Shown: in pieces, positions 1 through 20,922 of the stretch | Layout of the letters: every line of letters begins with the position of its first letter | Position numbering within the stretch: the first letter of the stretch is position 1 | NCBI GenBank assembly: GCA_016184305.1 | Contig: JACPCX010000126.1 | Coordinates: forward strand, 1 to 20,922 | Source: Candidatus Rokuibacteriota bacterium | Lineage (GTDB): Bacteria; Methylomirabilota; Methylomirabilia; Rokubacteriales; CSP1-6 | DNA length: 20,922 bases | Reading direction: 5' to 3' | The notes under the pieces: generated by a model | Told to the model about the DNA's origin: nothing | Databases searched by the model: none | The model's input: the letters and a program-made list of their open reading frames with translations, nothing else | Position numbers and translations under genes: made by a program

Positions 1-2
1 GC

Positions 3-407
3 GATGCGCAGCGCTCGCCCGTGCCCCGGCGGCGCGTGCTCCTGATCGACGATCAGCCGGAGGTCCGTGCCGGGCTGGCGGATCTCCTCACGGCGGACGG
101 GCATGCGGTCATCGAGGCAGGCGATGGCCCCGAGGCGCTGGCACGGCTGAATGCCGGCGAGTGGGTCGACCTGGTGCTCACGGACCTCGGCATGCCCGGG
201 ATGACGGGCTGGGACGTCGCGCGCGCGATCAAGGCCCGGTGGCCCTGGCTGCCCGTGGGGCTCGTCACCGGGTGGACAAGCGAGGTCGAGGCGGCCTCGG
301 CAGACCACGCCCTGGTGGACTTCGTGCTGGCCAAGCCCCTGGACCGCGAAGCGTTGCGTCAGGCCCTGGCGCCGTCGCCCCGGGGCCACGTGCCCGCTCT
401 CCCGTAG
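3..407 (+). CDS. Response-regulator receiver domain, probably the C-terminus of a hybrid sensor kinase cut by the window edge
   Basis: Motifs VLLIDD, DLVLTDLGMPGMTG, LVTG and LAKP. The frame is open from the window start (DAQRSPVPRR...). Confidence 0.85.
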   Translation, partial: DAQRSPVPRRRVLLIDDQPEVRAGLADLLTADGHAVIEAGDGPEALARLNAGEWVDLVLTDLGMPGMTGWDVARAIKARWPWLPVGLVTGWTSEVEAASADHALVDFVLAKPLDREALRQALAPSPRGHVPALP

Positions 408-469
408 CGCGAAGCGATCCCCAGGCAGATCCCGCATGTGAACTGACCTACGGCGCGGTGGCGCCATGC

Positions 470-955
470 TCAGGTGGCACCTTCGCGCAAGAGCGCCTGG
501 GTGCGGTCACGGACGTCGTCGAGCGTGAAGGGTTTGAGGAGACAGGGGGCGCGAGTGCGCTCGAGAAACTGCTCGGTCTCGGGCTCGAAGGCACTGCCGG
601 TCACGAACAGGATCCGACGGCACAGCGCCGGGTGCGAGCCCTCCAGGGCGGCGTAGAGTCCTGGCCCATCCAGGTTCGGCATCCGCATGTCGCACACAAT
701 GAGATCGTAGGAGCGCTGCTGGATCGTGGCCAGGGCCTGGCGCCCGTCCGCGGCCGAGTCGACCTCATGTCCGCCGGCCGTCAGGATCGCGGTGAGGATC
801 TCCACGATCCAGGGCTCGTCATCCACGACGAGGATGTGTTTCCCGCGGATCGGTTCAGGCGGGGGGCGCGGTTCCACGGGGGTACCGTCAGTCGCCCGCA
901 AGCGCGCGCCGTGCGTCACGGTCGGCCGTGACCCACTGAACGCCGCACTCCTCAA
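470..955 (-). CDS. Stand-alone CheY-like response regulator
   Basis: Motifs [22 protein letters not shown] and LLKPF. Start uncertain; in-frame GTG at 877 is an alternative. Confidence 0.85.
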
Positions 956-961
956 GCAGTT

Positions 962-1270
962 CGACGAGGATCATGGCGTCGATGGTATCACCGGACCGAG
1001 CGCTCCGGCTACGAGCACCGCGAGGTGTCCGATCTCGAACGCCTCCTCGAGGAGGCCCGGGGCGCCCGCACCCGCCTGATCGTCACCGACGGCGTCTGCT
1101 CCATGGACGGCGACGTCGCGCCGCTCGCGGGGATCTGCGCGCTGGCGGAGCGACACGACGCGCGGGTCATGGGTGGATGACCGCCATGCCACGGGCTGAC
1201 TCGGCCAACCGGGCGCGGCCCGCCCGAGCACCGCGGGGTCCCCGGGCGCGTGGACATTGAGTTGGACACC
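962..1270 (+). pseudogene. Degenerate internal fragment of an alpha-oxoamine synthase (kbl/bioF family, PLP-dependent)
   Basis: 998-1171 reads [58 protein letters not shown]. After a frameshift it reads [10 protein letters not shown] (TGA 1197-1199), and after a second shift PTGRGPPEHRGVPGRVDI. This matches the family motifs TDGVFSMDGD, VDDSHATG and GRG..EH.G...RVDI. Confidence 0.85.
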
Positions 1271-1363
1271 ACAGGATGACGGTCCGGCCGCCCACCGCCT
1301 CGTGGCGAGCGCCTGCGGGGTGTGCGAACCGGCTCGAAGCGAAAGCGACGGAACGGGCGCCGA

Positions 1364-1376
1364 TGTGTCATACTAT
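1364..1376 (+). promoter_or_regulatory. Possible extended -10 promoter for the rbp-ORF-rpsU cluster
   Basis: TGTGTCATACTAT (TGn-CATACT or TACTAT), an AT-rich patch about 120 nt upstream of the RRM gene. Confidence 0.35.
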
Positions 1377-1497
1377 CCCGGTCTGGCCCGGTCGTCGGCT
1401 CATCGTGGACCCCTCCTCGCCAGACCACATCCCTGGCGCCCCCTTCCGCGTTCCAGGGGGTGTCTTTATCAGCGGGAGATCTACCCGGAGGTACACG

Positions 1498-1827
1498 ATG
1501 GCGCACAAGCTCTTCATCGGAGGCCTGTCGTTCTCCACATCCGACGACCGTCTGCGCGAGCTGTTCGCGCAGGTCGGCGGGGTCGAATCGGCTGCGGTCG
1601 TGATGGACCGCGAGACGGGACGCTCGCGGGGGTTCGGGTTCGTCGAGATGGCGACGGCCGAGGAGGCCGACGCGGCGGTCAAGAAGTACAACGGGCAGGA
1701 AGTGGACGGCCGGACACTCAAGGTCGAGCTCGCGAACTCCGCGGGGTCGGGCGGTGGTCGGGGCGGCGGTGGTCGGGGCGGCGGCTATCGCAGCGGCGGC
1801 GGCGGATCCGGCGGCGGTCGCTGGTAG
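1498..1827 (+). CDS. RRM RNA-binding protein with glycine-rich C-terminal tail
   Basis: RNP2 KLFIGGL, RNP1 RGFGFVEM, Gly/Arg tail ending GGGRW. GGAGG precedes ATG 1498. Confidence 0.95.
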   Translation: MAHKLFIGGLSFSTSDDRLRELFAQVGGVESAAVVMDRETGRSRGFGFVEMATAEEADAAVKKYNGQEVDGRTLKVELANSAGSGGGRGGGGRGGGYRSGGGGSGGGRW

Positions 1828-1840
1828 CCGGGAGCGTCCG

Positions 1841-2056
1841 ATGCAAGTGGTGGCCTTCTCGACGCCGGCGGACCCGTCCTGGCGCTGGCGGATTGTCAAC
1901 TACGCGGGGGAGAGCGTCGCGGAATCGCACGACACCTTCGCGACGATCTCTGCGGCCGTGGCCGGAGGCACGAAGCGCCTCATCGAGATGAACGTCGTGG
2001 ATCGCTCAGAGCCCGTCCGGGCCTACCGGTCAACCTCTCACCTGAGGCACCGCTGA
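1841..2056 (+). CDS. Small hypothetical protein (71 aa), weakly YegP/DUF1508-like
   Basis: MQVVAFSTPADPSWRWRIVNYAGESVAES...; GGGAG upstream of ATG 1841; its stop directly abuts the rpsU start. Confidence 0.7.
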   Translation: MQVVAFSTPADPSWRWRIVNYAGESVAESHDTFATISAAVAGGTKRLIEMNVVDRSEPVRAYRSTSHLRHR

Positions 2057-2260
2057 ATGAGGATCGAGGTCTTCGACAACCAGATCGAGGCCGCGCTCAA
2101 GGCGCTCAAGAAACACATGCTGAAGGACGGCCTCTTTCAGGAGATGAAGCGGCGCGAGCACTACGAGAAGCCGTCGGTCAAGCGGAAGCGCAAGCAGGCG
2201 CAGGCGCGGAAGAAACGGCGGCGGGCGCTGCAGCGCGCTGGCAGTCTGGAACGCGACTGA
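2057..2260 (+). CDS. rpsU: 30S ribosomal protein bS21
   Basis: MRIEVFDNQIEAALKALKK...EMKRREHYEKPSVKRKRK; the HYEKPS motif and basic tail are typical of S21. Confidence 0.95.
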   Translation: MRIEVFDNQIEAALKALKKHMLKDGLFQEMKRREHYEKPSVKRKRKQAQARKKRRRALQRAGSLERD

Positions 2261-2384
2261 TCCCGGGGTGTGATGACGTGGCGCATCAGCGCGCCAGGCC
2301 TGGGCCGACCTCCTGCCCGGATCGTGCACATATCTGCCCCCCGGGCACGGCGCTGAGGACGTAGATCCTCGAGAGGAGACGGCG

Positions 2385-3164
2385 ATGGGGCACGGCTTCG
2401 CATTGTTCGCCGGCACGGCACCCGAGGTCATCCGCGCGTCAGCGCGGGAGGCCGAGGCGCTCGGGTACAGCTCCTTCTGGGTGAACCATCCCGGCGCGAC
2501 CGATGGACTGGTGGCGCTCGCGGTGGCGGCGGGGGAGACACGGCGTCTCGAGATCGGGATCGGGGTGATTCCGCTCCACACGCGCGGACCAGCGAGCATC
2601 GTGCAGGGCGTGCGCGCCAATGCCCTTTCCCTGGACCGTCTTCTCCTCGGGGTGGGAAGCGCGAACCCGGGGGCCCTCAGACGTGTGCGCGAGGGGATCG
2701 CCGAGCTGCGATCCCAGCTTCCGGTGCGCCTCATCGTGGCAGCGCTCGGGCCGCAGATGTGCCGCCTGGCCGGCGAGGTCGCCGACGGGGTGCTCTTCAA
2801 CTGGCTGACTCCCGAGCATGCCCGTCGCTCGGCCGAGTGGGTGCGTGCCGGTGCCGTGGCGGCGGGCCGGCAACCGCCGAAGATCTTCGCGTACGTCCGC
2901 GTCGCCCTCGGGCCTGCCGCATGCGACAGGCTGCTCGAGGAGGGCGCCCGGTATGCGGCGATACCGGCCTACGCGGACCACTTCGGTCGCATGGGGGTGA
3001 AGCCGGTGGAGACGGCTGTCGCCGCAGCGAGTCCGGACGCCCTCACGCTGGGGCTCGGCAAGTGGCAGGGGGCGGTGGACGAGATCGTGCTCCGAGCCAT
3101 CACCGGACAGGACACGGTGGAAGAGAACGTGGCGCTTCTCCGCGCGGCGAAGCCTTCCCACTGA
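2385..3164 (+). CDS. LLM-class (luciferase-like) flavin/F420-dependent oxidoreductase
   Basis: Motifs AREAEALGYSSFW, RLEIGIGVIP, LLGVG and AALGPQMCRLAGEVADGV; SD GAGGAG. Confidence 0.88.
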   Translation: MGHGFALFAGTAPEVIRASAREAEALGYSSFWVNHPGATDGLVALAVAAGETRRLEIGIGVIPLHTRGPASIVQGVRANALSLDRLLLGVGSANPGALRRVREGIAELRSQLPVRLIVAALGPQMCRLAGEVADGVLFNWLTPEHARRSAEWVRAGAVAAGRQPPKIFAYVRVALGPAACDRLLEEGARYAAIPAYADHFGRMGVKPVETAVAAASPDALTLGLGKWQGAVDEIVLRAITGQDTVEENVALLRAAKPSH

Positions 3165-3295
3165 TCAGAGCCGGCCGAACGCCTCGCCGACCACGGTCCG
3201 GGCGAGCGCGGGGTCCACGGCGTTCGCGCGCTGGCAGGGCACGGTCTCGGCGAGGACGCGCTCCGGGTCTTGCCAGAGGGTACAATCCAGACGGG

Positions 3296-3760
3296 ATGCG
3301 GGACTACCACTACCTCGTCGACGGGGACGGGCACATCTTCCACGACGGGACCGAGATCGTCGATCCCGCGGTGCTGCGGTTCTTCCTGCGCGCCATGCGG
3401 CGAAGCGACGACGGACGGTACCTCGTTGTCTGCCAGGGAGAGCGGAACTGGTTCGCGCCGCACGACACGCCGTTCGTCGTGCAGCGGCTGCGGCTCCACG
3501 AGGAGGCCGGCCGGCCGGACGGCGTGGAGCTCCGGTTCGCCGGCGACTACGGGGAGCCGCTCGATCCGCGGAGCCTCGAGGCCGAAGGCGGGCGCCTGTA
3601 CTGCCGGGTGCGACAGGGCGCCTTCCGCGCCCGTTTCGGCCGCGTCGCGATGCAGCAGCTGGCGCCGCTCCTCTCGGACGACGGCGCGGGGCCGACGCTC
3701 CTCCTCGACGGGCGCCGCCATCCGATCCGGGACGTGAGCTGCCGGGCTACGTCTCCCTGA
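3296..3760 (+). CDS. DUF1285-like hypothetical protein
   Basis: MRDYHYLVDGDGHIFHDGTEI...DTPFVV...LYCRVRQGAFRARFGR pattern. TACAAT at 3281-3286 with no SD suggests a very short leader. Confidence 0.7.
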   Translation: MRDYHYLVDGDGHIFHDGTEIVDPAVLRFFLRAMRRSDDGRYLVVCQGERNWFAPHDTPFVVQRLRLHEEAGRPDGVELRFAGDYGEPLDPRSLEAEGGRLYCRVRQGAFRARFGRVAMQQLAPLLSDDGAGPTLLLDGRRHPIRDVSCRATSP

Positions 3761-3777
3761 CCTGCTGGCGCCGCGGG

Positions 3778-4167
3778 CTACCGCCTCATGCTGATCGATC
3801 GGTCGACCGACAGGGGCACTGCCACGAAGGTCCGCTCGCCGTAAGCGACCAGCGGATAGGTCCACTGTACCGTCACGCGCACGCCGTCGGGCGTCTGGGA
3901 GACGGCGACCCCGTCCCTGGTCAAGCCGGTGCCCGGCCGGCTGGAAGCGGCCAGCAGCGTCGCGCGGACGTTGTTGGCGAACTGCTGGCGGGCCTCCGGA
4001 AGCTGCGCGTCAGCGGCAGCCATTCCCCTGGCGGTTGCGTCGGCGGCGATCCGGTTCACCAGGTCACTGGTCTCGAGGTAGCTGGCGATCGCGAACGCCG
4101 CGGTGTAGCCGAGCGTTCCCAGCAGGATCGTGCCGATCGTCCAGGCGGCCAGGGTGCGGTATCTCAT
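3778..4167 (-). CDS. Hypothetical protein with single N-terminal TM/signal segment (possibly DUF4845/pilus-accessory-like)
   Basis: MRYRTLAAWTIGTILLGTLGYTAAFAIASYLE hydrophobic N-terminus and a beta-rich C-terminus (VRVTVQWTYPLV); 40 nt downstream of the GGDEF gene. Confidence 0.6.
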   Translation of the reverse strand: MRYRTLAAWTIGTILLGTLGYTAAFAIASYLETSDLVNRIAADATARGMAAADAQLPEARQQFANNVRATLLAASSRPGTGLTRDGVAVSQTPDGVRVTVQWTYPLVAYGERTFVAVPLSVDRSISMRR

Positions 4168-4207
4168 CGGGGCCCTTTCACGGTCGATGGGGAGGAGACA
4201 ACGATTC

Positions 4208-5458
4208 TCACGCGTTCTCCCCGCCCACCTCGTGCAGCACGGCATGCTGGGCCGGTCCCACGATGCGGTTCCGCCCTCGCCGCTTGGCCTCGTAGAGGCG
4301 GGCATCGGCGGCCGCCAGCACCAGGTGGATCCGCTGCCCGTCGTCCGGCCAGTTGGCCACGCCGATGCTCAGGGTCACCGGAACGGGTTTCCGCGACCGG
4401 TCTCCTGCCGGCAGGACCCCCGCGTCAGCGACGGCGGCGCGGAGTCGTTCCAGCCTGTGCATCACCAGATCAGCGGTGGTCTCGGGCAGGAGCAGCGCGA
4501 ACTCGTCCCCCCCGAAGCGGGCCACCATGTCGCTGGGCCTGAGCGACTCCAGGAACATCCCCGCGACGGCGCGCAGGACGGCATCCCCGGTCGCGTGACC
4601 GCGCGTGTCGTTGATCTGCTTGAAATTGTCGATGTCGATGAGGGCGATGGCCAGGGGGCGGTAGTTGCGGCGGGCCCGGCTGGCCTCGGCCTCGAGCCGC
4701 TCGTCGAAGGCGCGGCGAGTCGCGGCGCCGGAGAGCACGTCGACGGTGGAGATCTGGCGCAGACTCTGGGCGCGCAGCACGATGAGGGCGCTCACCAGGG
4801 CCGCGCCGGCCAGCAGGATCAGGCGCATGCCCTGGGTGCTCCAGTCGAACATGCCCAGCTTGAACGGCGCGTAACGCCCATCGTTGAGGTTCCAGCGGCC
4901 GGCGGTGTAGACGACGATGGTCCCGTACTGCACGACGGCCAACAGGCCGGTGAGGGCGCAGGCCTGGGGGTTGTACCGGAGGCTGGCGCAGCCGATGGCG
5001 AGGAAGTAGAGCTCGAAGAGCGTCCCGCTATTGACCGCGGTGTGGGGCTGGTCCAGCAGGAGGAAAGCCGCCAGGCCGCAGCTGACGAGGGTGACGTCCG
5101 CGGCGCTGCTGCCGAAGCCTTCGAGCCACGGCTGAGGGCGCCGCGACGCGAGAATGTAGACGAGGAAGGCGATGACGAGGGCCACGATGTTGAGGGGCAG
5201 CGTGACCCGCCGGATTTCCGTGGTGGTGCCCGGCAGGATCTGGATCGTGAGCAGGATGCACAGGAGGAGGATCCGGACCCGGGCCACCGCCAGCTCGCCG
5301 GTTGCGCCCAGATCCACGAAGATCGGATCGCGGCCGTTCGCGAGGCTCTCGCGGATCCGAGCGACGAGACCTGGTCGGATGGGGATCGAGCCGTAAGCGG
5401 CGGCTGCGCCCACGGAGGGCCCACCCTGGTTCCGCCCTTTGATCAGCCCGCTCAGCAC
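4208..5458 (-). CDS. Membrane-bound diguanylate cyclase (GGDEF)
   Basis: Several TM helices, then DIDNFKQINDTRGHATGD, I-site RPSD and ARFGGDEF. Start placed at GTG 5458 behind AGGAGG. Confidence 0.93.
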   Translation of the reverse strand: MLSGLIKGRNQGGPSVGAAAAYGSIPIRPGLVARIRESLANGRDPIFVDLGATGELAVARVRILLLCILLTIQILPGTTTEIRRVTLPLNIVALVIAFLVYILASRRPQPWLEGFGSSAADVTLVSCGLAAFLLLDQPHTAVNSGTLFELYFLAIGCASLRYNPQACALTGLLAVVQYGTIVVYTAGRWNLNDGRYAPFKLGMFDWSTQGMRLILLAGAALVSALIVLRAQSLRQISTVDVLSGAATRRAFDERLEAEASRARRNYRPLAIALIDIDNFKQINDTRGHATGDAVLRAVAGMFLESLRPSDMVARFGGDEFALLLPETTADLVMHRLERLRAAVADAGVLPAGDRSRKPVPVTLSIGVANWPDDGQRIHLVLAAADARLYEAKRRGRNRIVGPAQHAVLHEVGGENA

Positions 5459-5546
5459 ATCGCCCTCCTGCTGGTGACCTGACTCCCCGCGGCGCATCTC
5501 CGGCGCCGGGCGGGGGTGGATTCGATACCGAGTTGCTTCAAGAGGA

Positions 5547-5562
5547 AGCAAAGGTCGAGCCA
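5547..5562 (-). promoter_or_regulatory. Sigma54 -24/-12 promoter of the GGDEF gene
   Basis: Minus strand TGGCTCGACCTTTGCT has exact GG-N10-GC spacing and is close to the consensus TGGCACG-N4-TTGCW. Confidence 0.7.
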
Positions 5563-5579
5563 GGCCGTGTGCCTCATGA

Positions 5580-5592
5580 AATCAATAGGTTG
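5580..5592. promoter_or_regulatory. IHF binding site
   Basis: AATCAATAGGTTG is a perfect WATCAANNNNTTR match, just upstream of the sigma54 site. Confidence 0.65.
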
Positions 5593-5615
5593 CAGCTTGA
5601 CAGCCCCTGGGCCCT

Positions 5616-5633
5616 GACAGGAAGCGTCCTGTC
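5616..5633. promoter_or_regulatory. Candidate enhancer (UAS) palindrome for a sigma54 activator
   Basis: GACAGG-N6-CCTGTC inverted repeat; an extra TGACAG at 5598-5603. Confidence 0.4.
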
Positions 5634-5667
5634 GTGTCGGAAAACAAGGAGGCGGGCCGGGGGCAGG

Positions 5668-8031
5668 TCAGCGGGGCCGGGTCTGCAGATATTGCCTGAT
5701 GGCCCGGTACTGGCTCTTGCCGTCGAGACCGGCCTCGGCCAGCACCATGTCGCCATGGCCGCTGCCCAGGAAGTGCCCGTGCTGGAAGGGGTGGAGCGTC
5801 ATGGACCGGCCGAGGTCGGAGCAGATCCAGCGGAACATGGTGGGCAACGTGAAGCCGGTGATGCCCATCGCCTCGAGGGCGCGCTCCTCGGGGAAGATGC
5901 GGCGCTGCGTCGCCTGGGGCAGGAGGTCGAATAGCTCGGCGCTCGCGACGTAGTAGACCCAGGGGTCGAGCCCGTCCTTCTCCAGCAGGGGCAGCGCCTC
6001 CTGCACGAACGCGTAGGTGACCGCGCTCTCCTGCAGCACCACGGTCCCGCCGCCCTGCCCACGGGGCCGGCGCAGAAGGTAGACGCCGGTGACCGCGTCT
6101 GCCGCGGACGCCAGGCCGAGCCGCGCCCGATCGAGGACGGTCTCGCTGGGGCGGGTGACGAAGGGCGCGATGATCGCGGGGCGCCGGGCCAGCGAGGCGG
6201 CGAGCAGCGGCCAGATCTCCTGCGGATCCCACGGCGTCAGCGTGATGGCCGTGCCCCGCGGGAAATTCTCCTGCAGGAGCTGGAGCGGCTGGGGATCGGC
6301 GTGGGTCGGCCCGTCCTCGCCTGTCTTGAGCCCGGCATGGGCGCAGACCACGATCATCGGCCGGTACGGATCTCCGGTGAGCGCCTGCCGTGCCTGGGCG
6401 CCGATGGCGTGCAGCCGCGCGGCGATGTGGCTGAGCGGCGCCATGAACGCGCCGTAGGACGAGCCCACGCCGATATGGTGGCCGAGGGTGGACAGCCCGG
6501 CAAGGATCCCCGACATCCCGTCCTCGCAGATGCCGCCGATGGACAGGATCCGCGCCCCGGGATTCGTCCTGGCATTCCAGTAGCCCTCCGCGAAGCCCGC
6601 TCCCACGGCGCTCACGCTCGTGGAGCTGAGGAGATCGGCGGCGGCGGCGAGGACCGCTCCCCCGGAGGCGCGGTTGTAGTGCCCCAGCGCGCGTCCAAGC
6701 TCGCCACGGAGGGTCGTGACCGTGCCGGGGGTGAGCGCGAGCGCGGAGGGCGTGGCCGGCCCCTTCGCCGCCAGCTCGTAGACGCCTTCCACCCGGGGCG
6801 CACCGGCCCGGGGGCGGCGGCTGCGCGTGTCGAGTCGGTCGCGCGCCGCGGCGAGCCGGGCCGCAAGCGCCTCCACCATGGCGCCGCTCTGCTCGAGGAC
6901 CTTGCGCACGACCGTGAGCGACTCCCAGAAGCATTCCTCGATGACGGCCGCTCCGTCGGGGGCCGACAGGCAGCGCCGCGTGCCGGCCTCGCAACTCGGC
7001 ACCATCAGATCCGCTCTCCCCGTCAGCTCTGCCACCGCCCGGCAGAAACCGTCGGAGCACATCTTGTGGCCGGCGCCATGCGAGGCCTTGCCCTCGACCC
7101 CGTACTGCCAGCCCTTCACCGTGCGGTAGACGACGGCCGTCGGCTGGCCGTTGTCCAGCGCGAGCGCGGCCTGCTGGGCGGCGGCGACCTGGCGGACGTC
7201 CTTCCCGTCGGGCACGACGACAACGTTCCAGTCGTGGAGGTGGAACAGCTCCGCCGGGCTCCATTGCACGTAGTCGCCTGGCTGACCGTCCTCGCGGCAG
7301 ACGCGGTTGGAGTCGATGGAGGCCTGGTTCCAGTCGAGGTGGACGATCGCGTTGTCGAGCGAGGCGGTGCCGGCCGCCGCCAGGGCCTCGGCCACGCGCC
7401 CGGGCGTGAGCCCGCCCTCGCCCTCGACGATGTGGACGCGCGGGGCATCGGCGCCGAAGTAGTCCCGCGCGCCCAAGGCGAGCCCCAGCGAGGAGGCGAC
7501 GCCCACGCCGGAGGCCCCGGTGGAGAGGCGGACGAAGGGGGTGGCCGGGGTCGGGTGGCCGTCGAGGGCCTTGGCTCCGAACGCCTCCACGAGCGGCGTC
7601 CTGACAATGGGGTTGCGGCGGAAACCCAGGAGATCCTCGAGGCGGAGCCGCTGCTTCACGTCCTTCGGCAGCAGGTCGGGAGCGGCGAGCCGGGCGATCT
7701 CGTCGCGGAGCGCCCACATCGCGTAGAGCCCCATGGCCTTGTGCCCGGCCGCGTAGGAGATGATGTCGGCGTCCTCCCGGTCGGGCTGCGCCAGGTCGTA
7801 GTCGAGCGCGTCGAAGAGGAGCGCGGCCACGATGCGTCCGGAGGAGATCGAGCCGCCCGGGTGGCCCGAGGTGGGCACGTAGTTGTAGAGGAGGGCGCAG
7901 AGTGAGCGGTAGACGAGGTCGAGGGTCTCCAGGTGGCCCACGTCTTCGGCGGTCAGCGGCGCGCGCCCGCTCGCAAGGAGATCTCCGACATCCGTGACGG
8001 TGGCGCGCCTCGACCCGAGCTGGAGTGCCAT
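5668..8031 (-). CDS. Transketolase-family ThDP enzyme (single chain, atypical)
   Basis: Motifs SGHPGGSIS, AGHK, LDGHP, STGASGVG, GEG...DWN, GICEDGM and HAGLKTGEDGPTH; SD GGAGG before ATG 8031. Confidence 0.88.
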   Translation of the reverse strand: MALQLGSRRATVTDVGDLLASGRAPLTAEDVGHLETLDLVYRSLCALLYNYVPTSGHPGGSISSGRIVAALLFDALDYDLAQPDREDADIISYAAGHKAMGLYAMWALRDEIARLAAPDLLPKDVKQRLRLEDLLGFRRNPIVRTPLVEAFGAKALDGHPTPATPFVRLSTGASGVGVASSLGLALGARDYFGADAPRVHIVEGEGGLTPGRVAEALAAAGTASLDNAIVHLDWNQASIDSNRVCREDGQPGDYVQWSPAELFHLHDWNVVVVPDGKDVRQVAAAQQAALALDNGQPTAVVYRTVKGWQYGVEGKASHGAGHKMCSDGFCRAVAELTGRADLMVPSCEAGTRRCLSAPDGAAVIEECFWESLTVVRKVLEQSGAMVEALAARLAAARDRLDTRSRRPRAGAPRVEGVYELAAKGPATPSALALTPGTVTTLRGELGRALGHYNRASGGAVLAAAADLLSSTSVSAVGAGFAEGYWNARTNPGARILSIGGICEDGMSGILAGLSTLGHHIGVGSSYGAFMAPLSHIAARLHAIGAQARQALTGDPYRPMIVVCAHAGLKTGEDGPTHADPQPLQLLQENFPRGTAITLTPWDPQEIWPLLAASLARRPAIIAPFVTRPSETVLDRARLGLASAADAVTGVYLLRRPRGQGGGTVVLQESAVTYAFVQEALPLLEKDGLDPWVYYVASAELFDLLPQATQRRIFPEERALEAMGITGFTLPTMFRWICSDLGRSMTLHPFQHGHFLGSGHGDMVLAEAGLDGKSQYRAIRQYLQTRPR

Positions 8032-8205
8032 GGCCTGTCCTCCCTCTCTCGATCTTCCGTCCAAGCGCGCTCCTGCCACAAGCGCCGATTCGTTCCCGGC
8101 CTTAGCCGTACGGACTAGAAACCCCCTCCAGACGACTCATGCGCCAGTCAGGAGGGAAGGCGTAGGGTGGCAGCAGACGCACATCAATAATCCTTGCGAG
8201 GGGGC

Positions 8206-8907
8206 ATGTCGCGAATGAGCTACGAGACCCCGGGATGCGCCTATTGCCCGCCGACCGTGCGGGCCTGTCGACAGGGTGAGTCGGAGAGCCGCGGCCCCGG
8301 CTTCTGCCCCACGAAGGTGGACCAAGACGGGATCGAGCGGGCCTGGGGGCTGTACGAGGACCCCGAGCTCAGGAAGATCGCCCATGCCTCGGCCCTCGTG
8401 GAGAGCGAGGGGTACTGCAAGTGGACGCGGGTCGAGGAGATCTGCCACTTCGCCAGGAAGATGGGCTTCACGAAGATCGGCATCGCGACCTGCATCAGCA
8501 TGGTGGACCTCGCGAAGGTGCTCTCGGGCATCCTCGAGAGCCACGGCTTCCAGGTTGCCTCCGTGGCGTGCAAGAACGGCGGCGTGCCCAAGGAGCGCAT
8601 CGGCCTGAGTGACGAGGAGAAGATCCGCCCGGGCACCTACGAGCCCATGTGCAACCCCATCTCCCAGGCCGCGCTGCTCAACGACGCCGGCTGCGAGCTG
8701 AACGTCGTGCTCGGCCTCTGCATCGGGCACGACAGCCTCTTCTTCCGCCACTCGAAGGGACTGGCTACGACGCTCGTCGCCAAGGATCGCGTGCTCGCCC
8801 ACAACCCCGTCGGCGCCCTCCAGCTTGCCGACACCTACTTCGCGCGCGTCTGGGGCCCGCTCAAACCCGCCACGCCGCCCACGCTGCCCGCCGAGGGGCG
8901 AACGTAG
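8206..8907 (+). CDS. DUF1847 family Cys-rich putative metal-binding protein
   Basis: CAYC...C...FCP, TRVEEI, KIGIATC, MCNPISQA, GLCIGHDSLF and KDRVLAHNP. Start at 8206 or 8215. Confidence 0.9.
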   Translation: MSRMSYETPGCAYCPPTVRACRQGESESRGPGFCPTKVDQDGIERAWGLYEDPELRKIAHASALVESEGYCKWTRVEEICHFARKMGFTKIGIATCISMVDLAKVLSGILESHGFQVASVACKNGGVPKERIGLSDEEKIRPGTYEPMCNPISQAALLNDAGCELNVVLGLCIGHDSLFFRHSKGLATTLVAKDRVLAHNPVGALQLADTYFARVWGPLKPATPPTLPAEGRT

Positions 8908-8932
8908 CGCCGGGGCGCGCGCAGCGGAGCCA

Positions 8933-9556
8933 CTATAGGTCGATCCTCCGCCGGGCCAGCGCGCGCTCCCACTTCCCGGCGTCGTTGTCATCGAACACCA
9001 CGTCGTCGTCCGGCACGGCGGTGACCCAGTCTCCTCGCTCCTGCTCGGCCTCGAGCTGGCCGGGCGCCCATCCCGCATAGCCCAGCACGAACAGCGCTCG
9101 CCGCGGCCCCTGGCCCAGGCCGATGCTGCGGAGGATCTCGGTGCTCGCGGTGAGGGCGAAGCGGGGAGTCACCGCCATGGTTCCGTCGCCCGCGTAGTCG
9201 GCGGTGTGAAGCACGAGGCCGCGTCCCCCTTCGACGGGCCCGCCCCAGTGGATGCGGATGCTCCCGCTGACGCCCGCGCTGTCGAGTCCCAGCCGCCCGA
9301 GGAGATCCGCGAGCGGGGCCTCGCCGATCCGGCGGTTCACCGTGACCCCCATCGCGCCGGTAGCGTCGTGGCGGACGATGGCGATGACGGTACGGGCGAA
9401 GCGCGGATCGCGCATGCCGGGCGCCGCCACGAGGAGCTGACCGGCGAGGCTCCTGTGCCCGGGCTGCGCCAGAGCGACCTGGCCGGGAGCCCCGGGCATC
9501 ACGAGCCCGACGACGAGCACCGCAAGCAGTCCCCCCGCGATCCAGGCCTGCCTCAT
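8933..9556 (-). CDS. YqgE/AlgH (DUF179) family protein with N-terminal signal-peptide-like extension
   Basis: LAGQLLVAAPGMRDPRFARTV, GAMG...NR, WGGPVE, GYAGWAPGQLEAE...W and KWERAL. Confidence 0.9.
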   Translation of the reverse strand: MRQAWIAGGLLAVLVVGLVMPGAPGQVALAQPGHRSLAGQLLVAAPGMRDPRFARTVIAIVRHDATGAMGVTVNRRIGEAPLADLLGRLGLDSAGVSGSIRIHWGGPVEGGRGLVLHTADYAGDGTMAVTPRFALTASTEILRSIGLGQGPRRALFVLGYAGWAPGQLEAEQERGDWVTAVPDDDVVFDDNDAGKWERALARRRIDL

Positions 9557-9683
9557 AGGGGCAGGGTACCGCATACCCGGGCGTCAGCGCGCCGCCGCGG
9601 CGACTGCCTTCTTGTGGTCGAGCGATTCGTGCACCTGTCCCTGGTACTGCCGTTCGGTCACCTGCGGTGGCATGGGGGGAGCG

Positions 9684-10121
9684 TCAGCGGGGAGGCGCCG
9701 GCTCCGACCCGCCGGACGCGCCTGCGGCCTGTGGCTGGCGGGTGAGCAGCCCGGCGATGGATTCGAGCAGCCGCTCGCGCCGGGTGCCCGGGCCGAAGAT
9801 GGCGGCGGCGCCGAGCCGCGAGAGCTCGACCTTCATGTCGGGGGTGACCACGCCGCCGACCACCAGCGGCACGCGTCCCAGCCCCACGCCCTCGAGCGTC
9901 TGGCGCATGCGCCGGGTGGCGTAGACGGGGTCGCTGCTGAGACAGCTCACGCCCACCAGCTCGGCGTCTTCCTGGAGCGCGATCTGGGCCACGCGCTCCG
10001 GGGTGTTGTAGAGGCCCGCGTAGACCACTTCGTGTCCGCCCTCGCGCAGCCACCGGGCCACCGCCGTCACCCCGAGGTCGTGCGCGTCGCTGCCGAGCTT
10101 CGCCAGGACGATGCGCGCCAT
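9684..10121 (-). CDS. Cobalamin-binding small subunit of an acyl-CoA mutase
   Basis: AKLGSDAHDLG (DxHxxG base-off/His-on motif), GVSCLS, VVGG and FGPGT; 2 nt after the large-subunit stop. Confidence 0.93.
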   Translation of the reverse strand: MARIVLAKLGSDAHDLGVTAVARWLREGGHEVVYAGLYNTPERVAQIALQEDAELVGVSCLSSDPVYATRRMRQTLEGVGLGRVPLVVGGVVTPDMKVELSRLGAAAIFGPGTRRERLLESIAGLLTRQPQAAGASGGSEPAPPR

Positions 10122-10123
10122 GG

Positions 10124-11746
10124 CTAGCCCTCGACCGTGTGGCCGATGGCCTCGCCGAAGGTGCGGCACACCTCGCCGATGGTGGCGCCCGCCTCGACGG
10201 CCGCGAGGACGGGGGGCATCACGTTCTCGCCGGCCGCCGTCGCGCGGCGGAGCGCGTCGAGGGTCGGCTGGAGCGCCGGCGCCTGGCGGCGCGCGCGGTA
10301 CTCGCGGACGTAGCGCAGGCGCGCCTCTGGCATCTCCTGCTCATAGGCGAAGAACTCCATCTTCGGCTCCTCTGCTTCCTCGTCGCGGAAGCAGTTGACT
10401 CCCACGACCGGTTGATCGCCCGACTCCATCCGATCCATGTGCTCGACGCGCGCCTCCCGGATCTGTTGCTCCACCCAGCCGGCCTTGAACACGGAGACGA
10501 AGCCGCCCCGCGCCCGGATGTCGTCCATCATCGTGAGGATGTCGGCCTCGAGCCGGCCGGTCAGCCACTCCACGAGATGGGAGCCGCCCAGGGGGTCGGC
10601 GCTCTTGACCACGTTGGTCTCGTACCCGATCACCTGCTGGGTCCGGATCGAGAGGCGATGGGAGGCCTCCGAGGGGAGCGCGTACGCCTCGTCGTAGGAG
10701 GTCGTGTGGATGGACTGGCTGCCGCCCAGCACCGCCGCCAGCGTCTGGATGGCCGCGCGGACGATGTTGTTCAGCGGCTCCTGGGCCGTGAGCGGCAAGG
10801 CCGCGGTCTGGATGGCCGTGCGGAACCAGCACGAGCGGTCGTCCTTCGCGCCCAGGCGCTCCCGCATGAGACGGGCCCAGATCCGCCGCATGGCACGGAG
10901 CTTGGCCACCTCCTCGAAGAGGTCCATGTGGGCGGCGGTGAAGAAGGCCATCCGCTGGGCGAAGGCGTCCGCGTCGAGGCCACGCGCGATCAGCCGCTCC
11001 GCGTACTCGAGCGCGAGCGAGAGCGCGAAGGCCGCCTCCTGGATCGCGTTGATGCCTGTCTCGCGCATGTTGTAGGCGTTGACGTTCACGATGTTCCACC
11101 GGCGCATCTCGCGGGTGCAGTACTCCATGACGTCGAGCCCCACGCGCACGCTGAAATCGATGGGGAAGAAGTGCGTGATGGCCTGCTGCGTCGCGCCGGC
11201 GAGCTGCGTCAGGGCGCAGTTCATGATGGTGCCGATCAGGGCGGCCGGCGGGATCCCCCGCCGGCGCGCCACGGCCAGGTACATGGCGAGGAACGGGGCC
11301 GAGGCGGGAGGCTGGACGATGAGCGTGCTCGACACCCTGTCCAGCGGGATGCCGTCGAAGAGCTGTTCCATGTCTTCCAGCGTGGCGATGGAGGTGCCCT
11401 GGCGGCCGACCTCGCCCTCGAACAGCGGATGGTCCGGGTCGAAGCCGAGCTTGGTCGCCATGTCGGTGTCGATGTTGAGCCCGGTGGCGCCCTGGCGCAG
11501 CAGGTAGTGGAGCCGCTCGTTGGACTCCCGCGGCGTCCCGTAGCCGGACTGCTGCCGGCGGGTCCACAGCCGCTGCCGGTACATCTCCGTGTGGATCCCG
11601 CGGGTGAAGGGGTACTCGCCCGGGCGCTCGGCCGCCGCCGAGGGGCGGTGGGCGAGGAACGGCGGCAGCTCGATCCCCGACAGCGTGTTGAAGTCGGCGG
11701 GGCGCTCGCCCTCGAGGTACCGGTCAAACAGCCGATCCGTGCTCAT
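10124..11746 (-). CDS. Adenosylcobalamin-dependent acyl-CoA mutase, large (substrate-binding) subunit; substrate unknown
   Basis: PGEYPFTRGI, EGEVGRQG, FEEVAKLRAMRRIWA, QT..LTAQEPLNNIVR, AAVLGGSQSIHT.SYDEA, RTQQ, DPLGGS and VVGVN. Confidence 0.95.
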   Translation of the reverse strand: MSTDRLFDRYLEGERPADFNTLSGIELPPFLAHRPSAAAERPGEYPFTRGIHTEMYRQRLWTRRQQSGYGTPRESNERLHYLLRQGATGLNIDTDMATKLGFDPDHPLFEGEVGRQGTSIATLEDMEQLFDGIPLDRVSSTLIVQPPASAPFLAMYLAVARRRGIPPAALIGTIMNCALTQLAGATQQAITHFFPIDFSVRVGLDVMEYCTREMRRWNIVNVNAYNMRETGINAIQEAAFALSLALEYAERLIARGLDADAFAQRMAFFTAAHMDLFEEVAKLRAMRRIWARLMRERLGAKDDRSCWFRTAIQTAALPLTAQEPLNNIVRAAIQTLAAVLGGSQSIHTTSYDEAYALPSEASHRLSIRTQQVIGYETNVVKSADPLGGSHLVEWLTGRLEADILTMMDDIRARGGFVSVFKAGWVEQQIREARVEHMDRMESGDQPVVGVNCFRDEEAEEPKMEFFAYEQEMPEARLRYVREYRARRQAPALQPTLDALRRATAAGENVMPPVLAAVEAGATIGEVCRTFGEAIGHTVEG

Positions 11747-12368
11747 GGAAGCCTCCTTGGCCGAGGCCGCGCACCAGGTAGCGCGCGAAGGTCTCGCCGA
11801 TCTCCTTGGGGGTGCGCTCGCCGTCGGGTGAGTACCACCGGGGAATCCAGTTCATCGCGCCCAGCATCGCCAGGACGACCATCTTGGGATCGCAGGGGGC
11901 GAAGGCCTCGCTCGCGACTCCCTCCTCGACGATGCGCCTCAGCCGGCGCTCGTACTCGTCCCGCCGGCTGACGAGGTCGCGGTAGAGCCTGGGGGAGAGC
12001 ATGCCCTCCGTGAGCACGACGCACCCGTTGAGCCGGTCGGTGATGCCCTCGATGAAGTGCCGGAGCGCCACGTAGAGCTTGACGTCGGCCGGATCCGCCA
12101 GCGCCTCCGCCATCTGGACCCCCTCCATCGCGACATCGAGGGCCGTCGAGTGGCACTGGAAGATGATCTCCGCCTTGCCCTTGACGTAGTAGTACAGCGC
12201 CGCCTTGCTCACGCCCAGCTCGCGCGCGATGTCCCCCATCTTGGTGGCCTGATAGCCCTTGCGGTTGAAGCAGCGCGCGGCGCTCTGGAGGATGATCTCG
12301 AGGCGGACATTCCTCACGTGCTGGCGCGCGGCGCCGCGGTCGTTCCATCTCGCCTGCGGTTGACCCAT
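11724..12368 (-). CDS. TetR/AcrR-family regulator (KstR2/PaaR-like C-terminus)
   Basis: HTH FNRKGYQATKMGDIARELGVSKAALYYY and C-terminal GAMNWIPRWYSPDG; overlaps the mutase start by 23 nt. Confidence 0.93.
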   Translation of the reverse strand: MGQPQARWNDRGAARQHVRNVRLEIILQSAARCFNRKGYQATKMGDIARELGVSKAALYYYVKGKAEIIFQCHSTALDVAMEGVQMAEALADPADVKLYVALRHFIEGITDRLNGCVVLTEGMLSPRLYRDLVSRRDEYERRLRRIVEEGVASEAFAPCDPKMVVLAMLGAMNWIPRWYSPDGERTPKEIGETFARYLVRGLGQGGFHEHGSAV

Positions 12369-12380
12369 GGTTCGAATTCT

Positions 12381-12395
12381 CCGACTCTTTAGTCA
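12381..12395. promoter_or_regulatory. Candidate TetR operator, copy 1
   Basis: CCGAC-TCTTT-AGTCA with inner GACT-N4-AGTC palindrome, overlapping the tetR ribosome-binding region. Confidence 0.5.
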
Positions 12396-12500
12396 ATCTC
12401 AGACACTACACTCGGGTCCCCCCATCCAGTAAATGGAGCAATGACATCATTTCTACACCCTGATATGCCTATTGCGGCGGCGCGTTGCCTGGGCGATTCT

Positions 12501-12516
12501 ACCGACCGGTCAGTCA
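12501..12516. promoter_or_regulatory. Candidate TetR operator, copy 2
   Basis: ACCGACCGGTCAGTCA near-palindrome (CCGAC-N5-AGTCA), adjacent to a minus-strand TAGAAT at 12496-12501. Confidence 0.6.
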
Positions 12517-12544
12517 TGATCTTGTGAATGCTGGAGGGGTACCC

Positions 12545-13849
12545 ATGGCGGAGCGCTTCGACTGCGTGGTGATCGGGGCCGGCATCGGCGGCCTGGCGGC
12601 CGCCGCCCGCCTCGCAGCGGCGGGGCTCCGCCCGCTGGTCGTGGAGGAGCGCGATCGCGTCGGGGGACGCTTCTCCTCGGTGGACGTGGAGGGCTTCCGC
12701 GTGAGCACCGGCGCCGTGGCCGTGGAGTGCGGCGGCGTGCTGGAAGAGACATTCCGCGTCGTCGACGCGCCGTTCGAGGTGAGGCGGCCGGAGCCGGCGG
12801 TGGTGTTCCGGATCGGCGGGAAGGACCGGAGCTTCGGCGGCGGGTGGCGGCAGATCTTCGAGATGTTCGTCACGCGCGGGGCGCGGATGCTGGCGGCCAT
12901 CCACGAGGAGGTCGGCCGCTCGGCCGTGGAGGGCGGGCTCTCGCTCAGGCAGTGGCTACTCGGGTACACGGAGCACGCGGTGCTGCACGGCATCTTCCAG
13001 TCGCTGGCCGCGTCCATCTTCGCGGTCAACGCCGACGAGATCCCCGCCCGCACGTTCTTCGAGCACTTCATGGCGCGCGGGGGGTTCAAGCGCTTCGGCT
13101 TCGCCCCGCATGGCTGCCTCGGGCTCGTGGAGCCCCTGGCCCGCGCCATCGAGGCCCGCGGCGGCGCCGTCTGGACCGGGAGCGCGGTGGAGCGGATCCT
13201 CGTGCGCGCCGGCGCGGTGGTGGGGGCCGTCTGCCGGCGGCAGGGCGCCGCGGTGGAGATTCCCGTGTCCGCCATCGTGAGCAACGCGGGCCCGCGGGAG
13301 ACCCTGGCGCTGCTGGACGAGGCGACCGTGCCCCGGGACTATCGCGAGCGGGTCGAGACCCGCGTCCGCCCCGCTGCCAATGTGGCCCTGTACTTCACGA
13401 GCAGCCGGCCCCTCGTGGCGGCCCCCGGGCTCGTGACGTTCGTCGAGGGGCAGCGGGTCTGCAACCTCGCCAACCTCGGCCAGCTCTGCCCCGAGCTGAC
13501 GCCGGGCGGCGAGCCGCTCTACGTCGCCTTCGGCGTGCCCCGGCCTTCGCTGGGCTCCTTCGATGCCGACGAGACCATCCGGCTGATGAAGGAGGATCTC
13601 GCGTCACAGGTGCCCGGGTTCACGGAGTCGGGGCGGGTGCTGACCGTGAGCGTGATGCGGGGGAGCTGGCCGGCACAGCGTGCCTGCGCCGGGCACGATC
13701 TGCCTCAGCGCACGCCCATCCGGGGGCTCTGGCATGTCGGCGACGGCGTGAAGCCGGCGGGGTGGGGCGGAGCCTCGGCCTGCGCCGAGAGCGCGAGGCT
13801 GGCCGTCCTGGGTCTGCTCGGGGGCCATAGGGTCTCGTCCGCTCGATGA
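12545..13849 (+). CDS. FAD-dependent oxidoreductase, phytoene desaturase-like (COG1233-type)
   Basis: DCVVIGAGIGG, E...RVGGR, STGA, IVSNAGP and TPIRGLWHVGDG...G...CAESA; SD GGAGG before ATG 12545. Confidence 0.9.
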   Translation: MAERFDCVVIGAGIGGLAAAARLAAAGLRPLVVEERDRVGGRFSSVDVEGFRVSTGAVAVECGGVLEETFRVVDAPFEVRRPEPAVVFRIGGKDRSFGGGWRQIFEMFVTRGARMLAAIHEEVGRSAVEGGLSLRQWLLGYTEHAVLHGIFQSLAASIFAVNADEIPARTFFEHFMARGGFKRFGFAPHGCLGLVEPLARAIEARGGAVWTGSAVERILVRAGAVVGAVCRRQGAAVEIPVSAIVSNAGPRETLALLDEATVPRDYRERVETRVRPAANVALYFTSSRPLVAAPGLVTFVEGQRVCNLANLGQLCPELTPGGEPLYVAFGVPRPSLGSFDADETIRLMKEDLASQVPGFTESGRVLTVSVMRGSWPAQRACAGHDLPQRTPIRGLWHVGDGVKPAGWGGASACAESARLAVLGLLGGHRVSSAR

Positions 13850-14991
13850 AGGCACAGCGCTATCCTCAACATTCGCCGTCGGGGAAGTTTCCAGATGGAC
13901 CGGCTCCGCGGTATTGATGCCCACGAACCCGGGGCAAAGGAGCACCTCGTGGCATTGGCATCGATCCCGCTGAGTTCCACGGTGACCGGAGTCCGCGCTG
14001 GCTGCTCCCGAGTCACCGGGCAGATCGAGTCCGCCGCCAGGGTGCCGGAGATCACGACCGCCTCGACGCCGGCGCCGGGGAAAACCCCCGCCCCGGCGAG
14101 GACGAGCCCCTCCACGGGCGACTTGATCGGCGGCTGCCACTGCCCGACTCCCGCGCCGTAGATCGCGCCGCCCGTGGTCCACGCGTAGCGGGCGAAGGTC
14201 GCGGGGCTGCCCTCCTGGCGATACACGATGTGGCCGCGCAGCCCGGGCAGCGCCTGCTCGGCCTCGGCGATGAGCGCATCTCCGAGGCTCCGCTTTTTCG
14301 CAGCGTAGCCGGGGGTCTTGCGCTTCCACGCCCCGCCGGCGATGGGCGGCATGAGCGTGATCAGGCTCACGCTGCTGTGACCCCGGGGGGCCAGCGACGG
14401 ATCGACCTTCGAGGGGATGGCGATGCCGAGCCGCCGCCCACCCGCGGCCAGCATGGTGATGGGCTCGACGTCGGGGACATAGTCGACGCCCAGGAACACG
14501 ACGAAGGCCGACGTCGATGGCCGGATATCGTCCACGCGGCGGGTGAAGTCCGGCGGCAGATGCTCACGGCCCACCAGGTCGAGGAAGGTGCGGCGGGCAT
14601 CCGCGTTGGAGACGATGGCCGCGGCCCGGTCCAGCCGGCCGTCGCCGGAGACGACGCCCGCCGCGCGGCCCTTGTCGACCACGATCCGCTGCACCGCCGT
14701 CCTGAGGCGGATCTCGCCCCCATGCGATCGGATGACGCCCGCGAGGGCGTCGGCCAGCGCCTGGGAGCCGCCGGCCGGATAGTAGCCCCCATCGAAGTAG
14801 TAGCCGAAGATCGGCGCCATGGCGAAGACCGTGAGTGTACGGGGATCGTCGCTCAGATAGCCGGTGAGCACCGAGAGGAAGTCCTTCAGGCGCGGGTCGA
14901 GGAAGTACCGGTCCAGCAATGCGCCGAAGGGGACGTGCATCCAGCGGAACGCGTGCGGGTGAAGCGCCGGATAGGCCAGCATGGCGTCCAC
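13705..14991 (-). pseudogene. N-terminally truncated phytoene-desaturase-family oxidoreductase
   Basis: Has GYYPAGGSQALADAL, VSNAD, SKVDPSLAP, SPATFARY..GGAIYG and GLVLAGAGVFPGAGV, but no GxGxxG FAD-binding start in frame upstream. Family-like sequence ends near 14000; the frame reads on and overlaps the opposite gene by 145 nt. Confidence 0.8.
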
Positions 14992-15020
14992 GGTAGCCTC
15001 GCTGGTGAGGAGGAGACCCG

Positions 15021-15665
15021 ATGAGGAAGCGACCGGGGGGCCCCCGATCCGCGCGCCGGCGCGGGAGCTACCACCACGGCAATCTGCGCCGGGCGCTGCT
15101 CGACGCCGCGCTCGAGCTCGTCGAGACCCAGGGCGCCGAGGCGCTGACGCTCAGGGCTGCGGCGCGACGGGCCGGCGTCTCCCCGGCCGCCCCGTACCGC
15201 CACTTCGCCGACAAGCGGACCCTGCTCGCGGCGGTGGCCGAGGAGGGATTCCGGGCGCTGACGGAGGCCATGCGACAGGCCACGGCCGCGCATGGCGACG
15301 AGCCGCTCGGCCCCTTCCGCGCGCTCGGGCTCAGCTACATCAGGTTCGCGGTGAGCCACCCTGCCCACTTCCGCGTGATGTTCGGGCGCGAGATCGCTGA
15401 CAAGTCCGCGCACCCCGACCTCCTCGACGCGGCCGCCGTGACCTTCGGCCTGCTCGTCGAGGGCCTCGCCGGCTGCCAGCGGGCCGGGCTCGCGCGCGAG
15501 GGCGACCCCGCGGAGCTGGCGATCTCGGCCTGGGCCGCCGTGCACGGGCTGTCAGCCCTGCTGCTCGACGGTCAGCTGGGGCCCTGGGACCAGGAGCGGG
15601 TGGAGCAGCTCGCCCACGGCGTCACCGCCAGCCTCTTCCTGGGCCTCGGTCCCCAGCGCGCGTGA
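15021..15665 (+). CDS. TetR/AcrR-family regulator (WHG-type C-terminal domain)
   Basis: YHHGNLRRALL, RRAGVSPAAPYRHFADK and AWAAVHG; SD GAGGAG. Confidence 0.93.
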   Translation: MRKRPGGPRSARRRGSYHHGNLRRALLDAALELVETQGAEALTLRAAARRAGVSPAAPYRHFADKRTLLAAVAEEGFRALTEAMRQATAAHGDEPLGPFRALGLSYIRFAVSHPAHFRVMFGREIADKSAHPDLLDAAAVTFGLLVEGLAGCQRAGLAREGDPAELAISAWAAVHGLSALLLDGQLGPWDQERVEQLAHGVTASLFLGLGPQRA

Positions 15666-15799
15666 GCCTGCGCGGCCGGCATGCTACACTCGCCGCCACC
15701 AAGAACCAGGGGCTCAACCCCAACAGCATCGTCCTGCTGCCGGCGCGGCCGTAGCGGCGGCCGGAGTCACGCAGTGAACAGCAACCGAGGAGGACGGCG

Positions 15800-16639
15800 A
15801 TGAAAGCGCACAAGGTCACGGGCGGTGGCGGCATCACGCTCCATGTCGAGGAGACGGGGAGCCGGAGGGGACGGCCAATCCTGTTCATCCACGGCTTCTC
15901 CCAGTGCCGGCTGGCGTGGGAAAAGCAGATGGAGTCGGACCTCGCCCGGGACTTCCGCCTGGTGGCGATGGACATCCGCGGGCACGGGCTCTCCGACAAG
16001 CCCCGCGACGCGTACGGCGACTCGAAGCTCTGGGCCGACGACGTGCGCGCGGTCATCGAGGCCCTGCGCCTCGATCGCCCGATCCTGAGCGGCTGGTCCT
16101 ACGGCGGCCTCATCATCTGCGATTATGTCCGGGTCTACGGCGAGGATCGCATCGGCGGGATCAACCTGGTGGGCGCAGTCACCAAGATCGGCACGGACCC
16201 GGCCTTCGCCCTCATCGCGCCTGCCTTCCTCGGCATCGCCCCCGGCTTCTTCTCCAACACGGTCGAGGAGAGCGTGAAGAGCCTCGAGGCCTTCATGCGC
16301 CTGTGCGTGCACAAGCCCCCGTCGCCCCGCGACTACTACTTCTTCCTCGGCTACAACGCCATCGTGCCCCCGCACGTGCGGGAGGGGCTCTTCTCGCGGA
16401 AGATCGAGAACGACGACCTGCTGCCGCGGCTCTCCACACCGGTCCTGATCACGCATGGCCAGAAGGACGGGATCGTCCGGCCCGCCGCGGCCCGGCAGCA
16501 CGCGGCGGCCATCTCCCAGGCCAAGCTCTCGCTCTACCCCAACGTGGCCCACGCCCCGTTCTGGGAGGCCGCCCCGCGCTTCAACCGTGAGCTGAGGGCC
16601 TTCGCCAAATCGGTGGCGCGGGACGGGAAGAAGCGGTAG
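15800..16639 (+). CDS. Alpha/beta hydrolase (non-haem haloperoxidase/arylesterase-like)
   Basis: FIHGF, DIRGHGLSDKP, nucleophile GWSYGG, HGQKD and HAPFWE; SD GAGGAGG. Confidence 0.93.
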   Translation: MKAHKVTGGGGITLHVEETGSRRGRPILFIHGFSQCRLAWEKQMESDLARDFRLVAMDIRGHGLSDKPRDAYGDSKLWADDVRAVIEALRLDRPILSGWSYGGLIICDYVRVYGEDRIGGINLVGAVTKIGTDPAFALIAPAFLGIAPGFFSNTVEESVKSLEAFMRLCVHKPPSPRDYYFFLGYNAIVPPHVREGLFSRKIENDDLLPRLSTPVLITHGQKDGIVRPAAARQHAAAISQAKLSLYPNVAHAPFWEAAPRFNRELRAFAKSVARDGKKR

Positions 16640-16648
16640 GGCGAGGGC

Positions 16649-17599
16649 TCAGCCCCAGACGCCAGGGATCTTGGTCGCGCAGGAGGGGCAGGCGCCCCGG
16701 GTCTCGGTCAGGCGATCGCGCAGGATCCTGTATCCCTCGCGCTCGATGAGGAGCGTCTTGCAGGAGGGGCAGCACGTGTTCTCGAAGCGCCCGACCCGGC
16801 CGGGGAGGTTGCCGGCGTAGACGTAGCGGAGGCCCTCGCCGAGCCCGATCTCGGCGGCGCGGAGCACCGTCCTCGCGGGCGTGTCCTCGAGGTCCGTCAT
16901 CTTGTAGTCGCGGTGGAAGGCCGTGACGTGCCACGGGATGTCGGGGGAGACGGACACGAGGAAGCGCGCGAGCGCGCTGAGCTCCTCGTCGGAGTCGTTG
17001 TGCCCCGGCACCACCAGCGTGACGACCTCCGCCCAGAAGCCCCGGGCATGGAGCATGCGGATCGTGTCAAGCACCGTCTGCAGCACGCCGCCCAGCTTCC
17101 GGTACCGCCGGTCGTCGAAGCCCTTGAGGTCCACCTTGTAGAGGTCCACCCAGGGGCGCAGGAAGTCGAGCACCTCGGACGTCGCGTTCCCGTTCGACAC
17201 GTAGGAGCACGTGAGCCCCCGCGCCTTCCCTTCCTTGAAGATCTCCACCGCCCACTCGCTCGTGATGAGGGGCTCGTTGTAGGTGGAGGTGAGGACCCGC
17301 GCCCGGTGGCGGAGGGCCATGTCCACGATCTCGCGCGGGGTCACCTCCTGTGGCGGCGTGCCCGCGACGGGCTTCTTCTCGATGGGGTCGAGCTGCAGGC
17401 CGCCCACGTAGCCGGATGGCACCATCAGGCGGCCGTCCGCGTTGAAGCGCACCCGGCAGATGCCCCGCTGCCCCGGAGGGATCAGGCAGCGGTGGCCGCA
17501 GGCGTGGCAGCGCAACCGGGCCCCGGGGAGGCGCTCGTAGAGCTCGCCCTCCCGGGCGTGGCGCGAGAGGATCTGCTCGAGAGTTGCCGCGTGGGCCAT
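16649..17599 (-). CDS. amrS: AmmeMemoRadiSam radical SAM enzyme lacking the CxxxCxxC segment (probably inactive)
   Basis: CHACGHRC...GICRVR, DPIEKKP, TYNEP, VSNG, VDLK, PWHVTAFH and YVYAGN, plus C-terminal CPSC pairs; no CX3CX2C anywhere. Confidence 0.88.
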   Translation of the reverse strand: MAHAATLEQILSRHAREGELYERLPGARLRCHACGHRCLIPPGQRGICRVRFNADGRLMVPSGYVGGLQLDPIEKKPVAGTPPQEVTPREIVDMALRHRARVLTSTYNEPLITSEWAVEIFKEGKARGLTCSYVSNGNATSEVLDFLRPWVDLYKVDLKGFDDRRYRKLGGVLQTVLDTIRMLHARGFWAEVVTLVVPGHNDSDEELSALARFLVSVSPDIPWHVTAFHRDYKMTDLEDTPARTVLRAAEIGLGEGLRYVYAGNLPGRVGRFENTCCPSCKTLLIEREGYRILRDRLTETRGACPSCATKIPGVWG

Positions 17600-17631
17600 T
17601 CTCCCTCTACTTTACTCCCGGGGGGAGGGTG

Positions 17632-18069
17632 ATGGATGCGGGTCCCGTGAGGCGCCCGGCGGTGGCGGGATGGTTCTACCCGGACCGTCCAGAGGCGGTG
17701 GAGGCGGATCTCGCGCGCCTGATCGCGAACGTCGAGCCCAAGCGGACACCGAGGGCGGTCGTGGTGCCCCATGCCGGGTGGAGCTACTCGGGCCGCGTGG
17801 CCGGCGAGGTCTACGGGCGGGTGACGGTGCCGGCCCTCGTCGTGGTCCTCGGCCCGAATCATACGGGGCTGGGTCCCGCGGGCTCGATCATGTGCCGGGG
17901 GCGCTGGGCGCTGCCGGGCGGCGACCTCGCCATCGCCGAGCTGCTCGCCCGCTCGATCCTGGGCGCGGCGTCGGTGCTGGAGGAAGACGCCGCGGCGCAC
18001 GCCCGGGAGCACGCCATCGAGGTCCAGCTCCCCTTCCTCCGCCGCCTCCGTCCTGGCCTCCGTTTCGTG
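17632..18069 (+). pseudogene. amrB: AmmeMemoRadiSam protein B (Memo-like), 3'-truncated
   Basis: VRRPAVAGWFYP, PHAGWSYSG, LGPNHTG and HAREHAIEVQLPFL. Similarity stops at LRFV (18069); the SSD.SH/CG half is absent. Confidence 0.88.
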
Positions 18070-18070
18070 G

Positions 18071-18274
18071 GTCGGCGACGGGATCGTGGACGAGCGCACT
18101 GGACGCCTCGACCTCTACGATCGCCTCCCCAACCGGACGGGGTACGGGCGGATCACACCCGGCGGCCCGGTGGACCTCTACGGGCTCGACGGGAGAAGGG
18201 CCTTGCCCTCCACACTGCGGTGCTCCGAGAGCACGAATGCCGGTTGCCCTACTCCAGCCGCACGGAGTCGGTGA
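18071..18274 (+). pseudogene. Fragment of an unrelated small beta-repeat protein
   Basis: VGDGIVDERTGRLDLYDRLPNRTGYGRITPGGPVDLYGLDGRR, with GACCTCTACG repeated at 18110-18119 and 18173-18182; no SD. Confidence 0.4.
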
Positions 18275-20922
18275 GTCCAAGTTCTTACGGAGTCGGTGAG
18301 TCCAAGTTCTTGGAGAATCTGACGGAGTTCCGACGCCAGGGCTCCCGCGCTCTCGACCTTGACCGTCACCGAGAAGTCCAGCCCGATCTTCAGCTCGGAG
18401 CCGGTTCGCAGCTTTGGCAGGATCTTCGTGCCGAGGCGGTTCCAGACCTCCGGTGGAACCGTGCCTACAAGACGCAGCGTCCTGGTCGCAGCGCCGGGCG
18501 CGGGTCCCGGCCCGGGTTCTGGGCCAGGCGCGGGCTTCGGCGTGATCGTGGGCCCCGGCTCGGGTTCCGGCGTCGGCGCGGGTGTGGCAGGCACTCCGCT
18601 CTTGAGCGCCTCTGCGGTAGCCTTCCTCAGCAGGAACACGCCAGCCTCAAAGGCCACCTCGTCCGGCGCCACGAGCTCCTGGAACCACAGTCGCTCACAG
18701 CTCCGGTCGGTCTTCAGGCCCGACGCCAGACCAAAGTCGCCCCGCCCGACGAACTCGACGATCTTGTTCTTCAGGATCGCGTCGGGGTCGACGAGACGCG
18801 TGAGCGAGCCGTTGAGGAAGCTCTGCCGTAGGCTCGCGAGCGGCCATGCTCCCGAGGTCCTGAGAGCCGGCGGCCAGTTGCGCTCGATGTAGCCGGCACC
18901 CACGGACTCATTGAGGAGCGCTTCCGACTTGAGGGCGGCGATGACCCGGCCACACAGCGTCTCGCCGCTCGACGAGTGCCCCGCGCCGAGGTCGATCACC
19001 TTGAGGCCATCCGCCTCCTGGCCATCCGCGACGACAGCAAAGCGGTAGTCGCCCCAAACCTCGTCCCTGGCGGCCCCCTCGGCGTCCTTGACCCTGGACT
19101 GGAGCTCCGCGCGATCGCTCTTGTCGAACTCACCACCGAGCGTGCCCTCGGCGACCTCCCTCGCCACCCGTTTCCACGCCAGCGACACCTCGATCTTCTC
19201 GCGCAGGTCCCGCCCGGGCTTCTTGAGGCACCAGACGAGCGCGCCCGGGTAGAGACGCGGCGACTTGCCGCGCTGGCGTGTCCACTCGGCAAGCTGGGCG
19301 CGCAGCGGTCCGCTGCCCGACCACTCGCCCTCGGGATCGGCCACGAGGAGCGTGAGCCGGGGCGTGTCGGGGATCTCCGCCCCGTCCCGAGGGAACGGCA
19401 CAACGGGAACGCTCGCCCCCCGCCGGAACTCCTCCTCGACGAGCCTCCGCAGGGCGGGCCTAACCTCCGTCTCCTCGTCGAGCGACGCGCGCCGGTCGCT
19501 CACCACCTTCTTCATCGTGGGCTGGTAGCCGATGCGGAACCCGTCCGACCCCGCCTTGCGAACGAAGTAGGACCGGCTCTCGAGCGCGGACGCGGCATTG
19601 TCGATGGACGTCGTGTCCAGCTCGGGCTCGCCGAGGGCGAAGCGCAGCTCGGGCAGGTGCGCGACCTTGTCGGTCTGCCCGCCCGACGACTCGAAGAGAA
19701 TGGTGGTGCCGACACGCCGGTGGATGTCGCGGAGTGGCCCCGTGGTGTCGGCGTCGAGCGCCTTGCTGTGCGACTGCTCACCGGCGATGTCCGTGTCGAT
19801 CGCGGCGACGAGGCGCGACTCGCCGAGCTGACCCAAGATGATGCTCCTGAAACCCGGCACCGCGAGCGGCGCCGATCCAAGGGTGATGAGCGGCTCGGTG
19901 CGCGCCTTCTTGAAGCTCTCCGGCGCGGCGATCGCGATCCACTGGGCCAGCATCGCGAGCGTGCCGCGCGTCTGCTGGTACTGCGACAGCGCCTGCCACT
20001 TGCGCTGGAAGACCGACAGCGTCGCCGGATGGAACGGGTAGCAGGCCTCGAAGCGGCGCTGAAGGAACTCGCGCGCCTTGGCCTCGGTCGCGGTCGTGTC
20101 GACCGCCGTCCACTCCGCCGGGAGCCGCGCCCGCCGCTCGAAGCACCAGTCGCCGAAGGCCTTGGCGACGTTCTTCCGGATCTTCTCGCTCCCCAGGTCC
20201 TGGAAGAGCCGCCGCCGGACGACCTCGCTGATCTCGGTCTCGTCATTGGCGATCAGGTCCTTGGCGACGCGCCGCACGACCTTCGCGATCCGGTCCTGCC
20301 ACTCCGTGTCCCTCGCGACGGTCAGGTTCTGGATGAAGGCGTGGAACGATTCGGCGCTCCCGCGGTGGCGGTTCAGGAAGTTGAGCACCTCGTCGAAGAG
20401 GAGGAGCACGGGCGCCCCGGCGGCCTGGAAGACCCGCGCGATCGCCTCGGTTCCGGGCGGCGTGGTCCGCGCCGCGGGCCCGAGCGCCTCGACGCCCTTG
20501 TCTCCCGCGAGCTGGCGGGCGATGTCGATCCACGGCGTCTCGCGGCCCGGCTGCGGATCCCACGCGTTGCCCACGAAGACGGCGACCCGTGCCTCCGGAA
20601 CCAAGGAGAGCCCAGCCTCCCGCAGCAGGTCGGAGACGCCGGTGAACGCGGCTGCCTGGTCCCCGCTCTTCGCCAGGTGATAGAGCACGGTCAGCGTGTG
20701 CGTCTTGCCGCCGCCGAACTGGGTGATGAGCGTCAGCACCGGCGCGGTGTTCTCGGTCTTGCCCGAGAGGCGGCGCAGCACCATGCCGGCGTGCTCGCGC
20801 AGCGCCCGCGTGAAGCAGGTGCGGGCGAAGAACTGGGCCGGATCGCGATAGTCCTCCGGCGCCGTCCCGGCCACGACCTGCTCGAGGGCGATGGCGAACT
20901 CGTCCGGGTTGAACGAGCGGCC
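18178..20922 (-). CDS. DUF499 family AAA+ ATPase (5' end outside window)
   Basis: Frame open to the right edge (GRSFNPDEFAIALEQVVAGTAPEDY). Walker A TQFGGGKTH, Walker B LLLFDE, EVVRRRLF, CYPFHP and QQTRGTL, then a Pro-rich linker and small C-terminal domain. Confidence 0.92.
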   Translation of the reverse strand, partial: GRSFNPDEFAIALEQVVAGTAPEDYRDPAQFFARTCFTRALREHAGMVLRRLSGKTENTAPVLTLITQFGGGKTHTLTVLYHLAKSGDQAAAFTGVSDLLREAGLSLVPEARVAVFVGNAWDPQPGRETPWIDIARQLAGDKGVEALGPAARTTPPGTEAIARVFQAAGAPVLLLFDEVLNFLNRHRGSAESFHAFIQNLTVARDTEWQDRIAKVVRRVAKDLIANDETEISEVVRRRLFQDLGSEKIRKNVAKAFGDWCFERRARLPAEWTAVDTTATEAKAREFLQRRFEACYPFHPATLSVFQRKWQALSQYQQTRGTLAMLAQWIAIAAPESFKKARTEPLITLGSAPLAVPGFRSIILGQLGESRLVAAIDTDIAGEQSHSKALDADTTGPLRDIHRRVGTTILFESSGGQTDKVAHLPELRFALGEPELDTTSIDNAASALESRSYFVRKAGSDGFRIGYQPTMKKVVSDRRASLDEETEVRPALRRLVEEEFRRGASVPVVPFPRDGAEIPDTPRLTLLVADPEGEWSGSGPLRAQLAEWTRQRGKSPRLYPGALVWCLKKPGRDLREKIEVSLAWKRVAREVAEGTLGGEFDKSDRAELQSRVKDAEGAARDEVWGDYRFAVVADGQEADGLKVIDLGAGHSSSGETLCGRVIAALKSEALLNESVGAGYIERNWPPALRTSGAWPLASLRQSFLNGSLTRLVDPDAILKNKIVEFVGRGDFGLASGLKTDRSCERLWFQELVAPDEVAFEAGVFLLRKATAEALKSGVPATPAPTPEPEPGPTITPKPAPGPEPGPGPAPGAATRTLRLVGTVPPEVWNRLGTKILPKLRTGSELKIGLDFSVTVKVESAGALASELRQILQELGLTDSVRTWTHRLRAAGVGQPAFVLSEHRSVEGKALLPSSP
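18262..18311. repeat. Perfect 25-bp tandem duplication
   Basis: ACGGAGTCGGTGAGTCCAAGTTCTT at 18262-18286 and 18287-18311. Confidence 0.97.

Follow-up and report, generated by a model that had tools for sequence, protein, structure and literature searches.

The nearest solved relative of the mutase examined here is the 2-hydroxyisobutyryl-CoA mutase (HCM) HcmAB of Aquincola tertiaricarbonis (PDB 4r3u, 6hdw), which is accompanied by the ligase HCL and the chaperone MeaH and, as in the present case, is split into large and small subunits. Methylmalonyl-CoA mutase (MCM; P. shermanii and human, PDB 1req and 2xij) and isobutyryl-CoA mutase (ICM; IcmAB and IcmF) have the same fold and belong to the same family. 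A further likeness, drawn from the description of the system, is to IaaGH, the phenylsuccinyl-CoA/benzylmalonyl-CoA mutase of Aromatoleum aromaticum, which is encoded with a PaaK-type CoA ligase and an uptake binding protein in an anaerobic indoleacetate (aromatic-acid) pathway. The regulatory counterpart is PfmR (TTHB023) of Thermus thermophilus HB8 (PDB 3VPR), a TetR-family protein that represses acyl-CoA and phenylacetate-related genes and whose validated sites are bound with sub-nanomolar KD values.

Gene organization and flanking decay

The window (the whole 20,922-nucleotide stretch of DNA that was analyzed) contains a tetR gene followed by genes for the large (mutL) and small (mutS) subunits of a mutase, with a flavoprotein gene, FAD1, on the opposite strand (Table 1). 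On balance, we consider it fairly probable that tetR, mutL, and mutS form an autoregulated operon for a split adenosylcobalamin-dependent acyl-CoA mutase that belongs to a clade of uncharacterized specificity and is under PfmR-type TetR control. Gene order, family memberships, the clade-specific replacement of substrate-specifying residues, and a conserved operator are all observed.

Table 1. Features of the locus, with positions counted from the first nucleotide of the window
Feature	Coordinates	Strand	Description
tetR (TetR1)	11724-12368	-	214 aa; TetR_N + TetR_C_24; first gene of the operon
Mutase large (substrate-binding) subunit	10124-11746	-	540 aa; PF01642, 560 bits; "QQ-N" clade
Mutase small (B12-binding) subunit	9684-10121	-	145 aa; PF02310, 73 bits; TIGR00640, 100 bits
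Divergent spacer tetR/FAD1	12369-12544		176 nt; read from sequence
PfmR-type operator box TACCGACCGGTCAGTC	12500-12515		predicted site; matches PfmR consensus
FAD1 flavoprotein	12545-13849	+	434 aa; PF01593, 59.8 bits, + NAD_binding_8
FAD2 remnant	13705-14991	-	5′-truncated CrtI-like flavoprotein gene; partial PF01593 match

The compact layout reported in the preliminary description is confirmed by the gene coordinates. The start of mutL lies within the end of tetR, such that the two overlap by 23 nt (the tetR TGA at 11726-11724 is 20 nt past the mutase ATG at 11746), and the sequence AAGGAGG precedes this ATG. Only the letters "cc" separate the large-subunit TAG from the small-subunit ATG, a gap of 2 nt, and FAD1, which starts at the ATG at 12545 (not 12546) and thereby sets the end of the spacer, diverges from tetR. 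The same account had noted the absence of MeaB, epimerase, and carboxylase genes, and a Pfam profile search of the 44 open reading frames in the window likewise gave no match to any of the three. Ligase, transporter, and chaperone genes are also absent from the 20.9-kb contig. The sole MeaB gene of the genome is located on another contig (C76), and the PaaK-like ligase genes of the same genome are unlinked to the locus (for example, on contig C123).

The surroundings of the locus have decayed at the strain level, with a truncation of FAD2 and the loss of an MbdO-like gene downstream, while a relative (L009) has lost a hydrolase gene. FAD2, which converges on FAD1 and is more CrtI-like than FAD1, matches only positions 144-442 of PF01593. 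L009 carries a full 504-aa FAD2 gene and 1198 nt that are missing here, placing the deletion junction at 14993/14994; the undeleted form is present on contigs of runs X8 and X5, and the deleted form on an X1 contig. FAD2 is probably a neighbor that lies outside the module. Given these strain-specific deletions nearby, the locus might be viewed as a decaying relic without function, although we regard this as extremely improbable. Its genes have intact reading frames, conservation extends to the B12- and CoA-binding motifs, and the stretch is found in metagenomes of 11 studies. Moreover, dN/dS values are 0.16-0.29 for tetR and the two subunits compared with locus L014 (0.16 for the large subunit) and 0.20-0.24 for FAD1 (0.20 compared with locus L061).

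A mutase clade with an altered substrate pocket

Judged by their domain matches, both subunits are members of the coenzyme B12-dependent acyl-CoA mutase family. The large subunit exceeds the cut-offs of PF01642 (22.1 bits; positions 2-511 of the 512 in the profile are matched) and TIGR00641 (513.7 bits versus 303.8), and its best match among solved structures is HcmA (4r3u, 2.8e-122). The small subunit exceeds the TIGR00640 cut-off of 57 bits and carries the His-on DxHxxG (GSDAHDLG) and the VVGG motifs.

The substrate pocket was aligned with those of HcmA, human MCM, and 59 relatives that include the canonical MCM-, ICM-, and HCM-type paralogs of the same genome. In the literature numbering, Tyr89 and Arg207 of MCM bind the substrate carboxylate, Ile90 and Asp117 of HcmA together with a conserved active-site His mark the HCM type, and ICM has Phe and Gln at the two specificity positions; the pocket features described below are predictions from alignment to these residues. 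Gln66 occupies the Tyr89/Ile90 position, an Ala adjoining a 4-residue insert occupies the Arg207 position, Asn226 aligns with His244, and Met175-Asn-Cys replaces Gln-Asn-Asp. The HCM-type Asp is kept as Asp93, at the position of HcmA Asp117. Except for the Ala, all of these features (Gln66, Asp93, Asn226, Met175-Asn-Cys, and the insert) are invariant in seven orthologs from three phyla. Together with the insert, the motifs WTRRQQSG[YF]G, NxD[TFAV]D, GTIMNC, and AYN[MVI]RE serve as signatures of the clade.

Three established activities were considered, and the sequence evidence speaks against each. An MCM assignment conflicts with the replacement of Tyr89 and Arg207 by Gln66 and Ala, and with a score of 424 bits for NF006944 against a cut-off of 876. 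An HcmA-type activity would be consistent with the retained Asp, but Gln66 and Asn226 stand where that type has Ile and His; the HCM-type paralog of the same genome (L003) reads RQI, VDFD, and GYH. An assignment as ICM or IcmF is opposed by RRQQSG in place of RMF and by 246.7 bits for NF045497 against a cut-off of 1500.

The clade comprises 51 loci with 54-96% identity, all from metagenome-assembled genomes (MAGs) of Rokubacteria, Alphaproteobacteria, Desulfobacterota, and others, and many of its members come from anaerobes. In a tree it is monophyletic (44 rows, SH-like support 100) and stands apart from the MCM, ICM, and HCM types. Within these 51 loci, the gene partners are the small subunit (44), TetR (26), PaaK-like ligase (17), acyl-CoA synthetase (11), DctP (10), MmgE/PrpD (7), and MeaB (3). 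PaaK-family or other acyl-CoA ligases, TRAP transporters, and MmgE/PrpD are the most common partners elsewhere, and the flavoprotein is not among them. The linked ligase is related to both PaaK and HCL, but is closer to PaaK.

It might be argued that the enzyme has one of the known specificities (2-hydroxyisobutyryl-, isobutyryl-, pivalyl-, ethylmalonyl-, or methylmalonyl-CoA mutase) and that its residue changes reflect neutral drift, given that HcmA is the best solved relative, that the HCM-type Asp is kept, and that a PaaK-family ligase is a partner much as HCL is for HcmAB. However, we judge this to be improbable. The replacements are invariant across phyla, the clade branches away from the characterized types, canonical HCM-, ICM-, and MCM-type paralogs already exist in the same genome, the mutase scores below every NCBIfam equivalog cut-off, and the linked ligase resembles PaaK more than HCL. 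We therefore consider the mutase to be an unstudied branch whose altered pocket probably handles a compound that no known mutase takes, although loss of His244 could reduce activity instead of altering specificity. The suggestion that the module is undescribed stands: the source-given names among the 120 proteins listed are all generic, and a literature search found no paper on the clade. Rearrangement of a branched or tertiary carbon is plausible here, as it would be for any acyl-CoA mutase.

Repressor, operator, and the divergent flavoprotein

TetR1 matches PF00440 (53.8 bits) and PF17932 (TetR_C_24; 99.4 bits), and its structural matches are PDB 3dcf (5e-27) and 3vpr (3.8e-26 over residues 25-205), the latter being T. 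thermophilus PfmR. By domain content and similarity, TetR1 is thus classified as PfmR-like. Its predicted operator, the sole such site in the window, fits 14 of 16 positions of a perfect palindrome and 12 of the 13 specified positions of the pseudopalindrome TACCGACCGNTNGGTN. The box agrees with the published PfmR consensus and validated sites, and the REPSA core consensus occurs only once in the 20.9 kb, at this same position. These matches bear out the view that the regulator is a TetR of the acyl-CoA-pathway type. The shared operator-like sites that had been described in the spacer are reduced to one clear site rather than several.

Relative to the start codons, the box lies 30-45 nt upstream of FAD1 and 132-147 nt upstream of tetR, whereas in Desulfobacterota it lies 15-70 nt from the tetR start. 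When the 1.1 kb upstream of each mutase is searched, 18 of the 43 clade loci, from several phyla, show the same palindrome with at least 10 of 12 positions matching, at 10 times the density found outside. Over the whole genome, the box is no more frequent than a reversed control pattern, and no sigma-70 consensus promoter was found in the 176-nt spacer.

FAD1, present in one copy in the genome, exceeds the PF01593 cut-off of 19.8 bits. It scores only 62.1 bits for TIGR02734 (crtI_fam; cut-off 238.1), with the match limited to residues 28-93, and therefore stays below the curated CrtI-family threshold. The earlier designation as a COG1233-type FAD enzyme consequently holds at the level of the amine-oxidase/phytoene-desaturase superfamily, of which FAD1 is a short form, but not at the level of CrtI.

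Linkage was scored when a tblastn match covered at least 50% of the flavoprotein query and lay within 7 kb of the mutase. By this measure, 2 of the 51 clade loci carry FAD1, one in a Rokubacteria MAG and the other in an alphaproteobacterial MAG. A second Rokubacteria MAG has an N-terminal FAD1 fragment where its contig ends, and a sister-clade Methylomirabilia locus also has a FAD1 gene. In the reverse direction, 3 of 80 flavoprotein-family loci have a mutase within 7 kb. The preliminary description had proposed this comparison with other genomes, with a lack of conserved linkage counting against its reading, and the outcome falls between the two: the association recurs in three lineages with differing gene orders, but it is not general.

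The wider FAD1 family occurs mainly in beta-oxidation-type clusters of aerobes, with LIV-type ABC transporters, and most relatives are in aerobes without mutases. A different possibility is that FAD1 is an unrelated neighbor with its own function and regulation, and that TetR1 controls its own operon only. FAD1 is missing from nearly all clade loci, the region is rearranging, a TetR_C_24 gene adjoins 49 of 77 FAD1-family loci, and a PfmR-type box is found in only 4 of 75. Nevertheless, we consider independence unlikely, because the only box in the spacer lies just before the FAD1 ATG, FAD1 overlaps the small subunit of a sister mutase by 4 nt in L061 (translational coupling), and in L065 the FAD1 gene is flanked on either side by a clade mutase pair.

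The preliminary description went further and envisioned an O2-independent route for a terpenoid- or steroid-like compound, with a redox step acting on an isoprenoid C=C or an allylic position and a coupled radical reaction that rearranges a quaternary carbon, by analogy with the limonene dehydrogenase CtmAB, which we take to be a more distant relative of FAD1. The spacer and repressor box shared by the mutase operon and FAD1, the adjacency of FAD1 to a mutase of this type in L061 and L065 as well, and the many anaerobic clade members would accord with such a route. In addition, the FAD1 homologs of Variovorax SRS16 lie amid thiolase, hydratase, and NTF2-like genes, a neighborhood that could serve cyclic acids. 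However, profile searches of the window found no terpene-pathway genes, and no terpenoid or steroid gene was seen in the window or the surveyed clade loci. FAD1 falls below the CrtI-family cut-off, with uncharacterized proteins as its nearest solved relatives, it accompanies few clade mutases, and its family is mainly aerobic and associated with beta-oxidation, while the mutase itself is usually accompanied by PaaK-family ligases and TRAP transporters. We therefore set aside the terpenoid or steroid substrate as very improbable.

Proposed mechanism and relation to known systems

In the autoregulated acyl-CoA mutase operon that we favor, TetR1 would bind the single palindromic box, and a CoA thioester of the pathway would release it to derepress the mutase operon. 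The same release would derepress FAD1, because the box is only 30 nt before its start codon. The mutase would then move the thioester carbon by a 1,2-shift, acting on an acyl-CoA that is not carboxylated, given that the carboxylate site lacks Arg. The invariant HCM-type Asp makes a hydroxyl or other polar group on this substrate probable, and the exchange of Tyr/Ile, Ala, Phe, Asp, and His for Gln, Ser, Thr, Cys, and Asn makes it probable that the substrate exceeds 2-hydroxyisobutyryl-CoA in size or polarity. A PaaK-family ligase would activate the corresponding acid, as at the loci of relatives; in this genome it would be encoded in trans (perhaps on C123). The single MeaB would load the cofactor. 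In Rokubacteria, FAD1 may oxidize or reduce a neighboring CoA-pathway intermediate.

Among described flavoproteins, FAD1 is closest to 3ka7 of Methanosarcina (5.7e-38) and 3nrn (PF1083), both uncharacterized archaeal FAD oxidoreductases. It has in common with 3ka7 an N-terminal GxGxxG plus xGGR dinucleotide fold and about 430 aa, whereas CrtI (4dgk) matches only its first 70 residues (2e-8). The IaaGH substrate keeps a carboxylate and should need an Arg, which is absent from the present mutase, and the survey of clade loci turned up no hydantoinase, CoA-transferase, or dehydrogenase genes of the iaa type. The CoA-binding N-terminal motifs and the B12-binding DxHxxG are common to this mutase and to MCM and ICM, but it lacks both the MCM Tyr89/Arg207 pair and the ICM Phe/Gln pair (literature numbering, mapping by alignment).

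TetR1 matches PfmR over nearly its full length, both are encoded by the first gene of their own operon, and the predicted operator here, TACCGACCGGTC(A/G)G, differs little from validated PfmR sites. The PfmR promoter has two boxes where this locus has one, and the PfmR regulon includes acyl-CoA dehydrogenases, a ligase, and a thiolase, with no mutase listed, unlike here.

The last comparison is with HcmAB, the nearest solved relative. Both enzymes have Asp at the HcmA Asp117 position, but Ile90 is changed to Gln, the catalytic-site His to Asn, and QNDILKE to MNCALTQ, with 4 residues inserted. The present mutase falls in a separate clade of the tree, and a canonical HCM-type paralog is encoded elsewhere in the genome that carries this locus. 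HcmAB has a GntR regulator instead of TetR, and it has the chaperone MeaH, whereas a chaperone is linked in only 3 of 51 loci of the present clade. The ligase and mutase layout of hcl-hcmAB is paralleled at the loci of relatives, although not on this contig. Taken together, the sequence comparisons indicate that this locus is probably a specificity variant of the ligase and mutase module typified by HCL/HcmAB.

Pocket residues and relatives of the mutase

The window large subunit was aligned with 59 relatives for motif comparison, and its residues were mapped via HMMER alignments to HcmA (4r3u) and human MCM. The protein carries WTRRQQSGYG, which places Gln at the Tyr89/Ile90 position, and NIDTD, which places Asp at the position of HcmA Asp117. 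In addition, GTIMNCALTQ replaces GT(I/V)QNDILKE, a four-residue insert is present, Ala occupies the position of MCM Arg207, AYNMRE substitutes Asn for His244, and TAIQTAALP replaces FHTQTAG. We take the residue numbers and roles of Tyr89, Ile90, Asp117, Arg207, and His244 to be those of the MCM and HCM literature. Across seven orthologues (Rokubacteria, Desulfobacteraceae, and Syntrophorhabdaceae), Gln65, Gln66, Ser67, Asp93, Met175, Asn176, Cys177, and Asn226, among others, are invariant.

The source genome is a 3.2-Mb MAG (89% complete), of which the window is one entire 20.9-kb contig. PF01642 is matched 13 times in this genome, full-length in six cases, which makes an unusually large acyl-CoA mutase set; the matches lie on contigs C9, C185, C153, C168, and C195 and on fragments (loci L001-L008). 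Three paralogues have canonical signatures, namely those of MCM (L002; RQY and ARGTYI), ICM (L001; RMF), and HCM (L003; RQI and VDFD).

A scan with clade-specific peptide patterns recovered 51 loci at 54-96% identity, in every case from MAGs, which belong to Rokubacteria, Alphaproteobacteria, Desulfobacterota, Syntrophorhabdia, Nitrospinota, Dehalococcoidia, and Bacillota. Duplicate contigs and ORFs outside 500-640 aa were omitted from a FastTree phylogeny of 97 rows, in which the 44 RRQQSG rows form one group with a support of 100 (SH-like only). Its sister is a protein from a Methylomirabilia MAG (L061), and the next branch is a second odd clade, in which His244 is replaced by Asp and which includes the paralogue on C195 (L005). 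All three are distinct from the MCM-, ICM-, and HCM-type proteins. The second odd clade (L005, L016, L017, L019, and L020; L018 663-2141), sister to the superclade of the window mutase, is uncharacterised and carries WTRREV, NDP[ILV]H, YDLRE, and QSLHCCSYD. At L018, three different mutase pairs stand in tandem.

More than 120 protein database clusters are listed at 58% or more identity to the window mutase, and the source-given names of those listed are generic without exception. Our literature search found no description of this clade. One 646-aa database protein (P0005), 75% identical, combines TetR_N with a mutase domain, and is probably a gene call reading through the tetR-mutase overlap.

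The operon genes are under purifying selection: measured against the GWC2_70_16 locus (L014), dN/dS is 0.16 (large subunit), 0.29 (small subunit), and 0.26 (tetR1). The small subunit carries DxHxxG. In a metatranscriptome from one aquifer run (X20), a single 284-nt contig falls inside the mutase gene (11248-11531), and the other matching pieces are only 18-22 nt long, which is insufficient evidence of transcription or co-induction.

Gene layout and strain-level decay

Gene calls were made by Pfam and NCBIfam scans of 44 window ORFs. The compact arrangement given in the preliminary description is borne out: tetR1 and the large-subunit gene overlap by 23 nt, with the tetR1 stop 20 nt into the mutase gene; only the dinucleotide "cc" stands between the large-subunit TAG and the small-subunit ATG; and 176 nt separate tetR1 from the divergent flavoprotein gene FAD1. 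AAGGAGG precedes the large-subunit ATG. As that description also held, the scan of these 44 ORFs detected no MeaB, epimerase, or carboxylase gene; the genome has one MeaB copy, on contig C76.

Features of the window and of related Rokubacteria loci (window coordinates unless a locus is named)
Feature	Position	Strand	Basis or remark
Transketolase-like TPP protein, 803 aa	5668-8079	-	adjoins algH
DUF1847 protein	8194-8907	+	adjoins algH
MbdO-like gene, lost	9627/9629		
MbdO-like gene, intact, 472 aa	L014 3181-4599		downstream of small subunit
MbdO-like gene, 194-aa remnant	L009 8069-8653		internally deleted
Mutase small subunit, B12-binding	9684-10121	-	Pfam/NCBIfam
Mutase large subunit	10124-11746	-	Pfam/NCBIfam
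TetR1	11724-12368	-	TetR_N + TetR_C_24
Candidate operator (box)	12500-12515		palindrome in tetR1-FAD1 spacer
FAD1, 434-aa flavoprotein	12545-13849	+	Pfam/NCBIfam
FAD2, CrtI-like flavoprotein, 5'-truncated	13705-14991 (L009 1401-2597)		deletion junction 14993/14994
TetR2	15021-15665		
Strain-specific indel	15700-16438 (L009 616-693)		at hydrolase gene
Alpha/beta-hydrolase	15800-16639		intact
AmmeMemoRadiSam pair	16649-18831		radical SAM enzyme (TIGR04337, 227 bits) divergent from Memo-like protein
898-aa ORF	18178-20874	-	weak DUF499 (anti-phage-associated) match, 83 bits vs cut-off 1200

The region is 96% identical to Candidatus Rokubacteria GWA2_70_23 (L009) and 91% to GWC2_70_16. A 1198-nt deletion relative to L009 has removed from the window the promoter region and some 160 initial codons of the second flavoprotein gene, FAD2, which in L009 encodes 504 aa and is divergent from TetR2. 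A contig from sequencing run X1 crosses the deleted junction without differences, and contigs from X8 and X5, which belong to other studies, carry the undeleted form. The interval between the small subunit and algH also differs among the three genomes. The intact 472-aa protein of L014 is kin to the class I benzoyl-CoA reductase subunit MbdO/BzdO (9g87, 7e-74) and to a 2-hydroxyacyl-CoA dehydratase, 2-hydroxyisocaproyl-CoA dehydratase (3o3m, 5e-39). It stands beside the mutase as a lone subunit of the MbdO/dehydratase family.

Other observations concern the flanks. L009 lacks ~660 nt of the alpha/beta-hydrolase gene, a further strain-specific indel within the same 10 kb. The TPP and DUF1847 proteins are both kept in the two close Rokubacteria relatives, and the family match of the 415-residue Memo-like protein is limited to its first ~160 residues.

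TetR1, its candidate operator, and the divergent flavoprotein

Among solved structures, TetR1 is closest to 3dcf and 3vpr (3.8e-26 for 3vpr). PMC10636190 identifies 3VPR as Thermus thermophilus PfmR. The PfmR consensus that Agari et al. predicted is given in PMC7022988 as TACCGACCGNTNGGTN, with validated sites such as CCTACCGACCGGTCGG (KD 0.3 nM). The tetR1-FAD1 spacer holds TACCGACCGGTCAGTC as a candidate operator, 30-45 nt 5' of the FAD1 ATG and 132-147 nt 5' of the tetR1 ATG. The shared operator-like sites previously proposed for this spacer are reduced to one clear site rather than several. The box is the sole window match to the REPSA core consensus, and the sole match to the idealised palindrome at up to 3 mismatches. 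At this threshold, one match or more also turns up in 17 of 100 whole-window shuffles.

Of 43 evaluable clade loci, 18 have the palindrome (at least 10 of 12 specified positions) in the 1.1 kb upstream of the mutase. Its density is 10-fold higher upstream than elsewhere (19 matches in 45 kb vs 19 in 459 kb), and in Desulfobacterota it usually lies 15-70 nt before tetR. Before FAD1-family genes elsewhere the box is rare (4 of 75 loci), which assigns it to the TetR lineage linked to the mutase. A scan of 9500-14100 for sigma-70 promoters and terminators returned no sites.

Searching the whole genome with the idealised box at up to 2 mismatches gave two places, the window and C126, vs three matches per strand for a reversed control pattern; therefore, no further regulon members were found. 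The C126 palindrome (30546-30561; L202, L204) is near-perfect, with 1 mismatch, and lies at the start of a TetR_C_13 gene followed by an ECF sigma factor gene, an unrelated pair.

FAD1 matches PF01593 over its full length, whereas only its first 66 residues match the CrtI family (62 bits vs a cut-off of 238). Its closest solved structures, 3ka7 and 3nrn, are both uncharacterised, and its Atlas names are generic only. The expectation that the mutase and FAD1 would be linked in other genomes holds in part: linkage recurs in three lineages, but FAD1 is found at just 2 of the 51 clade loci. FAD1 stands divergently beside the mutase in three Rokubacteria MAGs, with the gene of GWC2_70_16 split across two contigs. 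At L061, a 78% identical FAD1 starts 4 nt inside the end of the sister-clade small-subunit gene, and the 205-aa ORF that follows bears no resemblance to the L009 gene located next to the small subunit on its downstream side. An alphaproteobacterial MAG (L065) has a 50% identical FAD1 between two clade mutase pairs, and another carries FAD1 and a clade mutase on separate short contigs.

A reverse scan for FAD1 relatives gave 179 matches, of which 80 were kept, mostly from aerobes (Bradyrhizobium, Variovorax, and Pseudonocardia, among others). A mutase lies within 7 kb at only three of these 80 loci. At 77 of them, the recurrent neighbours are ABC_tran (56), TetR_C_24 (49), enoyl-CoA hydratase (42), long acyl-CoA synthetase (41), acyl-CoA dehydrogenase (39), LIV-type permeases (35-36) and binding protein (35), family III CoA-transferase (26), and 3-hydroxyacyl-CoA dehydrogenase (19), and annotated plasmid examples match this pattern. 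These neighbours indicate that FAD1 is an enzyme of CoA-thioester catabolism, recruited to the clade mutase in a few lineages only. The earlier terpenoid- or steroid-like substrate and the analogy with CtmAB found no support in this analysis.

Plasmid homologues with 41-43% identity occur in Rhodococcus opacus PD630 (L194) and Variovorax sp. SRS16 (plasmid 3; L195), where the surrounding clusters encode a CoA ligase, ring-hydroxylating dioxygenase subunits, an OB-fold protein, a thiolase, a hydratase, an acyl-CoA dehydrogenase, and a TetR. This content is reminiscent of arylalkanoate (ibuprofen-type) pathways. As a lead only, the Rhodococcus cluster may resemble the ibuprofen (ipf) pathway, judged by gene content and the literature on ipfDE.

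Proposed function and comparison with ligase-mutase systems

From these sequence comparisons, the best-supported interpretation is that the genes form a PfmR-type, autoregulated operon for an acyl-CoA mutase predicted to have a new specificity. The repressor, which probably responds to a CoA ester, is also likely to co-repress FAD1 via the single box. The missing Arg207 equivalent speaks against a carboxylated substrate, and a substrate with a hydroxyl or similar group is favoured by the invariant HCM-type Asp.

Neighbours of the 51 clade loci, many on short contigs, were counted by tblastn and their clusters identified by Pfam. They comprise the small subunit (44 loci), TetR (26), a PaaK-family ligase (17), acyl-CoA synthetase (11), DctP (10), DctM and MmgE/PrpD (7 each), and MeaB (3). 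The linked ligase scores 339 bits vs a PaaK equivalog cut-off of 646, and is closer to PaaK (2y27, 2.8e-80) than to 2-HIBA-CoA ligase (6hdw, 2e-47). A ligase of the PaaK family may point to an acid that is aryl-substituted or bulky in some other way. PaaK-like genes of the source genome lie away from the mutase, the best one on C123. When the window and its close relatives were searched for remnant ligase, PrpD, TRAP, and MeaB genes, all E-values were 0.037 or worse. The names of PDB entries for TRAP binding proteins offered no hint of ligand.

We speculate, while considering it unlikely, that the clade carries out a rearrangement that would be new to B12 acyl-CoA mutases: a bulky acyl-CoA, branched at the alpha carbon and probably hydroxylated, would become a linear 3-substituted acyl-CoA for beta-oxidation. 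Candidate substrates would be aryl- or alkyl-substituted tertiary 2-hydroxyacyl-CoA or 2-arylpropionyl-CoA, supplied by the linked PaaK-family ligase, and a dedicated flavoprotein would have been recruited to the same PfmR-type regulon in Rokubacteria. If true, this would represent a ligase-mutase route for tertiary and quaternary carbon acids in mostly anaerobic bacteria.

To our knowledge, the only acyl-CoA mutase specificities established are those of MCM, ICM/IcmF, ECM, HCM/RCM, and PCM. Past additions opened pathways, including fuel-oxygenate breakdown and the ethylmalonyl-CoA pathway, or yielded biocatalysts for branched building blocks. The present clade, with its remodelled pocket and active-site His-to-Asn change, is widespread in MAGs from groundwater, soil, and sediment. 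It also offers handles for finding the substrate: operator and repressor are conserved, the ligase is dedicated, and many genomes have a TRAP binding protein, so ligand screens on repressor, ligase, and binding protein could converge on it.

In a ligase-mutase route of the HCL/HcmAB kind, the clade mutase would catalyse the second step. The layout of clade ligase and mutase is similar to that of the hcl-hcmAB-meaH cluster, which has a GntR regulator (PMC7176365), and to the ligase-mutase pair of the iaa operon (PMC8360864).

Follow-up and report, generated by a model that had tools for sequence, protein, structure and literature searches.

A window of 20,922 nucleotides (the whole stretch of DNA analyzed here) contains an operon in which the gene at 10124..11746, on the minus strand, encodes an intact large (substrate-binding TIM-barrel) subunit of an AdoCbl-dependent acyl-CoA mutase (540 aa, PF01642). 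The protein belongs to a conserved, unstudied branch of the family with a pocket unlike those of its solved relatives, and it is very probably a working mutase whose substrate would be new to the family. Our preferred reading, to which we assign a probability of roughly 0.5, is that a two-subunit AdoCbl mutase linearizes an α-branched aryl acyl-CoA to a 3-arylpropionyl-type CoA.

To our knowledge, only a handful of acyl-CoA mutase reactions have been characterized. Each characterized enzyme gave a new radical rearrangement, and these are used in biodegradation and biocatalysis. Since the operon is compact and its ligase, transporter and regulator are screenable proteins, the substrate should be directly findable. 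An aryl-branched substrate, if true, would reveal a missing oxygen-free route for α-branched aromatic acids, and an aryl-migrating mutase would let anaerobes draw 2-arylpropionates, which have the profen skeleton, into metabolism without oxygen. If the enzyme is active, its Asn at the His244 position, together with the Arg that some members have at Tyr243, would put to the test the role commonly given to this histidine in thioester migration.

The large subunit and its pocket

The plus-strand frame over bases 10124-11746 is a shadow ORF. The minus-strand product matches PF01642 from position 2 to 511 of 512 (560 bits), and all the motifs quoted in an earlier note on this DNA are present; the scaffold is intact, as that note said. 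TIGR00641 gives 514 bits, above its cut-off; PRK09426, a model that includes the B12 domain, gives 424 against a cut-off of 876, and the equivalog models score far under their cut-offs. The predicted structure (pLDDT 80.6, pTM 0.87) has the MCM-type TIM barrel of the family, and Foldseek matches it to the HCM, MCM and IcmF catalytic subunits at TM 0.81-0.86. HcmA (4R3U) is the best match of this predicted model (TM 0.86, 39% identity) and the best PDB match by sequence (412 bits), and IcmF is the weakest PDB match among the catalytic subunits (203 bits). A search of the ESM Atlas with the mutase returned family-level matches only.

Residue equivalences were counted along HMMER alignments to PDB entries 1REQ_A (MCM) and 4R3U_A (HCM), and conservation was taken from an alignment of 121 sequences, some columns of which cover 120. 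The radical-generating and CoA-binding residues, which we take to be Glu370, Gln330, Tyr243 and Arg87 of MCM, are in place: Glu353 (10688..10690, minus strand), the equivalent of Glu370 and presumably responsible for Co-C bond activation, is kept in all 121 sequences, Gln313 (Gln330) in 120, Tyr225 (Tyr243) in 118, and Arg64 (Arg87, which we assume binds CoA) in 120/120 sequences with the column. Phe287 and His364 equivalents are retained as well. A sub-lineage with Arg for Tyr243 accounts for 8 of 32 locus copies.

The pocket around this core is rebuilt and lacks the carboxylate-binding residues. The WTRRQQSG motif (11543..11566, minus strand) places Gln66, present in 120/120 sequences with the column, at the specificity position (MCM Tyr89, HCM Ile90), and Asp93 (11468..11470, minus strand) aligns with MCM Ala116 and HCM Asp117, both as the earlier note had placed them; position 93 is not invariant, with 113 Asp and 7 Asn among 120 sequences. 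Met175 occupies the Gln197 position, and the segment 178-192 holds a 4-residue insertion relative to the references. Arg207 has no certain counterpart, since aligning to MCM puts Ala189 there and aligning to HCM puts Ala185, but Arg is absent from both candidate columns in all 121 sequences, the usual clade residue at 185 being Pro (110/121). Asn226 (11069..11071, minus strand) replaces His244 in every aligned sequence (121/121), and Ala311 and Thr349 stand at the His328 and Asn366 positions. The losses of Gln197 and Arg207, the short insertion and these three exchanges had all been proposed from the window sequence, and they map as proposed. In the aligned MCM and HCM sequences the position holds a His facing the thioester, and His244 is presumably needed for thioester migration and radical protection. 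The pocket also gains Ile143 and Met175, and the polar Gln66, Asn91 and Asp93 are conserved.

An acyl group that is monocarboxylic and bulkier would be in keeping with the absence of Tyr89 and Arg207. The earlier proposal of a bulkier, non-dicarboxylic substrate stands to this extent; its further suggestion of a possibly hydroxylated one draws on the variable Asp93 alone. Invariant Arg63 was considered as a substitute carboxylate ligand. It falls at Ile86, between the inward-facing Thr85, Arg87 and Tyr89, from which we infer that it does not serve as such; the recurrence of WTRR in unrelated lineages also disfavors this role.

Conservation and distribution of the clade

Gln66, Asp93, Met175, Asn226, Ala311 and Thr349 vary little or not at all across 120 homologues, and dN/dS of the mutase gene is 0.22, 0.16 and 0.13 relative to loci L011, L016 and L162, respectively. 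The clade is under purifying selection, and these two observations rule out decay or private substitutions; the search for homologues sharing the substitutions, suggested in the earlier note, thus found a conserved clade, not features unique to this copy. The clade is monophyletic (support 1.0) and far from the HCM and MCM references in a tree whose references were HCM sequences, Rhizobium BhbA and Tyr/Arg-type sequences. Membership in the HCM or MCM clades is ruled out by this tree, as the earlier note had expected. The HCM references and the genome's own HCM-type paralogue (C153) form a separate clade (support 1.0), a Phe-type paralogue (C9) falls elsewhere, and P0124, a sister lineage, carries Leu at position 89.

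A canonical pocket is found in just 29 of 142 divergent family representatives; non-canonical pockets being usual among divergent members, the odd pocket here is less surprising. His is present at 244 in 74 of these representatives and missing in 68, so its loss is widely tolerated in the family. His244, replaced by Asn throughout the clade, does not define the wider family, and the family holds dozens of comparable lineages without an assigned function.

The clade comprises at least 120 sequence clusters. All named clusters come from uncultured bacteria of groundwater, sediment, peat and marine settings, their members being MAG or metagenome proteins. A search for cultured or mobile members came up empty: none of the 432 plasmid records that gave a match belonged to the clade (43.9% identity in the best row), and there were none in viral contigs or in genomes of another phylum (0/79). 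A metagenome scan returned mostly non-clade mutases, with 7/79 loci at 52% identity or above, and fusions of 946-2700 aa gave one match, weak evidence at 43% identity, which is outside the clade identity range. A literature search, with most subscription papers (the key mutase structure papers included) beyond reach, found nothing on the clade; within the same open-access-leaning scope, no paper on a 2-arylpropionyl-, tropyl- or atrolactyl-CoA mutase was found.

Gene context and candidate reactions

The B12-binding small subunit (9684..10121, minus strand; PF02310, TIGR00640 above cut-off) carries DAHDLG (DxHxxG) and SCL motifs and begins 2 bases past the large-subunit stop. A small subunit adjoins the mutase in 30 of 32 clade loci; all 32 small subunits keep DxH, 30 of them the full DxHxxG, and the base-off/His-on B12 domain is supplied by the partner gene. 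A TetR-family regulator (TetR_N + TetR_C_24; 11724..12368, minus strand), which overlaps the mutase start and has counterparts beside the mutase in 20/32 loci, is likely the operon's acyl-CoA-sensing repressor; no convincing TetR operator was found. The window has no Rfam match and hence no B12 riboswitch. MeaB and a PduO-like adenosyltransferase are encoded elsewhere in the genome, as are MCM-, ICM- and HCM-type paralogues, the last with WTMRQIAG/GLSVDFD. Activity is predicted because the catalytic residues are kept, dN/dS is low, the small subunit is adjacent, and MeaB and adenosyltransferase are encoded. A divergent phytoene-desaturase-like FAD oxidoreductase (12545..13849, plus strand; profile matches) lies beside the operon in 4/32 loci, all Rokubacteria of one genus, and was set aside as a pathway member since it adjoins the operon only there. 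A radical SAM gene on the same contig is internally shortened.

Gene context makes an aromatic substrate more likely than an aliphatic one, through a bcrB paralogue, a PaaK-type ligase, the surroundings of its Variovorax orthologue, DctP matches and the oah/had content of host genomes. At the end of the window's operon (9584..9673, minus strand), what is left of a duplicate gene for a benzoyl-CoA reductase subunit B-like protein is an in-frame scar of 29 codons, comprising the first 17 and last 12 residues. Full-length copies follow the small subunit in two congeners (L016 and L162), L011 has an internally deleted copy, and the scar in metagenome locus L061 is identical to the window's. The operon BcrB paralogue is 79-80% identical to BcrB of a bcr/phenylacetate cluster (G000:C123). 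Against the aromatic reading, this link is limited to one genus and is decaying in 2/4 genomes, the window's included, the C123 proteins are all below NCBIfam cut-offs, and the window operon itself encodes neither a ligase nor a transporter.

In 6/32 loci, Desulfobacterota-type and probably alphaproteobacterial, the gene after the small subunit encodes a PaaK-family ligase; only 2 near-identical loci among those sampled are of the latter kind. Its best PDB matches are phenylacetate-CoA ligases, and in 5 genomes examined its orthologue occurs only beside the mutase; 8 further mutase/ligase match pairs lie on contigs equal in size to within 1 base, indirect evidence of linkage. The Variovorax orthologue of the L073 ligase (61% identical) is encoded in a paa-like cluster that also has genes for an indolepyruvate oxidoreductase and an ABC binding protein; the latter has phenylpyruvate, coumarate and caffeate binders among its close PDB matches. 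The PaaK family also includes an aliphatic 2-hydroxyisobutyryl-CoA ligase, however, which counts against an aromatic substrate. The PaaK pocket letters GAEP/IYG are replaced by GG(E/Q)/TYG in both ligase groups, and the 2-hydroxyisobutyryl-CoA ligase deviates at the same letters (SGEPG/DCG). An MmgE/PrpD protein, found in 9/32 loci, best matches iminodisuccinate epimerase, which we take to abstract an α-proton; this likeness and the changed ligase pocket letters suggest the α-branch. In a second module, the MmgE/PrpD protein is accompanied by a FadD-type ligase, about one third identical to anything solved, for which feruloyl-CoA synthetase and FadD5 score alike.

Some clade loci carry TRAP transporters of an aromatic-acid-binding group: among the top PDB matches of the operon DctP are binders of benzoate and of mandelate, and Dde_0634 (D-Trp, indolepyruvate, indoleacetate). 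This evidence is weak because the group is expanded genome-wide in G509, where 15/18 DctPs are at 37% identity or above; it is rarer in G411 and G252. While oah or had is present in 18/19 mutase-bearing genomes of two Desulfobacterota groups, the control is null: oah is not enriched with the mutase in host lineages (16/19 vs 210/278; Fisher p = 0.58, kin not independent). No benzoyl-CoA marker was seen in G447.

In the proposed pathway, the free acid would be taken up by the TRAP system and, in one module, racemized or hydrated at its acidic α-carbon by the MmgE/PrpD protein; the dedicated ligase would make the CoA ester. The 5'-deoxyadenosyl radical would then abstract a hydrogen at the branch carbon, and the chain would become linear through a 1,2-shift. 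Housekeeping β-oxidation could convert the linear product to an aroyl-CoA for entry into the benzoyl-CoA pathway, with reduction by the dedicated BcrB copy in this genus. Among specific forms, conversion of 2-arylpropionyl- to 3-arylpropionyl-CoA is a tentative first choice, that of a tropyl-type (3-hydroxy-2-arylpropionyl) to an aryl-lactyl-CoA a still more doubtful second, and that of atrolactyl- to 3-hydroxy-3-arylpropionyl-CoA improbable. It is a long shot that this would be the first B12 mutase for α-branched aryl acids (2-arylpropionates or those of the tropate type), moving the aryl ring and not the thioester in a neophyl-type 1,2-aryl shift; if true, this would account for His244 being dispensable across the clade.

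The null oah control and a FadD-type ligase without aromatic signal would also suit an active mutase akin to pivalyl-CoA mutase that works on a bulky non-aromatic acid, whether alicyclic, terpenoid or with a quaternary carbon; 1-methylcyclohexanecarbonyl-CoA to cyclohexylacetyl-CoA is an example. The loss of Tyr89, Arg207 and His328, the gain of Ile143 and Met175, and Leu at 89 in the sister lineage, as in PCM, fit such a substrate too. We regard it as unlikely, given that the operon holds a BcrB duplicate, that the ligase orthologue lies in aromatic surroundings, that the polar residues are conserved and that an α-proton-abstracting partner would be hard to fit with a quaternary substrate. 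A mutase resembling HCM, which would act on a small hydroxy- or amino-branched acid (e.g., 2-hydroxy-2-methylbutyryl- or 2-aminoisobutyryl-CoA) and use Asp93 to bind the heteroatom, comes closest to the earlier guess of a hydroxylated substrate. Asp93 aligns with HCM Asp117, HcmA is the best PDB match, and Mycobacterium sp. ELW1 has an HCM cluster with a similar arrangement of ligase, mutase and MeaB. This possibility is decidedly slim: the clade is distant from HCM in the tree, the genome already encodes an HCM-type paralogue, some members have Asn at position 93, and a C4-C5 acid would hardly need so enlarged a pocket.

Asn at the His244 position throughout the clade, Arg for Tyr243 in the sub-lineage and tandem pairs of clade copies in three loci (L062, L178 and L179) could indicate another B12 radical reaction (elimination or heteroatom shift) or a non-catalytic partner subunit. 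This is very improbable, as most loci have only one clade copy, which comes with a small subunit of its own, the equivalents of Glu370, Gln330, Arg87 and Phe287 are retained, His244 is often missing in the family, and no dehydratase-type reactivase was found nearby. On a contig with decayed genes (the bcrB scar and the shortened radical SAM gene), a paralogue in decay could be imagined, as could an enzyme that has unusual residues yet ordinary MCM, ICM or HCM activity. Both are largely refuted at the sequence level by the invariant substitutions, low dN/dS, poor equivalog scores and the MCM-, ICM- and HCM-type paralogues elsewhere in the genome.

Comparison with known acyl-CoA mutases

The clade shares with MCM (P. 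shermanii 1REQ, human MMUT, rhizobial BhbA) the TIM barrel, the DxHxxG B12 domain and the equivalents of Arg87, Phe287, Gln330, His364 and Glu370. In contrast to MCM, its B12 domain is on a separate gene, Tyr89, Gln197, Arg207, His244, His328 and Asn366 are all replaced, leaving no Tyr89/Gln197/Arg207 carboxylate site, and it does not cluster with MCM. ECM keeps Tyr89 and Arg207, both absent here, with an enlarged 328/366 pocket. PCM has Leu at position 89, where the clade has invariant Gln66. IcmAB has the two-gene layout of this clade, and ICM has Phe at 89, which is not found here. IcmF catalyzes the branched-to-linear isomerization of monocarboxylic acyl-CoAs, the reaction type proposed here (PMC10481361).

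IaaGH of Aromatoleum aromaticum, a phenylsuccinyl-CoA/benzylmalonyl-CoA mutase, feeds the benzoyl-CoA pathway, and IaaGH and the hexylmalonyl-CoA mutase MatBQ/ActD are two-subunit B12 mutases acting on aryl- or long-chain substrates (PMC8360864, PMC5719088). Their substrates are dicarboxylic, whereas Arg is missing at position 207 throughout this clade, which would argue against an IaaGH or alkylsuccinyl-type mutase.

HcmAB (4R3U; Methylibium petroleiphilum PM1 and Mycobacterium sp. ELW1 plasmid copies) has the same split large- and small-subunit architecture. Likenesses extend to Asp at the 117 position (Asp93), ligase and MeaB in the HCM gene cluster and a monocarboxylic HCM substrate. Where HCM has Ile90, Gln198 and the His, however, the clade has Gln, Met and Asn, its residues at the His328 and Asn366 positions are Ala and Thr, and it carries the 4-residue insertion; it forms a separate, distant clade that does not cluster with HcmA, and its neighbors are TetR, MmgE/PrpD, TRAP and bcrB genes.

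Mutase gene, clade and pocket

The large-subunit gene (10124..11746, minus strand) is a 540-aa ORF matched end to end by PF01642. The protein scores over the TIGR00641 cut-off and under those of the MCM and IcmF equivalog models (424 vs 876 and 247 vs 1500, respectively), both built on longer proteins. The gene for a B12-binding small subunit with a DAHDLG motif (9684-10121) starts 2 bases past the mutase stop, and a TetR gene (11724-12368) overlaps the mutase start. An AlphaFold model made from a 45-sequence alignment (pLDDT 80.6) has HcmA as its top structural match (TM 0.86).

Position counting in HMMER alignments to 1REQ_A and 4R3U_A bears out every residue mapping of the earlier note: Gln66 stands at MCM Tyr89, Asp93 at Ala116, Met175 at Gln197, Asn226 at His244, Ala311 at His328 and Thr349 at Asn366. 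The short insertion it described is 4 residues long and makes the replacement of Arg207 ambiguous, either Ala185 or Ala189. In an alignment of the query with the best 120 of 7662 matches (57-97% identity, the N-terminal part missing in one match), Gln66, Asn91 and Arg64 (120/120) and Gln181, Gly184, Asn221, Asn223, Asn226, Phe269, Ala311, His347 and Glu353 (121/121) are invariant; Met175 (117), Thr349 (120) and Gln313 (120) are almost so. Position 225 is Tyr in 118 sequences and Arg in 3, position 93 Asp in 113 and Asn in 7, and column 185 is Pro in 110. Decay with substitutions private to this copy had been raised as an alternative; the substitutions are shared by all or nearly all of the clade alignment, comparison with three congeneric copies gives dN/dS values of 0.22, 0.16 and 0.13, and the query is by these sequence measures a member of a conserved clade.

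In a FastTree phylogeny of 88 sequences (query, 18 clade members, 60 of 150 family representatives, 5 paralogues from the query's genome and 4 references from plasmids, excluding fragments and long fusions), the clade has support 1.0. Its sister comprises three lineages also reading NAYN, and both nest in a larger His244-less group (support 1.0) that contains a paralogue on contig C195 of the same genome (G000). The tree check proposed earlier sets the query clade apart from the HCM references, which form their own clade elsewhere, in a sequence set from which characterised ECM, ICM, PCM and IaaH are absent. The C195 paralogue (WTRREVCG, NAYD), part of the query's His244-less radiation, lies in a second TetR - mutase - small subunit - CoA ligase cassette (G000:C195:3863-8111) whose TetR is 52% identical to that of the window.

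The best 150 representatives at 50% clustering were surveyed by automatic alignment, and 142 span the four key columns. Only 29 of these carry the canonical set (Tyr/Phe/Ile89, His244, His328, Asn366), so non-canonical pockets are the norm among divergent family members; position 244 is His in 74 and Asn in 21. As judged from such alignments, the query clade is one well-defined lineage among dozens. G000 has 13 PF01642 matches, among them copies whose motifs class them as MCM, ICM and HCM types; housekeeping reactions are therefore already covered.

Named clade members are all MAGs: Rokubacteria, Alphaproteobacteria and records titled Desulfobacteraceae, Syntrophorhabdaceae and Deltaproteobacteria. 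A clade-specific DNA pattern occurs in 4/251 genomes of the window's phylum, all of its genus, in 12/201 of the order of genome G251 and in 7/96 of the class of genome G255. An even sample of the latter's phylum gave 3/401, two of the three being seed genomes, and another phylum gave 0/79; viral contigs had no match to the pattern.

Operon neighbourhoods

Neighbours were script-called, clustered and hand-tallied at 32 loci, many ended early by contig edges: small subunit (30), TetR (20), TRAP (10), FadD-type CoA ligase (9), MmgE/PrpD (9), PaaK-type ligase (6), MeaB (4), a bcrB copy or scar (4) and an adjacent 2-oxoacid oxidoreductase (2). The FadD-type ligases form a single orthologous group (53-75% mutual identity), as do the MmgE/PrpD proteins (44-82%). 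PaaK-type ligase and MmgE/PrpD co-occur at 0/32 loci, and the two modules are mutually exclusive in 5 whole genomes. Because mutases of either module are intermixed in the locus tree and have near-identical pockets, the modules look like alternative delivery routes for one kind of substrate. The operons are short; downstream enzymes are mostly missing from them, the layout to be expected if they act as an adaptor into a housekeeping pathway.

A sub-lineage reads NSRN for NAYN (Tyr243->Arg; L062:5792-11611, L178:7391-12644, L179:7253-12589, L064, L164, L165, L180, L181). Three of its loci (L062, L178, L179) hold NSRN and NAYN copies in tandem, an arrangement suggestive of two specificities, or of two steps, within a single operon. 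Two different clade paralogues (P0356, P0357) are each recorded on a 168,089-base contig, a probable further two-copy locus. In a cultured host, Rhodococcus rhodochrous plasmid pNit carries a 47.5% orthologue of the operon MmgE/PrpD (L203:14001-15380) adjoining an MFS transporter, with no mutase in the annotated stretch.

Elsewhere in the window, the AmmeMemoRadiSam radical SAM gene (16649-17599, minus strand) encodes 316 aa vs 353 aa in the congeneric locus L011, a stretch after IEKKP being apparently missing; the match of the adjacent Memo-like gene spans only half of the profile. The second phytoene-desaturase-like flavoprotein (13705-14991, minus strand) matches its profile over the C-terminal two thirds; the L011 and L162 copies have 713-726 aa and an N-terminal membrane segment. 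A transketolase-like single chain (5668-8079, minus strand; about 790-800 aa, weak Pfam scores) is kept across the genus. A large DUF499-type ATPase (18178-20922, minus strand), which continues past the window end and is not at the matching L011 position, is possibly an inserted element.

Evidence for and against an aromatic substrate

A 29-codon bcrB-like scar directly follows the window small subunit and recurs in locus L061; at this place congeneric L016 and L162 have full copies and L011 a deleted one. Another copy, found in 4/4 genomes of the genus, has 79-80% identity to the operon copies. In G000 this other copy lies on contig C123 with BcrC/A/D-, Dch-, BadH- and PaaK-like, molybdopterin and 2-oxoacid oxidoreductase genes. 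This cluster (C123:29438-47275) resembles anaerobic phenylacetate and benzoyl-CoA degradation, with all scores below NCBIfam cut-offs. In L063 the mutase is followed by alpha, beta and gamma subunits of the oxidoreductase, and in L166 by gamma; their best G000 matches are on C123 (35-45%), but by NCBIfam scores they are closer to PorA/PorB than to Pad.

The PaaK-type ligases have phenylacetate-CoA ligases as top matches and share pocket changes (GAEP->GGE/GGQ, IYG->TYG); 8 homologues lie on contigs equal in size to clade-mutase contigs. Solved relatives of the operon DctP include, at the top, binders of D-Trp/indolepyruvate/indoleacetate, benzoate and mandelate (ligands from PMC10443332). On Variovorax plasmids the ligase family occurs without the mutase, with MaoC, crotonase, thiolase/OB-fold, reductase, indolepyruvate oxidoreductase and an ABC binding protein whose close solved relatives include phenylpyruvate, coumarate and caffeate binders (ligands likewise from PMC10443332); PaaN is present in one of two clusters read. 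Two stretches (L204:14691-16743, L202:15430-17482) combine the ligase with a 2Fe-2S/FAD reductase and an unannotated 339-aa protein that has two ExxH motifs by eye and no match in Pfam or PDB. These clusters may encode a diiron aryl-CoA oxygenase pathway that is as yet undescribed.

Against the aromatic link, the DctP group makes up 15/18 DctPs in genome G509 and an aliphatic member is found among the PaaK-like ligases. Nor is oah commoner with the mutase (16/19 hosts vs 210/278 mutase-negative relatives, p = 0.58); had is over cut-off in two of the three oah-negative hosts. On balance, an aromatic substrate is likelier than a non-aromatic one.

Proposed reaction and relation to named mutases

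In this family AdoCbl homolysis yields a 5'-deoxyadenosyl radical, hydrogen is taken from the carbon beside the thioester-bearing one, a 1,2-shift follows and hydrogen is returned. Tyr89 and Arg207 are both lost, which would leave nowhere for a second carboxylate to bind. The activating residues are retained in the query clade, and the mutase is very probably active. Gln66, Asp93, Ile143, Met175 and Ala311 would line the space that opens up at 89/207/328. The simplest fitting substrate would place an aryl group there, with a methyl or hydroxymethyl branch, given the arylacetate-type ligase with its enlarged pocket, the alpha-proton-abstracting partner and the downstream aroyl-CoA reductase. 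The enzyme may convert 2-arylpropionyl-CoA to 3-arylpropionyl-CoA, or a tropyl-type ester to aryl-lactyl-CoA, which would put Asp93 to use; the latter would also agree with the 2-oxoacid oxidoreductases of L063 and L166 and with a racemase of the LarA family in the vicinity of one locus (L183). If the substrate is an aryl ester, the ring itself could migrate, which would make His244 unnecessary. The family's radical chemistry is outlined in PMC10481361. The substrate is probably new to the family; isomerisation of an alpha-branched aryl acyl-CoA to its linear isomer is given roughly even odds. The literature covered (full text, few subscription papers) had nothing on the query clade or the proposed reactions.

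The signature, said earlier to match no characterised class, indeed departs from the defining residues of ICM, HCM and PCM alike, and the query falls outside the classes with references in the tree; by residues and tree, it is an acyl-CoA mutase family member in none of the named classes tested. ICM, HCM and PCM share the branched-to-linear, monocarboxylic mode proposed for the query but not its set of pocket residues. IaaGH also acts on aryl-bearing substrates, but these are dicarboxylic, according to PMC8360864.
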